DNA from: a virus | Taxonomy: Duplodnaviria; Heunggongvirae; Uroviricota; Caudoviricetes | DNA: 64,000 nucleotides | Reading direction: 5' to 3' (one strand) | Virus record (IMG/VR): IMGVR_UViG_2913167280_000003 | Span: 1 to 64,000 of that record | In this document: positions 1 to 64,000 of the stretch, piece after piece | Layout: each line of letters starts with the position of its first letter | How positions within the stretch are numbered: the first letter of the stretch is position 1 | The notes under the pieces: generated by a model | Seen by the model: only the letters and a program-made list of their open reading frames with translations | Databases searched by the model: none | Told to the model about the DNA's origin: nothing | Translations under genes and position numbers: made by a program

Positions 1-224
1 TTTACTATGCCACTACACTCCGGTAAAGATAGTACGTTCAAGAAATGTATATTACCATGTCCTAATTACATCTCGATGCAGTGATAACAGCACTCAAACA
101 ATATCTACCTATACAATATAAATACTCCATGACCAAGAAACGTATGAAGATATGGAACTTCACAAGTTTGCTCTTCATGGAGTATGGCTATCAGAGGGGC
201 CAGTAACCGCAACCTTTAAGTATA

Positions 225-473
225 TCAATCTATATTCAGGAGCAATGCATTATCTATGATGATCTGCTCCCATTCTTCGAATGCCCGGTCGCGGACGCCC
301 TGGGGAACGCTGTTAGTTTTGAAATCGACGACCGTCCGCCATTTTCCGTCCGGACGGTACATGCGCAGAGCTTTACTTCCCCCTTCCCTGCGCACCTCAA
401 CGTTATGCTTGTCAGCAAACTCTTGTAATGCTCGTAGCGTCCCATGCTTTACTGTGTAGTATCGCTTTTTCAA
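225..473 (-). CDS. Small basic protein, tentatively Lxc/Bof-like modulator of C1 repression
   Basis: 82-aa basic ORF at the distal end of the darB transcription unit; size and position recall P1 lxc (bof). No motif verified. Confidence 0.3.
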   Translation of the reverse strand: MKKRYYTVKHGTLRALQEFADKHNVEVRREGGSKALRMYRPDGKWRTVVDFKTNSVPQGVRDRAFEEWEQIIIDNALLLNID

Positions 474-910
474 GTTTTCTCTCCAGCCTGTGCTAAGGCT
501 TCAACTTCCAAATCGTAAGACTCAAACTCATAGTCCTGGTCATCAACCTCTTCAGACACTGGCAGTAAATGCCAGGCTGAGTATATCTGGCCATTATCGA
601 AACGCTCCTGGCTGTAGAGCGTCGCGGCTATGAGTGTCAGCGCCGGGCGGTCATAACGGTAAATTTTGCGAACGTCACGGTCAACGAGACGACCGAAATT
701 ACCATAACCGCGCTCCAGTAATAATTTTTTAATTTCCGGCCAGTATGGGCCATAGCTGCGGTACAGGCGGGGATTTTTCAGTAATCGCCCGCGTAGCCCA
801 GACAGGAAAAAATCAACGTATTCGTCTTCTGTCTTTCCTAACAACGCCGTACGCAGTACCGCCTCAAGATATGTTTTATTCGGTTTTATTGTATCAGATA
901 GTGTGGCCAT
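470..910 (-). CDS. Hypothetical protein downstream of darB (Ulx-like position)
   Basis: 146-aa ORF whose start overlaps the stop of the 82-aa ORF by 4 nt; same strand as darB. Assignment by synteny only. Confidence 0.35.
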   Translation of the reverse strand: MATLSDTIKPNKTYLEAVLRTALLGKTEDEYVDFFLSGLRGRLLKNPRLYRSYGPYWPEIKKLLLERGYGNFGRLVDRDVRKIYRYDRPALTLIAATLYSQERFDNGQIYSAWHLLPVSEEVDDQDYEFESYDLEVEALAQAGEKT

Positions 911-943
911 ATTATGCGACGCCCGGCGAACCGGGCGCTCCTG

Positions 944-2848
944 TTATGCGTATTGTTGGATGACGGCCATAACGTCCGCCACGTTGTGTTTTGTCTCAAT
1001 AATCCACCAGTTGCCCGGGAAATCGCTGTTCTTCGCCTTCGCTGGCAGCCAGCGAGCGCCGAATTTCGCCTTGATTGCGTCTTTAGCGCGGAAAAGAACG
1101 CCTTTCATGCCGGAGGCTTCCTGAAGCCCAAATACCTCGCCAGCGGCGAATTTTGGTGCGTACATCATCTTCAGGTCGGCGGTGGATACGCGATAATTCA
1201 GACCAAGAGACTGAGCTATGCTGGTGGCATCACCTTGTATTGATGATAACTCTTCTTGTTTCTCGTTTCTGGCGGCAATTTCTTCCTCCGTGATGTTGCC
1301 AAGGGCCAGGTTTATCCGATCAGCGTCTGCCTGTTTCTCTTCATCGGTGCGACCGGCAAGTGCCGTGTTAATTCTCTGCAATATCTCCGCATGATTCTTG
1401 CGCATGCTGAGCAATTCCGGCGTAACCTCGTTAAGGTCCACCAGCCCAAGGATGGCAAGGTCAGAAAACATTGATACCAGGTTGTAGGTCATGCGATAGC
1501 TGAGTTGGCCATAGGCTGATGGCAACTGCACCGAATCCATTTTATAGGCATCCATAAATTTAGAGCCTTCGTTTACGACATCCGCAATTGCAGGTGTGAT
1601 TTTCCCTGTGGTGATGGCCTCCCTGATTGCTGTTACCCACGATTGAGTCAGCGCGGCGACTGCATGATTCAGATTGGTTTTCCGTTCTGCTGCAATGCGC
1701 GCGCTTGCTGCGTCCATTGCCTGCTTGATCTCGTCTTTATTGCTGTAAATGCCAATGGTGCCAAACTGTGCTGTGGTGATCTCAAAATCTGACGCCCGGA
1801 ACTCATTGGTACCGAAAATGGCATTGGTGACCTCAAGTTCAGAATCCCCGTTACGGGTAGCCCCCTGGCTTGTTTTCTCCGGCATTCTGGCGATCGCATC
1901 CGCTATTTTCTCCTGAATTGCTTCAGGGGATAGCGTATCTCCGTATGACGCGATTACATCGCCATAATTGGAGCCAAACAGTTCAGTCAGGAATACTTCT
2001 GCCAAACGGACCTGGCGGTTATTCCCTTCCGACATCATACCAAGCACCCATTTAGCAATTGACGACTTCAGGGCGCCGTCACGGCGATCCGGATAAACCG
2101 CATGCTTCAGCGGGTCCGTATAGGTACCAACAAAATCAATGCTGTAGCCTGACTCTGTAGTCTGAACGCCGTATGAGTCAGTGATTTTGATCATGCCGCG
2201 CTGCTGGAAACGGTAGAAATCGTCACAGGAAATGATGTCGTTAATCCCGGCGATGGAGACGCCACCACTGATTTTCTGCATAACAGCATCTTCATCGGGA
2301 GTTACATCAACCTGTTTATCCAGCGTCTTCACATCCCAGTTACCCGATTTTGTGCCTTTGAAGGTAAAGATGATCTCCACGTCTGCGCGCTGGCTGTCGA
2401 AGTCCAGAGACTTAATGCGGACGATATCACCGGCACAATCGTAGTATTGGCCTACACGCCATGAGCGATCGCCGATAACAAGGAACTCACTCGCATGGTT
2501 AACCAGGTCAGGATCAACATCCAGAATGCCTTTATTTATTGCATCCTCCACCAGCGGGCGCAGGCGTTTGATATCCGTCGCGGCCTTCTGAGTACGGTTC
2601 AATAATTTCTCATAGCGGGAGATGGCTTGAGAGATATTAGCCTTGCGCTGAATGGCGCTTTTCAACGACGCGCGATACTGTGCTAACAACGTACGGTCTG
2701 TGTGATGGACGCTCCCCCAGCGGGCCTTCCAGTCTGCGTTATCAGCTGCTTTGGCCATTGCCGCCTGTTTGAATTTAGCTACCTCGGCGGTGGTCTTTTC
2801 AAGTTCCGCTTTGTTTCGCTCTAATTCAGCGGTAAGTACCCCCCACAT
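944..2848 (-). CDS. darB: DarB-like antirestriction protein, C-terminal segment (out of frame with the upstream segment)
   Basis: 634-aa ORF starting inside the last codons of the 1628-aa ORF; the two frames differ by one base at a 6-nt homopolymer (2839-2844). Combined length of about 2260 aa matches my recollection of P1 DarB. Confidence 0.55.
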   Translation of the reverse strand: MWGVLTAELERNKAELEKTTAEVAKFKQAAMAKAADNADWKARWGSVHHTDRTLLAQYRASLKSAIQRKANISQAISRYEKLLNRTQKAATDIKRLRPLVEDAINKGILDVDPDLVNHASEFLVIGDRSWRVGQYYDCAGDIVRIKSLDFDSQRADVEIIFTFKGTKSGNWDVKTLDKQVDVTPDEDAVMQKISGGVSIAGINDIISCDDFYRFQQRGMIKITDSYGVQTTESGYSIDFVGTYTDPLKHAVYPDRRDGALKSSIAKWVLGMMSEGNNRQVRLAEVFLTELFGSNYGDVIASYGDTLSPEAIQEKIADAIARMPEKTSQGATRNGDSELEVTNAIFGTNEFRASDFEITTAQFGTIGIYSNKDEIKQAMDAASARIAAERKTNLNHAVAALTQSWVTAIREAITTGKITPAIADVVNEGSKFMDAYKMDSVQLPSAYGQLSYRMTYNLVSMFSDLAILGLVDLNEVTPELLSMRKNHAEILQRINTALAGRTDEEKQADADRINLALGNITEEEIAARNEKQEELSSIQGDATSIAQSLGLNYRVSTADLKMMYAPKFAAGEVFGLQEASGMKGVLFRAKDAIKAKFGARWLPAKAKNSDFPGNWWIIETKHNVADVMAVIQQYA

Positions 2849-5800
2849 CCTCGCCAGCTGCGTGCTGCGCCTTGATGTAGTTCTGAAGGTCGATAGTAGC
2901 CTGTTCTTTCTGGCGAGCGCGTTGCGCTGCTTTCGCCTTATCCATTTGAACCTGCATCATAGCCAAACGTTCGCCGTCATCCTTAGCGGTATACATCTGC
3001 ATTTCGATCATGTCGTTGGCGTCGGCGTTCTCCATTTCTGACTTATCTGAACGGAGAATATCGGATATCCAACCAGCTTTACGTTTCAGTGTCTTCAGGC
3101 GGTATTCATCGAAAGAACCCTTGCCGCAGTAGTAGTGAACGCGAACGCTTGCACGGTTGGAGCCAACACGGGCGCCGCGACCGTTACGCTGTGCAATACT
3201 GGCTGGAGTCCACGGCAACGTCAGGTGGTGGATATCCGTCGTTCCTCGATGCAGGTTGATACCCACCTCTGCCTTTTTGTTGCAGATGATGATCGGGGTC
3301 CGGCCCTCCTGGAAGTCGGCAGCAATCTTTTCCAGCCCGCCCAGCGACATTTCATTTTGCTGCGCGATATAGGCGTCATACAGAGCCATTTGCTCGTTGT
3401 ATTTCGCTATCTGTGCATCTGTTGGTTCATCCGGTAGCTCTTTCGGAGGTTTAACCGCTTTCAGTTTCTTACCGGTTTTACCTGCCTCTGCAACCGTCTG
3501 AGCATTCAGGATCCCCACCTTTGAAGGTTCAAGGTTAAGAGCATTGCAGATAATGCGCTTGAGCTTCTGGTGCTGCGTTTTTTCATCGGTGAAGATGATT
3601 TGCTTACCTTCCGGGAAAAACTCCTTCAGCGTGGCAATCAGCTTCGCGTATTTGGGCGTAACGGGGTGAGTTACGGTCTGTTCGTCAATGCCAAACCTGG
3701 CCAGGCGCTTATTCACTTCCTGCTCGAACGCTTCCGGAACCTGCAACTGAATAAACTCGCCCTTATCTATCAGGGAGTATTGCGATTGTTGCGTGATTGA
3801 ATCATCACTGTCGTCGTCTTCGCTGGTGGCTTGTTTAGGCAAACTGTCCGCCAGCTGCTGCACCGCATCGGCGTACTCCGGCAGGAAACGATAGGTGATC
3901 CGGCGATAGTACAGGTCCATGTCAGTACATACGCGGTCCATATCCCTGATTATTGAGAAGATCGGACGGGCTTTCTCGTGCTCAATCACGCCGTCTTCAT
4001 TGACCGAGGTCGTTACGCCATTGTTGGCTTTGGCCGCCGCTTCCACCTGCTGACGCAATTCTTCATACGCCGCCAGTTGTTCTTCAGTAAGTGGTGCATC
4101 CTGCTGGTGCTCGTCCAGCTCCGGGATCTCCACGGTATCCTTAACGTCTTCCGCCGTTTTAAGCGTTGTCCACCGATGGAATATACCGCGCAGCGCATCA
4201 AGGTTTTCAAAGCCCACCAGCGCCATTTTTTCTTCAACTTCACCGCTTATTTTCTGTACCGCTTCCAGCCTGGTCTTGCCGAAGAATTTAACGAAGTCAT
4301 CAGGACCGTAGATCCCCATCTTCTGCCAGTATTCCTTCGGCAGAACATGAAAAAGCATGTTGTATGCATCGATCGGGGTGTTAACGACTGGCGTTGCAGT
4401 CAGGAGAACCGGTCCGCGCCCGCCATTCTTTTTCATCAGGTACGCGTTTTTGATTGCCATATCTCTCGCCGATTGCGCTACCGCGCTGGTGGGCAGATAG
4501 GCCAACTGTGACGCTTCGCGACCATTTTTATAGCTATTGCGGTAGTTGTGGCCTTCGTCGGCGATCACGCTGTCGAAGCCCATATCCTCAAAGTACGGAT
4601 ACTTCTCTGCTTTTTCGGTGCCGGTATCTGAATACTCCGACAATATCCGGCGGCGCGCCGCCTCTTTGCGATGGGAATCGGAATCCATTGCGCTGGCTAC
4701 GCGCCCGGCAGCAACGAAGTCATAAAGCATATCCTGTGCATGCTCATCTACGGTGTCATCGCGTAGCGGAATGCGGGCGTATTGTTCTTTGGTAAACACG
4801 ACTGCACGGTAATTTGAGTGCAGGATCGCGTTCATCCGCGCCGTGATAGTGGCTTCATCTGCCAGCTTAAGGGCATCGCGCATAAGTGGAGTGCCATCAG
4901 CATCAAGTACAGGTTTACCGTTCTCATCGAGCACCGGCGCCTGGCGAATCTGATCGCCGTCCATCAGTACATCCAGACCGACGAACAGGTAGTTACTGAA
5001 GGCTTCTTCACTCAGGAACTCTTTTGCTTCGTAATACCAGTTTTCCAGCACTGATTTAGGCACTACATAAGCAGTACGGGTGGAGCGACCGTTCTCATAG
5101 TTGAACGCCTCAAGCGCCAGCGCGGTCGTGGTTTTACCTATTCCAGTACCGAATCCCATAATGCCGCGCCCATCTTCGGACAGTCGGCGCACCTCGCTAT
5201 TCTGGTAATCAAATGGCTGTCGCTTACCGCTTAATCCCTTCAACCCAAGCGGATCGCCAGAATGTTCATACGGGATATTGCTATTGAAAACAGTGTTGTA
5301 TTTGGCAACCAGCTCATCGTAGCGATCATGCGTCTTGAGCCACTTATTGAACTGCTCCTCAAGCAGAGCCATCTGCTCGCGGTACCCGTTCGCCGTCGTG
5401 CTATCTTTGCCACCGATACGCGCACCATTGAGATACTTTTCCAGCTGTGCCGGGAACCCGGTCGCGTTTTCTCCTGATTTACGGTCCCACTCGTAGCGGA
5501 TCTCGCCTGTTTCTTTATCCTTGCGCTGGACGACACCGTATCGGTGCCCGACGAACAGACCATCACCACCGTGATAGGTGTCAGAAACCATTTCGTCGCC
5601 TTCCAGCTGCACTGACTGCACATAGCGCAGATCCGGATAGCCGTTTTCCTGCAAAAATTCCAGAATGACGGAACGGTCGAACCAACGGCTATTGAGCTTA
5701 AACCGGATATTCTCTGCTGGCGTCTTGATGCGCTTCTCTTCGATCGCTGCCAGCTGATTAAGGACGTTGTTCTTTACTGGACCGTCGGGGAGTGTGGCAA

Positions 5801-7712
5801 GGAATTCCTGTTTTGGAGCCACTATCTCGTTAATGTCGCCGCTGGTGGCGCGGGCGAACGGAACAATCCCGCCATACGGTGAAACCGCAATACCAGGGGT
5901 GCTGGCCAATAAATTAAGCAACTCTTCATCACTGGCTGGCAGTTCGCCGGTAAACGCAAGGCGGAAATCATCGAGCTGGATTGGATCGCGGGTAAGATCG
6001 CTATAGAGATAACGCAGGGTGTCCTGATAGCTGGTGGAGTCATAACTGGCGCTGGAATCATGCGTGACCAGCTTTCCTGTCAGCTCGTCAGAAATAGTGC
6101 CATCCAGCTTAATTGCACCACGGAAAGCAAACCAGGCGCGCGCACCGCTTCCCGATAATTTAGCTATCGGACCGCGACCGGGGTTACCAAAACGGTCAAT
6201 CTCTGCCTGCAAACGGGATACCAGAGAAAGGCGCTGCTGTTCGATTTGTTCAGCACTATGCCCGGCGGCCTTCATATCCTGATATTCAATTAACATCCGG
6301 CCAATCATCGCCCCGCGATACAAGCGTTCACGGTATTTTTCAGGCTGGCTGTTAATCCAGTCCACCAGCTGTACCATATCGTCGCTGATTGATGTGGTGT
6401 ACTTATCGCGGACATTTGCCATCTGGGTAAATGTCATGCCGAGACGGCCTTCAGTGGTAGTCAGGTTACGCTGAAGAGCCTCCCAGCTATCCGCGCCATA
6501 ACTGGCAACATCAATCTTCAGCTCCTTCCCGGCATCAGCTTCAATCCAGCGACCACCAGCATATTTTTGCCATACGCCATTAATCAGGCGCATTTCCCCT
6601 TCATCAACAACGTCTGCGGTCGGTGACGGTTCAGCCATATCAAGCAAAGACCAGTCGATACGGCTTTCGAAACGATGAATCAGCTTCGCTTTAAGAGCCT
6701 GGTTATCAATCTGCCCGTCGGCACGAACCTCAATACGCCCCTGGAATCCCTTCTCCTGGGTGCCATGAATAAACCGGCGGCCGTCCTTTTCAAACCACTT
6801 GCCAGAAATAAACGTTGGCCAAAGCACATTTGCCGATTCAAGAGTACCTTCATCCACCAGGGGGATTTTCTCAGCCATCTCCGCCGGATGTTTGCGCATC
6901 AGCACCACGTCAACGACTGTACTGGTCCCGTTTGCGTCAAAAGTACCGGTAGGCAAGCGGTGAGCGCCAAGAAATTCAGCTTTACGGGATAGGCGCAGGC
7001 GTAACCGCTTCATGTTTGAACCTGAAACAATGGACGGCGGCACAATCACACACATGAATCCGCCTGGCTTTATCTTGTCCAGCATGCGGAGCATGAAGTA
7101 AGAACCCATGTCCGTTTCTTCTGCGTAAGGCTTATCGATGTTGCGTGTGTTATCACGCCCGCCGAACGGAACGTTACCCACAACATGGTCGAATGAATCG
7201 TTAGGCGTGCTTACAGCCAGCTGTTCGAACGGGGAAATCTGTACGCTGTCTTCCGGATGCAACAGCTGGTTTATACGACCGGAAACACTGCTGATCTCAG
7301 TCGCAGTCATCACTGTACCAACCGGTTTTGTCTCATTAAAAACACCGGTTCCCGCGGAAGGTTCCAGGGTGTTACCTACGTCCGCGCCATAGAGCTTCAT
7401 GATCTCCCAGACGCCTTCAGCGATAGGTTTTGGTGTGTAATATTCGGAGACGGACCCGCCAATGCCGCCTTCACCGGTGTACCCAGCCAGGATCTGGCGC
7501 TGTTCATCTGTCAGTGTCGTGCCGTCCACCAGCGAATTAAGCAAATCTATCGCCTTCTGATTCGCCTCCCGGCGCAGTCGGTCATAGCTTTTGCCTTCCA
7601 CCTTTTCCACGCCGTATCTAATCGGCGCTCGATGAGATGTTATTGCCCTAATGTATTTCAATATTTCGCTGACACTTGAACAGCGAAAAACCCCCATAGA
7701 TAGCTTGTTCAT
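2826..7712 (-). CDS. darB: DarB-like antirestriction protein, N-terminal segment (N6-adenine methyltransferase-like and SF2 helicase-like domains)
   Basis: 1628-aa ORF. SAM-binding-like motif LEPSAGTGVF, NVPFGG (NPPY-like), Walker A GFGTGIGKTT and DEGH box. Confidence 0.75.
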   Translation of the reverse strand: MNKLSMGVFRCSSVSEILKYIRAITSHRAPIRYGVEKVEGKSYDRLRREANQKAIDLLNSLVDGTTLTDEQRQILAGYTGEGGIGGSVSEYYTPKPIAEGVWEIMKLYGADVGNTLEPSAGTGVFNETKPVGTVMTATEISSVSGRINQLLHPEDSVQISPFEQLAVSTPNDSFDHVVGNVPFGGRDNTRNIDKPYAEETDMGSYFMLRMLDKIKPGGFMCVIVPPSIVSGSNMKRLRLRLSRKAEFLGAHRLPTGTFDANGTSTVVDVVLMRKHPAEMAEKIPLVDEGTLESANVLWPTFISGKWFEKDGRRFIHGTQEKGFQGRIEVRADGQIDNQALKAKLIHRFESRIDWSLLDMAEPSPTADVVDEGEMRLINGVWQKYAGGRWIEADAGKELKIDVASYGADSWEALQRNLTTTEGRLGMTFTQMANVRDKYTTSISDDMVQLVDWINSQPEKYRERLYRGAMIGRMLIEYQDMKAAGHSAEQIEQQRLSLVSRLQAEIDRFGNPGRGPIAKLSGSGARAWFAFRGAIKLDGTISDELTGKLVTHDSSASYDSTSYQDTLRYLYSDLTRDPIQLDDFRLAFTGELPASDEELLNLLASTPGIAVSPYGGIVPFARATSGDINEIVAPKQEFLATLPDGPVKNNVLNQLAAIEEKRIKTPAENIRFKLNSRWFDRSVILEFLQENGYPDLRYVQSVQLEGDEMVSDTYHGGDGLFVGHRYGVVQRKDKETGEIRYEWDRKSGENATGFPAQLEKYLNGARIGGKDSTTANGYREQMALLEEQFNKWLKTHDRYDELVAKYNTVFNSNIPYEHSGDPLGLKGLSGKRQPFDYQNSEVRRLSEDGRGIMGFGTGIGKTTTALALEAFNYENGRSTRTAYVVPKSVLENWYYEAKEFLSEEAFSNYLFVGLDVLMDGDQIRQAPVLDENGKPVLDADGTPLMRDALKLADEATITARMNAILHSNYRAVVFTKEQYARIPLRDDTVDEHAQDMLYDFVAAGRVASAMDSDSHRKEAARRRILSEYSDTGTEKAEKYPYFEDMGFDSVIADEGHNYRNSYKNGREASQLAYLPTSAVAQSARDMAIKNAYLMKKNGGRGPVLLTATPVVNTPIDAYNMLFHVLPKEYWQKMGIYGPDDFVKFFGKTRLEAVQKISGEVEEKMALVGFENLDALRGIFHRWTTLKTAEDVKDTVEIPELDEHQQDAPLTEEQLAAYEELRQQVEAAAKANNGVTTSVNEDGVIEHEKARPIFSIIRDMDRVCTDMDLYYRRITYRFLPEYADAVQQLADSLPKQATSEDDDSDDSITQQSQYSLIDKGEFIQLQVPEAFEQEVNKRLARFGIDEQTVTHPVTPKYAKLIATLKEFFPEGKQIIFTDEKTQHQKLKRIICNALNLEPSKVGILNAQTVAEAGKTGKKLKAVKPPKELPDEPTDAQIAKYNEQMALYDAYIAQQNEMSLGGLEKIAADFQEGRTPIIICNKKAEVGINLHRGTTDIHHLTLPWTPASIAQRNGRGARVGSNRASVRVHYYCGKGSFDEYRLKTLKRKAGWISDILRSDKSEMENADANDMIEMQMYTAKDDGERLAMMQVQMDKAKAAQRARQKEQATIDLQNYIKAQHAAGEDVGGTYR

Positions 7713-7724
7713 TGGTAATCCTTA

Positions 7725-7745
7725 ACAAGTGACTAGTGTTAAATT
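7725..7745 (+). promoter_or_regulatory. P1-type late promoter candidate upstream of prt
   Basis: ACAAGTGACTA, 4 nt, TAAATT, about 40 nt upstream of the prt start. Same architecture recurs upstream of other late operons in this window. Confidence 0.45.
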
Positions 7746-7778
7746 CCGTTCAAACACGATGCGAATTATTCTAATTAA

Positions 7779-10509
<2,731 letters not shown>

Positions 10510-10522
10510 CCACCAAAAATAA

Positions 10523-10548
10523 CCCCGGCGAGTGCCGGGGTTCTCGTT
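10523..10548 (+). terminator. Rho-independent terminator after pro
   Basis: CCCCGGC-GAGT-GCCGGGG hairpin followed by TTCTCGTT. Confidence 0.6.
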
Positions 10549-10553
10549 AACTA

Positions 10554-10808
10554 TTATCGCCTTCGCCTGCGTGCCATATATTTGCGCACCGCGCGGCGTG
10601 GGCAATCTGAAGCGGTTTCTTTCTGCTGCATCAATCTCGCGGCCATGCTCAAAAATGTCAGGCACAGCCGAAGCCCCGCATACAATAGCGGTTCCAGTGG
10701 CCACGTCTCATTGAGCACATATACCGCCATAAAAATCGAGTCGAAAACTATCGCCGCCAGCGATAACTTCATTGTCGAAAGTCGGCGGAACTGCCGGAGT
10801 TTATTCAT
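10554..10808 (-). CDS. Small hydrophobic protein downstream of lyz
   Basis: 84-aa ORF with hydrophobic segments and an Arg-rich C-terminus, overlapping the lyz stop. Could be spurious. Confidence 0.3.
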   Translation of the reverse strand: MNKLRQFRRLSTMKLSLAAIVFDSIFMAVYVLNETWPLEPLLYAGLRLCLTFLSMAARLMQQKETASDCPRRAVRKYMARRRRR

Positions 10809-11358
10809 TGACCAGCCCCGTCAGGCAAAGCTGGCGTTCTTTTTCACGGCGAATCTTTAAACCTCGCAGGGGAACGCCGTTACTGTTCACGAAATCAGGG
10901 AGATGGTTACACATATTCACCCATTCCCCTTTCTGCGCCCACTTGTGGATGGACGTTTCGACTCGCATGCCTCGCGCTTTGCTGTAGTAGGTCCGCAAAC
11001 TGTTACATCCCATATTGAATGCCGCGCTTGTCATTGCGCTGAAGGCATTATCTGGCATGTCTTTGCCCCGGAAGTGCTGGTTAATACAGCGTTCAGCGAT
11101 CAGGATATTCTTTTCCCAATCAGCGGCGATTTGCTGGTCGGTTTTTCTAACACCCGGCGTTACCCCGTGTGTATTACCGATCCCGTCAGTCCATACCCCC
11201 GCCGGGCACATGTATGGATCACGTCGGCAACCTTCAGCGTTACCAATCAGCTCCAGCCCCGCCTGGTTGGTTCGCACATTGCCATTACCCATCACGATGG
11301 TAATCATCACCGCGATCGCGCAAATTGCACCGCCTCCTGCGGCTGTTTTCCCCTTCAT
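10801..11358 (-). CDS. lyz: SAR endolysin (T4-lysozyme family)
   Basis: N-terminal signal-anchor-release segment GGGAICAIAVMITIVMGNG followed by lysozyme catalytic region AEGCRRDPYMCPAGVWTDGIGNT. Start placed at the internal ATG (11358) with a GAGG RBS rather than the extended ORF-track start. Confidence 0.9.
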   Translation of the reverse strand: MKGKTAAGGGAICAIAVMITIVMGNGNVRTNQAGLELIGNAEGCRRDPYMCPAGVWTDGIGNTHGVTPGVRKTDQQIAADWEKNILIAERCINQHFRGKDMPDNAFSAMTSAAFNMGCNSLRTYYSKARGMRVETSIHKWAQKGEWVNMCNHLPDFVNSNGVPLRGLKIRREKERQLCLTGLVNE

Positions 11359-11446
11359 AAAGACCTCATAAGCGAATTGTTTTACGCCCAAGGACAAACA
11401 CCCATTCACAGCCAATACCGACTGACTCGATCCCTTTAGAAGGCAC

Positions 11447-11467
11447 AGGATAATGCAAATCACTTGT
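11447..11467 (-). promoter_or_regulatory. P1-type late promoter candidate upstream of lyz
   Basis: Minus strand reads ACAAGTGATTT, 4 nt, TATCCT (TANNNT) about 85 nt upstream of the lyz start. Confidence 0.4.
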
Positions 11468-11492
11468 TAGCTACGTTTCAAAGATATACATT

Positions 11493-11509
11493 ATTGCTCT
11501 AATTAATTT
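11493..11509 (+). promoter_or_regulatory. C1 repressor operator-like site upstream of ssb
   Basis: ATTGCTCTAATTAATTT, 16/17 match to the P1 C1 operator consensus ATTGCTCTAATAAATTT. Confidence 0.55.
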
Positions 11510-11528
11510 GTTTTATTGGGTAAGAAAA

Positions 11529-12017
11529 GTGGCACAACGCGGTGTAAACAAAGTCATCCTGATTGGTACCCTGGGGCAAGACCCGGAGATCAGGCATATA
11601 CCAAATGGCGGAGCAGTCGGAAGACTCAGCATCGCAACGAATGAATCATGGCGCGACAAGCAAACGGGCCAACAGAAAGAGCAAACAGAATGGCATAGAG
11701 TCGTTTTGTTCGGGAAACTTGCTGAAATTGCGAGTGAGTATTTACGAAAAGGTTCTCAGGTCTACATCGAAGGGAAACTTAAAACCCGTAAGTGGACAGA
11801 TGACGCCGGTGTAGAACGTTACACGACGGAAATTATCGTCAGCCAGGGCGGAACCATGCAAATGATCGGCGCCCGCCGCGACGATTCACAATCCTCAAAT
11901 AGCTGGGGGCAATCAAACCAACCTCAAAACCACCAGCAATACAGCGGTGGCGGTAAACCTCCGAGCAACGCCAATAACGAACCTCCAATGGACTTTGAAG
12001 ACGATATTCCGTTTTAG
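11529..12017 (+). CDS. ssb: Single-stranded DNA-binding protein
   Basis: N-terminus [21 protein letters not shown] matches the SSB OB-fold start; Gly/Gln-rich linker; acidic C-terminal tail ending DDIPF. Start assigned to GTG 11529. Confidence 0.9.
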
Positions 12018-12291
12018 GAGTTGACTTGTGAGCCATGTGTAAAAAACGACTGAAAGAAAACACCACGGAAGAGGTGGAAAGTGATTAATTTTTACTAGAA
12101 TAAAAAGGGGCCCCAGAGAGCGCCCTGATAATACGAAATTAAAGGGAAATAAATTACAAGAAGTGTAATTCTTTGCCCTCTGAATATGCAATCATGGTTA
12201 GACAAGCAAGATAGGGCGAATTAAAATTAATCAATAGTCACTTTGTTAAGATGCGCAACATCGCTTTAACATTTTATGCTTGTCATGATAT

Positions 12292-12912
12292 TTGCCTGGA
12301 AGCCTCATGAATACATATTCTGATAAAATACACAACCTTATAGATATAGCCAAATTAGCTGTGGCCATGAGGGAACATAGCTATTTTTTCGCACTTCGTC
12401 GAGGAATAGATGTTAATTTTTGTGCTGATTTAAACGGGAGTGGTACACAAGGGATATTCATAAGAAAAAAAAGTTTTAACGCGTATGAGCCAAGTTTTAT
12501 TGAAGTAATTTTTGAACCCACTCATAAAAACGATGATTCATTTCTATACGAAGAGGACCTTACTACCGATCAACGAAAAGACTACGAACCTAGTATTAAC
12601 AGAGGAAAACATCGATTCGTTGCCCAACGTGCTAAACTAAATCTCGACTGGGACAGTAATGAAATCCAACAATGGCGTTTGGATATTGAGCGACTTTCTA
12701 AACCACACAACACTCTTAATGACTGGTTAGAAAATGATTCAGAGATAATGATAATACATCTCTGCGGCGGTTATAGGTTCCGTGAACCAGTGATACTTTC
12801 TCAAAGAGACATTAAACAATATGTAGCTTCAGGATTGACTCTGGAAGACTTAAAAAATCGGCTAAAGTGCTCAATATGTGGTGAGCGAAACGCCAAAATT
12901 AAAGTTTTTTGA
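12292..12912 (+). CDS. Hypothetical protein, low-GC orphan gene
   Basis: 206-aa ORF in a markedly AT-rich segment between ssb and the end of the dar operon; no recognisable motif. Followed by a 10-bp-stem hairpin (12931-12960). Confidence 0.5.
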   Translation: MPGSLMNTYSDKIHNLIDIAKLAVAMREHSYFFALRRGIDVNFCADLNGSGTQGIFIRKKSFNAYEPSFIEVIFEPTHKNDDSFLYEEDLTTDQRKDYEPSINRGKHRFVAQRAKLNLDWDSNEIQQWRLDIERLSKPHNTLNDWLENDSEIMIIHLCGGYRFREPVILSQRDIKQYVASGLTLEDLKNRLKCSICGERNAKIKVF

Positions 12913-13023
12913 TCTACTTTAGTTGGAAATGGCTTGCTTCCATAACCTAAAGCAAGCCACTACACATTTACCTTAAGCACACGATAACATGCCAGAACAG
13001 GTTATTTTTGCACTATCAGGGAG

Positions 13024-13332
13024 TTAATATACTATCTGGTCTACATGATCACCAAAATCATCGTCGTCGTCCTCATCGCCACCATCTACAGATGGCCAAT
13101 CAACAAACCAGCCAGCGTAAAGATGCAGCGTTCGGAGAACATCACTTGCGGGAGAATCAAGGGTGTTAACGAATCCCATATAGCTATTGGGATTTGCCCC
13201 AGCTATGGCTTCAGCGATCATGTCCTCGGTAATGTCACCGGAGATAATGCTTAAACGCCCGGAAACTTCTTCATTATCATCAAACTCGACAATGGCATTC
13301 CCGCCTAATGGCGCTGCGATTTTAATCTGCAT
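13024..13332 (-). CDS. Small highly acidic protein at the 3' end of the dar operon
   Basis: 102-aa ORF whose start overlaps the ddrB stop; C-terminus DGGDEDDDDDFGDHVDQIVY. Confidence 0.45.
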   Translation of the reverse strand: MQIKIAAPLGGNAIVEFDDNEEVSGRLSIISGDITEDMIAEAIAGANPNSYMGFVNTLDSPASDVLRTLHLYAGWFVDWPSVDGGDEDDDDDFGDHVDQIVY

Positions 13333-16309
13333 TATTTAGCTCCTTTGCCACACCTAATAACAGTTCCAGCAATCCGTCACCATTCATCAGTGATGCGGCA
13401 GCGGCCTCTTTGTCATGATACAACTGAAGAGCCATAGAGAATACTTCCGTTGCTGACGTTTTGGAAATTGTCGGAGATTTTTGTCGAAATTTACCAGAAT
13501 TACTCACTGAGACAGGCGGGTATACCTTCGCCATATAAATATCACTCAATCGAGATCTGAAGCACCATTCAGGCTTGCCACGCCCACCGATATTAACGAA
13601 AGATGGCTTATCCCCTTCAACATTGGCCTTCAGGAATGACCTGGCTTTCTCTAACAAACCCGGGTTACTGTACTCGAGATGATGACCCAGCTCGTGCCAC
13701 AGTGCACTTGCATTTTCATCGTTCAAATTGACAGCAACAACACCATTTAGATTTGCATATGCCCTTCCCTGGTGGTGAACCACCTTTGATAAGGTCAATA
13801 TTTTCCCGCCGGTCAGGCGGTAAATATCAGCAAGTTCCTTGCGCAGGTCTATCCCTCCATTCTGTCCAGCGCGGGCTTCTTCCACTTTTTCCGTGATAAA
13901 AGAGTCGGCCCACTCAAGAGCTTTTTCTTCAGATACGGATGAGTTGGTGATCGCACTGTTCATGACAGATAACACTTTCTCGTGGATCGAATCCATACTT
14001 CGCTGATTCATTTGCCAGCGTGTCTGCGGGTTATATGAGAATCGCTTAAGTAGTTGGTCAAGATGCTCAAGTTCTTCTTCGCTGACATACTTTTTAGCCT
14101 CACCAATAATGCCGGGGAGAATATTGCCGTTAGGATTAAACGCTCGCGAAAGGAAGAGTTTCAGCGCCCCCATGCCCTCCGATGCTTCAATATCACCAAT
14201 AACCCGGTTAACAATGGCCGCACTCTTCGGATTAGCATCCGCCAACGCCCTGGCTACGATTTGCAGGGACGATACGACCTCACGCTGCATATCCGTCCTG
14301 ATCCCATCAATAAACTCTGGCGTTATGCCGTGCTCTTTAAGAATATCCCGGCCTTCCGCCGTTACCCCATCGATATCCCCGAGATGTTTATTAACCCGAC
14401 TTTGCAATGCCTTAAATGCCTTCAGAATTCCACGGGCATCATCCGCTTTACTAACGGCCTTCCTGAATGCTGGCAAGAGGTCTGAGTTAACCTCATTTTG
14501 TTGATCGGCCCACTGAATGGAGGCTTCTTTCATCTCGTCCAGAGTCAGATCACCCAACGCGGTATGGTCTGTGAATATGAGCGACAACCTCTGAACCATT
14601 TCTGACAATGGTGATGCCGAATGCGCCGCGCTAAGGAAGGCTTTCACCCTGGTTGGGCGAATGGAAAACCAGTCAATAGCTGGTGGCATATCTCCGTTTT
14701 GTATCGCCTGCGCTATCTCATCAAAGCCGTCGCGCCCAAGGGAGGATGCGTGATTTAACAATCCGCGAAGTAACGAATTACTGATACCGAATAATCGGCA
14801 CCATTTTTTCACGTCGGCAACAGGCATTCGGACAAAATGCGCAAGCACTTGTACAAGCTGCTCATCCTGGGGATCGGTGCGGGATAGCAGCCTGATCAGA
14901 TGAATAATGTCTTTGATACCGGATGCCCGATGTAATAGCAAGCTGGTATATGGAGCAACACCGTTGTAACTACCGTCGGAAGCTGACTCGAAAAGACCGC
15001 CGGATATCCCTTGCATGCCTTCGTTTTCCAGTTCCTGAGACACCTGGCGAAGGATATCCTGTAACGACACATCACCACCGCCAAACATATCCCCCAGCGC
15101 CTGGCCCTGGTGCTGTAACTCATCATTGATACGTTGCGCCATCAACTTAAAGGCGGTGGCCATACGCTTCGCGCTACGGTTATTCGCGACGATGAACAAC
15201 GCGAGTGCTTTCACTTCCGGGGCCGTTTCGCTGAACATATCCCCCTGAGCAATAACATCGGTAATATGCTGGCCTGACTCCTTCGATTGCCTTACCAGGT
15301 CTACCGCATCTTTCAATGCCGCCAGCGCCTTTTTATCGAGGCTATCCGCTGTTTCAATGCCATCAACGATAGTTGTCACAGCCTGCTTGTGCGCTTCTCC
15401 TGATAAAGCCTGCATCTGGACAAAATCATTGGCTGCCGCATTAAGCGCCGTCAGAACATTACGCATATCCGGATCAGGTTCTTCTGCAACCATCCTTACC
15501 AGGCGCGCATCCTTATATGCCTTGGCAAAGATCGCGTTTTGTATCCGGTCAACAAGTTGCCGTGTTGGTCGCCCATCTTCCGTTACAAGGCCAGCAGCCT
15601 GTGTGGCACCAACTTGCGTCATGAATCCGCGAATAAACGCGTCATTACTGCGGCTAAGCAGATCCCCGCTTTCTGACGGGTTAAACAGCGCCATCATCGC
15701 CGGAGTTATGCTGTCGGCATCAACAAAAGCCTTTTCACTGGCTGCCATTTCCTGGAGATCAGAAATATTTGAGTCCTTGGCAAACTGAACTCGGTCAACC
15801 TTCGTCAACCGGCGGCGCACCAGTACCGGAGCCGTCATTAATTCAACCTTTTCAGGGCGTATGCCGAATTCGGTCGCATGTTCAATCAGGTACTCCCGAT
15901 ACCGATCCGCATTACCGTCCTGATAGGCTTTAATGATCCCCATGGTCCGCCCATTACCTGACTCAACGGCATTGTCCTCACCAATTATCGGTGCGCCATG
16001 GCTGGATAAACCGGAATCGGTAAGCTGGGCAGGACGCAAATCCTTGGATATCTGGTTAACCTGAAGAAGGCTGGATGCGCGGGTCCGGTCGCGCGGCTGA
16101 AGTTCCTGGGGATAGTCTGGATTAATTTTCCCATCCAGAGTATTGGATACCAAAAGAGCTGAGGCATCGACGATATCAAACGCCGTTTTTACCTCGTCTC
16201 CCTTCGCTGTCACCACATACGAAACCCGCCCGTAATCGGGCAGGTTCTTTAGCAGCTCGATCAGCGTTTCTATGCTGGTGGCCATAACCACCTGATCGCT
16301 TAAGCTCAT
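13322..16309 (-). CDS. ddrB: DdrB-like large virion-associated protein with HEXXH motif
   Basis: 995-aa ORF last in the hdf-darA-ddrA-ddrB order; contains WHELGHHLEY (zinc-metallopeptidase-like HEXXH). Name by synteny. Confidence 0.55.
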   Translation of the reverse strand: MSLSDQVVMATSIETLIELLKNLPDYGRVSYVVTAKGDEVKTAFDIVDASALLVSNTLDGKINPDYPQELQPRDRTRASSLLQVNQISKDLRPAQLTDSGLSSHGAPIIGEDNAVESGNGRTMGIIKAYQDGNADRYREYLIEHATEFGIRPEKVELMTAPVLVRRRLTKVDRVQFAKDSNISDLQEMAASEKAFVDADSITPAMMALFNPSESGDLLSRSNDAFIRGFMTQVGATQAAGLVTEDGRPTRQLVDRIQNAIFAKAYKDARLVRMVAEEPDPDMRNVLTALNAAANDFVQMQALSGEAHKQAVTTIVDGIETADSLDKKALAALKDAVDLVRQSKESGQHITDVIAQGDMFSETAPEVKALALFIVANNRSAKRMATAFKLMAQRINDELQHQGQALGDMFGGGDVSLQDILRQVSQELENEGMQGISGGLFESASDGSYNGVAPYTSLLLHRASGIKDIIHLIRLLSRTDPQDEQLVQVLAHFVRMPVADVKKWCRLFGISNSLLRGLLNHASSLGRDGFDEIAQAIQNGDMPPAIDWFSIRPTRVKAFLSAAHSASPLSEMVQRLSLIFTDHTALGDLTLDEMKEASIQWADQQNEVNSDLLPAFRKAVSKADDARGILKAFKALQSRVNKHLGDIDGVTAEGRDILKEHGITPEFIDGIRTDMQREVVSSLQIVARALADANPKSAAIVNRVIGDIEASEGMGALKLFLSRAFNPNGNILPGIIGEAKKYVSEEELEHLDQLLKRFSYNPQTRWQMNQRSMDSIHEKVLSVMNSAITNSSVSEEKALEWADSFITEKVEEARAGQNGGIDLRKELADIYRLTGGKILTLSKVVHHQGRAYANLNGVVAVNLNDENASALWHELGHHLEYSNPGLLEKARSFLKANVEGDKPSFVNIGGRGKPEWCFRSRLSDIYMAKVYPPVSVSNSGKFRQKSPTISKTSATEVFSMALQLYHDKEAAAASLMNGDGLLELLLGVAKELNNAD

Positions 16310-16321
16310 CCCTGTTACGCC

Positions 16322-16687
16322 TTATGCTGCCTCTTTAATGTTGGCGGCTATCCATGCCGCCGTGTGCTGTTTAACCTGGTCCAGGTCGATGTATATGCCA
16401 ACATATTGACTCAAGTCCTGTAACGTACCGATAAATGCATCAGTGCTCTGATCGACGAATTTATCAGCCAGGAAATCAGCAACCAGTTTTGGCACACCAT
16501 CATGTTCCGAAGGTTGTTTCTCCTCGCCACTACCGCCGCCAGACGCGCCGTACCCCATCTGTTGCATGATCTGGTCAATTTCATCGCTGATATCCAGCAA
16601 CTCCATGCCACTCGCGGTAGCCGCTTTGGACATCAGAGCATCCAACTTATCGCTGAGGTCCATTAACTCAATAGCTGATAGTGTCAT
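16322..16687 (-). CDS. ddrA: DdrA-like protein
   Basis: 121-aa acidic ORF between darA and ddrB, overlapping the darA stop. Synteny only. Confidence 0.45.
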   Translation of the reverse strand: MTLSAIELMDLSDKLDALMSKAATASGMELLDISDEIDQIMQQMGYGASGGGSGEEKQPSEHDGVPKLVADFLADKFVDQSTDAFIGTLQDLSQYVGIYIDLDQVKQHTAAWIAANIKEAA

Positions 16688-18603
16688 GCCGCTACCCCCG
16701 CTTTCTGGATTGCTACCAGCAGATCAGCCAGGTGGCGAGCTGCACCGTTAACCAGCTCTTCGTTTTCCTCAAAACGCCCGGCAGCCTGAAGGGCTGTAAT
16801 CGCTTCCCGGACATTACCCCGGGCGTTACGGATCTCCGCCATGTCAGTGCTTTGCATATCCATCACGTTATTGAGATATTCAATGGCTTTATTAGCCTCT
16901 GCATCTGCTTCGCTAACCGTTTCATCAGGCTGTGCCGGGGCCGGTTCTGGCTGAGTAATCTCACCGACTTCGGCCTGCAATGCATTGATCATGCTCTGCA
17001 CCATTTTCTCGGTGCCAGCGCCCCCCGGAAACGCAATATTGGGGAAAGTTTTTTGAAACTGAGTTTTCAGCATGACGCGGAACTCGTCTGGTGAGCTGGT
17101 GGCCAGCTCCAGAGCTTTTTGTGCATATTTGCCAAACGGACCATTAGTAAGTGTCTTCGCCAGGAAGTCGAAAGAATCCTCGCGAGGCAATAACTTCAGG
17201 TCGTACTCACTCATTTGCTGATCAGAAAGCGGGGTATCGTAAGTAACAATGCCGTAGCGCGCATATTCATAATACGGGTCACCTTCATCAGGGCGCGGCA
17301 GAATTGCTTTGTTACCTTCAGGTATCGCGCCAGGGGCCGCCGGACGCATTTGCAGGGCATATCGATATGCACCTACAGAGACTTCTGGTTCAGGCGAAGA
17401 GCTGCCGGTATCCTCCACTGGTTCAGGTTCGACGTTTTCCGGTTTAGGTTCTTCTGGTTGGACTAGATATTCCGATACATTACCCGCTTTATAGGCTTTA
17501 AACAGCTTGCCGATCGCATCTGCCATGTCCACACCTTGTATGGATTTAGCCTTGATCATGTACACGCTGCCATCCGGATCGGTTAACTGGATATACCCTT
17601 CGCCGTCCCCAATGAATTGCTTCATTGATGCACCATTACTGAGCGTCGCTTCCCCGTCCATATGCATACGATTTTTGATACTGGCAAGGCGATCCGTCAG
17701 CGCGCGAGAGTGCCCACCAGTCATCCCCACTGGAGCAATGGTATCGCGCCCACCAGTGCGATTGAGCTGATCAATCTCCGCCTGCAAACGCTCATTTTCT
17801 TGATAAAGAGAATCCGCTTCCGAAGCAACCGCGTTAATTTTCTGCTCCAGATCTGCCTTCTGGCCTTCTACCGCTGTCACCTGATCCGCGAGGTCGCTCA
17901 TGGCATCCTCTTTCTGGTCACTGTCAGCCTGTAGTTGGGTTATTTCATCAACCAGGGCTTTTTTCTTCTTCTGCGCACGCTGGAATTTTGCCGAGTTTTT
18001 CTCTGCAAGGTTGGCAAGTTTCATGGTGACCTGCGCCAGCGTCATATCACGGCCACTCATCGGAGCAACGGTGTGAGTAACGTCTTTTTTATTCAGTAAG
18101 AACTGGAAAGCAACCAGCGTATCGCTATTGGTGATCCGGTTTTCCGCTGTCGGGCTATGAAACAAAATGCTGATAGTCTGACCATCACTGAGCGGAATAA
18201 TGGCTGGCAGGACCGGCAGACCATTAACGTTACGTGCCCGGCCAATTTCAGCGCCGCCGATCGCGCGCGCGCCGCTCTGGGCCACATCCCCCGTTTTATC
18301 ACTCCCCGCAGAGATTCCGGTACCATTCAGCTTCTGGTTCAATGCCCGGACAAATGCCTGCATAGTCCGGTGTAACTGCAAACGAGTAGAGCTAATCGCC
18401 TCCAGTAAATCCGTAGCACACCAGTGGATCGGCGTGTCATAGAAGAACGTAGCCTCGATTTCCTCCAGGGTGTTGGATTCCGTCATCAGATAGCGGTCCT
18501 CACCGGCCATTAATGCGCGATATTCATCATCAGTCACCGGCGGGGGAAGCACGTCAAGCCCAGGCTTAATCGTCACCCCTTTATTGATATTGAACTGTTC
18601 CAT
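16684..18603 (-). CDS. darA: DarA-like antirestriction/capsid morphogenesis protein
   Basis: 639-aa ORF, size and operon position as recalled for P1 darA. Confidence 0.55.
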   Translation of the reverse strand: MEQFNINKGVTIKPGLDVLPPPVTDDEYRALMAGEDRYLMTESNTLEEIEATFFYDTPIHWCATDLLEAISSTRLQLHRTMQAFVRALNQKLNGTGISAGSDKTGDVAQSGARAIGGAEIGRARNVNGLPVLPAIIPLSDGQTISILFHSPTAENRITNSDTLVAFQFLLNKKDVTHTVAPMSGRDMTLAQVTMKLANLAEKNSAKFQRAQKKKKALVDEITQLQADSDQKEDAMSDLADQVTAVEGQKADLEQKINAVASEADSLYQENERLQAEIDQLNRTGGRDTIAPVGMTGGHSRALTDRLASIKNRMHMDGEATLSNGASMKQFIGDGEGYIQLTDPDGSVYMIKAKSIQGVDMADAIGKLFKAYKAGNVSEYLVQPEEPKPENVEPEPVEDTGSSSPEPEVSVGAYRYALQMRPAAPGAIPEGNKAILPRPDEGDPYYEYARYGIVTYDTPLSDQQMSEYDLKLLPREDSFDFLAKTLTNGPFGKYAQKALELATSSPDEFRVMLKTQFQKTFPNIAFPGGAGTEKMVQSMINALQAEVGEITQPEPAPAQPDETVSEADAEANKAIEYLNNVMDMQSTDMAEIRNARGNVREAITALQAAGRFEENEELVNGAARHLADLLVAIQKAGVAA

Positions 18604-18604
18604 G

Positions 18605-19216
18605 TTAATTTCCTGCTTTCAGTTGCTTAAGACGGCGTTTTAGTTCGCCATTTCGGGCCTTTTCGTTATTGAGTCGGCCCGTCTCCTTATCCAGCTTCGC
18701 CCGCAAATCGGTGATCTGCTGTTGATTGAAAGACACCGAGTTCTGCGCGGACTTATAAGCGGCAGCCACCTGAGCATTCCTCTGTTTTGCCTCTTGAAGG
18801 CGCTGAAAATTGGATTTAACTGCCGGTTTCTTGTTTACCGGATTGGCAACACGTTTCGCTTTGGCGATCAGTGATTTCTGGAATTTTGCGGAGTTTTTGC
18901 GGGCCGCTTGCCCCATGACGGTACCAAGCGTCTTGATATCCGGCGACTGAGCGTTAGGAATAGCTTTTCCATTCAGTTTCACAGACGATATATCGCCAGT
19001 ATCGTTTACCTGTATGGCAAGAATTTGTCCGTCGTTAAGAACCAGCTTTGCGGTTTTAACTTTAACGCCATCTTTCGTTGTTGCGCGGTTGCTGGAGTCA
19101 ACCTCAATCACCGTCACACCGGTTTTATTGATCGCCGTGATAAGGGATTTCAGCCCCTTTTCATTAACCTGGTCAAAATCGACCGTTGTATACTTATTTT
19201 TCGTCATCTGACACAT
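18605..19216 (-). CDS. hdf: Hdf-like protein
   Basis: 203-aa ORF immediately upstream of darA, overlapping lydB. Confidence 0.45.
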   Translation of the reverse strand: MCQMTKNKYTTVDFDQVNEKGLKSLITAINKTGVTVIEVDSSNRATTKDGVKVKTAKLVLNDGQILAIQVNDTGDISSVKLNGKAIPNAQSPDIKTLGTVMGQAARKNSAKFQKSLIAKAKRVANPVNKKPAVKSNFQRLQEAKQRNAQVAAAYKSAQNSVSFNQQQITDLRAKLDKETGRLNNEKARNGELKRRLKQLKAGN

Positions 19217-19637
19217 CCTGTGCGAGATTTATTACGTAACTTCTGCGGATTTGCTGAGTAACAGGGAAAATCCGATACAACGGGTTAATGAACGAGTCGC
19301 CATGCGTAACCATGACGTTGAAATGCCACAGCCGTTCTCCTTTACCCATATATTCAGTGGGTATGTATAACCATTCGCTGTTTTCGCCCTGTTCAGCCGA
19401 TGTCAGACAACGTTGCTCGCCTTCAATCACTGTCGTCGGCTTCTGAACATCGCGGATCCAATACCTGACCGTTGCGCCGCGTAAAAAAGGAAATTTGGAC
19501 CGGTATTTGAACGGCACCCGGATGAAGCCCGGTTTAATTTCCACTTCACCAAGCTCTAAATTCGTGATGTCCTTGCGTTTTAGCAAATAGCGATCGGCTA
19601 AGGCTAACGCAAGAGCGCATACACCCCAGCCAATCAT
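19194..19637 (-). CDS. lydB: LydB-like antiholin
   Basis: 147-aa ORF immediately downstream of the holin-like gene with a 4-nt overlap. Synteny with P1 lydA-lydB. Confidence 0.5.
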   Translation of the reverse strand: MIGWGVCALALALADRYLLKRKDITNLELGEVEIKPGFIRVPFKYRSKFPFLRGATVRYWIRDVQKPTTVIEGEQRCLTSAEQGENSEWLYIPTEYMGKGERLWHFNVMVTHGDSFINPLYRIFPVTQQIRRSYVINLAQDVSDDEK

Positions 19638-19963
19638 TTCCCGCCTCCCTTTTTCACCAAACTTGTAAGAACATTCAGAATGCTATCGATATTCACTCGT
19701 TTCATCCCTGAAATCACCTCATGACCGTTATTGCTGGCTATCGTTACCATTAAGTACGTAATTGATAACTCCCAGCCCTCGTGTTGCCCCAATAGGTACG
19801 CCACCGCGCCAGCTGTCACTGCAACAAAGATCTCCGTAACCAATCCCAACAAATTGCCAGACTGGCGACCGTCTCGGACATCCATCAGGAACGTGCCTAT
19901 CCCACCAATTACTGAAAGCAGGAGCGCAATAGCAACTGGAGCTAATTCCTGTGTGTCAAGCAC
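19634..19963 (-). CDS. lydA: Holin (LydA-like)
   Basis: 109-aa protein with three hydrophobic helices (LAPVAIALLLSVIGGIGTFLM, IFVAVTAGAVAYLLG, ITYLMVTIASNNG) and a charged C-terminus. Confidence 0.6.
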   Translation of the reverse strand: MLDTQELAPVAIALLLSVIGGIGTFLMDVRDGRQSGNLLGLVTEIFVAVTAGAVAYLLGQHEGWELSITYLMVTIASNNGHEVISGMKRVNIDSILNVLTSLVKKGGGK

Positions 19964-20037
19964 AAGTTCCCTCCTACGTTGTCAGGAGGTAATGGTATGC
20001 AAAGTAACTTCTCAACCGGTCATGTTGCATAAGAGGC

Positions 20038-20301
20038 TTACCTATTCAACTGACTTTTGGAACCTTCAATAATGAGCCTGCTATTGGCGCTGAAAATAAG
20101 AACCATGCAGCTCTGAAGGCTTTCATTCATATCCTTATATTCCGCGAGATACATGCCAATAAAGCCAGCAAGTACGGCGGAAATACATTCGGCCAGCAAT
20201 TTCTTGCATGAAGGCTCGTAACGGTTTTCACATAGCCCAGTCAAATACGAATACACCCCACCAAGAAGGGATAACATCACGATATGTACATAAAATGTCA
20301 T
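20038..20301 (-). CDS. Small membrane protein (LydC-like position)
   Basis: 87-aa ORF with two hydrophobic segments between lydA and the cin remnant. Confidence 0.4.
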   Translation of the reverse strand: MTFYVHIVMLSLLGGVYSYLTGLCENRYEPSCKKLLAECISAVLAGFIGMYLAEYKDMNESLQSCMVLIFSANSRLIIEGSKSQLNR

Positions 20302-20429
20302 TTTTTACCTATACAACAGTAAGTTGAACAACATTTGAGAACGGTATGCACTTTGTGATTTCCACACACACTGGTTTTTGTTAATTAAAATCCGCAGCTT
20401 GCTATAAATAACGATAGTGAGCAGAAAAT

Positions 20430-20669
20430 ATGCTAATAGGCTAAGTACGCGTATCAACAAATGAACAAAACACTGCTTTGCAACGAAATGCCCTTAAAAG
20501 CGCAGGATGTGAGCTAATTTTTGAGGATAAGGCGAGCGGCAAAAAGGCTGAACGCCCTGGGTTAAAAAAGGTTCTGCGTATGCTTTCCAGAAGTGACACC
20601 CTGGTCGTATGGAAGTTAGAGCGTCTTGGGCGCAGCATACGTCACTTGGTTGTGCTGGTGGAAGATTGA
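20430..20669 (+). pseudogene. cin: Serine invertase (Cin/Gin/Hin family) remnant, nonsense at codon 5 and truncated after about 79 codons
   Basis: Reads MLIG-stop-VRVSTNEQNTALQRNALKSAGCELIFEDKASGKKAERPGLKKVLRMLSRSDTLVVWKLERLGRSIRHLVVLVED. TAA at 20442-20444 replaces the conserved Tyr5 codon and the frame stops at 20669; the rest of the enzyme is absent. Confidence 0.8.
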
Positions 20670-20906
20670 AAAGTTAGCAGTTATCACAGCTACCCGATCA
20701 CTATCCGGAGCAATGAAGAAGATAGCGAGAATGGAAGAAAACACCTAACAATTTGATACATGATATTTTTACACGAAGAGCGAAACTCCTTTTGCAGGAA
20801 ATGGTCGCAATTACCTTTATGATGAAGGGTTGTCAACAGTTATTCTATTTTTTATAATCCACAAAAAAACAATTCAGGGTATTTTATATAAAAGTCAAGG
20901 CAACAT

Positions 20907-21449
20907 ATGGATATTGATTTTCTTAAAGAGTGTCTCCTAGTTGAAGTTATTGGTGGGGGTAATAAACAATTCTCATGGCCTCGCGCCATTCGCCATGCCT
21001 GGCGGCAACCTAAACGCAGGTTTCTTTTTTGGTGGCGTATAGCATCTTATCTATATGATATGGACAACAAATATCTAAAAAAACTCGGAAAGAAAATTAA
21101 CAGAAATTTATCCTTTAAATACAATACTGATATTGAACTTGGAGCATCAATAGCTCCTGGATTATACATTGGACATTATAGTGGCATTGTTATTACAAGA
21201 TATGCAACGATTGGTAGAAATTTTAATATAAGGCAAAACACAACTATTGGTTTAAAAAATTCTAACACTAACAGAGTTACCATTGGAGATAATGTTAATA
21301 TTGGAGCAAACTCCTGCATAATCTCAGACCACATCACTATAGGTGATAATGTAAAAATAGGGGCTTTTACCTTTGTAAATAAAGATATACCTTCAAATTC
21401 AACTTATTACACCAGGAAAATCAATATATGCAAGGAAAGGGAGGCGTAG
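20907..21449 (+). CDS. Hexapeptide-repeat (left-handed beta-helix) acetyltransferase
   Basis: 180-aa ORF in an AT-rich segment. Tandem [LIV]-G-x4 repeats: IGHYSGIVITRYATIGRNFNIRQNTTIGLKN, TIGDNVNIGANSCIISDHITIGDNVKIGAFTFV. Confidence 0.75.
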   Translation: MDIDFLKECLLVEVIGGGNKQFSWPRAIRHAWRQPKRRFLFWWRIASYLYDMDNKYLKKLGKKINRNLSFKYNTDIELGASIAPGLYIGHYSGIVITRYATIGRNFNIRQNTTIGLKNSNTNRVTIGDNVNIGANSCIISDHITIGDNVKIGAFTFVNKDIPSNSTYYTRKINICKEREA

Positions 21450-21464
21450 CCCCCCCCTTCTTTA

Positions 21465-22043
21465 CTATTTCATAAATTCTGGCCACTCGATATTAGGAGC
21501 ATCGTCAGGGTTAACTCGGTTAAGTAACACCCGGTATCTTTTCCATTTTATCAAACTTACTTTCTCTTCTTCTGTAGCCATATCCAAATCGACAGCATCT
21601 TGCAGAGTGGCAATAATTTCACCTGCATATGCAATCTTCTCCTTCTTCTGAGACTCAGCCGCTCTTACAAATGCATCACGCTCTGCCTTCTCATCATTAA
21701 CCCACACATTTCCATTCCATTTTTGATAATCCCCATCCGGGAAAATAGCTGTCACGTCTGGAGGTAATGCGCCAAGTTCAGAAATATAAATGGCTGCACC
21801 CGTTTTCGTTTCGTAGACGGTCTTTCCGCGATGGTCCTCCACCAGATGCCATTTCATTTCATCAGCATTAAATACAGCAGCAAAACCTGCTGGAATATCT
21901 GGAGGCGCAATATCTGTGCTGTTTGCAGGAATACCCGTATGTGGAGGAATATATGCGTCACTTTCACCAATAAATTCATTTGTACCATCGAGATAATTAA
22001 ATACGCGAATAGTTTGTGCTTCTGCACTCATTTTAAAACTCAT
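21465..22043 (-). CDS. U: Tail fibre assembly protein (U-like)
   Basis: 192-aa ORF immediately downstream of and overlapping the tail-fibre gene. Assigned by position and size. Confidence 0.6.
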
Positions 22044-25000
22044 TATGCAAGCCTCACTATATAATTAAATGCAATGTTTTTGACGGTGTTTTCGGTATTA
22101 CCCGTTGGATTTACCGTGATAGTGTGTCCGTGTGTTCCCAATGCCAAAGTGTGTGCATGGGCGCCAATACCAACAGTATGATTGTGAGCACCAATTCCTA
22201 CTGTATGGGCATGGTTGCCTGCAGAGCTTGTTTGAACTGTATTCCGAAGGCCATCTGCATCCCAATCACCTCTGGTGCCAGATGCTTGAGCTCCTGTTAT
22301 GTAACCATGTGTATGGGCACCTGTTGTATTGGTTGTTTTTGTTCCGTAATCAAATGTACTGACTGTTTTCGTGCCGTAATCAAATGAGCTGGTCGTTTTA
22401 GTACCGAGGTCAGTATTTGATGCACTGGCACTGTGAGTATGCGATTTAATCCCGTCCTGTTCCTGTGACAATACGGCACGCCCACTGGCGGGTTTGCCCT
22501 TGATTGTCCAGCCGCGCATATCAGGAATAACACCAGAAGGATAGGCTATAGCCAGTTTCGGATATGCTGCCTTATCAAACGTCTGCCCCTGCATGATTGC
22601 ATAGCCTGCAGGTGGTGTATCTGATGGCCACGGCAGCGGAACACCTGGCGGAAACGCTTCAATATTTGCCGAGCCGTCAAATTTTACGCCGTTAATTGTC
22701 CTTGCCGTTTTCAGCTTTGTTGCTGTAGCAGCATTGCCAGACAGTTCACCAGAAAGGCCAGCACTGAAGGTTTGCTTCGCCGCCCATGTCTGGGCTTCGT
22801 CAATTATCGGCACTCGTCTTGCCGTGATCGTGCGGCTTCCCGGATTTCCTGAGATGCGCACCATGAAGAAACGGTAGTTTGCTTTACTTACAGTGCTGCG
22901 CCATACATGCATTGAGCGCCCCGTACCGGAGTCATCACTTGGGCCAACCGCGATGTTTATTAGGTTTCCATCAATGACGCCCCAGTCCATGCCGTCGGGA
23001 ATGTTAGTCATATTATCAAGCCGAACGGTTATCAGACTGCCCGGAACGAAATCGTAGGTCTGCCAGTCCAGGCTGGTGAGTTTTGCCACTGCGCCACCGA
23101 TACCCAGATTCAGGGGCAACGAAAAGGAGTTATATACTTCTCGCCATTCGGTCCATTTGCTCCCGGCGTAGACGCGCTCAAAAGTGCGCCCCTGTGTGGT
23201 TTCTGCTTTCCCTGTGGTTGTGTAACGCTGCCAGACAGACACACCATCAAAACGTCTGATTACTTCCAGTATCCCAAGCAGTGTTGCTCCAGCGGTATCC
23301 TGCATTGGACCGTTTGTTGCCTTCCCTGTAACGCTGTAAATGCCAGGTGAAGTCAGATCATTCAAATCACCTTCGTAATAACGACATTCTGACTGGTGGC
23401 CTACTCTTGACCACGGTTCCCACTGTGGGTTCTTTGCATCCCATGCAGCAGAAAGACAGCGAACATACACATTTCCGCGGCGGGTCGTGTAACGTTGTGT
23501 TCGTGAGTAACCACCACCTTCAAGGACTTCAAGAAGTCCCTGCCCATAACTGCCTTCTTCTGGATAGTTGCGTTCAAATGACGCTATAGAGCCACTACTG
23601 TTTCGCCATGAGCCAAGATGCTCTGCGCCTCCGAGCGTATTCAGGTCAATGGTTGTACTCAGAGAGCGTGTTGCTGACTGAATCTGTCGCCAGTAGCTCC
23701 AAGGGCCGTCAGAGCCATTCCAGGAACCAGAAAGGTTGCGCATATAAACATTGCCAGTTCTGGTGGTATAACGCTGCATTCCGGAAAAATTACCGCCATT
23801 GAATACCTCAAGAACACCGACGGCACCGTCTTCCGGGAAATGTTTCTCCAGTGTTGCGTTGGATGATGTGGATTTATACCAGCCCCCCACATAATCCTTA
23901 ACTGGACCGAAAGTATTCAGGTCTGCATCAACTGGCATTTCGCCGTTGTTTTTCATAAACGTCAGGCTGGTGACGTCAAGGTTTGCAGGCGTCAGAGAAA
24001 TATCTTTAGAACCGTCAAATGAAACGCCGTTTATCTTTCTGGCTGTTTTTAATTTCGTCGCGGTATCGGCGTTCCCCGTCAACGCACCGCTGATCCCACC
24101 GTTGAAAGTCTGGCGTGCGCTCCAGGTGTTAGCCGTACTCAACAGGGGGATCTTTTCGCCGCTTGTGCCGAGTTCTCTTAAACCAAGGTATTGGATAACA
24201 GCAAGGACACTTGTTTTAGCCAGAATATCGCGACCGACTGACGTTAAATCAGTCTGGGCAACAGTATCTTTACCGGTAAAGTACGGCAATTTATTTGCGC
24301 CGGTCGCAAGGCCAGCGAGCGCGGTTAAAGTTGCATCCAGAGGCTGTTTGCCTGCCAGCGCATTGGTCATTGTTGTCGCAAAGTTCGGGTCATTGCCAAG
24401 TGCTGCTGCAAGCTCATTCAGGGTATCAAGAGCTTCTGGTGATGAGCCGACCAATGCAGATATAGCAGCCCGTACGTAAGCAGTCGTAGCGATCTGCGTA
24501 TTATTTGTTCCCTGTGCAGCGGTAGGCGCAGTAGGGATTCCCGTTAATGCAGGACTTGCCAAAGGCGCTTTAAGAGCCAGTGCGTTATTGATAGTGGCAC
24601 TGAAATTCGGGTCGTTATTGATAGCTGCCGCAATTTCTTTCAGCGTATCCAATGCTCCAGGAGCACCATTGATAAGTGCAGTTATAGCGGCCTTAACAAA
24701 GGCTGTATTTGCGATCTGCGTGCTGTTTGTACCTTGAGCTGCCGTCGGCGCGGTTGGCGTTCCTGTCAGACTCGGGCTTTCTATCGGCGCTTTGGTATCA
24801 GCCAGATCTTTTACAGACTTGACGGCTTTAGGGGTAGCCGCCATTGTTTCGCTGTCGCTGTCAGTTGCGCTACTGAGCTGAACTAACCCCTTTTGCGTTG
24901 TGCTTGCATCCTGCGCCGTATACTTGCTTTTCGCCAGATCGTAGGCTTTTTTAACTGCCAGAGAACTTGCAGCGACATCGCTTCTGCTGCTGGTTACAGA

Positions 25001-25546
25001 GTCTGAAATTTCAATGCCAATCGTGCGGTTGATACGCTCTGATGTATCAATCATCTCCTGGGTAATGGCAGATACCCCGGCAGGGATATTCACCGTACAA
25101 ACAAGCAGCTCACCATCTCCTAACTGATATGAATCGGTATAAGTTCTGGCGACAAATTCAGCCGCATGAATATGTGAGGCGGTATTAACCTGATAGGTGT
25201 CTTCTCCAAGAAGGTATCTTCCCTTCAGCACAATTGCATATTTTTTGCCTGCACTAAGTGCAAGGGAGATATCCCTACGGTGTTGAATAGTTACCTGATA
25301 GAATTCGCCAATATCCACTGACGCCGCGCCAGCAGTTTTATCACCATCCAGTGAGGTGATTAACAGGTTCATCCCACCGCCAGGCTTCGGCAGGAAACCG
25401 GCATAAAATCCTGGGTCAACAATTCCCCTGAATTTTCGGTTTAGCGCGGCTGACAGATATGGTTCGTGGTATTGCACATCAGCCACCAGAGCCAGTGACT
25501 CGGGGGATGGGTAAGTAACTGATGTGACAACTGTAACGTCATTCAT
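22043..25546 (-). CDS. S: Tail fibre protein (S-like)
   Basis: About 1167 aa from the internal ATG at 25546 (AAGGA RBS). Two tandem ~75-aa fibre repeats ([10 protein letters not shown]...NDPNF) and a His-rich C-terminal region ([22 protein letters not shown]). Confidence 0.8.
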
Positions 25547-25557
25547 CAAGCATATCC

Positions 25558-25992
25558 TTATGCTATAGTCGAGTTGATGGCCATAACTGCGGTATATGTT
25601 TTGCCCACATACAGCGAGTCTTCCTGAACACAAATAATTGCGATGGGCTTATTCTCGTTATCCAGAACAACCAGAGTGTTGAATGGGTAGTTTTTCCCTT
25701 CCTGCAACTGGCTTTGATCAAGGTCCATTCGGACAGTAATTATCCCGCCAGAGTAGGTAGGGACGAGGTTGATGGTGCAAAATTGACTGGTCAGTTCTGC
25801 CAGCTCGAAAGTCTTTGGCAGTTCTCCAATCTCATAAGTGCCATCTTCATTTTTGGTAACCAGTGAGCTGGTACCGAAAACGGCCTTGCTGATTAAAAAT
25901 CGAGAGCCTTTGTTAATGGACGATTCAGCGCGCCGCTGATAGTAATAGTCCAACAACTGACTCTTATAGAGGTTTGTTGAGACGTCAGACAT
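25558..25992 (-). CDS. Tail fibre-associated protein (R-like position)
   Basis: 144-aa ORF immediately upstream of S in the same operon. Confidence 0.4.
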
Positions 25993-26022
25993 GATTTTCC
26001 CTAATCAATGTTGTGAAGCCTC

Positions 26023-26046
26023 ATTGTAAGAGAAGTCACTTGTCAC
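26023..26046 (-). promoter_or_regulatory. P1-type late promoter candidate upstream of the R-S-U tail-fibre operon
   Basis: Minus strand reads GTGACAAGTGACTT, CTCT, TACAAT about 30 nt upstream of the R start. Confidence 0.45.
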
Positions 26047-26070
26047 CCCGCCCGGCGGACGGGGTGATTG

Positions 26071-26910
26071 TCAGGCATAGCTATCCAGCAACAAATCATC
26101 TGCACGAGTGCGATCAAACGTAGGCGTTGCTTTCACAATAGTGCCGCCAGGCGTTGCGGTGATCGGGGCGCTAATCGACGTAACTCCAGTAAGTGAAGTT
26201 GTATCCGAAGTTTCAAACCAGCAGTACGCTTTTTCAGTATCAGAAATCTCGTTCAAAGTGATCATGTCGGCCTGTTCATTCACAACAACCGACAAATAGA
26301 GCGTAAGCCCATCAAACACTATATGCAGTGGTAGTAGAGGCTTTACGAACTGATTAAACTTTCTGAGAATTTCTTCTGTGATTGCGGACTGATCTATCGT
26401 GCCGGTAATTCCCATTGTCCGGGCCAGGTCGTTTATGGGAATGCTGATCATCCCTCTGGAAGTCAGAAACATCTCGCCGAATGTGCCGCCGGTAGTTTCC
26501 AGTGTGCTTTCTGGAATCAGGACCGTGCCATAGGGATGACGTTCAAGGTCTACCGGGGCATATATCGGATCCCATAAAACAGAAATACCGTTAAATTCGC
26601 GGTAAATTGTCTGGTTTATAGGGCGTTCAGTTCCCTTAAAGTGGATCTCGTCAAGCCGCTGTTGTAACAGCATTGGTACGGAAGACGAATTCGACGTTCT
26701 GATAGTAAAGAACTGGCCAAGTTCATTTGTCCTGGTCTCCAGATCTTCCTTGCTCATGGAGAAAATAGACTTCCGGTTGGTAATTCGCTCCAACCATGGG
26801 TCAACAAAAGTGTCCATCATTGACTGAACCAAATCAGCCAATGATTTATAGAGCAATGACTTTTGCTTAGCTGATGTAAGCCGGTTATTAAACCAGGAAC
26901 GTTGCATCAC
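26071..26910 (-). CDS. Baseplate/tail morphogenesis protein (gp16-like position)
   Basis: 279-aa ORF in the sit-baseplate operon; synteny only. Confidence 0.35.
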   Translation of the reverse strand: MMQRSWFNNRLTSAKQKSLLYKSLADLVQSMMDTFVDPWLERITNRKSIFSMSKEDLETRTNELGQFFTIRTSNSSSVPMLLQQRLDEIHFKGTERPINQTIYREFNGISVLWDPIYAPVDLERHPYGTVLIPESTLETTGGTFGEMFLTSRGMISIPINDLARTMGITGTIDQSAITEEILRKFNQFVKPLLPLHIVFDGLTLYLSVVVNEQADMITLNEISDTEKAYCWFETSDTTSLTGVTSISAPITATPGGTIVKATPTFDRTRADDLLLDSYA

Positions 26911-28340
26911 TCCTCCTCATACGAAATATTAAAGGTGGAGTTTTCTGTATCCAGATAAACGAAATCGTAAAAGCCGTTGGACTCATTCCACTCGACAAAT
27001 TCCAGATAAAAATCGCGGAAATAGCCAAGCGTTTCGATATACGCCCAAACGTCTTTTTTCTTAATCAGGATGTACTTACCAACGCGGTTTGGGTCAAAGA
27101 AAGCTGAGTCGCGCCCGAATTTTGTTTCCAGCGCCGACGTCAGTTCATCGGTCACGTTTTCAATGGTCAGGCTTGCCGATATCCGCCCGGTGATTGTTAT
27201 CTTAAATGGTAGTTTTCTGACCTCTTTATAAGAGAATTTCTTGTTCAGCTCATTCGGTACCTTCTTAAAGGCAGCCAGGATCATTTCTTCAAGCTCTGAC
27301 TGACTTTTATTTGGATGCCATCCTGAAATAAATATCTTATTGATATTCTGAACATTATAAGCACCATCTAATTTCTCTTGCTGGCCCTCACCCCAAGCTT
27401 TTACCCAGGACAGGCCTGGGATGTTACGCACCAGAAAATACGTATAGTCCCCGCCCCATACGACCTGATCATCATAGGCAAGGTAATATTGTGCACGGTT
27501 ACGTGTGATCTCCGTTGTTTCGGCATCGGTACCGGCGGTTATAGGTGTCGTTGTCTTAACTGAAATCGAGTTAGCTAAATTAGCCGCAGAATCGACAGGC
27601 GTCAGATTTTGGCCAGCAACCAGAGTTATATCGCCGTTGGTACACCAGACCTTAAGCGTAATTGTCGAACCTTCCGGCGGTATTTGCCCAATTAGTCCAT
27701 CGCCGAATCGAACGCCCAACTGTTCGGATGGTTTATAAAACTCAACATAGACCTGGCTTTTACTACCAGCTAACCGGAACATAGTGCTGGAAGACCACTG
27801 CGTAGTCTTACCATCGGTCGTCACGAATACTTCCAGCTTATAGCAGACAGCAGTGAGAGCCTTTGATAATACGACTTCCAGAAATTCTTTGGCCGCCGTA
27901 ACGGTATATGTCACCTCCTGAATTTCCAACTGCGCCACTTCTACCGTACCGGCGCCGTCAACCAATCTGCATACATCCATAGTCATGTAAGGGTACTGGT
28001 CGTCAGATATTAAAGGCGTGTTTTTGGGGATTACCGCTGGGGCATCTTCACTTGTGGCTGTGATCTCAACCATCCCCGATGACGGTGTTGGTTTGGTACC
28101 AACGTAACTGTTCGTTTCTGCCGCTGCCAGGATAGAGGAACGCCGCGTCGCGGTCGATATAAAGCCTTCAGCCAGCGCCGCATCGGCATACTGAAAGCAC
28201 CTGTATACAATCTGGGTAATAAACAATGTCAGCATCGAGACAAATTGAGAGCCGACAAACTTCGACCAGAATGAATCTTTCTCGACAAGCTCTTCAAACT
28301 CTGCGCGAATACTGTCTTTAGTCGGTGTTGTTTTACTCAT
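26907..28340 (-). CDS. Baseplate protein (BplA-like position)
   Basis: 477-aa ORF overlapping neighbours by 4 nt on both sides in the baseplate operon. Confidence 0.4.
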   Translation of the reverse strand: MSKTTPTKDSIRAEFEELVEKDSFWSKFVGSQFVSMLTLFITQIVYRCFQYADAALAEGFISTATRRSSILAAAETNSYVGTKPTPSSGMVEITATSEDAPAVIPKNTPLISDDQYPYMTMDVCRLVDGAGTVEVAQLEIQEVTYTVTAAKEFLEVVLSKALTAVCYKLEVFVTTDGKTTQWSSSTMFRLAGSKSQVYVEFYKPSEQLGVRFGDGLIGQIPPEGSTITLKVWCTNGDITLVAGQNLTPVDSAANLANSISVKTTTPITAGTDAETTEITRNRAQYYLAYDDQVVWGGDYTYFLVRNIPGLSWVKAWGEGQQEKLDGAYNVQNINKIFISGWHPNKSQSELEEMILAAFKKVPNELNKKFSYKEVRKLPFKITITGRISASLTIENVTDELTSALETKFGRDSAFFDPNRVGKYILIKKKDVWAYIETLGYFRDFYLEFVEWNESNGFYDFVYLDTENSTFNISYEEE

Positions 28341-28696
28341 AGCACCACGTCCTGTGTGATAGTTATATCCCTGATACGAATGGATATTTTCAACTTATCA
28401 AAAGCATCCCCCTCGGCTACTGACAAGCCAGAAATCGGTATGTCGGGTAAATCTACCGTCAGTTTTTGCAATAGCATTGCCTCAACCGCAATTTGAACAT
28501 GCGACAAGTTGGTCGGTTCGTGTTTAAACTGCGGTAAAACATTGCCCCATGACGGATCGCCGTATACCTCACCCTGATAAGTGTTTAGCCACTCATATAA
28601 ACGAGCGCCCCAGGCCTCCTCCTGGGACTCATACGTTTTTACGCCGGATAACTCCAGCGTCAGCAAAGGATCAATTTCGTTATTGTTGGCCATCAA
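28337..28696 (-). CDS. Small baseplate protein (PmgA-like position)
   Basis: 119-aa ORF translationally coupled between sit and the baseplate gene. Confidence 0.35.
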   Translation of the reverse strand: MMANNNEIDPLLTLELSGVKTYESQEEAWGARLYEWLNTYQGEVYGDPSWGNVLPQFKHEPTNLSHVQIAVEAMLLQKLTVDLPDIPISGLSVAEGDAFDKLKISIRIRDITITQDVVL

Positions 28697-31600
28697 TCAA
28701 CTCTCGCGTAGTCATTCATCAACGGATCATCAATTGACAGTGGTACCGTGCGCATAACGCCCGGCTGAGGCGTGCTGACCTTTACGACAGTTCCCTGGCC
28801 TTTCGCCGAGTCTTTGGTGTGCTCTTCAATCCTGGCAAGCAATGAGGTCATCTGCGCAAACAGCCGCTTCGTTTCACCATCAAGTGAAACGGTATTATCA
28901 GCCAACTGCATTGTCGGCTTGGCACCGGAACCGCCTAGGTCACTAATAACCTGCCCGTCTATCTGCATACGACCAGTTGGTTGCTGCAAATCGTTGGCGA
29001 CAGTCGTCACTTGCGACGTGGTGGCTGGTTCAGGCGCATTACTTTTCCGCATCCCCGGCGCGTTGCGGACTTTATCGAACAGCCCATCTATCCCCATTTG
29101 TGCGCCGAGCTGGTCAAAGTAACTTGAGTTGTTAGCAACCGGACGCGCCTCTTCAACTGGCATAGGTGTATCAACATACACATTGCCAGCTGCCGTTGCG
29201 GTTCCCTTTCCTCGTGCACGTTCTTCGAGGGTTCCCTGGACGACTTCTCGACGCATCCCCCGGCCATTCATAAATTTGTTGACCAGATCGTTAACGCCAA
29301 CAGCATTGCCGATTTTGTCTACCAGACCGTCTTTCTCAAACGGGCTATCACCAGGGGTAAACGCCAGGCCAGTAGACTGATCGATAACGGCGTTATCAGG
29401 CAGTGGTCCCATCACTCCAGATTGCGCCCCACCCTGTGCTCCTGCTCCAGGTGTATAGATTTCACCACCTAAATAGCGAGCACGATGAGTATTGACCTTG
29501 ATCGCATACTCGCGGTTTTCCTTCGATAAGTCACCGGTGCCTTTTTTCCACTTATTAATAGTGCCAAACCCTGCGTTATATGCAGTGATGGCCTCGTTTA
29601 AGTCTCCATTGGCTTGCTTCAGATACTTGCTCATGAGAAGAGCCGCAGCTTCTGCCGATTTCACAGGATCAAACGATTCACCTTTAGCTAAGCCAGTCTC
29701 TTCACGAGCAATGCCCGTGAACTGAAACATCCCTAGAGCACCAGTTTGGGATTTTGCGTACGGATTACCACCAGATTCAGTTGCAGCAATCGCGTAAAGA
29801 GTGCCTTCAGGAAGACCATATTTATTCTCTAGTTCAGCAAAATACGGAGCTAACTTATCGAGATTTGCCTTACCTTCAGCGCCAAGGCTTCCGACTTTTA
29901 CATCTAAGTTGCCATTATTGTAGGTATCAGCAGCTTTCTGAATGTCATTCCTAGTGCCGGTGGTATTACGCGACGATGATGACGAGCTATTTTGTCCAAT
30001 AGCTGTATCAATTTTCCGCACCGCGCTATTGCCCGTTTCTACGGCATTTGCATTGATAATCTGATTGGCAGTTTCTTTAACTGTTTTATTGCTATCTTTC
30101 GCCGTGTCCAGTGCCGCATTTATCACGCGGGTAGCAATATTAGTCTGTTTGGCATCGGATTCAGTTTTAGAATCAGATGTCTCCTGGTGGCTATTAACCG
30201 GAGCTTTTAACTCTGGAGTGATTTCTTTTGCATTAGCCTCGCCGATCGGATTGGGTATTTTTGATACAATCATTGCCGCAGGGGTATTTTTAACGGCATC
30301 AACCGCTGCATCTAATGCTTTACCGGGTAAATTTTTAACCCCATCCCAAATATTACCAGCCGCCTCTTTAATGTGTTTCCCTGGGTTCTTAATGAAGTCA
30401 ATTGCACTATCAATTGCATCACTGAAAACCTGTTTCAGGTTATCGACAGTAAAGAAGTCTTTTATGGCATCCAGCTTTTCAAGCAACTTATTAGATGTAT
30501 CGCTAAACCATGCTGAAACAGCATCACCAATCTTTGCTGTGTAATCATCGAACTTGGTAGAAATGGTGTCGCCAATGTTAGAAATATATGTTTCTAAGTT
30601 GGTAATCCCACTATCAATGGCCTGGGCAATACTTTCCGTCGAAAATGATTGCAACATATTGCCGATATCCTCAAATCCAAGTGATTTGAGAACATCACCA
30701 ATAGCACTGCTAATACCAGATACCAGTCCCCCCATATCGAGAACATTGGCTAACGTATAAGCGGCTTTTTGCTGGAATGACGGATCTTGTCCTGATTTAA
30801 GCCCAAACGCTCGACGTTGCGCTTCTGTATCATTCCAACCGGTTACCGCATCATAAATACCTCCAGCCACTGTGCCGACTAGGGGAATTGCGCGTAACGC
30901 CCCTTTACCAACTGCCTTTAACCCCAGTTTACCAGCTGCCCGGGCAGCCAAATCTCCGCCTTCATGGGCGAGAGTCTTCTTGCCCCCACCGCGTAGCATT
31001 CCTACGAGTTTCTTTGCCCCCAGAGCGCCAAAAGCGAGTGCTCCCGCTTTTTTCAGCATGCCACGCCCCATTAATAACGACGCGACGCCTCCGGCCCCCT
31101 TCCCTAACAGGCTAAATAATTTGGACAGCAAGCCGCCCTTCTTTTTCCCGGTGTTTTTGCCTATCTGTTCAAGGGCGCGGAGAATCTTGTCATTGCCCTC
31201 TTTAATTTCGCTGGTCTGATCCTGAAGTTCCTGAACCGTCCGTTTTTGGGTGTTAACCTGAACGACATCGGCACTACTTTGCGATTTACGCCTAAAAAAA
31301 CCTTTTCTACGGCTGTTATCGTCATTGCCACGAATCACATCAGCAATAGACTTTCTGGCACCATTAAGCGATCCGCCAACTTCTTTTGATATCCCGCCAA
31401 GCTCTTTTCCCGCTGCCCACAATGGGTCAGCAACGGCATAACCTAAAGCATCGACGGCACGAGTCTCTGAAGGGTTACCTATACCTTCAGCTACTTTTGA
31501 CAGTTTTTTTAATAAACCTGATTCAGCATTTAGACGCTCATCATCCTCTTTGCGCCTGGCCTTTTCAGCGCGTTCAGCACGGGCATCTTCCGATGCGGCC

Positions 31601-32085
31601 TTACTCCCTGACTTTCCAATAAAACGACCACGCGCATCGCGTTGGTTTTGGCTTTTTTGCGTACCGCCTTTTTGACCAAACATTTCGCGGGCGTGTTCGG
31701 CTGCTTCGGTCCGTTGCGCCTTTACATCTTCTGTTATAGCCTTCCTGCGTCGTTTTTTATCCTTTCGCGTAGTTGATTTGGCCTGCGGTTCCTGTAGAGC
31801 AACATCCTCCTGAACTACACGAGGAACGTCCCCTAAATTAAGCCGTTTCATTGCCTCAACAATAGGGTCCACTGATGGCGCTTTGGCCACAAAGTCTGGC
31901 TGGGAATGTTCGATTGTGCGATTTAATGCCGACACACTGCGAGAGACAGGATCAACAGTTGCAACTCGCCCCCCTTTCAAATCTTCAACAGCTTCCCGAA
32001 TACCTGCAAGCTCTTCCAGCTCTTTTGCGCTGGCGGTTTCAACCGTCCTTATCACATCGTCAATGTTGGCGTTTTTTCTTTCCAT
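28693..32085 (-). CDS. sit: Structural injection transglycosylase / tape-measure-like protein
   Basis: 1130-aa ORF with a soluble lytic transglycosylase core (AIAATESGGNPYAKSQTGALGMFQF ... AYNAGFG) inside a long Gly/Ala/Lys-rich repetitive protein. Confidence 0.85.
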   Translation of the reverse strand: MERKNANIDDVIRTVETASAKELEELAGIREAVEDLKGGRVATVDPVSRSVSALNRTIEHSQPDFVAKAPSVDPIVEAMKRLNLGDVPRVVQEDVALQEPQAKSTTRKDKKRRRKAITEDVKAQRTEAAEHAREMFGQKGGTQKSQNQRDARGRFIGKSGSKAASEDARAERAEKARRKEDDERLNAESGLLKKLSKVAEGIGNPSETRAVDALGYAVADPLWAAGKELGGISKEVGGSLNGARKSIADVIRGNDDNSRRKGFFRRKSQSSADVVQVNTQKRTVQELQDQTSEIKEGNDKILRALEQIGKNTGKKKGGLLSKLFSLLGKGAGGVASLLMGRGMLKKAGALAFGALGAKKLVGMLRGGGKKTLAHEGGDLAARAAGKLGLKAVGKGALRAIPLVGTVAGGIYDAVTGWNDTEAQRRAFGLKSGQDPSFQQKAAYTLANVLDMGGLVSGISSAIGDVLKSLGFEDIGNMLQSFSTESIAQAIDSGITNLETYISNIGDTISTKFDDYTAKIGDAVSAWFSDTSNKLLEKLDAIKDFFTVDNLKQVFSDAIDSAIDFIKNPGKHIKEAAGNIWDGVKNLPGKALDAAVDAVKNTPAAMIVSKIPNPIGEANAKEITPELKAPVNSHQETSDSKTESDAKQTNIATRVINAALDTAKDSNKTVKETANQIINANAVETGNSAVRKIDTAIGQNSSSSSSRNTTGTRNDIQKAADTYNNGNLDVKVGSLGAEGKANLDKLAPYFAELENKYGLPEGTLYAIAATESGGNPYAKSQTGALGMFQFTGIAREETGLAKGESFDPVKSAEAAALLMSKYLKQANGDLNEAITAYNAGFGTINKWKKGTGDLSKENREYAIKVNTHRARYLGGEIYTPGAGAQGGAQSGVMGPLPDNAVIDQSTGLAFTPGDSPFEKDGLVDKIGNAVGVNDLVNKFMNGRGMRREVVQGTLEERARGKGTATAAGNVYVDTPMPVEEARPVANNSSYFDQLGAQMGIDGLFDKVRNAPGMRKSNAPEPATTSQVTTVANDLQQPTGRMQIDGQVISDLGGSGAKPTMQLADNTVSLDGETKRLFAQMTSLLARIEEHTKDSAKGQGTVVKVSTPQPGVMRTVPLSIDDPLMNDYARVD

Positions 32086-32166
32086 GATCTTATCGCCTAC
32101 CGCTTCGGTTTAAGTTTTTCTTCCAGTTTCTCCAACAGGAAAAACGCATAGGATTCAGTGAGCCTT

Positions 32167-33048
32167 TCAGCGTCCTGAATCGGTATACCCCCATACAAAA
32201 CCAGGTTGGACACTAAGGTCTGATAGCTTTTCAATCCCCACCTGTGGAATGAAGTCGGTAGCCCGAAAGGGCACCCACAGACGGGTATACGCACCCTCTG
32301 TGGACTCCTTTGTATCCTGGTTTGGGCATTTGTGCGGCGGGAGACGAAGTCGCATTTCGCCTTTATCGATGTAGCACGGTAAACCATGTTCGAGCTTTTC
32401 ATGAGCCAGCCGGATGTGTGCCGCCAGCTTCATAAATTCAGTATCAATGGCCATCCGTTTGATCGTTTCATAACGACGCTCAGCCTGCTCTTCACGAGTA
32501 CCGCTAACATCGTTATAAAGTTCACACTGATAAGCGAATTCCCAAAAACGCAAATCAACGATCGCTTCTTTGAATTCCGCGTCGTCTTCAGGTGGCAATG
32601 CTGCACGGCGCATCCCCAGCATTTCCATTGCCCAACCATCAAGCGGCACGATACGCCATTGATAAGGCACGCCCTCTACAGACACCTCAATATCGTCAAT
32701 GAACGGTTCCACTTCCAGGACCTGGATATCTTCAGCCAGAGCATTCATATCGCAATCGTAATAATGCTCTTTACCGCAATGTTTACAGGTGTAGGTAAAT
32801 GTCTCGATCGGTGTTTCGCGGGAGCCAGTAAATATCCACCATAACGCGGTAATCCGGTCCTGTGCCGTCCATTTCAGTGGATCATGTTTCGCAGGTTCAG
32901 CCAGCAAGGCTTTTAAATACGCCGTTGTTTGCTGTTCTTGTTCCTCCGGTGTTATCGAGTTGAAACGCATCGCATCAGCAATATTTGGCTGACGGAACTG
33001 GATTAATTCAGTTGGCCGCGATGGTAGAGGGAAAAGGGGTAAAAGCAT
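32167..33048 (-). CDS. Virion morphogenesis protein (PmgB-like position)
   Basis: 293-aa ORF downstream of sit in the same operon. Confidence 0.35.
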   Translation of the reverse strand: MLLPLFPLPSRPTELIQFRQPNIADAMRFNSITPEEQEQQTTAYLKALLAEPAKHDPLKWTAQDRITALWWIFTGSRETPIETFTYTCKHCGKEHYYDCDMNALAEDIQVLEVEPFIDDIEVSVEGVPYQWRIVPLDGWAMEMLGMRRAALPPEDDAEFKEAIVDLRFWEFAYQCELYNDVSGTREEQAERRYETIKRMAIDTEFMKLAAHIRLAHEKLEHGLPCYIDKGEMRLRLPPHKCPNQDTKESTEGAYTRLWVPFRATDFIPQVGIEKLSDLSVQPGFVWGYTDSGR

Positions 33049-33062
33049 CCTTGCTCCTTAAT

Positions 33063-33674
33063 TTAAAGCGAAAAACTAAAGCCCAGAAGGGAAGCCAAAG
33101 AACTTGAGGATTGGTTAAACGTGCTGTGCAATGCGAAGGTCATTGGGAATGACTTAAATTCCGTAACCTGATCCCGTGCATAGGTGACATCGCCGGTAGT
33201 GATCGGGAATACCGTCATCTCATTTTCCAGTTTTGTTAAACCGGAAGACAGCAACCGATAAATACGCACATTGAGCAAATATTTAGACGGTATGTTCCCG
33301 GTACCGTCCGGATTGATCACCCGACTTTTTGCCGTTTTAAACCAGTCCAAAACGAGGCCATCAACGGTATCCCTGACCATCATTGTTATCTGCCCAGGCG
33401 AACGCTCCGTTGGCTGAAGAATATTCCCTCCGCCGATTTTAATCGTTTCATATTCGATGCTGTAATCGTGGTAGGTAATGTCTTTAGCAAAGAAGTCTGC
33501 CCCCTCCAGTCCATCAACTTCGACAGAGAACTGCCATCCTTGCGCGAACAGCATTTTGTTCATGATGATTGACGTCAGCTTACCGACTTCCCGCTCACCA
33601 ACGCCGGAGCCAAATAATGTCGTCGTAAATGCCGAAGATACATAAGACTTTACTGATGCAACATTAAGTCCCAT
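33063..33674 (-). CDS. Tail protein (Tub-like position)
   Basis: 203-aa ORF between the pmgB-like and pmgC-like genes. Confidence 0.4.
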   Translation of the reverse strand: MGLNVASVKSYVSSAFTTTLFGSGVGEREVGKLTSIIMNKMLFAQGWQFSVEVDGLEGADFFAKDITYHDYSIEYETIKIGGGNILQPTERSPGQITMMVRDTVDGLVLDWFKTAKSRVINPDGTGNIPSKYLLNVRIYRLLSSGLTKLENEMTVFPITTGDVTYARDQVTEFKSFPMTFALHSTFNQSSSSLASLLGFSFSL

Positions 33675-33684
33675 ATCAGCCCCC

Positions 33685-34304
<620 letters not shown>

Positions 34305-34445
34305 CATTGAGTGGGAATATTGCCGTCTGGGAGTAATATGGTATCATTAAGTTAGAGTAGGTAGTGTAGATGGAATGAGGAGTATCATATGGTTATCACA
34401 CAATCAGGTTGCTTTGAGTCAGGTTGTTTTGAGTAAAACAATAAA

Positions 34446-34470
34446 ACGCCCTTTAATGGGCGTATTTTTT
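34446..34470 (+). terminator. Terminator-like hairpin between the pmgC-like promoter and the membrane-protein gene
   Basis: ACGCCC-TTTAAT-GGGCGT followed by ATTTTTT; A-rich on the 5' side, so possibly bidirectional. Confidence 0.45.
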
Positions 34471-34480
34471 AGGATTTAAA

Positions 34481-35374
34481 ATGCATTCTTTACAGAAATA
34501 CATAAAACATAAATATACTCACTTAACTTTTTTTCTCTCATTACTTTTTTTCATGATATTTGAATCGCGAGAAGATCTTATCAAGAAAATATTATCTTTT
34601 TCTCTCAATGAAGTTTTACCATTCTTAATGTTTGCGTTCTTCTCCGTATTTATCAGCATAACGATAAAGGAAAAGATAGCAAAGAAATACCCAGAAACAA
34701 ACGATGGGATTACCATTATAGCTTTAATCTTTGGTGTAACACTATATAGTGTGTTTATCTTATATTATTTATATGGTGATGTATACCAATCCACAATTGC
34801 TTTACTTATAAGTTCTGTGCTACTTGGTTCTGGGTGGTGGGTTCAGGCTACTGTGAGTAAAGTAGCCGCAAGAAAATCACACACCTTAAATACACTAATG
34901 AATCAAAGAAACAGTGAATTATTTCACAAGAAAGTTTCATCGGTAGCGAATACGTTCGGGCTTAGAAAAACCATAAATGAAATTATTGCCAAACAAAGAC
35001 TTGTCCCAAATGATAAAGATTTAAAAAATAAAAAGGTCCATGATGAATACATATCAGCAGGTAATGATATGTTCTTCGTTCTTAATTATTATGAATTTAT
35101 CTGTTCAGGAATAATAAATGGGGACTTTGATGAAGATTCAATGAGAGAATGTCTTGGACAAATTGTTCCAGGTCTCGAAGTTAGAGCATTTCATTTTATA
35201 AGAATTGCAAGAGAAATTTCAGGGAGTAGCTGCTTCTGTAATTTTGTCGCTGTTTCAGACAAATGGTCTACTAATGGAGGCTCTCTTATTCTCAGACACG
35301 AGAAAGGAGAACCTGTGATTAATAACCTGACCCATTGCTTTGAAGAAACAGACTGTTTTAACATAACTTCTTAA
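34481..35374 (+). CDS. Predicted 4-TM membrane protein with ~170-aa cytoplasmic C-terminal domain (accessory gene)
   Basis: 297-aa ORF, very AT-rich, AGGA RBS 6 nt upstream. Hydrophobic helices LTFFLSLLFFMIF, VLPFLMFAFFSVFISITI, GITIIALIFGVTLYSVFILYYLYG, TIALLISSVLLGSGWWV. Bracketed by ~90-bp direct repeats. Confidence 0.6.
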   Translation: MHSLQKYIKHKYTHLTFFLSLLFFMIFESREDLIKKILSFSLNEVLPFLMFAFFSVFISITIKEKIAKKYPETNDGITIIALIFGVTLYSVFILYYLYGDVYQSTIALLISSVLLGSGWWVQATVSKVAARKSHTLNTLMNQRNSELFHKKVSSVANTFGLRKTINEIIAKQRLVPNDKDLKNKKVHDEYISAGNDMFFVLNYYEFICSGIINGDFDEDSMRECLGQIVPGLEVRAFHFIRIAREISGSSCFCNFVAVSDKWSTNGGSLILRHEKGEPVINNLTHCFEETDCFNITS

Positions 35375-35380
35375 TATTTT

Positions 35381-35407
35381 GTAACCCATAATCGCTTTAT
35401 GGGTTAC
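35381..35407 (+). terminator. Hairpin downstream of the membrane-protein gene
   Basis: GTAACCCAT-(9 nt)-ATGGGTTAC perfect 9-bp stem, 7 nt after the stop codon. Confidence 0.4.
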
Positions 35408-35609
35408 GTTAAATTTGCAATAAAAAAATCAATCGCCGGGCTTTAAGCATCCATCGTTTTTGGCTTGTTGATATAACTTACTTAGCCCAGAAAGAGGGAA
35501 TGTGGCAATTTTTTCATTATCAACATAAGCATCAATCACATTAGCATTTGAATCTGCTGCATCCTGCCAAAAGGCATACCACCAAGAATCTCCAACCATT
35601 GACCCAAGA

Positions 35610-35699
35610 GGGATTTGACGTCTTCGAGTAATTGTCGTTGTGTCATTGACACCTCGTAGAATCTGGTGTGTTAACCGATTCTACGAGTTATCATTTGTT
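35610..35699. repeat. Direct repeat copy 2 (~90 bp), duplicate of the pmgC-like 5' end and promoter
   Basis: 85/89 identical to 34215-34303; retains the ATG and first 12 codons ([12 protein letters not shown]) and the ACAAATGATAA-N4-TAGAAT motif. Confidence 0.85.
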
Positions 35700-35799
35700 A
35701 CCGGTCAGTCTACACATTTCAGATGCTGCGTTAAAAAACTCAAGAGCTTCAAGTAGCATATCGTCATCAACACCCAGCCCGAAGATGCTGAGATAAAAT

Positions 35800-36984
35800 T
35801 CAAGCTTTAAGAGGCTTTGTGTATGTTCGTGTAATCCATCCAGTAATAAACTCGTCCCCTGATTTAACCTGCACGAAAAGCCATTGGCGATCTTTTTTAT
35901 CTAAAATAGCAACAATTGTATTTTTACCAATGCACTCTATCACTTCACTATTTAAAGAAGGACTGACATGTAATCTTACATTATCACCTGTTATAGCTCT
36001 AAAATTATTAAGATCCTCCCACTGAATATCTTTATTTTCTTGTGTTAGCTTTTGCTTAGATATTGGCTTATCCTCATTTAGGGATAGAATATATGATTCC
36101 ATCCCGTAAATTTGCGATAATGTTTTTTCTTTCGCATAATCAGTTATAGCGCCAAGAAATACTTGACACAAAATCCACAGAAGAAAAGTCTGAACAGGAG
36201 AAGGAAGCGCCTTAAATGAATCAATAAACGTCGAACTAGATTTATTTAATCCTTTGTCTTGAGCATCACTTTCAGTGTGTGATGTTTCAATGGCACCTTC
36301 GATATAAGCCTGTGCAATTGTTGAAAGACCTTGCTCCATTATTTGATGAAATGAAGCCTTTTGTGCTTGAGTATATTGATTTAATAATTCTTTTATTTCA
36401 TTGTTTAAATCTATCTTGTGAGTTACATTTTTCCGCAATTCATTAAGCATTGCTTGCATGTTATTCAAGCCAGCTTGCTTATTAAGCATCTCGAACTGGT
36501 TTCGTAACGGCATAGCTATTTCGGCCTGTTTCCTTAGCATTTGAATGTGTTTATTTGCATCATGAGTGGAAAAAGCCTGAGCCTGTTTCTGTAAAATATC
36601 AATATGTTTACGAAACTCGTTGCCTATTCCTGCCAGTTTCGGCATATTCTCAAACTGTTTTCGAATAGAATCACTAACTATGGATTGCAAATTAAATCTT
36701 GCTATTTGTTCTTGAGCTAGCTGTCCTATTCTTAACTGTTTTTGCAAGTTTGCCATATGTTCTTTATACGATGGAATGATTGCGTTTTTTTGCAGTTCCG
36801 CCAACTGTCTAACCAAATTATTAGAAGCATAATCTGATTTTAATAAATCACTTACCGATTTATATTCGGGCATTTTGATTTTATTTAAATCATCACGCCA
36901 AGTAATATTTGAATCTTTATTATAAAGATCGCTTACTGAGCCAAGAGCAAGTTTTTTAATGTCCTTCACTTTATTCACCGTCAT
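35800..36984 (-). CDS. Hypothetical protein: helical N-terminal region, one predicted TM helix, C-terminal SH3b-like domain
   Basis: 394-aa ORF, AT-rich; hydrophobic segment VQTFLLWILCQVFLGAITDY; C-terminal region (NVRLHVSPSLNSEVIECIGKNTIVAILDKKDRQWLFVQVKSGDEFITGWITRTY) resembles bacterial SH3 folds. Start overlaps the upstream gene by 14 nt. Confidence 0.5.
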   Translation of the reverse strand: MTVNKVKDIKKLALGSVSDLYNKDSNITWRDDLNKIKMPEYKSVSDLLKSDYASNNLVRQLAELQKNAIIPSYKEHMANLQKQLRIGQLAQEQIARFNLQSIVSDSIRKQFENMPKLAGIGNEFRKHIDILQKQAQAFSTHDANKHIQMLRKQAEIAMPLRNQFEMLNKQAGLNNMQAMLNELRKNVTHKIDLNNEIKELLNQYTQAQKASFHQIMEQGLSTIAQAYIEGAIETSHTESDAQDKGLNKSSSTFIDSFKALPSPVQTFLLWILCQVFLGAITDYAKEKTLSQIYGMESYILSLNEDKPISKQKLTQENKDIQWEDLNNFRAITGDNVRLHVSPSLNSEVIECIGKNTIVAILDKKDRQWLFVQVKSGDEFITGWITRTYTKPLKA

Positions 36985-37435
36985 CTTGCTTTAAACACCC
37001 ATCATTTTTAGCTTCCTTGTAAATACTTGAAATGCCATCAAGAGAGAATGATGTAATTCGACGCGATCCGATATATACATCCATGTTTTTTTCTTTTGTG
37101 GCTGACGCTGACTTCCAAAAAGAATACCATTCCCTACGATTAGGAGAAGTGTTTTGCGTGCCAATATTAAAACTATCCGAACCAACAATTAAAGTAATTA
37201 CATCTGCTTTACGAGAAATTGTGTCGCGTGTAGAAAAATCGGCATTCTCTTTTCCTCCGCTTACATACAAATTTCTTCCAGCGATATGGTCTTCAGAACC
37301 ATCCCTTGCACCAGCATCACAAGAAAAATTAATTGTATAGCCATCCTCATGACATGCTCCGGCAAAGCGCCTCATTTGACGCTCCTGTTGACCATCTTGT
37401 CTTAACTGGAATTTAAATGCTTGTAGTCGTTTCAT
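36971..37435 (-). CDS. Hypothetical soluble protein, first gene of a two-gene operon
   Basis: 154-aa ORF with no TM segment or signal peptide; translationally coupled to the 394-aa gene. Confidence 0.5.
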   Translation of the reverse strand: MKRLQAFKFQLRQDGQQERQMRRFAGACHEDGYTINFSCDAGARDGSEDHIAGRNLYVSGGKENADFSTRDTISRKADVITLIVGSDSFNIGTQNTSPNRREWYSFWKSASATKEKNMDVYIGSRRITSFSLDGISSIYKEAKNDGCLKQDDGE

Positions 37436-37597
37436 CCCACTATTTTAAACAAAAACAGTTAGGTGGAGAACCGCGCCTTATATCCCCACCCTGAAGGACG
37501 GGGTTTTACGGCGCACCGGATAACTCATTTAGGGTACATATTTTCGCCTTTAAAAAAAAGAGGTTATTAGATCCATTTGTGTATTTATTAAACAGAT

Positions 37598-37614
37598 AAT
37601 GCTCTAATAAATTT
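37598..37614 (+). promoter_or_regulatory. C1 operator-like site upstream of the immI operon (Op51-like)
   Basis: AATGCTCTAATAAATTT, 16/17 match to the C1 operator consensus, about 320 bp upstream of icd. Confidence 0.6.
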
Positions 37615-37789
37615 GTATTTTTAAGTCGCGAATGCTATCTTTTCGCATCATATTGACCTTTTAATCGTTCAGGCTTATAGTTCCGCCGTCGTAGCAAATT
37701 CTGCGACCAGGTTTGACAGCCTGAAAACTTACGCGGACAACCGCACATTTCCGATATTGCGGTATTTTTGTGTCCGTAAAACCACGTTA

Positions 37790-37870
37790 CGCCCGAATTA
37801 TGGTGGGGCGTGATGGGGAGGCTTCGGCCTGCTGGTTTCGTAAGTGCCAGTCTGTCAACCCTGTCACGTC
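37790..37870 (+). ncRNA. c4: c4-like antisense RNA region (approximate boundaries)
   Basis: ORF-free region between the operator and icd. Contains CTGTCAACC (37852-37860) and CTGTCACG (37861-37868), complementary to the repeated TTTGACAGC motifs at 37711-37720 and 37881-37889. Confidence 0.4.
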
Positions 37871-37927
37871 CTGCCACCTGTTTGACAGCGGGTCGCAGGT
37901 TGTTTATCAACTTACGAGGCCGTAACT

Positions 37928-38149
37928 ATGGTTAATGCCAATCCTTGCGCACGCCAAGAATTCATCTGGCGTTTCTATTCCTGTAAAAAACACCACTATC
38001 ACTTCGTTATCGCAGCAACAGAAGACGAAGCACGCTCTCAATTGCCTGATGGCCCCTGCATTTTTACTGCCCGTTTTTCGACTAACTCGCGCAATTCACT
38101 TAGTTACTGGAACCTCCCCTTCTCTGCCGACGTTCAGGGGGTTTTATGA
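37928..38149 (+). CDS. icd: Icd-like small protein, translationally coupled to ant
   Basis: 73-aa ORF whose stop overlaps the ant start by 4 nt, directly downstream of the c4-like region. Confidence 0.55.
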   Translation: MVNANPCARQEFIWRFYSCKKHHYHFVIAATEDEARSQLPDGPCIFTARFSTNSRNSLSYWNLPFSADVQGVL

Positions 38150-39183
38150 AAAAACCTCTCGTCACCCGGAATGAAATAGCCGAAGCGGTCGCCCTGCATA
38201 CTGCCTGTATGCCGACACGGGAGATCCCCGGCGCAATTGCCAACTACTTCATGATAACCAGGCGTTTTTATACCCGAACAGATAAGGCTGTGATCAACAG
38301 GCTACTGATAGCCGAGATCAGGGATTATTTGATTGAACAAGGACGTCTACGTTACGCAACAGTGGCAGCAGAAATGAGAAAGGAGGCACATAGAATGACC
38401 GGTAATAATTTGAATGTTGAAAAACCAGCACCTGTTACGTCAGCTACGCCAGCACCAGCCGTGAATATTATCCCCAACACCGGAGACACAATCGACAGCC
38501 TGACACTGTTAAAGATGGTCAATGAAGCGCGTAAGTTATGTGGGGAACCAGAGGTTCGGAACAACAAATTCATCGAAAAAATACTCGATGAGCTTGATGG
38601 TGAGCACTACACAAAAAGTGTAGTGGAAAAAATGAACAAAACATCAATGCTTGTCATAACCATGACCTACAAACAAGCCCTGCGAGTCGCCGCGCGCGAA
38701 TCAAAAGCTGTCCGCCGTTCGCTGATCGACAAACTGGAAGAATTGCAGCAGGCAAACTCCCCTACCCCATCGATCCCCCAAACATTACCAGAAGCCCTAC
38801 GCCTGGCTGCCGAGTTGGCAGAACAGAAAATGCAGCTGGAACAACAGCTGGTGGCCGCAGCCCCTAAAGTCGATTTTGCCGACCGGGTATCAGTGGCTAA
38901 TGGAATCCTGATCGGGAACTTTGCAAAGGTCGTTGGACTGAAGCAAAACGCCCTTTTCTCATGGTTGCGCCAGAACGGCATTCTCATGGCTTTTGGTGCG
39001 CGCAAAAACGTACCGCGCCAACAGTACATCAACGCCGGGTATTTCACGGTGAAAGAAGTGGTGCTGGATGATGAAAATGGCTACCAGATACGGCTGACGC
39101 CCCAATTAACGGGTAAAGGCCAGCAGTGGTTAACTCGTAAGCTACTTGCTACTGGTTTGTTAAAACCAGTAGCAATAGGTTAA
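38146..39183 (+). CDS. ant: Antirepressor (Ant1; Ant2 probably from an internal in-frame start)
   Basis: 345-aa ORF. Its C-terminal ~150 aa (PQTLPEALRLAAELAEQKMQLEQQL ... GKGQQWLTRKLLATGLL) are closely related to the KilA C-terminus. Confidence 0.7.
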   Translation: MKKPLVTRNEIAEAVALHTACMPTREIPGAIANYFMITRRFYTRTDKAVINRLLIAEIRDYLIEQGRLRYATVAAEMRKEAHRMTGNNLNVEKPAPVTSATPAPAVNIIPNTGDTIDSLTLLKMVNEARKLCGEPEVRNNKFIEKILDELDGEHYTKSVVEKMNKTSMLVITMTYKQALRVAARESKAVRRSLIDKLEELQQANSPTPSIPQTLPEALRLAAELAEQKMQLEQQLVAAAPKVDFADRVSVANGILIGNFAKVVGLKQNALFSWLRQNGILMAFGARKNVPRQQYINAGYFTVKEVVLDDENGYQIRLTPQLTGKGQQWLTRKLLATGLLKPVAIG

Positions 39184-39194
39184 CAAAAGAAAAA

Positions 39195-39220
39195 ACCTGC
39201 CAGCGAACTGGCAGGTTTCT
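39195..39220 (+). terminator. Rho-independent terminator after ant
   Basis: ACCTGCCAG-CGAA-CTGGCAGGT followed by TTCT. Confidence 0.6.
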
Positions 39221-39260
39221 GAGCAGTTCGACCAACCCGATCTGGATCGAGTTAGAAAAA

Positions 39261-39277
39261 TTTGCTCTAATAAATTT
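39261..39277 (+). promoter_or_regulatory. C1 operator-like site upstream of kilA-repL (Op53-like)
   Basis: TTTGCTCTAATAAATTT, 16/17 match to the consensus, 70 bp upstream of kilA. Confidence 0.6.
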
Positions 39278-39346
39278 CGTTTTCTAAGTGCAAAGAATCA
39301 CCATTTCGAGCTGGTGATTGAAGGTTGATGCAAATTTGGAGAAAAA

Positions 39347-40147
39347 ATGCAACAAACATTCAATGCGGATATGAATATATCAAACCTTCATCAAAATGTC
39401 GATCCTTCAACCACTCTACCTGTTATTTGTGGTGTTGAAATTACGACCGACCGCGCTGGCCGTTACAACCTTAATGCTCTACACAGAGCGAGCGGACTCG
39501 GTGCCCATAAAGCGCCAGCTCAATGGCTAAGAACGCTGTCAGCCAAACAGCTCATTGAAGAGCTTGAAAAAGAAACTATGCAGAATTGCATAGTTTCGTT
39601 CGAAGGCCGTGGCGGCGGCACTTTTGCCCATGAATTGCTCGCTGTGGAGTACGCAGGCTGGATTTCTCCCGCGTTTCGGCTGAAGGTAAACCAGACATTT
39701 ATCGACTATCGAGCCGGAAGATTACAACCAGCTATTCCGCAGAGTCTCCCTGAAGCACTCCGTTTGGCAGCCGACCTGGCAGAGCAAAAGCAACGCCTGG
39801 AGCAAAAAATGCTTATGGATGCCCCTAAAGTCGAATTCGCCGAACGCGTTGCTACCGCCAGCGGGGTTCTAATAGGCAACTATGCCAAAGTGCTCGGCCT
39901 GGGCCAAAACTATCTCTTCACCTGGTTGCGTGATAACGGAATTCTGATCGCAACCGGTGAACGCAGGAACGTCCCCAAACAAGAATACATCTCTCGTGGG
40001 TACTTCACCCTCAAAGAAACCGTGATCGATACAAGCAACGGAAGCAGGATTTCTTTCACGACTCGTATAACCGGCAAAGGTCAGCAGTGGCTGATGAAGC
40101 GATTGCTTGATGCTGGTGTGCTGGTACCTGTCGCGGCAACGCACTAA
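39347..40147 (+). CDS. kilA: KilA (KilA-N domain plus antirepressor-like C-terminal domain)
   Basis: 266-aa ORF immediately upstream of repL, with a C-terminal domain near-duplicate of the Ant C-terminus. Confidence 0.7.
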   Translation: MQQTFNADMNISNLHQNVDPSTTLPVICGVEITTDRAGRYNLNALHRASGLGAHKAPAQWLRTLSAKQLIEELEKETMQNCIVSFEGRGGGTFAHELLAVEYAGWISPAFRLKVNQTFIDYRAGRLQPAIPQSLPEALRLAADLAEQKQRLEQKMLMDAPKVEFAERVATASGVLIGNYAKVLGLGQNYLFTWLRDNGILIATGERRNVPKQEYISRGYFTLKETVIDTSNGSRISFTTRITGKGQQWLMKRLLDAGVLVPVAATH

Positions 40148-40176
40148 CAGACGTAGTAAGAACCACCAGCATTGTA

Positions 40177-41022
40177 ATGCTAGCTAAAGTCACTTTCCTG
40201 AGCTGTATAACGATGAGCGATTTTACTTTTTCTGGCTATGAATTGGCCTGCTTTGTAACACACTCCGGTCTATCCCGTAGCGCCGGGCATATCCTGTCGC
40301 AATGTGCAAATCTCGCGGCAACAACCAGTGAATACTTCATTCATAAGCCTCACCGCCTGATCGCGGCAGAAACAGGTTATAGCCAATCAACCGTCGTTCG
40401 TGCATTCCGTGAAGCTGTAAACAAAGGAATCCTGTCTGTAGAGATTGTTATCGGCGATCACCGTGAACGCCGTGCTAACCTGTACCGGTTTACACCATCC
40501 TTTTTGGCCTTCGCACAACAAGCTAAAAACGCGCTGACTGAAAGCAAATTAAAGATCTCTTCAGCCGCAACCAAGGTTAAAGCTGTTCTCGCTAAGACAT
40601 TGGCTTTATTTGATTTTTTATCCACACCCCCATGTCAAAATGATACCCCCTCCCCCTGTCAGGATGACGTGGCAATAAAGAATAAGAAGTCACAAGTTAA
40701 AAAAACAAAAAGATCAGTTTCCGGCGGTGCCGGAACGACCAGACTCAAAAAATTGACTTCATGGATCGCTGAGGCAAAAGCAAAGGCTGACAATCTGCGG
40801 TTATCCAAAAAACGCGCTCAAAAACATGAGTTCAAGCAGAAAGTAGAGGCGGCTGCGCGGAAATATGCTTACCTGAAGAACAAGCGTTCGCCTGATATTG
40901 GCGGGATATCAAACTTCGATAACCTACCGCATTGCATGACGGTAAACGAAGCTCTTAATGCGGTTTTAGCCAAAAATAAAGATAACGAACAATGGGGTAT
41001 ACCGGCGGGATTCAGAGGGTGA
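40177..41022 (+). CDS. repL: Lytic replication initiator RepL (oriL expected within the gene)
   Basis: 281-aa ORF downstream of kilA under the same C1 operator; size and order as recalled for P1 kilA-repL. Confidence 0.65.
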   Translation: MLAKVTFLSCITMSDFTFSGYELACFVTHSGLSRSAGHILSQCANLAATTSEYFIHKPHRLIAAETGYSQSTVVRAFREAVNKGILSVEIVIGDHRERRANLYRFTPSFLAFAQQAKNALTESKLKISSAATKVKAVLAKTLALFDFLSTPPCQNDTPSPCQDDVAIKNKKSQVKKTKRSVSGGAGTTRLKKLTSWIAEAKAKADNLRLSKKRAQKHEFKQKVEAAARKYAYLKNKRSPDIGGISNFDNLPHCMTVNEALNAVLAKNKDNEQWGIPAGFRG

Positions 41023-41071
41023 TAGATTGCTCTAATCTGGAGTCACCTGGCGTTTTCAGTTGAGATCGGAG

Positions 41072-41317
41072 ATGCAATCTGATTTTTTACAGTTAGCGAT
41101 CGCTTTTACAGGATATGTTTGCATTGGCTTCTGTGTATACATGATCAGCCGAAAAATGCTTGTCGATATCGACCGCAAAGAACGAGCAGAGGAAATCTTA
41201 GTATGGATTTTCTTTGGCGCGGTCTGGCCATTAGGGATCATGTTTGCTGCAACGTTTCTTCTGATGTGGATATTCACCATTCCAGGTGATTTATATAGAA
41301 AAAAAGCCAGACATTGA
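41072..41317 (+). CDS. Small two-TM membrane protein
   Basis: Start at ATG 41072 with GGAG RBS; hydrophobic segments LAIAFTGYVCIGFCVYMI and ILVWIFFGAVWPLGIMFAATFLLMWIF. Confidence 0.35.
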   Translation: MQSDFLQLAIAFTGYVCIGFCVYMISRKMLVDIDRKERAEEILVWIFFGAVWPLGIMFAATFLLMWIFTIPGDLYRKKARH

Positions 41318-41499
41318 TACAATCGCTGCGGGTGCTTGAGGCTATCTGCTTCAGGCACTACCCGACAAGCAGATAGAAGAAAGCCCCAGATAACATTACG
41401 CGTCCTGCAAGACGCTTAACATTAATCTGAGGCCATATCTATGCTTAGCATACGTAGATTAGCCCTCTCCCCTTTTTAGGAGCAAGGAATTTTTTACTG

Positions 41500-42132
41500 C
41501 TATGCCGCCTTTCCAATTATGGATTCAGCGACCAGAACAACCCCATGCTTACTTCTATCTGGGTGTTCACTCCATATCTCGGATTCAGGAATACTTACCC
41601 CGTCATAGCAAACACGTTCGCCGTCAAACGGGTAATACTGAGCGGCATCGGTGTCGAGGATAAACACTTTTAGCTCGGAAGAGCGACGGGCGATGTGTTG
41701 CCAAAGAGCTTTTCCACCTTCGTATTGCTCATTATCACTGAGCAAAACAACACCAGCTTTTGAGGCTACGGTTTCGTAAACAAAAGTAGCTAAACCGACA
41801 TCCCGGACGGTTCCATCAACCACGATACCTTCAATCTGGGCAACATCGCTATCCTCCCAGAACTTCCTTACAAGTACGCCTTCAAGCTGCGGGCGACGTT
41901 GAAGTTCAAGAGTAGCGACAACCTTATGGCGCATATCACCATCGATAACAGAAGGCGCAGCCTCTATTACAGCTGCAAATGGGGTTTTGGAATCCCATAT
42001 AACCTGGTAAAGCACACCCTGGATGGTAACTCCGTCCAGGATCGAAAATCGACGAGCGACAGTACCCGGGGAGTACGACATTGGAATCACAGCCATTTTA
42101 GAGTCCCCCTTTAACAGTACAGGCACAAACAT
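41500..42132 (-). CDS. Hypothetical protein (PmgF-like position)
   Basis: 210-aa ORF with its own AT-rich upstream region. Confidence 0.35.
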   Translation of the reverse strand: MFVPVLLKGDSKMAVIPMSYSPGTVARRFSILDGVTIQGVLYQVIWDSKTPFAAVIEAAPSVIDGDMRHKVVATLELQRRPQLEGVLVRKFWEDSDVAQIEGIVVDGTVRDVGLATFVYETVASKAGVVLLSDNEQYEGGKALWQHIARRSSELKVFILDTDAAQYYPFDGERVCYDGVSIPESEIWSEHPDRSKHGVVLVAESIIGKAA

Positions 42133-42221
42133 CTACCTCAATAATTGTAGTTTATTAGAACATTAATAATCTAACATAAAACTCAAGACAATGTTATCGA
42201 TGCATTCTTATATAAAATAGT

Positions 42222-42250
42222 TATAAAAAAAGCTCCCGAAGGAGCTTTAA
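42222..42250 (-). terminator. Rho-independent terminator at the end of the head/tail operon
   Basis: On the minus strand AAAGCTCC-TTCG-GGAGCTTT followed by TTTTTTT. Confidence 0.6.
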
Positions 42251-42267
42251 AATACAAGGGATGACTC

Positions 42268-42777
42268 TTAATCCCACTCAATCCAGTTGTAGACGATACG
42301 AAGTGACGGGCGCACAGCGGCAGTCACATCTTCGGTACTAAAGTCGATTGCATCACAGTAGATCTTGCAGTCCAACATTTCAATTGTTGTAGCAGCTTTT
42401 GTCACGGCGTTAACCCCGGAAGATTTGGATTCAGGGGTCGCAGCCATCGTGATATCAACATAGTCCTTCGCCGCAATGCGATCTTTAATGAACTGAAGAA
42501 TATCGCCTTCGATAGTCTCCACGCACTGGACCTGGATTTCCCCGGAGTTACGGATTGGACCGTGCTGGTTGAACTTCACACCATTCGGACCATAGTCCTC
42601 CACATCCTCGCGGGTCATTTCAGGGATCTGCGACGAGCGGACCAGTACGCTGATATCTTCATGGCCTGCAAAAGTGAGCTGGAATTCAGAAGATACGAGT
42701 CGTTCGCCTTTGGCCGCGTTGGCAGTATAGCGGCCCTTAATAAATTTACGGTTTCCCTTAGTGTTATTGTGTCCCAT
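42268..42777 (-). CDS. Virion structural protein, possibly tail tube-like
   Basis: 169-aa ORF, last gene of the operon running from the major capsid gene. Size fits small myovirus tube proteins; not verified. Confidence 0.4.
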   Translation of the reverse strand: MGHNNTKGNRKFIKGRYTANAAKGERLVSSEFQLTFAGHEDISVLVRSSQIPEMTREDVEDYGPNGVKFNQHGPIRNSGEIQVQCVETIEGDILQFIKDRIAAKDYVDITMAATPESKSSGVNAVTKAATTIEMLDCKIYCDAIDFSTEDVTAAVRPSLRIVYNWIEWD

Positions 42778-42788
42778 ATAAAATCCTT

Positions 42789-43370
42789 TTACTGGAACGC
42801 CCGAATAATATCGGAGCTGTTATATATCGAAGAACCGGTCAACTGGAGGTTGACGGTGTTTTTCAGGAAATGCCCATTACTATCCCTGGGGGCATCGAGA
42901 TCGAAACTAAGGTCCTGGATAGCGACATCAATGATGTTGATCCGGCGACCAATGTTTAGCGTCACACGCTCCGGGATTCGACCACCAATACTGGCGTCTT
43001 TAAGTTCCGGGCTAATCATTGCTGACAACGCGGCGATAGCACCTGAAACTTCCGTATATGGGTTAAACAAAGCAATGAAAGTTACTGGCAGCGTGAAAGT
43101 CGGCGGTGTCCCCCCTTCCCAAACCATTAAGCTGTTCCAACGGGCAACTGACGTTGTTTCAGTACCAACCTGCGCAAAACCACTGAAGGCACCAGCAACA
43201 GAACCCATAGACATACCGGTAAACGGCGCTTCCCAATTCTGGGCCAGATTCATTGCCGCCCCCTGGCTGATATATCCGGTAACCTGGTACTGAGAGTTCG
43301 TTAAAGTAACTTTCAGAAATGGCGATACACCGTCAGCCTGGCTGTAAACCCCAAAAGGTATAGGTACCAT
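42789..43370 (-). CDS. Virion structural protein (PmgG-like position)
   Basis: 193-aa ORF in the structural operon. Confidence 0.4.
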   Translation of the reverse strand: MVPIPFGVYSQADGVSPFLKVTLTNSQYQVTGYISQGAAMNLAQNWEAPFTGMSMGSVAGAFSGFAQVGTETTSVARWNSLMVWEGGTPPTFTLPVTFIALFNPYTEVSGAIAALSAMISPELKDASIGGRIPERVTLNIGRRINIIDVAIQDLSFDLDAPRDSNGHFLKNTVNLQLTGSSIYNSSDIIRAFQ

Positions 43371-43405
43371 TCAAGTTAAAGGCCGGAGTTCTCCGGCCTC
43401 CTCCT

Positions 43406-44218
43406 TTAGCCGAGGCGCTTACGGCGCAGTTTCATTGACTTTTTGCGGGCCAGTTTTGCCGCGCCGGTCTGGGCTTTACGACGCGCTTTTTTCAGCGCCG
43501 ATTTTTGAGCCGCAGTCAGACGTTTTTTACGCAGACGTTTACGGATGAGCTTGATCTCACCGTTACGAACAACCTTCTTAAATGCTTCAGTCAGCATTTC
43601 ATCAGAAGTGCCAGCAACAACAAACGCCGCTTCCAGTTCGTCGCGGTCGTCGCTATCCAAACCAGCGATAGCGGAACCAACATCAGCAGCTGCGTCGTCG
43701 TCTTCATCGTCGGCCAGTGCTTCGATCAGGTCATCATCTACACCGCATGCTGCGAGGAAGTCAGCAACATTTGCCCATGCTTCGTTATAGGCATCGTCCT
43801 GTTCTTCTGTAACTTCGGTGTCGTCGTCAGAGATACCAGCAATAGCCTGAACGAAACCATCAAGGGAGTCGAAAGTCAGATCACCGCTATCAGCCCAGGC
43901 GAAAACGGCATCGGCCGCATTACTCAACGCATTCTGCATAGCACTTCGATTTGCAGCTTCCAGAATCATCTTGTGCGCCTGTTCGACGGTCCATTCTTTA
44001 CCATCTTTTCCTTCCAGGATTTGCTCAGGTGCCGGGTCAGATTGAACGTTCTCGTTAATCTGTGCCGCCGGTTCCGGATTATTATTAATCACCGGTTCGG
44101 TTGGCGGTTGGGCACTTGCACGGGCAGATTCCATCAACTGAACCGGATCAGCGTTCAAAGCGAAACGGGACAATTCATTCCCCAAAAATGCCCCGGATTG
44201 AAAAAAGTTTTTGCTCAT
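43406..44218 (-). CDS. Acidic structural/scaffold-like protein with basic C-terminal tail (gp21-like position)
   Basis: 270-aa ORF, strongly acidic centre and Lys/Arg-rich C-terminus, directly downstream of the sheath-like gene. Confidence 0.4.
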   Translation of the reverse strand: MSKNFFQSGAFLGNELSRFALNADPVQLMESARASAQPPTEPVINNNPEPAAQINENVQSDPAPEQILEGKDGKEWTVEQAHKMILEAANRSAMQNALSNAADAVFAWADSGDLTFDSLDGFVQAIAGISDDDTEVTEEQDDAYNEAWANVADFLAACGVDDDLIEALADDEDDDAAADVGSAIAGLDSDDRDELEAAFVVAGTSDEMLTEAFKKVVRNGEIKLIRKRLRKKRLTAAQKSALKKARRKAQTGAAKLARKKSMKLRRKRLG

Positions 44219-44227
44219 TGTATTCCC

Positions 44228-45817
44228 TTACTTAATAAGCAGCGGTACGCCCTGGATACGACGGGCTACACCTGTCGGGCAGCAGGCCCAGACCACTTCC
44301 CATTTATCGAATTCCGCCTGCGTAACTTTCAGCACATACGGTTCTGTACCGTCAGCATCCGGATCACGAGGAGCCACCAGAGCGCCGGAGGCAACAAAGC
44401 GATCTAAAAGTTTGGTCATCCCTTTAGTCAGGCCAGCCGCAGTAATGCCGTCCGGGCTATGCTTCATCTGTCTGGCTAACTGGACAAAGAAACGGCTGAT
44501 TGCGTTCATCAGGGATGGGACGTGCTGGAAGTGCAGATAGTTATCCTGCGTGCAGCAAGTTAGAGCGTCGTCGATGATCATCTGGCCAGAGGTGCCCACA
44601 GATACTTTATTCAGACGGCCCTTAACCATTGCTTCTTCGTCCGGGGTATCTTCCGGATACAGCGGTTGAATTGATGCACGAGCAATGACGGCACGTTCTT
44701 CACCAGCCGGTGAGTAATGCCAACCGCCGACATCGGAATTTTTCTTAACGCCACGGGCTTTTGCCGCATACGCCGTGCCAGACAAACCGAAGACCACACG
44801 GGATTGGGTCCATTTGTCTTTGCAGGAGAACGGGTAGTGATAGAAAGCACAGCTTACATAATCGGTACCAAGTAAACCGGTATCTTCAACAGCAGAGAGC
44901 GCTTCCGTATACGTCAATGTCGGTTTGACATCAAAGAAGCCATCAATCAGGCGATCAGAACAGATATTACCTAACGCGGTGATCGCCGCATTGTCATAGC
45001 AACCCAGGCCGAGAACAGCGGTGTACATGTACGGCGCATTGTTCAGCACCTTAACCGCACGCAGGTAGGCTTCGGTGGAGATTTTCGACTGATCGCCGTT
45101 GGTACCGCCAGTGAACGCCAGTGATTTTTTATTTGTTACTTTCGCGGTCGAAATCAGCTCTTCATTAACAACCGCGCGCAGATATTTAGAACGGGCTTCC
45201 AGAGCCGTAGGCAGATAACACAATCGGCCCATATCATCTTTCGCTTCTTCCGCCAAAGATACAATATGTGTCTCCAGGGTCGTAACCACACCGAGCGAAG
45301 TCGTCTGGGTCAGTTTCAGGAGGAAGCGTTCATTACCTGCGCTGTCCGCAGCTGCCGTTTCGATGGTTAACTCACGCGTAGGTGAAACGCATGGGTCGCC
45401 GTCATCAACGTAGATCGCAAAGGCTTCGCCGCTATCAAGTTCAATTTCAGAACCGTATGGCAACGCGCTGTAAGCCGGTTCGCCTGATTCATCGAACATG
45501 ATAATCGGGAACTTCGCATCATCCGGAACAGCACGAACAACGTAACCAGACGTTTGCTGAATAGCTTCGTACACATGACGAATTGATTCGAACTGTGAGC
45601 CGGAAGACGGTTTCAGCGGTTCGCCGAGAACATCTTCGTAATTGGACTCAGTAACAGCGAGAACAGTAAACGGCTTGCCACGCGCAAATACGCCAATACC
45701 AGCCCATAAGCTGCTATTTAATGCCACACCGGTAGATAACGTCGCATCGGCATTGATCGGGCTAACCGCGACGCCGGATGCATTACCTAATGACTGTTGA
45801 ATTGAATATTGAGACAT
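44228..45817 (-). CDS. Tail sheath protein (gp22-like)
   Basis: 529-aa ORF immediately downstream of the major capsid gene; size and position as recalled for P1 gene 22. Confidence 0.55.
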   Translation of the reverse strand: MSQYSIQQSLGNASGVAVSPINADATLSTGVALNSSLWAGIGVFARGKPFTVLAVTESNYEDVLGEPLKPSSGSQFESIRHVYEAIQQTSGYVVRAVPDDAKFPIIMFDESGEPAYSALPYGSEIELDSGEAFAIYVDDGDPCVSPTRELTIETAAADSAGNERFLLKLTQTTSLGVVTTLETHIVSLAEEAKDDMGRLCYLPTALEARSKYLRAVVNEELISTAKVTNKKSLAFTGGTNGDQSKISTEAYLRAVKVLNNAPYMYTAVLGLGCYDNAAITALGNICSDRLIDGFFDVKPTLTYTEALSAVEDTGLLGTDYVSCAFYHYPFSCKDKWTQSRVVFGLSGTAYAAKARGVKKNSDVGGWHYSPAGEERAVIARASIQPLYPEDTPDEEAMVKGRLNKVSVGTSGQMIIDDALTCCTQDNYLHFQHVPSLMNAISRFFVQLARQMKHSPDGITAAGLTKGMTKLLDRFVASGALVAPRDPDADGTEPYVLKVTQAEFDKWEVVWACCPTGVARRIQGVPLLIK

Positions 45818-45832
45818 AACTTTTCCTGTTAT

Positions 45833-45850
45833 GCGCCCCCGCGGGGGCGC
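45833..45850. promoter_or_regulatory. Perfect GC-rich palindromic hairpin between the capsid and sheath genes
   Basis: GCGCCCCCGCGGGGGCGC; candidate attenuator or RNA stability/processing element. Confidence 0.4.
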
Positions 45851-45876
45851 TATGTTAAACGGAGAGCTTCCCCTGA

Positions 45877-47604
45877 TTACTCAGAGTCACCAGCATCAAT
45901 CGTGTTACCGGTCAGGAAGTTAATTCCGCCATTTTTGGCCATAGTCAGAGTTACACGGGTGAAGTAGTCAGCACCGTTGCGTGGATGCATATCGTTGATA
46001 GCAGAACCCCACAGAGTGGTTCGGTTGACCAGTGCCGGGGTGGTCGGATGCTGGAATGGGATAGCTGGGACCGCATCACCAGTCACGAAGCCTGCCTTGC
46101 CCGGATTTTCATCACGGACGTAGCACAGCACATCCATCGGGCTGAACTGGATACCTTCGGCGGTCAGGTTCGTGCAAATACCCTCAGGTACTTCGTACAC
46201 CTTCACGTTACCGAACAGGGTGCCGATGAAGTGAACGTACGGAGTCTGGGTATAGTCTTCAGCTGGCTGGAAGAAATCCTTCGGAAGCTGTTTGAAGAAA
46301 GATGCTGCATCAGCACCAGCAAACATCCCCATCGCACCAGAAGATTTAACGCGCTCAATAATGTCGCGATATACAGTCTGGAATTTGCCGCGAATGATGG
46401 TTGCCCATACATCAAAGGATTGGTTAACCGGCAGAGCGATGTCAAAGGAGTCGGTCGCAAGAGTACGCCAGATCATGATGCGAAGACGCAGCATATCCTG
46501 TTCATGAGACAGGTATTCCTTCAGGGTGCGGAACTGTAGGGAACCCAGGTCCAGACCAAACTCACGCTGTGCTTCATACGCCGCCTGTACCGTGTGCTCA
46601 GCCGCGATAACGAACTGGCTTGGGAACAAGGTGTATTTCTTCATTTCGTGGTTGATCAGCGGGATAAGCTCAGGAGCGGCTTCAATATTGATTTCCGTCT
46701 CAATTGCGATCTCAGTGCCTTTATCCGGCGCTTTGGAGAACGACAGGGCAATCTGACCAATGTTGTAGTTCAGAGAGCAGGTAACAGTGATTTGCTCCCC
46801 AGCAGCATTAGTAAACGAGTGAAGTAGGCTGCCGGAGCCGTTATCAACAACAGACTTAATACGGTTAACGTAGATGTTAGTGCGACCTTTGCGAATTGGG
46901 ACATTCTGGCCTTCGAAGTCTTCCATCTTGAAGGTTGCGGTTTTGCTGGTGCCATCGGAGCTTGCCACCAGCACATAGCGGCGGCGTAACTGGCTGTACA
47001 CACCAACGGACTGCATGTCCAGAACATCACCAGCAGCATAAGAACCAAAAGAAGAACCCGCCACGTTAAAGACTTCGTAGATGTCGGACTGGTCACGCGT
47101 AACCGGAATGAAGGTACACGCATCAGCGGTAGCTGCCCCCAACTGAACAGGCAGGATCATCGCCAGGAATAAAGGCAGACGCATAACACCGTCAGAAACA
47201 CTCATCATCTCTGCCGCGACTGATTCCAGCATCGCTTTATTGGTGGAGTCCATGCTATTGCGGGTGGACTCAATCAGGCAGTTTTCCAGCGTCTGGTGGC
47301 AGGAGGCCAGAATTTCCGGACGCGGCATAGATTTATGTGTTGCGGCATAGTCAGCCAGTGCACTTGCCCATGCGGTAGCAATTTGAGCGGTGGCATTATC
47401 AGAAATACCCGCAAAAATCGGGTCTTTGCGTGCAGCTTCAAGGATAGATGCGGCACGCGCGGCATCATCTTTGATGAATTGGTTATCAGTACCGAACTGT
47501 GCTGTACTTGCCCAGCCAAGAACGGCTTTAGAGCGTTTTGCGATATCTGCAATACGATTCTGGTATTCGCGTAAGTTACTCAAGTTACTCTTCCTTAAAC
47601 ACAA
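45877..47604 (-). CDS. Major capsid protein (gp23-like)
   Basis: 575-aa ORF adjacent to parS, preceded by a late-promoter-like motif; TTG start in the ORF track, so the true start is uncertain. Confidence 0.55.
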   Translation of the reverse strand: MCLRKSNLSNLREYQNRIADIAKRSKAVLGWASTAQFGTDNQFIKDDAARAASILEAARKDPIFAGISDNATAQIATAWASALADYAATHKSMPRPEILASCHQTLENCLIESTRNSMDSTNKAMLESVAAEMMSVSDGVMRLPLFLAMILPVQLGAATADACTFIPVTRDQSDIYEVFNVAGSSFGSYAAGDVLDMQSVGVYSQLRRRYVLVASSDGTSKTATFKMEDFEGQNVPIRKGRTNIYVNRIKSVVDNGSGSLLHSFTNAAGEQITVTCSLNYNIGQIALSFSKAPDKGTEIAIETEINIEAAPELIPLINHEMKKYTLFPSQFVIAAEHTVQAAYEAQREFGLDLGSLQFRTLKEYLSHEQDMLRLRIMIWRTLATDSFDIALPVNQSFDVWATIIRGKFQTVYRDIIERVKSSGAMGMFAGADAASFFKQLPKDFFQPAEDYTQTPYVHFIGTLFGNVKVYEVPEGICTNLTAEGIQFSPMDVLCYVRDENPGKAGFVTGDAVPAIPFQHPTTPALVNRTTLWGSAINDMHPRNGADYFTRVTLTMAKNGGINFLTGNTIDAGDSE

Positions 47605-47634
47605 GGCACTTGTGTGAATCCCTTTTCGGAAGAG

Positions 47635-47659
47635 ATTTTATTGAAAGTCACTTGTTGAC
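47635..47659 (-). promoter_or_regulatory. P1-type late promoter candidate upstream of the major capsid gene
   Basis: Minus strand reads GTCAACAAGTGACTT, TCAA, TAAAAT about 30 nt upstream of the ORF start. Confidence 0.45.
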
Positions 47660-47720
47660 TTTCTCGCGAAAAGTAATTTTTTAAATTTTTTATGCGGGGA
47701 AGCGGACGGTGAAAGCAGGC

Positions 47721-47800
47721 GTTAAATCGTGGGAATTTCAGTCTGAAATTTTTCTAAAAAATATATTTAAATCATGATGTTAGAAATGAAATTGGCGCGG
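47721..47800. other. parS: parS-like partition centromere
   Basis: About 80 bp downstream of parB, AT-rich centre flanked by heptamer-like boxes (AATTTCA, TGAAATT); layout resembles the P1 parS as I recall it but the box sequences differ. Confidence 0.5.
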
Positions 47801-47847
47801 GACATTTTAGGAAGGGGAGGGGCTAACACCACCTCCCACCAGCAGGT

Positions 47848-48813
47848 TTATTTTCCTGCGGACATTTTCTCAATGATTTTTTTTATTGCTTCGTCAATTT
47901 CAGTTTGCACTTCAGATGGGAGTCTGGAGAACTCGTAGGCGACTACTCGTTTTTTCGGATCGGTCTTCTTTCGTGCGTACTGGCGTCGGTCAGAGAAATC
48001 TCGCAGCTTCTCTACCACTACAGATTTAACCGGCGCAGGTTTCAGGCTTTTGCTTTCCGCTTTGAAGATAGCCAGTATCTTCGCTTTATCCTCTTTCGCG
48101 CCCTCAGTCTCTGCAATTCGCTCGCGCACCGTATCAACCAGTTCTCCAATCGGTACGTTTTTAGCGTTAGCATCTTCGGAGATCTGGAGCAGCAACTGGT
48201 AATCAGGCAGGGCGAGATCGCTGGCAACAGGGAAGACAGCAATCATCTCATCCGGCACTGCCGCAGCCTGGAAAGCTCGCGTCACTTTAGCCTTTGAGAT
48301 GTTCTCAGCTCGGGCGATCTCTTCTTTGGTCATATTCTTGCCGTACATAACCTCGAAGCGTTTACCCAGCTCGCGCAGGGTGTGTTCGCGGGCTGTCTGG
48401 ATATCAATGGCCAGCTGGCGGGCATCCGCCAGGCTGATCTCATCTTTTGTCACCAGAATCTCAAATTTCGTTTCATTGAAGATACACGCAGCGCGGCGGC
48501 GTGATCCGTCCAATACCTCAATGCGCTCCCCAACCATACGACCGATAGCCGGGAAGAACTGTTGCAATTTAATGGTGCGGGAAATATCGCTTACCGACTC
48601 AGGAGTAAGCAGAGACTGATCGCGGCCGTTAACTGCCGGGTCAACGAACGTGCGCGACTCAATCTCACCACTCAGCACAACGGTAAGCAAAAATTTAGCC
48701 TGGCGGCCAGATTTTAGGGTAAAGGTTTTGGTGCCTTCACTGCCTTCAAGCATGCGAGCAAACTCGGAGCTATTCTTGCCCAGCACTCGTCCACGGGAAA
48801 CTATTTTCTTCAT
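47848..48813 (-). CDS. parB: Partition protein ParB (centromere-binding)
   Basis: 321-aa ORF overlapping the parA stop; ParB-box-like LDGSRRRAACIF. Confidence 0.85.
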   Translation of the reverse strand: MKKIVSRGRVLGKNSSEFARMLEGSEGTKTFTLKSGRQAKFLLTVVLSGEIESRTFVDPAVNGRDQSLLTPESVSDISRTIKLQQFFPAIGRMVGERIEVLDGSRRRAACIFNETKFEILVTKDEISLADARQLAIDIQTAREHTLRELGKRFEVMYGKNMTKEEIARAENISKAKVTRAFQAAAVPDEMIAVFPVASDLALPDYQLLLQISEDANAKNVPIGELVDTVRERIAETEGAKEDKAKILAIFKAESKSLKPAPVKSVVVEKLRDFSDRRQYARKKTDPKKRVVAYEFSRLPSEVQTEIDEAIKKIIEKMSAGK

Positions 48814-50021
48814 GCCGACTCACCCCTGACAAACTCAATCCGATCAAACACAGCCTTAGTGAAACGCTCGGCCTCGGTTCGTGCCTTCTTCAGTGCCTCA
48901 GCACTGCCTGGATATGATTGCGGGTTGGCACTGATTACGGTGTCGAAAGACTCGCCGCATCGCTCGAAGCCATCCAGGCGAGGCAGAGAAGAGTCCAGAA
49001 TGTTGCTGGCGTAAACCTCGCGCGCAAGGCTGTGTGATGTCTCGTGGTCGCGCTTGCCGGTCATCTTCGACATAAAACCAATGCTGGCGCTTAAACGCGG
49101 CTCTACGCCTTCCTCCTCCAGTTGCTCCAGCATTTCTGGCAGACGGGTGAGATATTTCAGAGTTGAGTGGAAGTCAACCTGGGCTGGTGGGGTAGGGGTA
49201 AGCAACAGATCGCTTGCCGCCAGACCGTTAAGCAGGAACGGATCCAGGTGCGGACCGGTATCGATAAAGATAAAGTCATAATCGTCAGCAACACGATCAA
49301 TGATATTGCGTCGAAGGATTTCGTACTGATTTTGTCCAGGAAGATGCTCTTCAACCAGCTCTTTCCATTGGCTGGCAACAAAACCATCGTCGATAGAGGC
49401 TGGAATCACGTCTACGCCAGGAACGATGGTCGGACGAATCACCTCTTTGCGTAGCGTCTCCGCGTCCAGGTCGTTCAGCATCGCCTGCGCGGCTGTTTCC
49501 AGAATGGAGCCAATACTGTGAGTATGGTCGAGGAACATTGTGCTGGATGCCTGCGGGTCAAGGTCAATAACCAGAATGCGCAGGTCGTGACGCAGTAAAT
49601 CCTGATGCACACGCAGCGCGTGCGCCAACGTGACTGTGGAAACCGTTTTGGATACGCCACCTTTCAGGTTTACGACAAAAATAACGTAAGGCGATTTGTG
49701 AATGTCGCGATATTTGGGAATCTTGCGGTGGGCATAGATATCAATGACGTTCTGGATGGTGAGCGCGTACTGTTCAACGTTACCGACCTGTTTCTTGTTG
49801 AACTGGTACCCATCATCTTCCATCTCTTTGATGGCCTGCTCCACAATGCGGCGGCTCAGCTTCGGCAACTTTGCCACAGCGTTACGAGTAAACGTCTGAT
49901 AATACTCGGTCTGATTGAACTCTTTGCGCTGATCTTCGATATCCTGGCTCATGGCCTTCAGCAATGCGCTTGCACGAAGAGCTATGGTGCCGACACCGCC
50001 GTAATCGCGTTTCATCATCAT
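48810..50021 (-). CDS. parA: Partition ATPase ParA
   Basis: 403-aa ORF with deviant Walker A NLKGGVSKTVSTVTLAHAL, between the incA iterons and parB. Confidence 0.9.
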   Translation of the reverse strand: MMMKRDYGGVGTIALRASALLKAMSQDIEDQRKEFNQTEYYQTFTRNAVAKLPKLSRRIVEQAIKEMEDDGYQFNKKQVGNVEQYALTIQNVIDIYAHRKIPKYRDIHKSPYVIFVVNLKGGVSKTVSTVTLAHALRVHQDLLRHDLRILVIDLDPQASSTMFLDHTHSIGSILETAAQAMLNDLDAETLRKEVIRPTIVPGVDVIPASIDDGFVASQWKELVEEHLPGQNQYEILRRNIIDRVADDYDFIFIDTGPHLDPFLLNGLAASDLLLTPTPPAQVDFHSTLKYLTRLPEMLEQLEEEGVEPRLSASIGFMSKMTGKRDHETSHSLAREVYASNILDSSLPRLDGFERCGESFDTVISANPQSYPGSAEALKKARTEAERFTKAVFDRIEFVRGESA

Positions 50022-50130
50022 CTCCTTATCGTTTCGTATAAGTGAATTGTACGTGTGATTCTGTTACGTGCAACTTTTTTTGATATGTGCGTTATTTATT
50101 GCACGTTATGAAATAGCGAAGGGGCTATTC

Positions 50131-50416
50131 GATGTGTGCTGGAGGGATGATGAAGGCCCAGAATATGCGATAGAGGGAAGTCGCATTAAATTATGTGTTG
50201 TGGAGGGACCGCAGGTATCAAATATGTGCGCTGAAGGGAAAGACAGAAGATTAGATGTGCGCTGGAGGGAAAACCGGATGGTTAGATGTGTGCTGGAGGG
50301 AAAGTCTGGGCAAACTGCGGGGCGCAGCCCTCCAGCGCACACCAAAAACAGGAAAATGGACAGGCATTCCCGGCAGCGCACATTTTTCAAATGCAGCTGC
50401 CCTCCAGCACACACTT
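50131..50416. repeat. incA: incA iteron array (RepA-binding 19-bp repeats, both orientations)
   Basis: At least eight copies or variants of GATGTGTGCTGGAGGGAAA (for example 50131-50149, 50254-50272, 50285-50303; inverted at 50326-50343 and 50398-50416). Confidence 0.85.
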
Positions 50417-51275
50417 ATTCGGGAAGTTTCAGCTTTGGATTGCGAGAATGGACGATTACAAAACTTTCCCGGCCTTTCTTCTCAATTGAACAGTCGAGAT
50501 AACCGATTGTTTTAAGCTGTTCTATCGCTTTCTTAATGATACGGTTTTGTTCGCCAACAGCTGACTGCAAAGCCAGGCGCTCGCGGATTCGCGCGAACGA
50601 TAGCGGCAACGGGTTCTGCGGAAGGCTTTCGATGAAAGTGTAAATGGCTTGCGCAGCTTCTTTCTTCGGAAGGGCGCGCAAGGCGTGGTGCTGCAACAGG
50701 ACACGATAATCAAGCTGGAACAGCTCCCACAGCTTCGAGTCGGCTTCCAGCTCGATCAGATCGAGGTCAGCATCGAAACGTCCGACCTTCAACAGACCAG
50801 TCTGGTAGCCACCTTTAGCATCTTTACCGCGCTTAAAAGCGATACCCTTGTTACGCAAGCGGCCAAGTGATTCATGAATGGTTAAACGCAGTTTCGCATC
50901 CAGACGTTTTGAGGGGAAACCACAGGCTTTAGCGAACTCCTGAAACGATAACTGGATGGTGTTTGAAGACAAGCCGTATTTGCTGAACGCGTAGATGACA
51001 CCGATCCACGTTTTGAAATCAGTATCCATATCGAGTCGAGGACCGGTGATTTTAATATCATCGTAACCCTCGGCTTTAGCTATCTCCAGCTGGGAAAATG
51101 CTTTGGTGGCATCAATCTCTTTACTTTCTCCTTTGCTCTTTGATGGCTTCGGCACGAATACCCCCAAACGCATCAACGCTACAGGCTGCACAGTGTTGTT
51201 TGAATTAACTGTTAGTTCTTTTGCCTTACTTTCAATGTCTGCGTAAAGAATATCGGATATAAAAGATTGATTCAT
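50415..51275 (-). CDS. repA: Plasmid replication initiator RepA
   Basis: 286-aa ORF flanked by iteron arrays on both sides, matching P1 RepA length and the P1 iteron sequence. Confidence 0.9.
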   Translation of the reverse strand: MNQSFISDILYADIESKAKELTVNSNNTVQPVALMRLGVFVPKPSKSKGESKEIDATKAFSQLEIAKAEGYDDIKITGPRLDMDTDFKTWIGVIYAFSKYGLSSNTIQLSFQEFAKACGFPSKRLDAKLRLTIHESLGRLRNKGIAFKRGKDAKGGYQTGLLKVGRFDADLDLIELEADSKLWELFQLDYRVLLQHHALRALPKKEAAQAIYTFIESLPQNPLPLSFARIRERLALQSAVGEQNRIIKKAIEQLKTIGYLDCSIEKKGRESFVIVHSRNPKLKLPE

Positions 51276-51289
51276 ATTGCTTTTTCCGA

Positions 51290-51560
51290 ATTATGTGGAT
51301 AGTTTTTATCAGTGATGATAACTACCCAGGCTTTCCCGTCAGCACACATCCTATATCCCGCCAGCACACATTAGCAACCCGTCAGCACACATTTTTTTCC
51401 CTCCAGCGCACATCATTTTCCCTCCAGCACACATCGCGAAAGGCTTCTAAGCCAGACGGGACGCGGCCTACAACGATCAGGGATCTATATGGATCTAATT
51501 GGGATCTGTATGGACCTGATTATTGGATCTATCCAGTGGATAATGTGGATAAGTGAAAAA
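51290..51560. other. oriR: Plasmid origin oriR: DnaA boxes, incC iterons, GATC-rich region
   Basis: Five same-orientation iterons (51333-51435), five GATC sites within 55 bp (51474-51529), DnaA-box matches TGTGGATAA (51544-51552) and TGTGGATAG (51294-51302). Confidence 0.8.
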
Positions 51561-51593
51561 CCGGCCAACGTAGCCGGTTGGAAGGGAGTCGTA

Positions 51594-51986
51594 TTATTCT
51601 ACGCTTTCGATGAGAAGACCATGTTCATAGCATTTAAGCTCATCGCCCTCGTACAGGAATTGGTATCCAATACCACCATATTCAGGCACGTTAGGGAACA
51701 ATTCATCACTCGCCGAAGAACAAATCACACCAATGCAGCGATCAACATTTTCTCGTTCTTCAGTGCTGAAGAAATCCTCTTCAGTAAGCACTTGAGTACA
51801 TTCCTCATCAGCATAAGTCGGGAATACATGCTCAATACAATCTGGGTGCTTTAAGCCCAGCTGATCAGCAAGTTCGAAGGCATGACGGAATTGTTCAGAA
51901 CCTGGCTTGCCTACAGTGATTTGCTCAATTTTGTAGATTGAAGTCGCTTTGTTGATAGTTTGCTTAACTGTTACTTTATCAGACAT
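51594..51986 (-). CDS. Hypothetical protein (UpfA-like position)
   Basis: 130-aa acidic ORF beyond the origin. Confidence 0.35.
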   Translation of the reverse strand: MSDKVTVKQTINKATSIYKIEQITVGKPGSEQFRHAFELADQLGLKHPDCIEHVFPTYADEECTQVLTEEDFFSTEERENVDRCIGVICSSASDELFPNVPEYGGIGYQFLYEGDELKCYEHGLLIESVE

Positions 51987-51997
51987 AAAAATCCCTT

Positions 51998-52330
51998 TTA
52001 GTTACCGCTGATAGCGCGGTTGTAGTCATTGACGTTGCGATTCTTCCTGTTAATCCCCATCAGCATCGTTTCTGTATCGAGGATATAGGCTGGCAGATCA
52101 TCAAAATATTCACTGCTAAACTCTGGCATCCTACACATAAACGCACTTTTGGGGGCAGGGTGGTTAACCTTTGTCGGCGTCGGCGTTAAATTCGCTGATC
52201 GACTCCCGGAGCAACCGCTGAGTGTCAGCAGGAATGCGCTGGCGAACACTACCTGACGCAACCAGTTGTTTCTGAACTTCAGCTTTTCGTTCCATTTGTC
52301 TGTCTGCATACTTCGCTTGTTCTGATTCAT
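51998..52330 (-). CDS. Outer-membrane lipoprotein, candidate o-spanin
   Basis: Signal peptide with lipobox LTLSGC followed by a Pro-rich region; its start lies inside the upstream TM/coiled-coil gene in another frame. True start probably the internal Met (MQTDK). Confidence 0.5.
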   Translation of the reverse strand: MNQNKRSMQTDKWNEKLKFRNNWLRQVVFASAFLLTLSGCSGSRSANLTPTPTKVNHPAPKSAFMCRMPEFSSEYFDDLPAYILDTETMLMGINRKNRNVNDYNRAISGN

Positions 52331-52586
52331 TTTTCACTTCCTGGCTGTGAAAATGTTGATCCGCTTTATTCATCGTCTCAATGGTCTGGTTAAGATCAAT
52401 GATTGACTTATCGCGCTCCTTAACAGCCTGATCAAGGCTGCCAATTTTCTCCAAGGCTTGCTTTAACTGATAACGTTCCCATGCAAACCCAGCACCAACA
52501 AGTGCGCAAATCAGGACAAGAACACCAGCAACAGCAAGTTTCTCCTTCAAAGACAAAGCTGTTTTTAACGTTGAAAAAAACGACAT
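52164..52586 (-). CDS. N-terminal TM anchor plus periplasmic coiled-coil protein, candidate i-spanin
   Basis: 140-aa ORF; TM helix LAVAGVLVLICALVGAGFAW followed by a coiled-coil-like region; 3' end overlaps the lipoprotein gene. Confidence 0.5.
   Translation of the reverse strand: MSFFSTLKTALSLKEKLAVAGVLVLICALVGAGFAWERYQLKQALEKIGSLDQAVKERDKSIIDLNQTIETMNKADQHFHSQEVKNESEQAKYADRQMERKAEVQKQLVASGSVRQRIPADTQRLLRESISEFNADADKG

Positions 52587-64000: not shown

Follow-up and report, generated by a model that had tools for sequence, protein, structure and literature searches.

A micropeptide ORF and an intrinsic terminator precede a DUF4760 membrane protein gene in the sim region of a P1-like phage-plasmid

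A repeat-bracketed cassette at the position of simABC

Within the window (i.e. the whole stretch of 64 000 nt that was analysed), a gene encoding a DUF4760-family inner-membrane protein was located in a cassette bracketed by direct repeats. The module was shown to consist, in order, of a promoter-like site, a strong Shine-Dalgarno (SD) sequence, a 15-codon ORF, an intrinsic terminator, a second SD sequence, the DUF4760 gene and a further terminator. The following features were identified in and around the cassette.

34211..34303: direct repeat copy 1 (93 nt), with the 5′ end of pmgC and a region matching the P1 late promoter LPsit
34320..34347, + strand: sigma-70-like promoter candidate (TTGCCG, 16-nt spacer, TG-extended TATCAT)
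34377..34382, + strand: Shine-Dalgarno sequence GAGGAG of the micropeptide, 6 nt 5′ of the start codon (SD score 5/5)
34389..34436, + strand: unannotated 15-codon ORF, product MVITQSGCFESGCFE, with two SGCFE units and stop codon TAA; orthologous mini-ORFs lie upstream of DUF4760 genes
34443..34472, + strand: intrinsic terminator with GC core ACGCCC/GGGCGT at 34446-34463, A-tract/U-tract extension and T-run
34471..34474, + strand: Shine-Dalgarno sequence AGGA of the DUF4760 gene, 6 nt 5′ of the ATG
34481..35374, + strand: DUF4760-family inner-membrane protein gene, ATG start, 297 aa, four transmembrane (TM) helices and then an all-helical domain in the cytoplasm
35380..35408, + strand: terminator-like hairpin (12-bp stem) at the 3′ end of the module
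35429..35599, − strand: 56-aa ORF, 3′ fragment of a phrog_3429 gene (PHROG profile positions 103-157 of 158)
35606..35698: direct repeat copy 2 (93 nt), with a second pmgC 5′ end and LPsit-like sequence; recombination boundary of the cassette
37675-37727: a1/b1 targets of the C4 RNA
37796-37881: C4 antisense RNA
38146-39183: ant

The two 93-nt repeats are 95% identical and, judged by synteny with the P1 annotation, represent a duplication of the pmgC 5′ end and LPsit; copy 1 contains a hairpin with 17-nt arms, while the LPsit-like sequence of copy 2, if active, would cause late antisense transcription across the module. Plasmids of the P7 and SJ46 types align to the window only from repeat copy 2 onward. 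The 56-aa ORF, which duplicates the C-terminus of a 154-aa ORF at 36971-37435, came along with the cassette, and the same arrangement was found in plasmid pLH10-b-1-B. The module lies 2.3 kb from the c4/icd/ant immunity operon, and the cassette is positioned exactly where P1 carries its superinfection-exclusion genes simABC; this site is one of eight variable regions of low GC content described for P1-like phage-plasmids (PMC9603915). The DUF4760 ORF has a GC content of 32.6% (GC3 27.6%), as compared with 48% for the whole window and 46-50% (GC3 43-52%) for the neighbouring P1 backbone genes. The initial annotation had described an AT-rich gene in a repeat-bracketed cassette near the immunity region, at a location typical of accessory genes, and each of these points was borne out, the last also by relatives at moron positions (see below). 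It is thus well supported that the gene is an AT-rich accessory gene, acquired horizontally by a P1-like phage-plasmid in whose sim variable region it lies.

The module shares with P1 simABC the slot between pmgC/LPsit and the c4-icd-ant operon, a low GC content and presumed expression in the lysogen; in contrast, it is opposite in orientation and its protein shows no similarity to SimC (best BLASTP E-value of 1.1). The pmgC-simC spacer of P1 was found to be a decayed copy of the DUF4760 leader, in which the promoter is deleted, a premature stop is present and one repeat is missing, while the module terminator survives as the 3′ boundary of simC. simABC and the DUF4760 module are therefore alternative cargoes, of which the DUF4760 module was probably the earlier occupant. 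Among 178 P1-like plasmids of Escherichia coli, approximately 111 carry the remnant only and 46 the full module, whereas approximately 21 sim-type plasmids retain a full-length leader without DUF4760, which fits an orphan antidote and a recent replacement equally well. The leader decays after loss of the DUF4760 gene, and the P1 sim locus represents a cargo-exchange hot spot in which the spacer of P1 itself is a fossil of the DUF4760 module.

The 297-aa product corresponds to an identical call in RefSeq on P1-like plasmids of ~97% identity, where it is already named 'DUF4760 domain-containing protein'. M1 was favoured as the start, based on an N-terminal 'KYTHLT' stretch common to homologues; the internal start M25 (as in phrog_21275) was discarded because the N-terminal 24 residues are conserved in homologues. 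A hydropathy scan (threshold 1.6) flagged two segments (residues ~37-64 and 75-99), with weaker peaks near residues 14-28 and 104-124 representing the remaining two TM segments, and the AlphaFold model places helices at 11-28, 42-69, 71-98 and 103-143 and shows the remainder as an all-helical domain. By the positive-inside rule, both termini are predicted to be cytoplasmic. The ORF, its four TM helices and its cytoplasmic C-terminal domain, as described in the initial annotation, were thus confirmed.

That no motif could be assigned to this domain, as had been stated, is outdated, as residues 120-262 match Pfam DUF4760 (PF15956; profile positions 13-141 of 141) with an E-value of 8.7e-14 and 52.3 bits, against a gathering cut-off of 25 bits. 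A profile search yielded 693 clusters at 50% identity, with a family core that encompasses the last TM helix and the helical domain with G-W...R..HT.N...R.S and NYYEF..G...D.D...W. Among 168 diverse members, G118, W119, R131, H134, T135, N137, R143, S145, N202-F206, D215, D217 and W262 are each conserved in 71-98%, and H134, R143, N202, E205 and D217 each in more than 90%. No function is assigned to the family, which is represented in the searchable literature by one table entry. Searches with the protein returned sub-threshold noise only from NCBIfam and families of 'unknown function' only from PHROGs, and a sequence-profile search of the PDB returned no match. The defence HMMs of PADLOC-DB v2 gave no family at E-values up to 1 for the 297-aa protein, and just three isolated weak matches, one member each, for 53 diverse DUF4760 members. 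A HEPN nuclease was rejected: R143-x5-H149 is present in the query, but H149 is not conserved in the aligned close homologues and the family-wide motif is R..HT. The best Foldseek likeness of the C-terminal domain was to the EP domain of plant EDS1/PAD4/SAG101, in the grey zone (E-value at least 1.8, probability at most 0.28, TM-score at most 0.50, identity 5-9%); this similarity of the predicted model is a resemblance, not evidence of homology, and the DUF4760 protein, unlike the EDS1 family, has neither a lipase-like domain nor a TIR partner.

The initial annotation described a single-gene effector with its own ribosome-binding site; the latter was confirmed (AGGA), whereas the upstream micropeptide ORF and terminator had been missed. 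The terminator begins 6 nt past the micropeptide stop codon, its GC core is separated by 17 nt from the ATG of DUF4760, and its hairpin (−11.8 kcal/mol) has no competing pairing. As the mini-ORF, the terminator and the DUF4760 start all fall inside 93 nt, no space is left for a separate DUF4760 promoter, and with a terminator between the two genes DUF4760 can be transcribed by read-through only. The candidate at 34320..34347, which scored 10 on a 12-point hexamer scale with one bonus point for a TG-extended −10 (a score equalled in 2-3 of 50 shuffles), is the sole plausible promoter of the module. The DUF4760 gene is, consequently, the distal half of a previously undescribed two-gene unit of peptide gene, terminator and DUF4760. 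A search of the leader against Rfam found no family; the micropeptide and terminator are absent from every DUF4760 description or annotation found, and literature searches with the motifs returned nothing relevant.

Recurrence and genomic contexts of the module

The micropeptide-terminator-DUF4760 layout was identified at 75 loci with 52 distinct peptide/protein pairs, derived from phages, prophages and a P4-like satellite. It was present in 15 of the 17 loci first examined and in all 47 IMG/VR loci having upstream DNA; in a control on the same loci, the pattern was found at 13 DUF4760 genes, as compared with only 4 of the ~490 remaining ORFs that are 100 aa or longer. No obvious mini-ORF precedes two distant homologues of high GC content (L022 and L023). 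A conserved mini-ORF with an intervening terminator is indicative of a two-part module, and alters the mechanistic model accordingly.

The peptides carry clade-specific C-terminal motifs (SGC[FLN][ED] in two or three units, IGCEE, VGFGEG, IGYGEG, DGYGIS, GIGLG and others), which directly adjoin the stop codon in every case. Tandem SGCFE units (two or three, 15 nt each) occur in this clade and its closest relatives, most clades having a single unit. Third positions of the mini-ORFs vary synonymously (GGT/GGC/GGA, TTT/TTC, TAT/TAC and TGC/TGT) while the motif is retained, indicative of selection on the peptide. Furthermore, the motif remains constant within a class even where protein identity drops to 30-52%, and its type tracks the protein clade rather than the host, with SGCFE and VGFGEG types in E. 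coli and IGCEE, IGSQE and GVGAG types in Pseudomonas. This tracking does not by itself prove a physical interaction, as adjacent sequences are co-inherited. Two interpretations of the motifs were discarded, namely sensing of serine, glycine or cysteine tRNAs (the motif is always at the stop codon and differs by clade) and mimicry of a K+-channel filter by 'TVGFG' peptides (Thr and Val are not conserved inside the class).

In other temperate elements, relatives occupy classic moron or hot-spot sites: between primase and integrase in an Erwinia P4-like satellite, between the lysis cassette and either integrase or the prophage end in Pseudomonas, and as a moron with its own terminators within a tail operon in Acinetobacter. 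The DUF4760 gene adjoins HipA in Burkholderia and lies between housekeeping genes in Haemophilus, and homologues also occur in chromosomal islets of many genera. Among 5426 complete E. coli genomes, the full module was present in 46, always on P1-like plasmids, and the family was found on the chromosome in 79 others. A role as a holin or as part of the lysis cassette was rejected on account of the module's own promoter-like site and terminators and its frequent location on the opposite strand.

These findings bear on two explanations that need no peptide partner. If DUF4760 were, in line with the initial annotation, a stand-alone superinfection-exclusion protein, it would block phage DNA entry at the inner membrane in place of Sim, and the mini-ORF would be incidental. 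The occupation of the sim slot, the inner-membrane location and the moron positions of relatives are consistent with this model, which is nonetheless improbable: conservation of the mini-ORF and terminator alongside the gene throughout the family, and their decay upon gene loss, show that they are not incidental; similarity to SimC is lacking; and the presence of homologues in satellites and chromosomal islets of many genera is contrary to specificity for one phage type. Alternatively, the protein may have no part in conflict and instead serve lysogenic conversion or membrane physiology (ion, envelope or stress homeostasis) as a fitness moron, as could be suggested by the lack of a match to known defence families and by the Haemophilus copy among housekeeping genes. 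A strong bias to prophage ends, the satellite hot spot, the P1 sim slot and toxin-antitoxin neighbours, together with the patchy distribution in E. coli, renders this explanation very improbable.

Leader structure and comparison with known systems

As in trp/pyr-type attenuators, the leader of the downstream gene contains a short ORF and then an intrinsic terminator, and the module resembles trpL, pheL, pyrL, TnaC and SpeFL in that the ORF lies just 5′ of the terminator and the conserved residues are at the stop. However, in 48 leaders neither a mutually exclusive antiterminator nor a consistent overlap between ribosome and terminator was found. Leader hairpins average −15.2 kcal/mol, while the mean for alternative pairing of the 5′ arm is −1.9 kcal/mol, as compared with −2.5 kcal/mol in shuffled controls. 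Stop-to-hairpin spacing ranges from 5 to 44 nt (mode 13-17, and ~40 in the VGFGEG class), and is 9 nt or less in only 7 of the 48 leaders. Lacking an antiterminator helix, and with variable spacing and a motif that varies with the downstream protein clade, the module differs from these leaders, and trp-type attenuation was rejected for want of an antiterminator. A constitutive terminator without competing pairing fits control of stoichiometry, as in mccA-mccB, rather than switching.

A cis-acting leader peptide without any function as a free peptide, in which translation or ribosome pausing/arrest at the stop codon via the C-terminal Gly-containing motif sets terminator passage, is the foremost alternative to the reading favoured below, and is a possible, if doubtful, explanation. 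In that case, DUF4760 would probably still act at the membrane in exclusion or abortive infection, and would be produced only in a particular translational or physiological state. An SD sequence, short ORF, terminator and gene without an intervening promoter represent classical attenuator geometry, and the conserved residues are the last five or six before the stop codon, arrest peptides (TnaC, SpeFL and SecM) being known to act through residues just before the stop. Both in the window and in locus L010, the hairpin lies 5-6 nt past the stop codon, inside the ribosome footprint; the 6-nt gap in the window means that a terminating ribosome could mask the hairpin, which provides a physical basis for this explanation and counts against a trans-acting peptide. 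Moreover, in the minimum free energy fold of the leader (z = −2.4) the SD/AUG region of DUF4760 is base-paired to the first of the SGCFE-coding repeats, and in the microcin C operon ribosome binding to the tiny ORF modulates the terminator (PMC4231749). Conversely, antiterminator pairing is weaker than in shuffles, the range of spacing indicates that direct occlusion is not general, and stop codons are mixed (TAA, TAG and TGA). The ribosome is conserved, yet the motif differs among DUF4760 clades in one host species.

In the microcin C operon, the mccA heptapeptide gene is followed by an intrinsic terminator and mccB, giving an abundant short and a rare long transcript (PMC4231749). The DUF4760 module similarly has a tiny, SD-preceded ORF and an intergenic intrinsic terminator upstream of the partner gene. 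It is, however, devoid of an MccB-like (E1/ThiF-type) enzyme and of export and immunity genes, the downstream gene encoding a membrane protein (Pfam: DUF4760 only) and the neighbours being unrelated. DUF4760 peptides end in Gly-containing motifs, whereas the MccA peptide ends in Asn.

This operon logic, the tandem core units of the closest relatives and the invariant polar cluster H134, R143, N202, E205 and D217, which could be catalytic, are compatible with the peptide being a substrate or signal, i.e. a precursor modified, cleaved or exported by DUF4760 as a microcin/RiPP-like or phage communication peptide, and supplied in excess over the enzyme via the terminator. Such a role is unlikely, given that the peptides have no signal sequence, that some comprise merely 8-9 residues and leave no recognition leader, that the modules are solitary, with no ATPase, exporter or immunity gene, and that searches of the domain revealed no resemblance to any known peptide-modifying enzyme.

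Type III ToxIN systems, found on plasmids and phages, comprise upstream repeats, a terminator that sets the antidote-to-toxin ratio and an effector gene, and the DUF4760 module likewise has an upstream repeated element, a terminator and an effector gene. Its repeats, however, are codons of a translated peptide, number only two or three units of 15 nt and are not repeated in most clades; its effector is a membrane protein, with no ToxN-like PADLOC match. Type III RNA repeats were rejected, as the repeats vary at synonymous sites and an SD sequence and ATG are present.

A proposed conflict module with a micropeptide partner

The reading that we favour, albeit tentatively, is that of a conflict module expressed by the lysogen, with an abundant micropeptide holding a membrane effector in check. 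This reading draws on the compact architecture and its recurrence, the selection on the peptide, the constitutive terminator, the decay of the leader after gene loss and the genomic contexts, i.e. the P1 sim slot, the P4-like satellite, the Pseudomonas prophages, the Acinetobacter moron and the HipA neighbour in Burkholderia. Filling the sim slot and recurring in many temperate phages, the module is a good candidate for a new phage-conflict system. It would serve the lysogen in defence, whether anti-phage or by exclusion, and/or in plasmid addiction. Owing to the terminator, transcripts of the peptide alone would greatly outnumber full-length transcripts, and the short cytoplasmic peptide would act in trans as the cognate partner of the DUF4760 protein. 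Its C-terminal motif would bind the cytoplasmic domain, probably at the invariant cluster R131/H134/T135/R143/N202/E205/D215/D217, and thereby hold the membrane effector inactive. If peptide supply failed, either through host shut-off by an infecting phage or through loss of the plasmid, the unstable peptide would disappear and the membrane protein would damage the membrane, resulting in abortive infection or post-segregational killing. To our knowledge, no antitoxin as short as 8-20 residues has been described, which counts against this reading, as do the lack of a convincing PADLOC match for the protein or its family and the two homologues with no obvious mini-ORF.

A broader and rather speculative extension is that DUF4760 modules form a widespread, hitherto undescribed class of immunity or addiction systems of phages and satellites, in which a ribosomally made micropeptide of 8-20 residues serves as antidote or regulator. 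Its clade-specific C-terminal Gly motif (SGCFE, IGCEE, VGFGEG and others) would be recognised by the cytoplasmic sensor domain of the membrane effector, whose nearest structural relative would be the EP domain, the ligand-binding part of immune proteins of the plant EDS1 family, and a hard-wired terminator would set the peptide:effector ratio.

Temperate phages, phage-plasmids and satellites commonly carry DUF4760 proteins, on which there is almost no literature. Through the present analysis, an anonymous 'hypothetical membrane protein' becomes part of a defined two-component system: nearly every family member has an unannotated, co-evolving micropeptide gene and a terminator, and the roles of the peptide as an antidote, a cis-acting sensor or a substrate can be tested directly. 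If action in trans is borne out, the peptide would be smaller than any protein partner so far known from phage-conflict systems, and would add a further case of functional micropeptides overlooked by genome annotation.

The DUF4760 gene and its product

The AT-rich gene upon which this analysis centres was confirmed as a real ORF (34481-35374, +; 297 aa), and the composition, signals and surroundings ascribed to it in the initial annotation were borne out: its GC content is 32.6% (GC3 27.6%), as compared with 46-50% in the flanking backbone genes and 48% across the window, it is preceded by its own RBS (AGGA, 6 nt 5' of the ATG), and a 93-nt direct repeat lies on either side. The proposed arrangement of four hydrophobic helices and a soluble C-terminal domain agrees with the AlphaFold model (mean pLDDT 81.8), in which four helices (residues 11-28, 42-69, 71-98 and 103-143) are followed by an all-helical domain. 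A hydropathy scan (threshold 1.6) flagged segments ~37-64 and 75-99, with lesser peaks around residues 14-28 and 104-124, and the positive-inside rule would place both termini in the cytoplasm.

The soluble domain, to which no motif had initially been assigned, is matched above threshold by Pfam DUF4760 (residues 120-262). When 1.84 billion representatives were searched with a profile, 693 clusters were recovered. Conservation among 168 diverse members is concentrated in a core made up of the last TM helix and the helical domain, with nearly invariant polar residues (H134, T135, R143, N202, E205 and D217; about 89-98%) and likewise conserved G118-W119, D215 and W262. The protein had no PADLOC match, searches of NCBIfam and of PDB sequences returned nothing, and sequence comparison revealed no similarity to SimC. 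By itself, the gene is an ordinary, previously annotated member of the uncharacterised DUF4760 family.

A micropeptide-terminator leader and its recurrence

The following elements were identified, in this order, immediately upstream of the DUF4760 gene:

34320-34347, candidate sigma-70-like promoter
34377-34382, SD sequence GAGGAG, before the mini-ORF
34389-34436, 15-codon mini-ORF encoding MVITQSGCFESGCFE
34446-34463, core of an intrinsic terminator, which lies 6 nt after the mini-ORF and continues into a T-run

The 17 nt between the terminator core and the DUF4760 start codon leave no space for a further promoter, so transcription of the gene must occur by read-through. When the read-through leader is folded (MFE), the repeat that encodes the first SGCFE (34406-34420) pairs with the DUF4760 SD/AUG region (34473-34489; z = -2.4), a predicted pairing that may mask the translation start of the effector.

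The mini-ORF-terminator layout was also observed upstream of homologues with 30-57% identity:

Peptides encoded upstream of DUF4760 homologues
Erwinia P4-like satellite: MKKFDSGCFDSGCFD
Logan contig L010: MQKIESGCLESGCLESGCLE
Pseudomonas prophages: MALLIGCEE, MNVLIGCEE, MLVLIGCDE, MVLQIGCEE
Phage phi467: MKKTLTVGFGEG
Phage Riah: MKLETGVGAG
Acinetobacter phage TRS1: MKTTKLNYRLADGYGIG

A wider IMG/VR scan yielded 58 loci. Altogether, 52 distinct peptide/protein pairs were counted across 75 loci. Mini-ORF and terminator were present in 47/47 IMG/VR loci with upstream DNA, a count in which L076 and L078 were corrected by eye; no obvious mini-ORF was seen at two distant, GC-rich homologues (L022 and L023). 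As a control, the pattern was found at 13 DUF4760 genes versus only 4 of ~490 other ORFs (non-DUF4760, 100 aa or longer) of those loci. Most modules are preceded by a promoter-like site: in 46 of 54 the score is 9 or higher, where the hexamers earn up to 12 points and an extended -10 one more. This represents modest evidence.

The peptides end in motifs of several classes (SGCxE repeated two to three times, IGCEE, VGFGEG, IGYGEG, GVGEG, DGYGIS, GIGLG and singletons), directly followed by the stop codon in every case. Motif class tracks DUF4760 clade rather than host; the motif remains constant while third codon positions vary, and persists within a class though identity of the partner protein drops to 30-52%. 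Judged from these sequences, selection acts on the peptide or, at the least, on the identity of its codons, a result established together with the operon structure and its conservation. In the VGFGEG class (L002, L037-L057 and others), the signature of the K+-channel selectivity filter, TVGFG, occurs in peptides such as MKKTLTVGFGEG, which is probably a coincidence because the Thr and Val positions vary within the class.

The leader terminators are strong, averaging -15.2 kcal/mol. No competing antiterminator was detected (alternative pairing -1.9 kcal/mol versus -2.5 in shuffles), and the mini-ORF stop lies between 5 and 44 nt from the stem; classical attenuation thus finds no support here. 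Only in a minority of loci, the window included, could a ribosome occlude the terminator. The main rival to a role for the peptide as a protein partner, namely a leader or arrest peptide acting purely in cis to control read-through, is considered somewhat unlikely.

The sim slot of P1-like phage-plasmids

The cassette is surrounded by P1 genes:

28693-32085, sit; pmgB and tub are also neighbours
33685-34251, pmgC (PHROG 'PmgC-like')
34211-34303 and 35606-35698, 93-nt direct repeat copies, 95% identical
Downstream, C4 antisense RNA with its targets (Rfam) and, beyond it, icd/ant, then kilA

In P1, simC-simB-simA sit exactly between the same flanks (megablast), and a published comparison of P1-like phage-plasmids counts simABC among eight regions of high variability and low GC (PMC9603915). 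According to the P1 annotation, the repeat comprises the pmgC 5' end and the late promoter LPsit, from which it follows that recombination between P1-like elements stacked the cassette in. The second copy contains an LPsit-like late promoter directed leftwards; if it is active, the DUF4760 gene would be crossed in antisense by late P1 transcription up to the bidirectional hairpin at 34446-34463, which might keep the module silent while the element itself grows lytically.

Further ORFs lie near the DUF4760 gene. A 394-aa, AT-rich ORF (35800-36984, -; 34% GC) matches phrog_7086 (unknown function); its product has long coiled-coil-like repeats and a single hydrophobic segment, and ends in a bacterial SH3_3 domain. 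This gene is the second item of foreign cargo within the sim-region gap. The 154-aa ORF at 36971-37435 (-) looks chimeric from its matches, residues 1-28 matching the HTH at the N-terminus of IS605 OrfB/TnpB and the remainder phrog_3429; its C-terminus is duplicated in a 56-aa ORF (35429-35599, -) adjoining the DUF4760 gene. Both are scars left by cassette shuffling or by an IS remnant. Elsewhere in the window, an Rfam sok antitoxin RNA (41330-41504, +; 87 bits) immediately beyond the repL-side genes indicates a type I toxin-antitoxin locus of the hok/sok type, and two further low-GC islands (37-40%, versus the 48% GC backbone) at 12001-13000 and 20001-22000 probably correspond to other regions already published as variable in P1-like phage-plasmids.

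The full cassette was found at ~97% identity in at least 30 PLSDB plasmids and in 46/5426 complete E. coli genomes, plasmid-borne in every case and annotated on all those plasmids solely as 'DUF4760 domain-containing protein'. Among 178 E. coli P1-like plasmids, 46 carry the full module, ~111 a remnant only and ~21, of the sim type, a full-length leader without DUF4760; in the one of these examined, AR_0372, promoter, mini-ORF and terminator are all intact. In P1 and most sim-type plasmids, all that remains between LPsit and the simC 3' end is a decayed copy of the DUF4760 leader (pmgC-simC spacer, about 46577-46785 of P1, NC_005856; also L085-L087), marked by a 23-nt promoter deletion that takes out the -10, a CAA-to-TAA change cutting the mini-ORF and loss of one SGCFE repeat, with the terminator retained at the simC 3' end. 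Given this distribution and the decayed P1 leader, the sim slot seems to have been occupied earlier by the DUF4760 module, whose leader appears to decay after loss of the gene.

Genomic contexts and a possible mode of action

In other elements, the module lies between primase and integrase (Erwinia P4-like satellite), between the lysis cassette and the integrase or prophage end (Pseudomonas), next to the integrase (phi467 and L010) or as a terminator-flanked moron within the tail operon (TRS1), while in chromosomal islets the gene neighbours HipA, a PD-(D/E)XK nuclease or a transposase. These positions are typical of defence, exclusion or addiction cargo, which is circumstantial evidence; a membrane function outside conflict is judged very improbable. 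The initial proposal of a superinfection-exclusion or abortive-infection effector, taken as a stand-alone exclusion protein, is hardly more probable.

We tentatively propose that the terminator would hold the peptide message in large excess of the full-length one, and that the cytoplasmic micropeptide would act as cognate partner to the cytoplasmic domain of DUF4760 and restrain the membrane effector; host shut-off or plasmid loss would then end the peptide supply and lead to membrane damage. Such a terminator-set message ratio is documented in mccA-mccB (PMC4231749). That the peptide is instead a substrate or signal is improbable. The module shares its operon logic with TA/Abi-like, microcin-like and attenuator-like systems. 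No description of a micropeptide-terminator-DUF4760 module was found in the available libraries and literature, and as far as these show it is undescribed; there is a real chance that it represents a new kind of system.

What the first reader, a model, noticed from the sequence alone, without database searches (positions are those of the whole stretch)
35678..35698. Duplicated late-promoter-like motif oriented antisense to the membrane-protein gene
The repeat copy at 35610-35698 retains the ACAAATGATAA-N4-TAGAAT motif that, in copy 1, sits just upstream of the pmgC-like gene. In copy 2 it would drive minus-strand transcription across the plus-strand membrane-protein gene, ending at the hairpin at 34446-34470 before the authentic promoter. 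If active, late lytic transcription would silence the cassette gene by antisense transcription.
Basis: inference. Interest (0 to 1): 0.5.

Follow-up and report, generated by a model that had tools for sequence, protein, structure and literature searches.

The report
Duplicated P1 late promoter, recombination by-product
The motif is a real second copy of the phage P1 late promoter LPsit, but it was most likely left behind when a 1.4-kb accessory-gene module was recombined into a known variable region of a P1-like phage-plasmid, so any antisense silencing of the neighbouring membrane-protein gene is probably incidental rather than evolved.

Summary
ACAAATGATAA-N4-TAGAAT lies at 35678-35698 (minus strand), inside a 93-nt direct repeat (34211-34303 and 35606-35698, 95% identical). 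Copy 1 is the homologue of P1's annotated late promoter LPsit, with its leader and the first 13 codons of pmgC. Copy 2 points at a junk fusion ORF, a 56-aa gene remnant, then the antisense strand of the DUF4760 membrane-protein gene.

The silencing interpretation is only partly supported.
- **Most carriers lack it:** 35 of 46 complete E. coli genomes with the DUF4760 cassette have no second LPsit.
- **It arose by recombination:** the second copy occurs with three different junctions. The window's junction sits next to three different right-hand cassettes.
- **It can be lost:** one plasmid keeps both cassettes without the extra promoter.
- **It is degraded here:** copy 2 has three private substitutions, one in the -22 box. 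It is the weakest LPsit variant seen (10.3 bits against 16.25 for P1).

Best reading: a recombination by-product in the sim variable region that may still fire late. Nothing here tests transcription. Interest is low to moderate.

The parts
35678..35696 (-). Second copy of the LPsit late promoter: -10 TAGAAT at 35678-35683, 4-nt spacer, -22 box AAATGATAA at 35688-35696. Predicted start near 35671.
   Evidence: sequence; homology to annotated P1 LPsit; 10.3 bits, rank 24 in the window
35606..35698 (-). Repeat copy 2: late promoter, leader with a 17-nt palindrome and the pmgC Shine-Dalgarno sequence, and the first 13 codons of pmgC
   Evidence: D1, 95% identical to copy 1; breakpoints against other plasmids
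34211..34303 (-). Repeat copy 1: the working LPsit (-10 at 34283-34288, -22 box AAATGACAA at 34293-34301), leader, and the 5' end of the intact pmgC
   Evidence: P1 annotation
33685..34251 (-). pmgC, first gene of the late pmgC-tub-pmgB-sit tail operon
   Evidence: PHROG 1851 E 6.5e-102; P1 annotation
34446..34463 (.). Bidirectional intrinsic-terminator hairpin, homologous to the hairpin after simC in P1. It is the likely end of any minus-strand transcript from copy 2.
   Evidence: both strands; 100% identity to P1 over 34419-34463
34481..35374 (+). DUF4760 membrane-protein gene (297 aa), the proposed antisense target
   Evidence: Pfam PF15956 E 8.7e-14; phrog_21275
35380..35408 (+). Hairpin after the DUF4760 gene. 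It is terminator-like on the plus strand only, so it should not stop minus-strand transcripts.
35429..35599 (-). 56-aa remnant: the C-terminal third of a 158-aa signal-peptide protein (phrog_3429 positions 103-157 of 158), truncated at the recombination junction
   Evidence: alignment with the full-length gene
35536..35646 (-). Chimeric 36-codon ORF: 13 pmgC codons fused out of frame to the remnant. It marks the junction at about 35606-35610.
   Evidence: junction mapped
35800..36984 (-). SH3-domain protein gene (394 aa), the right-hand cassette. In SH3-type plasmids its 3' end directly abuts a single-copy LPsit.
   Evidence: phrog_7086. The SH3_3 match is just below the Pfam cut-off.
36971..37435 (-). 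154-aa ORF, a phrog_3429 paralogue whose N-terminus is replaced by an IS605 OrfB-like fragment
37796..37881 (+). C4 antisense RNA of the immI operon. It marks the conserved right border of the variable sim slot.
   Evidence: Rfam RF01695, 69.6 bits

Best explanation
The motif is the second copy of P1's late promoter LPsit. It is carried in a 93-nt segment (promoter, leader, first 13 pmgC codons) that was duplicated when a 1.4-kb module was joined to a P1-like genome that already had a different cassette next to its own LPsit. That module comprises the sim-type terminator, the DUF4760 gene and a truncated downstream gene. The resident cassette here encodes an SH3-domain protein. The join was an unequal or illegitimate crossover, or equivalently a single crossover of a circular fragment within the 93-nt homology. 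This happened in the sim 'superimmunity' slot between pmgC and c4, a known variable region of P1-like phage-plasmids. Copy 2 is therefore a by-product and homology arm of cassette stacking, not a designed regulator. It may still work as a weakened Lpa-dependent promoter, at roughly even odds. If so, during lytic growth it would produce a roughly 1.2-kb RNA from about 35671 to the hairpin at 34463-34446. That RNA would run through the junk ORF and the gene remnant and across the antisense strand of the DUF4760 gene. Any reduction of DUF4760 expression would then be a side effect. Shown here: the repeat, its homology to annotated LPsit, the junction anatomy, and the population distribution. Inferred: the recombination route, promoter activity, and the extent of the transcript.
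For: The window is a P1-like phage-plasmid, and the repeat matches annotated P1 LPsit. The breakpoints are sharp. Window 33000-35609 is collinear with single-copy DUF4760-type plasmids (L005). Window 35606 onward is collinear with SH3-type plasmids in which a single LPsit abuts the SH3 gene (L006, L008). The two alignments overlap by 4 nt. The junction truncates a 158-aa gene to 56 aa and fuses pmgC codon 13 to it out of frame. The identical junction occurs in 5 other complete plasmids with two other right-hand contexts: hyp477b/hyp648 in CP100532, and DUF5384 in CP069679 and CP098993. Two further junction types exist. In type B (7 E. coli genomes by hit geometry, 2 of them checked by sequence) the duplicated pmgC 5' end joins the 3' end of the gene upstream of the 158-aa gene, here called hyp351. 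In type C the whole of pmgC, tub and part of pmgB are duplicated. Only 11 of 46 DUF4760-bearing complete E. coli genomes have a second LPsit. None of 58 IMG/VR P1-like stretches has two copies. CP057476 carries DUF4760 and SH3 stacked with copy 2 absent. Across all cassette contexts, homology stops 2 nt upstream of the -22 box, so the promoter edge is the slot boundary. The sim region is a published highly variable region of P1-like phage-plasmids (PMC9603915), and GC content drops to 0.29-0.37 across the slot. Window copy 2 has the most private substitutions of 77 copies (3, one in the -22 box) and the lowest matrix score.
Against: No transcription data are available, so promoter activity and any antisense effect are untested either way. 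Every local LPsit duplication I characterised accompanies the DUF4760 cassette: 11 of 46 carriers, with at least two or three junction types. Among the other roughly 466 records at most 5 extra copies remain, and the one I inspected is not local. That association could reflect selection for a convergent late promoter rather than neutral hitch-hiking. The -10 hexamer and the 4-nt spacing are intact in all seven second copies examined. T at box position 7 also occurs in P1's annotated LPlyz, so copy 2 is not clearly dead. Types A and B break pmgC within 1 nt of each other, which simple random illegitimate recombination does not explain.
Confidence: 0.7

Rival explanations
1. Copy 2 is a functional, selected late promoter. 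Its antisense transcript, or collision with convergent transcription, shuts off the DUF4760 membrane-protein gene once the phage commits to lysis. This would, for example, stop an exclusion or abortive-infection-type protein from harming the phage's own lytic growth.
For: The orientation is correct, and there is no minus-strand terminator before 34463-34446. The -10 hexamer and spacing are intact. The box differs by one base from AAATGACAA, which is the only LPsit in SH3-type plasmids. Local LPsit duplications were found only with the DUF4760 cassette, in 11 of 46 carriers and with 2-3 junction types, all convergent on the gene.
Against: 76% of DUF4760 carriers lack the second copy. Stacking persists without it in CP057476. 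Window copy 2 carries a unique change in the Lpa box and scores 6 bits below P1 LPsit, at a level where about half the sites are chance. The duplicated segment includes useless pmgC codons and a truncated gene. In single-copy plasmids, minus-strand genes already converge on DUF4760. The function of DUF4760 is unknown: there are no PADLOC hits and no structural relatives. Late silencing cannot remove protein already made in a lysogen (inference).
Confidence: 0.15
2. Copy 2 is a dead relic. The degenerate -22 box no longer binds Lpa, so nothing is transcribed from it.
For: The box matches the AAGTNACTT palindrome at only 4 of 8 positions. Its right half-site is ATAA instead of ACTT. It scores 10.3 bits against 16.25 for P1 LPsit and 18-22 for the strong late promoters in the window. 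It was not found within 2 mismatches of the consensus. It has three private substitutions in 92 nt, whereas 71 of 77 copies have none.
Against: Copy 1, which presumably drives the essential tail operon, is itself only 12.0 bits, and its box AAATGACAA is one step from copy 2. The annotated LPpmgL scores 11.3 bits, and LPlyz has T at the changed position. No mutational data on the box could be retrieved.
Confidence: 0.4
3. The 93-nt segment is a dedicated recombination site or hot spot, for a site-specific or structure-directed process that captures cassettes. The promoter motif would only be a passenger within it.
For: Junction types A and B break pmgC within 1 nt of each other, although the remnant alleles differ at 5 of about 190 positions. 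The segment contains a conserved 17-nt palindrome. The upstream edge of homology is identical in all cassette contexts.
Against: The boundaries lie at the ends of the segment, not in the palindrome core where a recombinase would exchange strands. Type C has a quite different, much larger duplication. No recombinase gene lies in the slot. L004 (type A) and L010 (type B) share the same right-hand context, so type A may simply derive from type B by deletion. The sharp upstream edge is explained by selection to keep the promoter intact (inference).
Confidence: 0.1
4. The duplication is an assembly artefact of the source sequence.
For: None specific. No near-identical record for the whole region was found.
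Against: The same junction sequence occurs in five independently sequenced complete plasmids. The two copies in the window differ at 5 positions, so they are not a collapsed or copied read.
Confidence: 0.02

Closest known systems
Phage P1 late promoter LPsit (AF234172 46608-46626), one of 11 Lpa-dependent late promoters
   Same: The whole 93-nt segment is homologous to it. The -10 TAGAAT and the 4-nt spacer CTCG are identical, and the position relative to the pmgC leader is the same.
   Different: The box is AAATGATAA instead of AAATGACTA, two changes, one of them unique among 77 copies. It is followed by gene remnants and an antisense gene rather than the tail operon.
P1 LP26/LPpmgL, a divergent pair of late promoters sharing one -22 box
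   Same: LP26 has exactly the LPsit box and -10 (AAATGACTA-N4-TAGAAT). This shows that this non-consensus box is used elsewhere in P1, and that late promoters can fire in unexpected directions.
   Different: That pair drives two late operons. Neither is antisense to a lysogeny or accessory gene.
Antisense control in the neighbouring P1 immunity region (C4 RNA; PaskilA antisense to kilA)
   Same: Phage-encoded antisense transcription regulating genes within a few kb of this locus.
   Different: Those are short, dedicated, conserved RNAs or sigma-70 promoters. Here the antisense transcript is hypothetical, about 1.2 kb long, late-promoter driven, and absent from most relatives.
The simABC 'highly variable region 4' of P1-like phage-plasmids (PMC9603915)
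   Same: Same genomic slot between pmgC and c4, with low-GC interchangeable cargo.
   Different: I did not find duplication of the flanking late promoter as a by-product of stacking two cassettes in the papers I searched or read.
Transcriptional interference between convergent phage promoters, for example coliphage 186 pR/pL (from my own knowledge, not checked here)
   Same: Two promoters face each other, with the stronger able to reduce output of the weaker.
   Different: In 186 the arrangement is a conserved developmental switch. Here it is sporadic, and no promoter for the DUF4760 gene has been identified.

Membership tests
P1 Lpa-dependent late promoter | -10 hexamer of the form TANNNT | tested here: met
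   TAGAAT at 35683-35678, identical to P1 LPsit and LP26
P1 Lpa-dependent late promoter | 9-bp inverted repeat (AAGTNACTT) centred near -22, the Lpa binding site (PMC10695390) | tested here: inconclusive
   AAATGATAA matches 4 of 8 specified positions. It scores 10.3 bits, rank 24 of 127,964 19-mers, with about 10.6 sites expected by chance at that score. P1 LPsit scores 16.25 bits and the annotated LPpmgL 11.3.
P1 Lpa-dependent late promoter | 4-nt spacing between the box and the -10 hexamer | tested here: met
   The spacer is CTCG. The same spacing is found in 10 of the 11 annotated P1 late promoters.
P1 Lpa-dependent late promoter | Homology to an annotated late promoter | tested here: met
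   88 of 93 nt are identical to copy 1, and the segment aligns with P1 LPsit
P1 Lpa-dependent late promoter | Precedes a late (morphogenesis, lysis or packaging) operon | tested here: not met
   Downstream lie a 36-codon chimeric ORF, a 56-aa remnant and the antisense strand of the DUF4760 gene
P1 Lpa-dependent late promoter | Transcription depends on Lpa and host SspA, late in infection | not testable with these tools
   No expression data are available. The lpa gene lies outside the window, which covers P1 coordinates of about 9.5-77.5 kb.
Evolved antisense or convergent-promoter regulator of a cassette gene | Promoter convergent on the target, with no terminator between them | tested here: met
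   The only minus-strand terminator-like site in 33600-38200 is 34463-34446
Evolved antisense or convergent-promoter regulator of a cassette gene | Co-inherited with the target gene across relatives | tested here: not met
   35 of 46 DUF4760-bearing complete E. coli genomes and 26 of 30 PLSDB records lack it. CP057476 has both cassettes without it.
Evolved antisense or convergent-promoter regulator of a cassette gene | Sequence constraint on the regulatory copy | tested here: inconclusive
   Window copy 2 has 3 private substitutions and CP098993 copy 2 has 4 real mismatches to the consensus. The second copies in L004, L010 and L070 are identical to the consensus.

The most novel reading that the evidence does not exclude
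A copy of the late promoter LPsit has been placed convergent to the DUF4760 gene at least two or three separate times, and every local duplication I characterised accompanies this cassette (11 of 46 carriers). It could therefore be a selected late-phase shut-off: an Lpa-driven antisense transcript that silences a prophage membrane protein harmful to the phage's own lytic cycle.
Probability: 0.15. Interest if true: 0.55.

Novelty: new member of a known kind. Interest (0 to 1): 0.27.

Why it matters
If copy 2 is only a by-product, its value is descriptive. It shows how P1-like phage-plasmids stack accessory cassettes in the sim slot: by unequal recombination anchored on the late-promoter/pmgC 5' segment, leaving a spare promoter behind. 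That is useful for annotating these clinically common plasmids, and it is a caution that promoter motifs inside variable regions may be hitch-hikers. If the spare promoter does silence the DUF4760 gene during lysis, it would be a simple example of a temperate phage switching off its own lysogenic-conversion gene by late antisense transcription. It would also give a way into the function of an uncharacterised membrane-protein family.

Tried and rejected
- **P1 primary literature:** I tried to read the P1 genome paper and the 1991 gene 10 paper for mutational data on the -22 box. Neither is held. I used the GenBank annotation of all 11 late promoters instead.
- **Literature searches:** searches for LPsit and DUF4760 found nothing relevant.
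- **PADLOC:** a scan of the four slot proteins gave no hits.
- **Function of the DUF4760 protein:** sequence homologues form only 23 uncharacterised clusters. An AlphaFold model (pLDDT 82, all-helical) had no significant match in the PDB or among viral predicted structures; the best E-values were 0.97 and 0.056. The function stays unknown.
- **Exact source or near-identical relative:** the right-hand part of the window is at most about 90% identical to anything in PLSDB or in complete E. coli genomes.
- **A sigma-70 promoter for the DUF4760 gene:** I considered one inside the terminator hairpin (TTGAGT-17-TTTAAT, 34429-34457). It lacks the A at -10 position 2 and the scan did not call it, so I do not rely on it.
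- **A mirror late promoter on the plus strand of the palindrome:** rejected, because the box is not mirrored and no TANNNT lies at the right spacing (read directly from the sequence).
- **Restriction or recombinase sites at the shared pmgC breakpoint:** inspection by eye found nothing convincing.
- **CP016549 as a non-DUF4760 local duplication:** its second copy is not in the slot.

Full report
**What the window is.** The region is part of a P1-like phage-plasmid (genus Punavirus). Window 33600-38200 matches P1, P7, SJ46 and related records at 95-97% over pmgC/tub on the left and c4/icd/ant on the right. The roughly 3.2 kb in between has no counterpart in P1. In P1 this interval holds simC-simB-simA. 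It is one of eight published 'highly variable regions' of P1-like phage-plasmids (PMC9603915). GC content falls from about 0.47 to 0.29-0.37 across 34300-37450. C4 RNA is at 37796-37881. The window corresponds to P1 coordinates of about 9.5-77.5 kb and does not include the late activator gene lpa.

**The observation.** The motif ACAAATGATAACTCGTAGAAT is on the minus strand at 35678-35698. Its partner ACAAATGACAACTCGTAGAAT is at 34283-34303. These are the only two matches in the window, with none in 100 shuffles. Both belong to a 93-nt direct repeat (34211-34303 and 35606-35698, 95% identity, 1395 nt apart).

Copy 1 aligns with the late promoter LPsit annotated in the P1 record: -10 TAGAAT, 4-nt spacer, '-22 region' AAATGACTA. 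It is followed by the leader and the ATG of pmgC at 34251. So the repeat is promoter, leader and the first 13 codons of pmgC.

[quoted passage not shown] The 11 annotated sequences give the box consensus AAGTNACTT. LP26 has exactly the LPsit box and -10 (AAATGACTA-N4-TAGAAT).

On a matrix built from nine annotated promoters, excluding LPsit and LPhot, the scores are:
- P1 LPsit: 16.25 bits.
- Window copy 1 (AAATGACAA): 12.0 bits, rank 12 in the window.
- Window copy 2 (AAATGATAA): 10.3 bits, rank 24 of 127,964 19-mers.

About 10.6 sites reach 10.3 bits in shuffled sequence. Neither copy is within two mismatches of the consensus, whereas seven canonical late promoters in the window are. Motif strength alone therefore does not establish function; homology does the work.

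Among 77 copies of the segment (58 IMG/VR stretches, plasmids, P1 and the window), the box is AAATGACTA in most and AAATGACAA in the SH3-type context. AAATGATAA occurs only in window copy 2. That copy has three private substitutions, the most of any copy: the box C-to-T change, a T-to-G change between the Shine-Dalgarno sequence and the ATG, and a change in codon 3. By contrast, 71 of the 77 copies have none. T at that box position does occur in P1's LPlyz, and AAATGACAA is the sole LPsit of SH3-type plasmids. Copy 2 is therefore weakened but not clearly dead.

**What lies downstream of copy 2.** Reading the minus strand from copy 2:
- A 36-codon ORF (35646-35536) made of 13 pmgC codons fused out of frame to other sequence.
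- A 56-aa ORF (35599-35429) that is the C-terminal third of a 158-aa signal-peptide protein, phrog_3429 positions 103-157 of 158.
- A hairpin (35380-35408) that is terminator-like only on the plus strand.
- The antisense strand of the 297-aa DUF4760 gene at 34481-35374.
- The hairpin at 34463-34446, which is terminator-like on both strands and identical to the one after simC in P1.

**How the duplication arose.** Pairwise comparisons give sharp breakpoints. Window 33000-35609 is collinear with plasmids that have a single LPsit, the DUF4760 gene, then the full 158-aa gene and its upstream neighbour, here called hyp351 (L005). Window 35606 onward is collinear with plasmids in which a single LPsit directly abuts an SH3-domain gene (L006, L008). 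The two alignments overlap by 4 nt.

The window is thus a hybrid. The right parent's 'SH3-LPsit-pmgC codons 1-13' is joined to the left parent's '56-aa end of the 158-aa gene, DUF4760, terminator, LPsit, pmgC'. An unequal crossover would give exactly this structure. So would integration of a circular fragment by one crossover within the 93-nt homology.

**The population picture.**
- **Type A, the window's junction:** found in five other complete plasmids, with two other right-hand neighbours. These are a second 158-aa paralogue in CP100532, and a DUF5384 gene in CP069679 and CP098993.
- **Type B:** seven E. coli genomes by hit geometry, two of which (L010, L070) I confirmed by sequence. It joins the same pmgC position, within 1 nt, to the 3' end of hyp351, the gene upstream of the 158-aa gene, which stays intact.
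- **Type C:** CP074905 duplicates the whole of pmgC, tub and part of pmgB together with LPsit.
- **Stacking without the extra promoter:** CP057476 has DUF4760 and SH3 stacked with the duplicated tail genes and second promoter absent. It looks like a deletion derivative of type C.

Of 46 complete E. coli genomes with the DUF4760 cassette, 35 have no second LPsit. In PLSDB 26 of 30 have none. None of 58 IMG/VR stretches has two copies. In every cassette context homology ends 2 nt upstream of the -22 box, so the promoter edge is the left border of the variable slot.

**Interpretation.** These facts fit a by-product best. The spare promoter comes with useless coding fragments. It is absent from most carriers of its supposed target. 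It has arisen through several different junctions. It can be lost while the stacked cassettes remain, and in this window it has begun to diverge. In the common single-copy arrangement, minus-strand genes already converge on the DUF4760 gene, so convergent transcription does not need copy 2.

I therefore read copy 2 as a recombination by-product that also serves as an internal homology arm. It has roughly even odds of still firing late, and any antisense effect would be incidental.

The 93-nt segment occurs in 512 E. coli records at 528 places. Eleven of the 16 extra copies are the DUF4760-linked duplications. The one other extra copy I inspected is not in the slot, and I did not inspect the remaining four or so. 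So every local duplication I characterised accompanies this cassette, with two or three junction types, all convergent on the gene. The -10 hexamer is intact in all seven second copies.

This association could reflect selection for a late convergent promoter. It could equally reflect selection for adding DUF4760 to an existing cassette set, or a small number of clonal events. I cannot separate these possibilities here, and I give the adaptive model about 0.15.

**What the target gene is.** The DUF4760 protein has hydrophobic N-terminal helices and a helical C-terminal domain. It has no PADLOC match, only 23 uncharacterised homologue clusters, and no significant structural neighbour. Whether silencing it late would benefit the phage is therefore unknown. 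P1's own sim genes, which occupy the same slot, are non-essential, while pmgC, tub, pmgB and sit are essential (PMC10695390).

**Comparison and verdict.** The element is a homologue of a known promoter (P1 LPsit) in a known variable region. Antisense control is well known in the neighbouring immI and kilA regions. I did not find the duplication as a by-product of cassette stacking described in the papers I could search.

As a late promoter, copy 2 meets the -10, spacing and homology criteria. It is inconclusive on the box and fails the 'precedes a late operon' criterion. Lpa dependence cannot be tested here.

I rate it a new member of a known kind, with interest of about 0.27.

Noticed in passing
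34252-34298 (copy 1) and 35647-35693 (copy 2), minus strand: The LPsit -10 hexamer lies in the 5' arm of a conserved 17-nt imperfect palindrome. The 3' arm contains the pmgC Shine-Dalgarno sequence (ACGAGG, 6 nt before the ATG). RNA reading through from upstream folds into a hairpin of -23.6 kcal/mol (z = -5.8) that would bury the ribosome-binding site. RNA started at LPsit begins in the loop and lacks the 5' arm (leader fold only -3.2 kcal/mol). This suggests promoter-specific translation: only late-promoter transcripts of the tail operon would be translatable.
   Followed up: partly
35606-35610; L010 (CP074805) about 4370; L004 (CP100532) about 4450: Junction types A and B break pmgC within 1 nt of each other (…AAATCCC|TCTTGGG and …AAATCCCG|TTTGAATC). 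Yet they join different partner sequences, and the remnant alleles differ at 5 of about 190 positions. Either type A derives from type B by a deletion ending at the old junction, or this position is a recombination hot spot. This is unexplained.
   Followed up: partly
34446-34481: The ATG of the DUF4760 gene (34481) is preceded by a good plus-strand intrinsic terminator (stem 34446-34463, tail ATTTTTT) only 11 nt upstream. That leaves no room for a promoter of its own. Cassette-specific sequence starts right after the stem. The nearest plus-strand sigma-70-like site (TTGCCG-16-TATCAT with an upstream TG, 34320-34347) lies upstream of the terminator, in sequence shared with P1. How the gene is transcribed is unclear.
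   Followed up: partly
36971-37435, minus strand: The 154-aa ORF is a chimera. Residues 27-152 match phrog_3429, the same family as the 56-aa remnant. The signal-peptide N-terminus is replaced by about 28 residues resembling the IS605 OrfB/TnpB helix-turn-helix N-terminus (Pfam E 0.0016; phrog_25073 E 1e-12). This is probably another recombination scar.
   Followed up: no
34293-34301 compared with L003, L004, L005 and L009-L011: Window copy 1 carries the SH3-type box variant AAATGACAA, although its upstream context is the DUF4760/P1 type. In the 10 other loci with that context the box is AAATGACTA. This suggests gene conversion between the two copies, or a crossover inside the box.
   Followed up: partly
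E. coli complete genomes; L009, L010, L070: All local duplications of the LPsit segment that I characterised are linked to the DUF4760 cassette (11 of 46 carriers). At most 5 extra copies remain among about 466 other P1-like records, and the one I inspected is not in the slot.
   Followed up: partly
L003 (CP057476) 4459-4728: This plasmid carries the DUF4760 and SH3 cassettes stacked, with the 158-aa gene lacking about 9 N-terminal codons and fused directly to the 3' flank of the SH3 gene. It has no second LPsit. It looks like a deletion derivative of the CP074905 arrangement.
   Followed up: yes
37688-37769, plus strand: An isrK-like Rfam match (45.6 bits, below the gathering score of 50) overlaps the c4 a1/b1 target element upstream of C4 RNA.
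   Followed up: no
34283-34301, minus strand: The primary LPsit of this element scores only 12.0 bits, against 16.25 for P1. It is the weakest of the recognisable late promoters in the window, although it heads the essential pmgC-tub-pmgB-sit operon.
   Followed up: no

What the first reader, a model, noticed from the sequence alone, without database searches (positions are those of the whole stretch)
37700..37930. c4-type antisense arrangement: repeated TTTGACAGC target motifs flanking complementary CTGTCA elements
TTTGACAGC occurs at 37711-37720 (with CTGCGACC at 37701-37708) and again at 37881-37889 (with the inverted GGTCGCAG at 37891-37898), the latter about 40 nt upstream of the icd start. 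Between them, CTGTCAACC and CTGTCACG (37852-37868) are complementary to the TGACAG cores. This matches the logic of P1 c4 RNA pairing with sites on its own transcript to block icd/ant translation; the exact RNA boundaries are not determined.
Basis: partly seen in the sequence, partly recalled or inferred. Interest (0 to 1): 0.35.

Follow-up and report, generated by a model that had tools for sequence, protein, structure and literature searches.

The report
P1-type c4 antisense RNA switch

Summary
The motifs exist as described, with one off-by-one start. They belong to the known P1/P7 immI operon. Rfam places C4 antisense RNA (RF01695, 69.6 bits) at 37796-37881 and its a1b1 target motif (RF03163, 55.4 bits) at 37675-37727. 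The region is 94.5% identical to P1.

TTGACAG at 37713 and 37882 are P1's annotated a1 and a2. CTGTCAA at 37852 is a', unpaired in the folded 77-nt RNA (37802-37878).

- It missed the second pairing set: b' UCGUAAGU (37838-45, hairpin loop), b1 (37727-33) and b2 (37910-17). b2 covers the icd Shine-Dalgarno.
- The second "CTGTCACG" lies in the C4 stem and is not an antisense element.
- The inverted repeat GGTCGCAG/CTGCGACC is not conserved.

Across 50 distinct relatives, a'/a2 with b'/b2 and a'/a1 with b'/b1 pair in 100% of cells, with eight compensatory positions. Two a alleles and seven b alleles occur in 12 combinations.

The window combines the P1 a type with the D6/SJ46 b type, and its C4 is identical to phage D6's. 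The system is already known and of low interest. The combinatorial specificity and the strict co-evolution of a1/b1 are a modest side result.

The parts
37598..37614 (+). C1 repressor operator Oc4 (Op51), AATGCTCTAATAAATTT
   Evidence: Identical to the P1 operator annotated at NC_005856 48140-48156. Mapped through alignment A1.
37612..37641 (+). Promoter P2c4 (former P51a), overlapping the operator: -35 at 37612-37618, -10 TATCTT at 37636-37641
   Evidence: Position transferred from the P1 annotation. These columns are invariant between the window and P1 in A1. Not found by the generic promoter scan.
37653..37681 (+). Promoter P1c4 (former P51b): TTGACC, 17-nt spacer, TATAGT
   Evidence: The only sigma-70-like site found in 37450-38200, with 10 of 12 matches. 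Coincides with the P1 annotation.
37675..37727 (+). c4-a1b1 leader motif. Hairpin 1 pairs GUCGUAG (37688-94) with CUGCGAC (37701-07). Hairpin 2 pairs CAGG with CCUG and presents a1 in its loop.
   Evidence: Rfam RF03163, 55.4 bits against a gathering score of 46.7, E = 2.8e-11. The MFE fold gives the same two hairpins. Hairpin 1 shows compensatory changes in L106 and L064.
37713..37719 (+). a1 target site, TTGACAG
   Evidence: Aligns to the P1 misc_binding feature 'a1'. Pairs with a' in 50 of 50 distinct relatives, with 2 compensatory positions.
   Evidence: Aligns to P1 'b1' GTTAGTGC. Pairs with b' in 50 of 50 relatives, with 6 compensatory positions.
37802..37878 (+). C4 antisense RNA, 77 nt (boundaries by homology to P1 c4)
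   Evidence: Rfam RF01695, 69.6 bits against a gathering score of 45, E = 1.7e-11, at 37796-37881. The P1 misc_RNA c4 maps to these coordinates. MFE -42.8 kcal/mol, z = -5.2. Identical to the phage D6 C4.
37838..37845 (+). b' antisense element UCGUAAGU, in the loop of the second C4 hairpin
   Evidence: Unpaired loop in the MFE fold. Complementary to b1 and b2. Cognate duplex -8.4 kcal/mol against -3.6 or weaker for the other alleles.
37852..37858 (+). a' antisense element CUGUCAA, in the single-stranded junction of C4
   Evidence: Unpaired in the MFE fold. Complementary to a1 and a2, with covariation.
37882..37888 (+). a2 target site, TTGACAG
   Evidence: Aligns to the P1 misc_binding feature 'a2'. 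50 of 50 relatives paired.
   Evidence: Aligns to P1 'b2' GTTAGTGA. 50 of 50 relatives paired, with 6 compensatory positions.
37928..38149 (+). icd (73 aa, cell-division inhibitor); its stop overlaps the ant1 start (ATGA)
   Evidence: 96% identical to P1 Icd. ORF listed.
38146..39183 (+). ant1 (345 aa), with ant2 starting in frame at 38395; the antirepressor whose synthesis C4 blocks
   Evidence: 94% identical to P1 Ant1. Pfam ANT/KilAC domain, E = 1.5e-30. The ant2 ATG at 38395 follows AAGGAGG and matches the offset annotated in P1.

Best explanation
This is the immI immunity operon of a P1-like phage-plasmid.

Transcription starts at a C1-controlled promoter and a constitutive promoter (37612-37681). 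The single RNA carries, in order, a structured leader with sites a1 and b1, the 77-nt C4 RNA, sites a2 and b2, and then icd and ant1/ant2.

C4 is cut out of this precursor. In P1 the 5' end is made by RNase P. C4 folds into a long stem with two hairpins. This leaves b' (UCGUAAGU) in a hairpin loop and a' (CUGUCAA) in a single-stranded junction.

C4 then pairs through a' and b' with a2 and b2 on further copies of the same transcript. The b'/b2 duplex covers the icd Shine-Dalgarno, so icd is not translated. ant1 is translationally coupled to icd (overlapping ATGA), so the antirepressor is not made either. C1 stays active and lysogeny is kept.

The upstream a1/b1 sites bind the same two elements. 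They most likely compete with a2/b2 or mask C4 in cis, which would tune the switch.

Shown here: the sequence elements, the RNA fold, complementarity, conservation, covariation and gene context. Inferred from work on P1/P7: processing, translational repression, coupling and the outcome for immunity.

This copy has the P1 a type and the D6/SJ46 b type. It is therefore predicted not to be fully cross-immune at immI with P1, P7 or SJ46, but to be equivalent to phage D6.
For: - Two Rfam matches exceed their gathering scores: C4 at 69.6 bits and c4-a1b1 at 55.4 bits.
- The 601 nt around the site are 94.5% identical to P1 and 93.8% to P7 immI over 93% of the query.
- P1's annotated Oc4, P2c4, P1c4, a1, b1, c4, a2, b2, icd and ant1/2 all map colinearly onto the window.
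- The promoter scan finds TTGACC-17-TATAGT at the P1c4 position.
- C4 folds at -42.8 kcal/mol (z = -5.2) with a' and b' unpaired.
- In 50 distinct relatives, a'/a2 plus b'/b2 pair in 750 of 750 cells and a'/a1 plus b'/b1 in 700 of 700. Each set has 8 positions changed on both sides (172 cells). No shuffle of 500 reached these values, and slid controls pair in only 27-48% of cells.
- All 118 complete copies carry exact complements at all four targets.
- Cognate b duplexes are -8.0 to -8.9 kcal/mol, against -5.4 or weaker for non-cognate ones. Cognate a duplexes are about -7.3, against -2.8 or weaker.
- Icd is 96% and Ant1 94% identical to P1's.
- Literature: C4 represses Ant synthesis (PMC8546580, PMC8198154, PMC12197685). 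The C4 precursor is an RNase P substrate (cited in PMC2190699). The roles of a1/b1 and a2/b2 are summarised in the supplement of PMC2864571.
Against: - Nothing here shows that the RNA is made, processed or active in this element. Everything functional is transferred from P1/P7.
- ARAGORN sees no tRNA-like gene, so the 'tRNA-like' substrate character is not detectable with that tool.
- The 3' tail after the stem reads ACC-U, not a canonical ACCA.
- The relatives were collected with an exact 25-nt C4 core. They are close kin, so stem covariation within C4 itself is barely tested here; that rests on Rfam.
- The role of a1/b1 has not been settled experimentally, to my knowledge.
Confidence: 0.93

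Rival explanations
1. The operon is an inactive remnant. The sequence is c4-like, but the module no longer regulates anything in this element.
For: No expression data are available. P1-like plasmids often have rearranged immI regions (PMC6906374). The genes upstream differ from those of P1 and P7.
Against: Every part is intact and colinear with P1: the operator, both promoters, a1/b1, C4, a2/b2, and full-length icd, ant1/ant2, kilA and repL. The b allele differs from P1's at all three sites in a mutually compensating way, which implies continued selection.
Confidence: 0.04
2. The repeated TTGACAG motifs are -35 promoter hexamers (TTGACA) or protein-binding sites, not RNA pairing sites.
For: TTGACA is the sigma-70 -35 consensus. 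At a2 a weak -10-like TATCAA lies 17 nt downstream (read).
Against: In about half the relatives both sites read TTAGCAG, which is not a -35 consensus. The C4 junction changes in step to CUGCUAA, so the constraint is on base-pairing with a'. The generic scan reports no promoter at either site. P1 and P7 have no -10-like hexamer at that spacing.
Confidence: 0.02
3. c4 encodes a small protein repressor (the historical view). The candidates would be the 51-aa GTG ORF at 37770-37925 or the 41-aa ORF at 37810-37935.
For: ORFs overlap the region. An old P1 record, X15639, annotates c4 as a CDS.
Against: The variable positions are confined to the 7-8 nt blocks that pair with flanking sites and change in step with them. 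That is an RNA-RNA signature, not a coding one. The segment scores as a structured RNA. [quoted passage not shown]
Confidence: 0.005
4. The repeats and complements are a chance coincidence.
For: A 9-nt repeat within 200 nt is common in this window, with 96 such pairs. The single-motif counts are within chance.
Against: Two Rfam matches exceed their gathering scores, pairing covaries perfectly in 50 relatives, and the gene order is colinear with P1.
Confidence: 0.005

Closest known systems
Bacteriophage P1 immI operon: c4 antisense RNA with a1/b1 and a2/b2 targets, icd, ant1/ant2 (NC_005856 48140-49731; Rfam RF01695 and RF03163)
   Same: Same order and spacing of operator, two promoters, a1, b1, 77-nt C4, a2, b2, icd and ant1/2. 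The a allele (TTGACAG / CUGUCAA) and the C4 stems and UUCG hairpin are identical. Icd is 96% and Ant1 94% identical.
   Different: The b allele differs at all three sites: the window has b' UCGUAAGU, b1 ACUUACG and b2 ACUUACGA, against P1's UCACUAAC, GUUAGUG and GUUAGUGA. The predicted window-C4/P1-b2 duplex is about -0.5 kcal/mol, against -9.5 for the cognate pair. Upstream, P1's simABC genes are replaced by an SH3-domain ORF and a 154-aa ORF.
Bacteriophage P7 immI / c4 (AF503408 51057-51133), the classical heteroimmune partner of P1
   Same: Same architecture and the same C4 scaffold.
   Different: P7 differs from the window in both sets: a is TTAGCAG / CUGCUAA and b is GAUUGUG / UCACAAUC. 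The summed predicted duplex energy of the window C4 on the P7 leader is -4.3 kcal/mol, against -17.3 on its own leader.
Phage D6 (MF356679) and Salmonella phage SJ46 (KU760857) c4 modules
   Same: The D6 C4 is identical to the window's over all 77 nt, including a' and b'. SJ46 shares the b allele and shows the highest local identity in the phage collection, 97.3% over 93% of the query.
   Different: In D6, c4-icd is followed by a Roi-like putative antirepressor rather than P1-type Ant1, and lies next to repL in a different arrangement. SJ46 has the P7-type a allele.

Membership tests
C4 antisense RNA (Rfam RF01695) | Sequence and structure score at or above the curated gathering threshold | tested here: met
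   69.6 bits against a gathering score of 45, E = 1.7e-11, full-length model 1-87 at 37796-37881 on the + strand.
C4 antisense RNA (Rfam RF01695) | Fold with a long outer stem enclosing a tetraloop hairpin and a second hairpin, followed by a single-stranded junction | tested here: met
   The MFE and centroid structures are identical at -42.8 kcal/mol, z = -5.2, with a UUCG tetraloop, a 9-nt second loop and a 7-nt junction. This agrees with the Rfam consensus structure line.
P1/P7 immI c4 system | Two unpaired elements a' and b' complementary to a2 and b2 downstream, with b2 overlapping the icd ribosome-binding site | tested here: met
   a' 37852-58 pairs with a2 37882-88 (7 bp). b' 37838-45 pairs with b2 37910-17 (8 bp). 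The SD GAGG is at 37916-19. 100% of 750 cells are paired, with 8 covarying positions.
P1/P7 immI c4 system | A second target pair a1/b1 in the leader upstream of c4 (Rfam RF03163 c4-a1b1) | tested here: met
   RF03163 scores 55.4 bits against 46.7. a1 37713-19 and b1 37727-33 pair with a' and b' in 100% of 700 cells.
P1/P7 immI c4 system | Operon context: C1 operator and promoters upstream, then icd and overlapping ant1/ant2 downstream on the same strand | tested here: met
   Colinear with the P1 annotation. Promoter found. Icd 96% and Ant1 94% identical. ANT domain present.
P1/P7 immI c4 system | A 77-nt RNA processed from the operon transcript, with its 5' end made by RNase P | not testable with these tools
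   Boundaries 37802-37878 are inferred by alignment to the P1 misc_RNA. The scaffold sequence is identical to P1's outside b'. The literature basis is Hartmann et al. 1995, cited in PMC2190699. ARAGORN finds no tRNA-like gene.
P1/P7 immI c4 system | C4 represses icd/ant expression and determines immI immunity specificity | not testable with these tools
   Only predicted duplex energies are available: cognate -17.3 kcal/mol, against -8.3 on the P1 leader, -4.3 on P7 and -12.9 on SJ46.

The most novel reading that the evidence does not exclude
Across P1-like phage-plasmids the c4 switch may act as a two-part combinatorial 'immunity barcode'. At least 2-3 a alleles and 7 b alleles assort almost freely. 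Of the 14 combinations of the two common a and seven b alleles, 12 were seen. All three copies of each element (antisense, upstream target, downstream target) always change together.

Co-resident modules on one contig always carry different b alleles (3 of 3 contigs).

The upstream a1/b1 sites are kept as strictly as the functional a2/b2 sites. That would mean a1/b1 pairing is itself essential, not optional.

The order on the DNA is a1 b1 ... b' a' a2 ... b2, so any single crossover yields a self-mismatched operon. The origin of new self-consistent types is therefore unexplained.

I found no description of this in the searchable library. The most likely place for one, Gilcrease & Casjens 2018, could not be read.
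Probability: 0.3. Interest if true: 0.4.

Novelty: already known. Interest (0 to 1): 0.15.

Why it matters
For the window itself the result is annotation. It fixes the immI operon of a P1-like phage-plasmid to the base, gives the C4 boundaries and all six pairing elements, and assigns the element to an immI specificity type (P1 a, D6/SJ46 b). That type predicts which other P1-like elements it can or cannot repress at the antirepressor level.

More generally, the survey gives a very clean natural example of three-way RNA-RNA co-evolution: 100% pairing with 8 compensatory positions. It suggests that the long-unresolved a1/b1 sites are under the same selection as the proven a2/b2 sites. It also shows that P1-like elements carry many more immI specificities than the textbook P1/P7 pair. 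This bears on co-residence and exclusion among phage-plasmids that spread resistance genes.

Tried and rejected
It pairs in 82.7% of cells, equal to the shuffle mean of 82.3%, with no real covariation. It is the 3' strand of the C4 stem, where the U/C difference is a G-U to G-C change.
The centre pair is broken in 32 of 50 relatives and covariation equals the shuffles. CTGCGACC belongs to the local hairpin instead.
- A tRNA-like gene call. ARAGORN found none.
- An exact-match scan of species-representative genomes for the window's b'+a' allele found no hit, so the host range of this allele could not be read from that collection.
- I looked for papers describing multiple c4 specificity types and found none in the held library. 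The key primary papers are not held: Citron & Schuster 1992, Hartmann 1995, Lobocka 2004 and Gilcrease & Casjens 2018. Statements about them rest on citations in other papers, on the P1 GenBank annotation and on my own knowledge.
- The promoter (-35) reading of TTGACAG was rejected on covariation.
- One apparent exception to self-consistency is L044, whose b' does not match its b2. It sits on a contig that ends at the same point as a second c4 contig from the same genome, so it is probably an assembly chimera.

Full report
**Observation.**
- CTGCGACC is at 37701-37708 and GGTCGCAG at 37891-37898.
- CTGTCAACC is at 37852-37860 and CTGTCACG at 37861-37868.
- The icd ATG is at 37928.

Taken alone, these repeats are not unusual. 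TTTGACAGC is expected 0.84 times per window, and 18 of 100 shuffles gave two or more copies. CTGCGACC is within chance too. The window holds 96 pairs of exact 9-15 nt repeats within 200 nt of each other. The case therefore rests on what the motifs pair with and on comparison with relatives.

**What it is.** A scan of the whole window against Rfam at gathering thresholds gave three matches. Two lie here:
- C4 antisense RNA (RF01695): 69.6 bits against a threshold of 45, at 37796-37881 on the + strand.
- The 'a1, b1 targets of C4' motif (RF03163): 55.4 bits against 46.7, at 37675-37727 on the + strand.

The 601 nt around the site are 94.5% identical to phage P1. They are 93-97% identical, over 93% of the query, to P7, SJ46 and other P1-like phages.

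The P1 RefSeq record annotates this operon feature by feature: the C1 operator Oc4, promoters P2c4 and P1c4, a1, b1, the 77-nt c4 RNA, a2, b2, icd and ant1/ant2. I mapped these through a three-way alignment and checked them on the P1 sequence itself. They give the following window coordinates:

| Feature | Window coordinates |
|---|---|
| Oc4 | 37598-37614 |
| P1c4, TTGACC-17-TATAGT (also the only promoter-like site in the generic scan) | 37653-37681 |
| a1, TTGACAG | 37713-37719 |
| b1 | 37727-37733 |
| C4 | 37802-37878 |
| a2, TTGACAG | 37882-37888 |
| b2, overlapping the icd Shine-Dalgarno GAGG (37916-19) | 37910-37917 |
| icd | 37928-38149 |
| ant1, overlapping the icd stop (ATGA) | 38146-39183 |
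| ant2, in-frame start | 38395 |

Icd is 96% and Ant1 94% identical to the P1 proteins. Ant1 has the KilAC/ANT domain. kilA and repL follow, as in P1.

**RNA anatomy.** The 77-nt segment folds with MFE equal to centroid at -42.8 kcal/mol, z = -5.2. The fold is a 17-bp outer stem, a UUCG-capped hairpin, a second hairpin and a 7-nt single-stranded junction. The loop of the second hairpin holds UCGUAAGU (b', 37838-45). The junction is CUGUCAA (a', 37852-58). A 3' ACC tail remains unpaired. This matches the Rfam consensus structure.

The leader folds into the two hairpins of the a1b1 motif, with a1 in the loop of the second. That agrees with the description in the supplement of Weinberg et al. 2010 (PMC2864571).

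The TTGACAG sites are indeed a1 and a2, and CTGTCAA is a'. Three points need correcting.
- The b set was missed. b2, not a2, is the site that occludes the ribosome-binding site.
- The second 'CTGTCACG' is the 3' strand of the outer stem. Tested as a partner of a2 across relatives, it pairs no better than shuffled columns (82.7% against 82.3%). Nine P1-a-type copies read CCGTCACG there instead.
- CTGCGACC is the 3' arm of leader hairpin 1. Its inverted match GGTCGCAG reads GGTAGCAG in P1, P7 and most relatives. The centre pair is broken in 32 of 50 and there is no covariation.

**Comparative test.** I scanned IMG/VR with an invariant 25-nt C4 core. Together with P1, P7, SJ46, D6 and the window, this gave 124 copies and 50 distinct 250-nt segments. 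I wrote the intermolecular pairings as helices on this alignment.
- a'/a2 plus b'/b2: standard pairs in 750 of 750 cells. Eight positions changed on both sides (172 cells). No shuffle of 500 reached this, and slid controls paired in only 28-48% of cells.
- a'/a1 plus b'/b1: the same result, 700 of 700 cells.
- All 118 copies with complete flanks carry exact complements at all four targets.

Among the 124 copies there are two a alleles:
- TTGACAG / CUGUCAA, as in P1.
- TTAGCAG / CUGCUAA, as in P7.

A 125th, more divergent copy, L064, has a third a allele and its own b allele, still complementary.

There are seven b alleles. They have cores GUUAGUG (P1), GAUUGUG (P7), ACUUACG (window, D6 and SJ46), ACGAAUG, GUACAUG, ACUUGUG and GUUCAAG. 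These occur in 12 of the 14 possible a-by-b combinations.

Predicted duplexes are -8.0 to -8.9 kcal/mol for cognate b pairs, against -5.4 or weaker for non-cognate pairs. For a pairs they are about -7.3, against -2.8 or weaker.

The window combines the P1 a allele with the ACUUACG b allele. That combination occurs in 6 of 124 copies. Its 77-nt C4 is identical to that of phage D6. The summed predicted pairing of the window's C4 is:

| Leader | Summed duplex energy (kcal/mol) |
|---|---|
| Window's own | -17.3 |
| SJ46 | -12.9 |
| P1 | -8.3 |
| P7 | -4.3 |

**Mechanism.** Shown here: all sequence parts, the fold, the exposure of a' and b', complementarity to both target pairs, overlap of b2 with the icd Shine-Dalgarno, the icd/ant1 overlap, and selection on every pairing.

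Taken from established work on P1/P7:
- C4 is a processed 77-base RNA (Citron & Schuster 1990 and 1992, cited in PMC8198154 and PMC8546580).
- Its precursor is an RNase P substrate (Hartmann et al. 1995, cited in PMC2190699).
- It blocks Ant synthesis by binding around the ribosome-binding site, and it underlies P1/P7 heteroimmunity (PMC12197685; PMC6906374).
- From my own knowledge: ant expression depends on icd translation, and loss of icd translation leads to premature transcription termination.

The role of a1/b1 is a proposal only: competition with a2/b2 for C4 (PMC2864571 supplement). An MFE fold of the whole 260-nt leader does pair a1/b1 with a'/b' in cis. That makes both cis-masking and competition physically plausible.

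**Rivals.**
- A -35 promoter reading of TTGACA fails, because half the relatives have TTAGCA with a matching change in a'.
- A protein-coding c4 fails on the pattern of variation.
- Chance fails on the Rfam scores and the covariation.
- A decayed, non-functional module cannot be excluded without expression data. It is unlikely, because every part is intact and the b allele is self-consistent at three sites.

**Comparison and novelty.** The feature meets every membership criterion I could test for Rfam C4, for c4-a1b1 and for the P1/P7 immI operon. The only untested criteria are the biochemical ones. It is already known.

The side result is the survey: many specificity alleles, nearly free assortment of a and b, orthogonal alleles in the three contigs that carry two modules, and a1/b1 kept as strictly as a2/b2. 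I could not find this described in the searchable library. Several key papers are not held, so I rate its novelty as uncertain.

One puzzle remains. The order on the DNA is a1 b1 ... b' a' a2 ... b2. Changing only a or only b therefore needs two separate patches, and any single crossover gives a self-mismatched operon. The single mismatched copy found, L044, looks like an assembly chimera of two co-resident elements.

**Verdict.** The kind of system is already known. Interest is 0.15.

Noticed in passing
window 41330-41504 (+): Rfam sok/CssrC antitoxin RNA (RF01794) matches at 87 bits, above its gathering score of 59. It lies just after repL, but no Hok-like ORF is visible immediately downstream.
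   Followed up: partly
window 50131-50292 and 51335-51427: Two clusters of repeated GATGTGTGCTGGAGGGAAA-like motifs appeared in the short-repeat count. From memory they look like the 19-bp RepA iterons of the P1 plasmid replicon (incC/incA).
   Followed up: no
window 35800-37435 (-): A 394-aa ORF with a weak C-terminal SH3_3 match and a 154-aa ORF sit where P1 has simABC and P7 has upf50.0/50.5. The cargo upstream of immI is therefore a third variant, shared with many E. coli P1-like plasmids. By eye, the C-terminus of the 154-aa ORF resembles the 56-aa ORF at 35429-35599.
   Followed up: partly
L019/L053, L016/L078 and L056/L065 (pairs of loci from one IMG/VR contig each): Three viral contigs carry two c4 modules each. 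In all three the two copies have different b alleles, and in two of them different a alleles as well. This is what mutually orthogonal switches would look like.
   Followed up: partly
L044 (reverse strand, C4 core at 4782-4806): This is the only self-mismatched copy among 124. Its b' is CAUUCGU and its b1 matches, but its b2 is the P1-type GUUAGUGA. The contig ends at the same point as L076 from the same genome, so it is probably an assembly chimera of two co-resident elements. Otherwise it is a natural single-crossover recombinant.
   Followed up: partly
window 37440-38160 against complete E. coli genomes: DNA similar to this c4/icd/ant region is found in 3248 of 5426 complete E. coli genomes. 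There are 4902 places on chromosomes against 774 on plasmids. Related sequence is therefore far more common in integrated prophages than in P1-like plasmids.
   Followed up: no
window 37802-37878 against L004 (phage D6): The 77-nt C4 is identical to phage D6's. However, D6 follows icd with a Roi-like putative antirepressor rather than P1-type Ant1. The same RNA specificity is thus coupled to different antirepressor cargo.
   Followed up: partly
window 37686-37945 (+): The minimum-free-energy fold of the whole leader (-102.8 kcal/mol, z = -5.4) pairs a1 with a' and b1 with b' in cis, at the expense of part of the C4 outer stem. This hints at alternative precursor conformations.
   Followed up: no

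What the first reader, a model, noticed from the sequence alone, without database searches (positions are those of the whole stretch)
47721..47800. parS-like centromere whose box sequences differ from the P1 parS I recall
Downstream of parB there is an ~80-bp AT-rich site with heptamer-like boxes around a central AT-rich stretch, arranged like P1 parS, but the box sequences (for example GGGAATTTCA, TGAAATT, GAAATTGGCG) differ from the P1 ATTTCAC/TCGCCA boxes. This suggests a distinct partition specificity, as between P1 and P7, and hence a distinct incompatibility group.
Basis: partly seen in the sequence, partly recalled or inferred. Interest (0 to 1): 0.35.

Follow-up and report, generated by a model that had tools for sequence, protein, structure and literature searches.

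The report
Phage P7-type plasmid centromere (parS)
The AT-rich site after parB is a real plasmid centromere, but it is the well-known phage P7 type rather than a new specificity, so it is an ordinary part of a P1/P7-like prophage plasmid.

Summary
An 83-bp site on the minus strand (47721-47803) lies 44 bp downstream of parB (47848-48813) and parA (48810-50021). Its order is boxB1-boxA1-IHF-boxA2-boxA3-boxB2-boxA4, with exactly the spacing annotated for P1 and P7 parS.

The boxes do differ from P1 (TCGCCA becomes TTCCCA or GTCCCG). But B1, A1, A2, A3 and B2 are base-for-base those annotated in phage P7 (AF503408).

- ParB is 98% identical to P7 ParB and 43% to P1 ParB. At the position of P1 Asp288 it carries the P7 residue, Arg277.
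- ParA is at least 99% identical to P7 ParA.
- RepA is 100% identical to P7 RepA, and P1/P7-type iterons flank repA. The replicon is therefore IncY, not a distinct incompatibility group.

The differences from P7 are box A4 (ATTTAAC against GTTTCAC), one spacer base between B1 and A1, the single base between A2 and A3, and the variable AT-rich centre. ATTTAAC is the commonest A4 allele among 43 related sites. Across 13 independently retrieved P7-type sites the boxes are conserved and the spacers vary freely (6/39 against 33/44 variable columns, p=5e-8). This is a known element, and interest is low.

The parts
47721..47803 (-). Complete parS centromere, P7 type (B1-A1-IHF-A2-A3-B2-A4), 83 bp
   Evidence: Alignment with the annotated P7 and P1 parS; box coordinates; conservation pattern
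47798..47803 (-). Box B1, GTCCCG (identical to P7; P1 has TCGCCA)
   Evidence: 38 of 43 related sites have GTCCCG
47786..47792 (-). Box A1, ATTTCAT (identical to P7)
   Evidence: 41 of 43 related sites
47770..47782 (+). IHF-like core AATCATGATGTTA (1 mismatch to WATCAANNNNTTR), preceded by an A/T-rich tract, at the position annotated as the IHF site in P1 and P7
   Evidence: Positional homology to the annotated IHF sites; the consensus comparison is by eye, from the sequence
47743..47749 (-). Box A2, ATTTCAG (identical to P7)
47735..47741 (-). Box A3, CTGAAAT (inverted box A; forms an 8+8 palindrome with A2)
   Evidence: inverted repeat I9
47730..47735 (-). Box B2, TTCCCA: the P7 specificity discriminator (P1 has TCGCCA)
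   Evidence: invariant in all 13 BLAST-retrieved sites
47721..47727 (-). Box A4, ATTTAAC (P7 GTTTCAC, P1 ATTTCAC): a common natural allele
   Evidence: ATTTAAC in 19 of 43 related sites
47848..48813 (-). parB, 321 aa: centromere-binding protein, 98% identical to P7 ParB and 43% to P1 ParB
48810..50021 (-). parA, 403 aa: type Ia partition ATPase with N-terminal HTH, at least 99% identical to P7 ParA and 58% to P1 ParA
50066..50106 (-). Candidate par promoter and ParA operator: perfect 8-bp inverted repeat ACGTGCAA/TTGCACGT overlapping a TTGCAC-16 nt-TACAAT promoter-like sequence; conserved in P7
   Evidence: function inferred; the consensus promoter scan did not call it

Best explanation
This is the cis-acting centromere (parS, also the incB determinant) of a P7-type parABS partition cassette. 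It sits on a P1/P7-like (Punavirus, IncY) prophage plasmid.

Proposed mechanism, by homology with the experimentally studied P1 and P7 systems:
1. Host IHF binds the central core (47770-47782) and bends the AT-rich centre sharply.
2. This brings the left arm (B1-A1) next to the right arm (A2-A3-B2-A4). ParB dimers bind across the bend: the helix-turn-helix domain reads the box A heptamers and the C-terminal dimer domain reads the box B hexamers.
3. The second base of box B (T in TTCCCA) is read by ParB residue Arg277, the counterpart of P1 Asp288. This makes the site P7-specific and orthogonal to P1 ParB.
4. Further ParB loads and spreads from this nucleation site to build the partition complex.
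5. That complex stimulates nucleoid-bound ParA-ATP, and plasmid copies are moved apart before division.
6. ParA, through its N-terminal HTH and with ParB as co-repressor, autoregulates the operon at the inverted repeat upstream of parA.

Shown here: the sequence anatomy, its identity to the P7 boxes, the identity of ParA, ParB and RepA to P7, and purifying selection on the boxes. Inferred: every binding and segregation step.
For: - The site lies 44 bp downstream of the parAB operon.
- Boxes B1, A1, A2, A3 and B2 are identical to the ParB-binding boxes annotated in the P7 genome AF503408, and the spacing equals that of P7 and P1.
- The par region is 94.8% identical to P7 over 2.5 kb, whereas P1 proper matches only the 150 bp downstream of parS.
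- ParB is 98% identical to P7 ParB, with R277 at the P1 D288 position. None of the six differences from P7 touches that residue. T284 also occurs in other plasmids (L009, L010) that carry the same box B2.
- ParB carries Pfam PF08775 and matches the P1 ParB-parS co-crystal chains 1ZX4 and 2NTZ at E=1e-30. ParA has the type Ia HTH_54 domain plus the ATPase domain.
- In 13 independently retrieved P7-type sites the boxes are conserved while spacers vary and the length is fixed (6/39 against 33/44 variable columns, p=5e-8).
- PMC10999674 states that box B is the specificity discriminator, that only A2-A3-B2 are required for ParB binding, and that P1 Asp288 reads the second base of box B2.
Against:
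- Box A4 departs from the ATTTCAN consensus (ATTTAAC), and the central arm differs from P7 at many positions.
- The exact 87-nt allele was not found in any collection; the nearest differs at 4 of 87 positions. Function of this particular allele is therefore inferred.
- The IHF core has one mismatch to the consensus.
- The annotated position of P7 box B1 rests on the GenBank annotation. The primary P7 papers were not available to me.
Confidence: 0.93

Rival explanations
1. It is a parS of a new, third specificity. It would be orthogonal to both P1 and P7, as pMT1 is, because of the A4 change, the diverged centre and the ParB substitutions (S284T and others).
For: Box A4 ATTTAAC differs from P7 GTTTCAC, and the centre differs at many positions. 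ParB differs from P7 at 6 residues, one of them (T284) in the C-terminal box-B-binding domain. From my own knowledge, Dabrazhynetskaya et al. 2005 reported a second incompatibility determinant independent of box B; I could not read that paper here.
Against: Both box B hexamers and the A2-A3 core are identical to P7, and the discriminator residue is R277 as in P7. ParB proteins with S284 and with T284 occur next to the same box B2, and the same ParB protein occurs with different A4 and centre alleles (L009 and L015 against the window). That pattern looks like neutral drift rather than co-evolution. A4 lies outside the minimal A2-A3-B2 site (PMC10999674).
Confidence: 0.04
2. The AT-rich stretch is mainly a promoter or regulatory region for the downstream head gene (the gene 23 homologue, 45877-47604 minus strand), and the boxes are incidental.
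For: The P1 annotation places a predicted sigma-70 promoter 'P2 23' inside parS. The region lies between parB and the gene 23 homologue.
Against: The consensus scan finds no sigma-70-like promoter in 47500-48000 on either strand. The late-promoter-like element (palindrome GAAAGTCA/TGACTTTC plus TAAAAT) lies further downstream at about 47630-47663, outside the site. Conservation falls on the ParB boxes rather than on promoter hexamers.
Confidence: 0.02
3. It is a decayed, non-functional remnant of a P7 parS on a plasmid that relies on another stabilisation system.
For: The exact allele is unique in the collections searched, and A4 is off consensus.
Against: parA and parB are intact and essentially identical to P7. 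All the boxes of the minimal site (A2-A3-B2; PMC10999674) are intact and the 83-bp geometry is preserved. The ATTTAAC allele of A4 is the commonest among 43 related sites.
Confidence: 0.01

Closest known systems
Phage P7 parS (incB) with P7 ParA and ParB, GenBank AF503408 / X17529
   Same: Boxes B1 GTCCCG, A1 ATTTCAT, A2 ATTTCAG, A3 CTGAAAT and B2 TTCCCA are the same, and so are the 83-bp length and spacing. The position after parB is the same. ParB is 98% identical, ParA at least 99%, RepA 100%. The conserved hairpin between the parB stop and parS is shared, as is the inverted repeat upstream of parA.
   Different: Box A4 is ATTTAAC against GTTTCAC. One spacer base differs between B1 and A1, and one base differs between A2 and A3 (A against G). 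Many positions differ in the AT-rich centre, including the IHF core (TAACATCATGATT against TAAATATATGATA). ParB has six substitutions (S160N, S219N, E223G, S284T, G315E, E321K, written P7 to window). The par region overall is 94.8% identical at the DNA level.
Phage P1 parS (incB) with P1 ParA and ParB, GenBank AF234172; structures 1ZX4 and 2NTZ
   Same: The architecture is the same (B1-A1-IHF-A2-A3-B2-A4) with identical offsets and an IHF site at the same position. The location after parB, the ParB fold (PF08775 C-terminal domain plus HTH) and the type Ia ParA are shared.
   Different: Box B is TCGCCA in P1 against TTCCCA and GTCCCG here. All four box A heptamers differ at one position. ParB is only 43% identical and ParA 58%. 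The discriminator residue is Asp288 in P1 and Arg277 here. A different partition specificity is therefore expected.
P7-type par cassettes of IncY P1-like plasmids in Enterobacteriaceae, for example CP056621 pRHBSTW-00312_2, NZ_CP012497 pCFSAN004178P_01 and E. coli SCPM-O-B-8794
   Same: The ParB protein is identical in CP056621 and SCPM-O-B-8794. The parS core is the same. The ATTTAAC form of box A4 occurs in NZ_CP012497, whose centre is also closest to the window; CP056621 and SCPM-O-B-8794 have GTTTAAC.
   Different: The nearest parS (NZ_CP012497) differs at 4 of 87 positions. CP056621, with an identical ParB, differs at 9 of 87, including B1 GCCCCG and A4 GTTTAAC.

Membership tests
P1par-family parS (type Ia plasmid centromere with box A, box B and IHF site) | Cis site immediately downstream of parB in a parA-parB operon | tested here: met
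   parA 48810-50021 and parB 47848-48813 on the minus strand; the site starts 44 bp after the parB stop
P1par-family parS (type Ia plasmid centromere with box A, box B and IHF site) | Four box A heptamers and two box B hexamers in the order B1-A1-(IHF)-A2-A3-B2-A4, with fixed spacing | tested here: met
   Offsets 0, 11, 21, 54, 62, 68, 76 are identical to the annotated P1 and P7 sites
P1par-family parS (type Ia plasmid centromere with box A, box B and IHF site) | Central IHF binding site that bends the site | tested here: inconclusive
   AATCATGATGTTA has 1 mismatch to WATCAANNNNTTR and sits at the annotated position, preceded by an A/T tract. IHF binding itself cannot be tested here.
P1par-family parS (type Ia plasmid centromere with box A, box B and IHF site) | Cognate ParB with HTH plus the P1-type C-terminal dimer and box B domain; ParA with N-terminal HTH | tested here: met
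   PF08775 E=3e-33; PDB 1ZX4 and 2NTZ E=1e-30; ParA HTH_54 E=4e-37
P1par-family parS (type Ia plasmid centromere with box A, box B and IHF site) | Confers ParA/ParB-dependent plasmid stability and par-mediated incompatibility | not testable with these tools
   Needs plasmid stability and incompatibility assays
P7 partition-specificity class | Box B2 = TTCCCA and box B1 = GTCCCG, as annotated in P7 | tested here: met
   Identical to AF503408 features 61639-61644 and 61707-61712
P7 partition-specificity class | ParB discriminator residue (counterpart of P1 Asp288) as in P7 | tested here: met
   R277 in both the window and P7, against D288 in P1; role of the residue from PMC10999674
P7 partition-specificity class | Functional interchangeability with P7 ParB and incompatibility with P7 par | not testable with these tools
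   Experiment required
P1 partition-specificity class | Box B = TCGCCA and ParB Asp288 | tested here: not met
   Box B is TTCCCA and GTCCCG, and the residue is Arg
IncY (P1/P7) replicon incompatibility group | P1/P7 RepA, with 19-bp iterons (incC, incA) flanking repA | tested here: met
   RepA is 100% identical to P7 RepA. Nine iterons within 4 mismatches of GATGTGTGCTGGAGGGAAA lie at 50131-50415 and 51332-51435. The region is 94-95% identical to P1 and P7 DNA.

The most novel reading that the evidence does not exclude
P7-type centromeres fall into at least two haplotypes. One has the P7-like centre with a TTTCAC-type A4. The other, which includes this window, has a 'TAAC..TTATGATT..TTTTTTAG' centre and mostly ATTTAAC at A4. 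If the second incompatibility determinant, independent of box B, that was reported for the P1par family (recalled from Dabrazhynetskaya et al. 2005, not read here) lies in these variable parts, the two haplotypes could be partition-compatible sub-species while sharing ParB specificity. That would let two P7-par plasmids coexist.
Probability: 0.05. Interest if true: 0.3.

Novelty: already known. Interest (0 to 1): 0.08.

Why it matters
It matters little beyond correct annotation. The result shows that this P1-like prophage plasmid uses the P7 rather than the P1 partition specificity. It should therefore show par-mediated incompatibility with P7-par plasmids and not with P1-par plasmids, while sharing the IncY replicon with both. 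The comparative set also illustrates selection on a centromere: boxes and geometry are fixed while spacers are free. P7-type par is common. It was found on about 235 of about 800 PLSDB plasmid records that matched the par region and its flanks, and in 210 of 5426 complete E. coli genomes.

Tried and rejected
- I tried to read the primary specificity papers (Dabrazhynetskaya 2005 and 2009) by DOI and by PMC id. They are not held. Full-text searches for P7 parS and box B literature gave nothing useful. I relied on the GenBank annotations of P7 and P1 and on PMC10999674 instead.
- Enrichment of box A heptamers across the window is not significant (46 against 40 expected), so I did not use it as evidence.
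- The sigma-70 promoter and intrinsic terminator scans around the site and upstream of parA found nothing. The promoter reading of the site was therefore rejected.
- The genome-wide exact-pattern scan gave two Bacteroidota MAG hits (L016, L017) with no other boxes and no parB. About 4 chance hits are expected for 19 specified bases in 2 x 596 Gb, so I rejected these as chance.
- Invariance of the A2-A3-B2 core in loci L014-L049 follows from how they were found, since the search pattern was that core. The conservation statistic therefore uses only the 13 BLAST-retrieved sites.

Full report
**Observation**

This is correct.

The genes lie on the minus strand: parA at 48810-50021 (403 aa) and parB at 47848-48813 (321 aa). 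Read on the minus strand, the sequence after the parB stop contains, in order:
- a G+C-rich hairpin;
- GTCCCG (47798-47803);
- ATTTCAT (47786-47792);
- an AT-rich centre holding TAACATCATGATT (47770-47782);
- ATTTCAG (47743-47749);
- CTGAAAT (47735-47741);
- TTCCCA (47730-47735);
- ATTTAAC (47721-47727).

The site is 30% G+C against 48% for the window.

**Identity**

A 2.5-kb query covering parA, parB and the site matches phage P7 (AF503408, X17529) end to end at 94.8% identity. Phage P1 proper matches only the last 150 bp, downstream of the site.

The P7 and P1 GenBank records annotate every ParB box and the IHF site. Aligned with them, the window's B1, A1, A2, A3 and B2 are base-for-base those of P7. 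P1 has TCGCCA at both box B positions and different last or first bases in its box A heptamers.

The offsets of the seven elements from B1 (0, 11, 21, 54, 62, 68, 76) are identical in the window, P7 and P1. Each site is exactly 83 bp long.

The differences from P7 are these:
- box A4 (ATTTAAC against GTTTCAC);
- one spacer base between B1 and A1;
- the single base between A2 and A3;
- many positions of the AT-rich centre.

The IHF-like core survives at the same place. It reads AATCATGATGTTA on the plus strand, one mismatch from WATCAANNNNTTR, and it follows an A/T tract.

**Proteins**

- ParB is 98% identical to P7 ParB (six substitutions) and 43% to P1 ParB.
- PMC10999674 summarises the published work as follows. 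Box B is the discriminator between par species, only A2-A3-B2 are needed for ParB binding, and P1 Asp288 reads the second base of box B2.
- The residue aligned with P1 D288 is R277 in both P7 and the window, matching the T at the second position of TTCCCA.
- One of the six substitutions, S284T, lies in the C-terminal domain. T284 also occurs in two other plasmids (L009, L010) that have the same box B2. ParB proteins with S284 and with T284 both sit next to TTCCCA.
- ParB carries PF08775 and matches the P1 ParB-parS co-crystal chains 1ZX4 and 2NTZ (E=1e-30).
- ParA is at least 99% identical to P7 ParA and 58% to P1 ParA. It has the type Ia N-terminal HTH.

**Is it under selection as a binding site?**

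I retrieved eleven further P7-type sites from plasmids by BLAST, without requiring any box. With the window and P7 this gives 13 sites, 12 of them distinct.
- The length is constant.
- Only 6 of 39 box columns vary, against 33 of 44 non-box columns (Fisher p=5e-8).
- A3+B2 is invariant.

An exact-pattern scan for the A2-A3-B2 core added 31 IMG/VR contigs and E. coli, Kluyvera and Pantoea genomes. In that larger set of 43 full sites:
- B1 is GTCCCG in 38 and A1 is ATTTCAT in 41;
- A4 has the alleles ATTTAAC (19), GTTTCAC (15), ATTTCAC (5), GTTTAAC (2) and TTTTCAC (2).

The window's A4 is therefore the commonest natural allele, not a peculiarity. The exact 87-nt allele of the window was not found elsewhere. 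The nearest, NZ_CP012497, differs at 4 positions. Two records with an identical ParB protein (CP056621 and E. coli SCPM-O-B-8794) differ at 9 positions, as neutral drift of the spacers would produce.

**Incompatibility**

- RepA (50415-51275, minus strand) is 100% identical to P7 RepA.
- P1/P7-type 19-bp iterons lie on both sides of repA, at 50131-50415 and 51332-51435.
- The region is 94-95% identical to both P1 and P7.
- Related plasmids are typed IncY.
- The window as a whole is a P1/P7-like Punavirus prophage plasmid, 95-96% identical to P7 over 84% of a 25-kb query.

Only the par-mediated determinant (incB) should differ from P1, and it should coincide with that of P7.

**Mechanism (inferred by homology)**

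1. IHF bends the centre.
2. ParB dimers bridge the two arms, HTH on box A and dimer domain on box B.
3. R277 and the T of box B give P7 specificity.
4. Further ParB loads from this nucleus.
5. ParA-ATP on the nucleoid moves the complexes apart.
6. ParA, through its HTH, represses the operon. The likely operator is the perfect inverted repeat ACGTGCAA-25 nt-TTGCACGT at 50066-50106, which overlaps a TTGCAC-16-TACAAT promoter-like sequence and is conserved in P7.

**Rivals**

- A third specificity is unlikely, because every known discriminator equals P7.
- A promoter reading is not supported.
- Decay is contradicted by intact genes, intact boxes and preserved geometry.

**Verdict**

This is a real feature, correctly spotted and correctly recognised as different from P1. 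It is the already known P7-type parS, so interest is low.

Noticed in passing
window 47813-47836 (minus strand), between the parB stop and box B1: A stable G+C-rich hairpin (GGGAGG-GGU-GUUA-GCC-CCUCCC) folds at -18.4 kcal/mol, z=-3.3 against shuffles. No T-run follows it, so the terminator scan does not call it. It is conserved in all P7-type cassettes and absent from P1. It may be a transcript-end or stability element of the par mRNA.
   Followed up: partly
window 47630-47663 (minus strand), about 60 bp downstream of parS: A perfect 8-bp inverted repeat GAAAGTCA/TGACTTTC is followed by TAAAAT. It sits at the position annotated in P1 and P7 as the late promoter LP23 (-22 box plus -10) ahead of the gene 23 (major head protein) homologue at 45877-47604.
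   Followed up: partly
window 50131-50415 and 51332-51435: Nine P1/P7-type 19-bp RepA iterons (incA and incC arrays) flank repA (50415-51275), whose product is 100% identical to P7 RepA. The replicon is IncY.
   Followed up: yes
L018 2008-2027 (minus strand) against parA 5179-6444 and parB 6441-7424 (Candidatus Pantoea haifensis JAGTWN010000009.1): A ParB 62% identical to the window's (K at the discriminator position) has no recognisable parS after its stop codon. The exact P7 A2-A3-B2 core, with an AT-rich left side, lies about 3 kb upstream of parA on the other strand. This may be a relocated centromere in a more distant P1par-family member.
   Followed up: partly
OP279344.1 54227-56729 (hit H1): A record named 'Escherichia phage P1' carries a P7-type par cassette, 95.0% identical to the window over the whole 2.5 kb. 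P1 proper matches only 150 bp. Names of P1-like records therefore do not predict the par type.
   Followed up: no
L016 3376-3395 and L017 765-784 (Bacteroidota MAGs): These are exact matches to the 20-nt parS core with no other boxes and no parB nearby. The number agrees with the roughly 4 chance hits expected in the 596-Gb collection.
   Followed up: yes
window 39001-64000: About 16% of this 25-kb stretch is not covered by P7, and no phage, plasmid or E. coli record reaches 99% identity over the par region. The best is 96.9% in plasmids and 97.5% in complete E. coli genomes. The window therefore comes from a P1-like lineage not closely represented in these collections.
   Followed up: no

What the first reader, a model, noticed from the sequence alone, without database searches (positions are those of the whole stretch)
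51998..52586. Overlapping TM/coiled-coil gene and lipoprotein gene beside the plasmid origin look like an i-spanin/o-spanin pair
A 140-aa protein with one N-terminal TM helix and a periplasmic coiled-coil overlaps, in a different frame, a lipoprotein gene with lipobox LTLSGC and a Pro-rich mature region. This is the classic overlapped spanin architecture, yet the pair is located away from the holin/antiholin and endolysin genes, next to oriR. If they correspond to P1 ppfA/mlp, they may be the spanins of this phage family.
Basis: partly seen in the sequence, partly recalled or inferred. Interest (0 to 1): 0.4.

Follow-up and report, generated by a model that had tools for sequence, protein, structure and literature searches.

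The report
P1 ppfA/mlp spanin gene pair

Summary
Window 52164-52586(-) encodes a 140-aa protein with one N-terminal transmembrane helix and a long helical periplasmic domain. Window 51998-52330(-), in the +1 frame, encodes a 110-aa lipoprotein precursor with lipobox LTLSG|C. The genes share 167 nt, and the lipoprotein gene runs 166 nt past the first gene's stop, which is the "overlapped" spanin layout.

The window is a P1-like phage-plasmid, 95.8% identical to P1 in DNA. The two proteins are PpfA (94% identical) and Mlp (95%). Both match PHROG "Rz-like spanin" families. Mlp is detectably homologous to the phage P2 o-spanin LysC (BLASTP E 2e-8), and PpfA's best family is the one that holds P2 LysB. 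The overlapped pair, lipobox and a periplasmic Cys are kept in four diverged P1-like lineages.

Bednarek 2022 credits Summer et al. 2007 with identifying ppfA/mlp as the P1 spanins. The Kongari 2018 spanin table lists P1 gp064 and gp063 as overlapped i- and o-spanin. Several GenBank records say Rz/Rz1. Function is still untested, and CRISPRi knockdown left plaque formation intact.

Verdict: correct, already known, low interest.

The parts
52164..52586 (-). ppfA: predicted i-spanin, 140 aa. It is a type II inner-membrane protein with an N-terminal TMD and a helical periplasmic domain of about 104 aa. It has no periplasmic Cys.
   Evidence: ORF. 94% identical to P1 PpfA. PHROG phrog_89 'Rz-like spanin' at 2e-23, the family that also holds P2 LysB. 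AF2 helices 13-110 and 120-137. Listed as OIS in the Kongari 2018 table.
52482..52538 (-). Codons for the single transmembrane helix of PpfA (residues 17-35, LAVAGVLVLICALVGAGFA).
   Evidence: Kyte-Doolittle 19-residue mean of 2.61. It lies inside the AF2 helix. The hydrophobic stretch is conserved in all relatives, but Cys27 is not.
51998..52330 (-). mlp: predicted o-spanin, a 110-aa precursor. It has a 39-aa signal sequence and a 71-aa mature outer-membrane lipoprotein.
   Evidence: ORF. 95% identical to P1 Mlp. phrog_30284 'Rz-like spanin' at 1e-73 and phrog_456 at 5.6e-5. BLASTP against P2 LysC gives E 2e-8. Listed as OOS in the Kongari 2018 table, with LipoP cleavage at residue 39.
52211..52222 (-). 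Lipobox codons L-S-G-C (residues 37-40). Cys40 is the lipidated first residue of the mature protein, and Ser follows it.
   Evidence: Translation. Leu37 and Cys40 are invariant across the four lineages and P2 LysC.
52133..52135 (-). Codon of Cys66, the only periplasmic Cys of the pair. It is the candidate for the homotypic intermolecular disulfide.
   Evidence: Cys positions. The column is invariant in all four lineages and aligned with a Cys of P2 LysC. The requirement for at least one such Cys is described in PMC6139136.
52164..52330 (-). 167-nt stretch read in two frames: the C-terminal 55 codons of ppfA and the first 55 codons of mlp (+1 frame).
   Evidence: The geometry nearly matches P2 lysB/lysC, which share 146 nt in the +1 frame.
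52592..52597 (-). Shine-Dalgarno AGGAGG of ppfA.
   Evidence: Conserved in JK004.
52334..52342 (-). Shine-Dalgarno AGGAAGTGA of mlp, inside ppfA.
   Evidence: JK004 has AGGAGGTGA at the same place before a conserved ATG. The alternative TTG at codon 24 is CTG in JK004.
52626..53707 (-). Upstream genes of the same transcription direction: upfC (53423-53707, PAAR spike tip) and upfB (52626-53471, 'tripod' on the spike tip).
   Evidence: PAAR matches. Cryo-EM assignment in P1 in PMC12810830. Mapping to the window.
51594..51986 (-). upfA, the downstream gene in the same direction. Function unknown.
51559..51579 (-). Terminator-like hairpin plus T-run just after upfA. It is the likely end of the upfC-upfA transcription unit, before oriR (51332-51573).
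   Evidence: a consensus scan only. oriR mapping.

Best explanation
The pair is the two-component spanin of a P1-like phage and carries out the last step of Gram-negative host lysis.

Proposed mechanism:
1. PpfA inserts in the inner membrane through its single N-terminal helix and extends a helical rod of about 100 residues into the periplasm.
2. Mlp is exported, lipidated on Cys40, cleaved by signal peptidase II and sorted by Lol to the inner leaflet of the outer membrane. Its Pro/Thr-rich, unstructured N-terminal part reaches inward.
3. The C-terminal regions of the two proteins bind, so the complex spans the periplasm through the peptidoglycan mesh.
4. Mlp probably forms a disulfide-linked homodimer through Cys66.
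5. When the holin and SAR-endolysin (LydA/Lyz) have degraded the peptidoglycan, the complexes are free to move and collapse. This brings the inner and outer membranes together, fuses them and removes the outer-membrane barrier.

Shown here: gene anatomy, targeting signals, conservation and family matches.

Inferred from the lambda Rz/Rz1 model and not tested for this pair: the complex, the disulfide, the timing and the fusion activity.

The genes lie at the end of a transcription unit that starts with the baseplate spike genes upfC and upfB. This resembles P2, where lysB/lysC are followed directly by tail genes.
For: Anatomy:
- One TMD and a long helical domain in PpfA.
- Lipobox, Ser after the lipid Cys and a low-structure Pro/Thr stretch in Mlp.
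- +1-frame overlapped layout almost identical in geometry to P2 lysB/lysC.

Family matches:
- PpfA hits phrog_89 'Rz-like spanin' at 2e-23. Mlp hits phrog_30284 at 1e-73 and phrog_456 at 5.6e-5.
- P2 LysB is in phrog_89. P2 LysC is in phrog_456 and cross-hits phrog_30284.
- Mlp against LysC by BLASTP: 37% identity over 68 aa, E 2e-8.
- The best NCBIfam hit of PpfA and the only one of Mlp are LysB and P2_Rz1, though both fall below cutoff.
- The motif IPADTxRLL near the PpfA C-terminus matches LPDAVRRL of P2 LysB and PLPADIIRL of the Fels-2 i-spanin.

Conservation:
- The overlapped pair, lipobox and Cys66 are kept in four lineages down to about 30% identity.
- The mature domain is more conserved than the signal peptide.
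- More distant PpfA relatives still hit spanin PHROGs.

Literature:
- PMC9025707 names the pair as the P1 spanins, citing Summer et al. 2007.
- The PMC6139136 table lists P1 gp064 and gp063 as an overlapped spanin pair with 0 and 1 periplasmic Cys.

Expression:
- In a low-count RNA-seq table, ppfA and upfB show log2FC 0 at 10 min and 3.1 and 4.0 at 20 min, like lyz at 3.2. This is weak and not statistically significant.
Against: - No experiment has tested this pair.
- CRISPRi knockdown of mlp (EOP 0.24) and ppfA (EOP 1.3) scored non-essential for P1 plaque formation. In the same study lambda Rz scored essential. This fits the known conditional phenotype of spanin mutants, but it gives no positive support.
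- There are no Pfam hits, and NCBIfam scores are far below cutoff: 17.7 against 92.75 bits, and 14.4 against 27 bits.
- PpfA against P2 LysB or lambda Rz is not significant pairwise or by hhalign. Coiled-coil composition can inflate profile hits.
- No P1 late-promoter motif lies upstream of upfC, upfB or ppfA. How and when the unit is transcribed is therefore not established.
- The 39-aa signal sequence is unusually long. It was flagged 'too long' in the Kongari table.
- The Mlp AF2 model is uninformative, at pLDDT 50.
Confidence: 0.85

Rival explanations
1. The pair encodes lysogen-expressed envelope proteins, such as a superinfection-exclusion or host-fitness lipoprotein system in the manner of lambda Bor or T5 Llp. 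On this view it travels with the plasmid-maintenance region rather than serving lysis.
For: - It lies next to repA/oriR/par, 32-41 kb from the other lysis genes.
- The P1 record annotates only predicted sigma-70 promoters (P1ppfA, P2ppfA) in front of it.
- No late-promoter motif lies upstream.
- It is non-essential for plaque formation.
Against: - Both partners match spanin families, and Mlp is homologous to P2 LysC.
- The obligate pairing of a TM-helical protein with a +1-frame lipoprotein is the spanin signature, and it is conserved over deep divergence.
- The genes follow virion spike genes upfC and upfB in the same direction.
- The weak RNA-seq signal appears at the late time point.
Confidence: 0.07
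2. The pair works with the neighbouring spike proteins UpfC and UpfB in virion assembly or in DNA entry across the envelope, not in lysis.
For: Same orientation and close spacing with upfC (spike tip) and upfB (tripod). This synteny is conserved in all four lineages.
Against: - Neither protein is among the virion components identified by cryo-EM of P1.
- Targeting signals place them in the producing cell's membranes.
- Sequence relatives are lysis proteins.
- In P2 the spanin genes likewise sit directly upstream of the tail genes R and S without being tail genes.
Confidence: 0.04
3. The lipoprotein ORF is a chance open frame inside and after ppfA, and is not a gene.
For: - Gene callers often omit it. 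JK004 annotates only a 44-aa fragment, and some P1 records list no mlp.
- The signal sequence is atypically long.
Against: - An open frame of 109-111 codons with a lipobox is kept in four lineages.
- Mature-domain identity is 76%, 56% and 39%, against 42%, 37% and 18% for the signal region.
- The SD and ATG are conserved.
- Homology to P2 LysC.
Confidence: 0.01

Closest known systems
Phage P1 PpfA/Mlp (gp064/gp063). This is the 'P1' i-spanin and o-spanin family of the Kongari et al. 2018 spanin table, first proposed by Summer et al. 2007.
   Same: Orthologues at 94% and 95% amino-acid identity. Identical lengths (140 and 110 aa), identical overlap, and the same neighbours and position beside oriR.
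   Different: Only point substitutions. There are 8 in PpfA. All 6 in Mlp fall in the signal-peptide region, so the mature lipoprotein is identical.
Phage P2 LysB/LysC, the paradigm overlapped two-component spanin.
   Same: Same architecture: about 140-aa i-spanin, o-spanin in the +1 frame, 146 nt against 167 nt shared. PpfA shares phrog_89 with LysB, and the o-spanin PHROGs cross-hit reciprocally. Mlp against LysC gives 37% identity, E 2e-8, with the lipid Cys and one periplasmic Cys aligned. Both are followed or preceded by tail or baseplate genes.
   Different: - PpfA against LysB is not significant pairwise.
- Scores fall below the NCBIfam equivalog cutoffs.
- The P2 pair sits in a lysis cassette directly after the holin, the endolysin and lysA. 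This pair is unlinked to them.
- The P2 LysC sequence carries seven Cys in all, against two in Mlp (the lipid Cys and one periplasmic).
- Mlp has a 39-aa signal sequence, against about 20 aa in LysC.
Lambda Rz/Rz1, the experimentally characterised embedded spanin.
   Same: Same predicted topology and the same presumed mechanism: an inner-membrane helical protein plus an outer-membrane lipoprotein, with a +1-frame arrangement.
   Different: - No sequence relationship detected. BLASTP gives E 0.67, and the PHROG families differ (phrog_13 and phrog_3198).
- Rz1 is fully embedded in Rz and is 60 aa long.
- Rz has two periplasmic Cys, while PpfA has none.

Membership tests
Two-component spanin (functional class; criteria of Summer 2007 and Kongari 2018) | The i-spanin is an inner-membrane protein with a single N-terminal transmembrane domain and most of its mass in the periplasm. 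| tested here: met
   Hydrophobic stretch at residues 17-35, KD 2.61. No other hydrophobic segment. AF2 helix through this region.
Two-component spanin (functional class; criteria of Summer 2007 and Kongari 2018) | The periplasmic domain of the i-spanin is largely alpha-helical or coiled-coil. | tested here: met
   The AF2 model has helices 13-110 and 120-137 at mean pLDDT 70. No dedicated coiled-coil predictor was available, so 'coiled-coil' itself is inferred.
Two-component spanin (functional class; criteria of Summer 2007 and Kongari 2018) | The o-spanin is an outer-membrane lipoprotein with a signal peptidase II lipobox and no inner-membrane retention residue after the lipid Cys. | tested here: met
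   L-S-G-C40 followed by Ser and conserved. LipoP was not run here. The Kongari table reports a LipoP cleavage site at residue 39 for P1 Mlp but no Prosite hit.
Two-component spanin (functional class; criteria of Summer 2007 and Kongari 2018) | The two genes are adjacent, in embedded, overlapped or separated arrangement. | tested here: met
   Overlapped: +1 frame, 167 nt shared, 166 nt beyond the i-spanin stop.
Two-component spanin (functional class; criteria of Summer 2007 and Kongari 2018) | At least one periplasmic Cys in either partner, for a homotypic intermolecular disulfide. This is near-universal: 507 of 528 systems. | tested here: met
   Mlp Cys66 is invariant across lineages. PpfA has none in the periplasm.
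Two-component spanin (functional class; criteria of Summer 2007 and Kongari 2018) | The two proteins form a complex across the periplasm and are needed for outer-membrane disruption. Mutants arrest as spherical cells in Mg2+ or without shaking. | not testable with these tools
   No experiment exists for P1. CRISPRi plaque assays score both genes non-essential.
Two-component spanin (functional class; criteria of Summer 2007 and Kongari 2018) | Location in the lysis cassette next to the holin and endolysin. This is usual but not defining. | tested here: not met
   The pair lies 32-41 kb from lyz/lydD/lydE and lydA/lydB. PMC9025707 describes it as a separate, unlinked operon.
P2 LysB (NCBIfam TIGR03495 equivalog; PHROG 89) | Sequence match above the curated family cutoff. 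| tested here: not met
   TIGR03495 scores 17.7 bits against a cutoff of 92.75. BLASTP and hhalign against P2 LysB are not significant. However, phrog_89, which contains P2 LysB at 5.8e-61, is hit at 2e-23. PpfA is at most a distant relative, not an equivalog.
P2 LysC (NCBIfam NF038368 P2_Rz1 equivalog; PHROG 456) | Sequence match above the curated family cutoff. | tested here: inconclusive
   NF038368 scores 14.4 bits against a cutoff of 27, which is below cutoff. But BLASTP against P2 LysC gives E 2e-8, with reciprocal PHROG cross-hits at 5.6e-5 and 5.4e-4. Mlp is homologous but outside the equivalog.
Lambda Rz / Rz1 sequence families (PHROG 13 / 3198) | Sequence match to the family. | tested here: not met
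   No Pfam family of any kind passes threshold for either protein. The PHROG families differ from those of lambda Rz and Rz1. BLASTP gives E 0.67.

The most novel reading that the evidence does not exclude
The pair may not be the only route to outer-membrane disruption in P1-like phages, or may matter only in some conditions.

Three observations leave this open. Knockdown of either gene leaves plaque formation intact. The i-spanin has no periplasmic Cys. The genes are co-oriented with the spike-tip genes, with no recognisable Lpa late promoter upstream.

P1 already carries redundant, host-dependent holins (LydA, LydC, LydD). It could likewise use ppfA/mlp only in some hosts or growth states. 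Its expression might also be tied to baseplate gene expression rather than to the lysis operons.
Probability: 0.1. Interest if true: 0.35.

Novelty: already known. Interest (0 to 1): 0.1.

Why it matters
It matters little as a discovery. The assignment of ppfA/mlp as the P1 spanins has been in the literature since 2007, and it appears in the curated spanin table and in several GenBank records.

Three smaller points have some value.
- The function has never been tested experimentally in this much-used model phage.
- The window confirms that the pair is strictly conserved in a new P1-like isolate, and the mature o-spanin is identical to that of P1.
- Annotation remains inconsistent. Some P1-like records omit the o-spanin gene, and two papers swap the i- and o-spanin labels.

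Tried and rejected
- **Pfam:** no family passes for either protein. NCBIfam hits to LysB and P2_Rz1 are concordant but far below cutoff.
- **Direct comparisons of PpfA:** against P2 LysB (BLASTP; hhalign with an 11-sequence profile, probability 1.2%) and against lambda Rz. None is significant. The i-spanin link to P2 therefore rests on the shared PHROG and a short C-terminal motif only.
- **tblastn of both proteins against 50,697 phage records:** found only P1-like phages.
- **Full HMMER profile search of 1.84 billion representatives:** 38 hits. The full-length hits whose contigs I examined sit beside an UpfB-like gene as in P1, and the weakest hits are long repetitive coiled-coil proteins. 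I found no relative sitting in a classical lysis cassette, so guilt-by-association with an endolysin could not be obtained.
- **P1 late-promoter motif** (AACAAGTGA-N7-TANNNT, derived from LPpro and LPlyz): recovers known sites but none upstream of upfC, upfB or ppfA. The generic sigma-70 scan found nothing convincing either.
- **Alternative mlp starts:** Met8 and TTG24 were considered and rejected, because neither is conserved in JK004, while ATG1 and its SD are.
- **AF2 model of Mlp:** too poor to use (pLDDT 50). I ran no fold searches, because single helices and disordered chains give meaningless matches.
- **Primary papers:** Summer et al. 2007 and Lobocka et al. 2004 are not held in the library. 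Their content is cited second-hand through PMC9025707 and the GenBank notes.

Full report
**What is in the sequence**

The first is 52164..52586, 140 aa. The second is 51998..52330, 110 aa.

The second ORF starts 256 nt into the first, in the +1 frame. It shares 167 nt with it and continues 166 nt past its stop.

The 140-aa protein has one strongly hydrophobic stretch at residues 17-35, with a Kyte-Doolittle mean of 2.61. It has a single Cys, which lies inside that stretch, and a charged, Gln-rich remainder. AlphaFold2, run with ten family members, models a continuous helix over residues 13-110, a short break at GSVRQRIPA, and a second helix over 120-137. Mean pLDDT is 70.

The 110-aa protein has a basic N-region, a hydrophobic core, and the lipobox L-S-G-C40 followed by Ser. 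Its mature part is 71 aa. That part begins with a Pro/Thr-rich stretch (TPTPTKVNHPAP) and contains one further Cys, Cys66. Its AF2 model is of low confidence (pLDDT 50), with no structure in residues 40-72.

Both starts carry Shine-Dalgarno sequences. These are conserved in a relative that is about 60% identical. The alternative internal starts are not conserved.

**What the window is**

The region 51400-53800 is 95.8% identical to phage P1 and about 92-95% identical to P7, RCS47, SJ46 and other P1-like phage-plasmids.

In the P1 record the homologous genes are ppfA ('possible periplasmic function') and mlp ('membrane lipoprotein precursor ... possibly involved in regulation of lysis (by homology)'). 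RefSeq has renamed mlp 'Rz-like spanin'. The local gene order is repA - oriR - upfA - mlp - ppfA - upfB - upfC.

The window proteins are 94% and 95% identical to P1 PpfA and Mlp. All six Mlp differences lie in the signal-peptide region, so the mature lipoprotein is identical.

oriR maps to window 51332-51573, and only upfA (51594-51986) separates it from mlp. The other lysis genes map to 10489-11358 (lydE, lydD, lyz) and about 19194-19963 (lydB, lydA), which is 32-41 kb away.

**Evidence for real, selected genes**

The same arrangement is present in four lineages:
- The window itself.
- Cronobacter phage JK004: 140-aa and 110-aa ORFs with lipobox LTLSAC. Its record annotates only a 44-aa fragment of the second gene.
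- A more distant set of 90-94-kb contigs: a 151-aa protein with a 109-aa lipoprotein ORF.
- A short metagenomic contig: 145 aa and 111 aa, with lipobox LSLSSC.

Across these, Mlp identity to the window falls to 32% and PpfA identity to 28%. The lipid Cys, Cys66 (motif MC-x-[ML]-P-x-F), the motif DL-x-x-YI-x-D and the C-terminal N-[RN]-KN motif all persist.

The mature domain is more conserved than the signal region: 76%, 56% and 39% against 42%, 37% and 18%.

PpfA keeps its TMD and a conserved C-terminal segment, IP-x-x-T-[KQ]-[RQ]-[LM]-L...S-I-x-x-[FL]-N-A.

**Relationship to known spanins**

PHROGs assigns PpfA to phrog_89 'Rz-like spanin' at 2e-23, with weaker hits to two other spanin PHROGs. 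It assigns Mlp to phrog_30284 'Rz-like spanin' at 1e-73, with a hit to phrog_456 at 5.6e-5.

I fetched the paradigm pairs from lambda and P2. P2 LysB belongs to phrog_89 (5.8e-61). P2 LysC belongs to phrog_456 (1.7e-31) and cross-hits the Mlp family phrog_30284 at 5.4e-4. Lambda Rz and Rz1 fall in other families.

Mlp aligns directly with P2 LysC at 37% identity over 68 residues, E 2e-8, with the lipobox Cys and one periplasmic Cys in register. In NCBIfam, the best hit of PpfA and the only hit of Mlp are LysB and P2_Rz1 respectively, but both are far below cutoff.

The i-spanin link is weaker. BLASTP and hhalign against P2 LysB are not significant. What remains is the shared PHROG and a short motif: IPADTQRLL in PpfA, LPDAVRRL in P2 LysB, and PLPADIIRL in the Fels-2 i-spanin. 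PHROG profiles may contain P1 sequences themselves, and coiled-coil composition can inflate scores, so I treat this as moderate evidence.

Gene geometry is nearly the same as in P2. The sizes are 423 and 333 nt with 167 nt shared, against 426 and 291 nt with 146 nt shared, and both use the +1 frame.

**Context and expression**

The two genes upstream in the same direction are now known virion parts. Cryo-EM of P1 places UpfC as the PAAR-like spike tip and UpfB as a 'tripod' attached to it (PAAR matches). The spanin pair is thus at the tail end of a baseplate-spike transcription unit. This recalls P2, where lysB/lysC are followed directly by the tail genes R and S.

A terminator-like hairpin at 51559-51579 follows upfA, just before oriR.

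The P1 late-promoter motif was derived from LPpro and LPlyz. It recovers perfect sites at 7724, 11447, 47635 and 63317, but none upstream of upfC, upfB or ppfA.

The intergenic region between upfC and the divergent uhr/dmt unit holds a C1 operator at 53789-53805. The P1 record lists only predicted sigma-70 promoters inside upfB.

A recent P1vir RNA-seq table gives ppfA and upfB log2 fold changes of 0 at 10 min and 3.1 and 4.0 at 20 min. That pattern resembles lyz (3.2) and prt (4.0) and differs from early genes such as ssb. The counts are low and not significant.

**What is already known**

PMC9025707 (2022) states that ppfA and mlp are the spanin genes of P1. It says they partially overlap, lie in an operon unlinked to the other lysis genes, were identified from predicted product features by Summer et al. 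2007, and have not been verified experimentally. That text labels ppfA as the o-spanin and mlp as the i-spanin. This is the wrong way round given the sequences, and the swap is copied in the 2025 bioRxiv table.

The supplementary spanin table of PMC6139136 (2018) lists P1 as 'ovl', with gp064 as OIS and gp063 as OOS. Both are placed in a family of their own ('P1'). The table records 0 periplasmic Cys in the i-spanin ('one in TMD') and 1 in the o-spanin, and carries the notes 'Too long signal sequence' and 'LipoP server finds cleavage site at 39th position'.

Several GenBank P1-like records name the genes Rz and Rz1.

A genome-wide CRISPRi study scored mlp (EOP 0.24) and ppfA (EOP 1.3) as non-essential for plaque formation. 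By established knowledge of lambda Rz/Rz1, spanin defects show mainly with divalent cations or without shear. This result therefore neither confirms nor refutes the role.

**Conclusion**

It coincides with the published, curated assignment. The remaining uncertainty is purely experimental: complex formation, the Cys66 disulfide, timing and promoter, and the lysis phenotype.

Confidence that the pair is the spanin of this phage family is 0.85. The main rival, a lysogen-expressed envelope function linked to the plasmid region, rests only on position and the missing late promoter.

Novelty: already known. Interest: low.

Noticed in passing
window 53423-53707 (-) and 52626-53471 (-): upfC is a PAAR-type protein (Pfam PAAR_motif 1e-5; NCBIfam T6SS PAAR domain 4e-9). 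Together with upfB it is now assigned by cryo-EM to the P1 spike tip and 'tripod'. The spanin genes therefore follow baseplate-spike genes. The listed upfB ORF (281 aa) overlaps upfC by 49 nt. The PHROG alignment and the JK004 and L006 homologues start at its Met20 (MLEKDYQL), so the true start may be 53414.
   Followed up: partly
literature: PMC9025707 and the Table S1 of bioRxiv 10.64898/2025.12.28.696737: Both call ppfA the o-spanin and mlp the i-spanin. The sequences show the reverse: PpfA has the TMD and helical domain, and Mlp has the lipobox. The Kongari 2018 table has the labels right.
   Followed up: yes
L002 4260-4592 (Cronobacter phage JK004); also the P1-like records OP279344, ON470615, ON470617 and MH160767: The full-length o-spanin gene is not annotated in several P1-like records. 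JK004 has only a 44-aa fragment, gene_24, and others list ppfA but no mlp. This is the known gene-caller bias against overlapped genes.
   Followed up: partly
window 53789-53805 (+): A C1 repressor operator with one mismatch to the consensus, corresponding to P1 Odmt/Op68. It lies in the divergent intergenic region about 80-100 nt upstream of the upfC start. Whether it also controls the leftward upfC-upfA unit is unknown.
   Followed up: no
window 51559-51579 (-): A terminator-like GC-rich hairpin with a T-run immediately after upfA. It overlaps the outer edge of the mapped oriR (51332-51573). It may insulate the plasmid origin from read-through transcription.
   Followed up: no
window 7724-7745 (+), 11447-11468 (-), 47635-47656 (-), 63317-63338 (-): Four perfect matches to the P1 late-promoter pattern AACAAGTGA-N7-TANNNT. 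The first two correspond to LPpro and LPlyz. The other two were not assigned.
   Followed up: no
window about 11400-52100 compared with P1 20900-63500: The window-to-P1 coordinate offset changes from 9524 at lyz to 11356 at ppfA. The window therefore holds about 1.8 kb less DNA than P1 between these genes. Loss of IS1 is a possibility, together with other indels. Not examined.
   Followed up: no
PpfA residue 27 (window 52506-52508): The only Cys of the i-spanin lies in the TMD. It is replaced by Ile/Gly in the ~60%-identity lineage, so that i-spanin has no Cys at all. A more distant relative (P0109) has a periplasmic Cys instead.
   Followed up: partly
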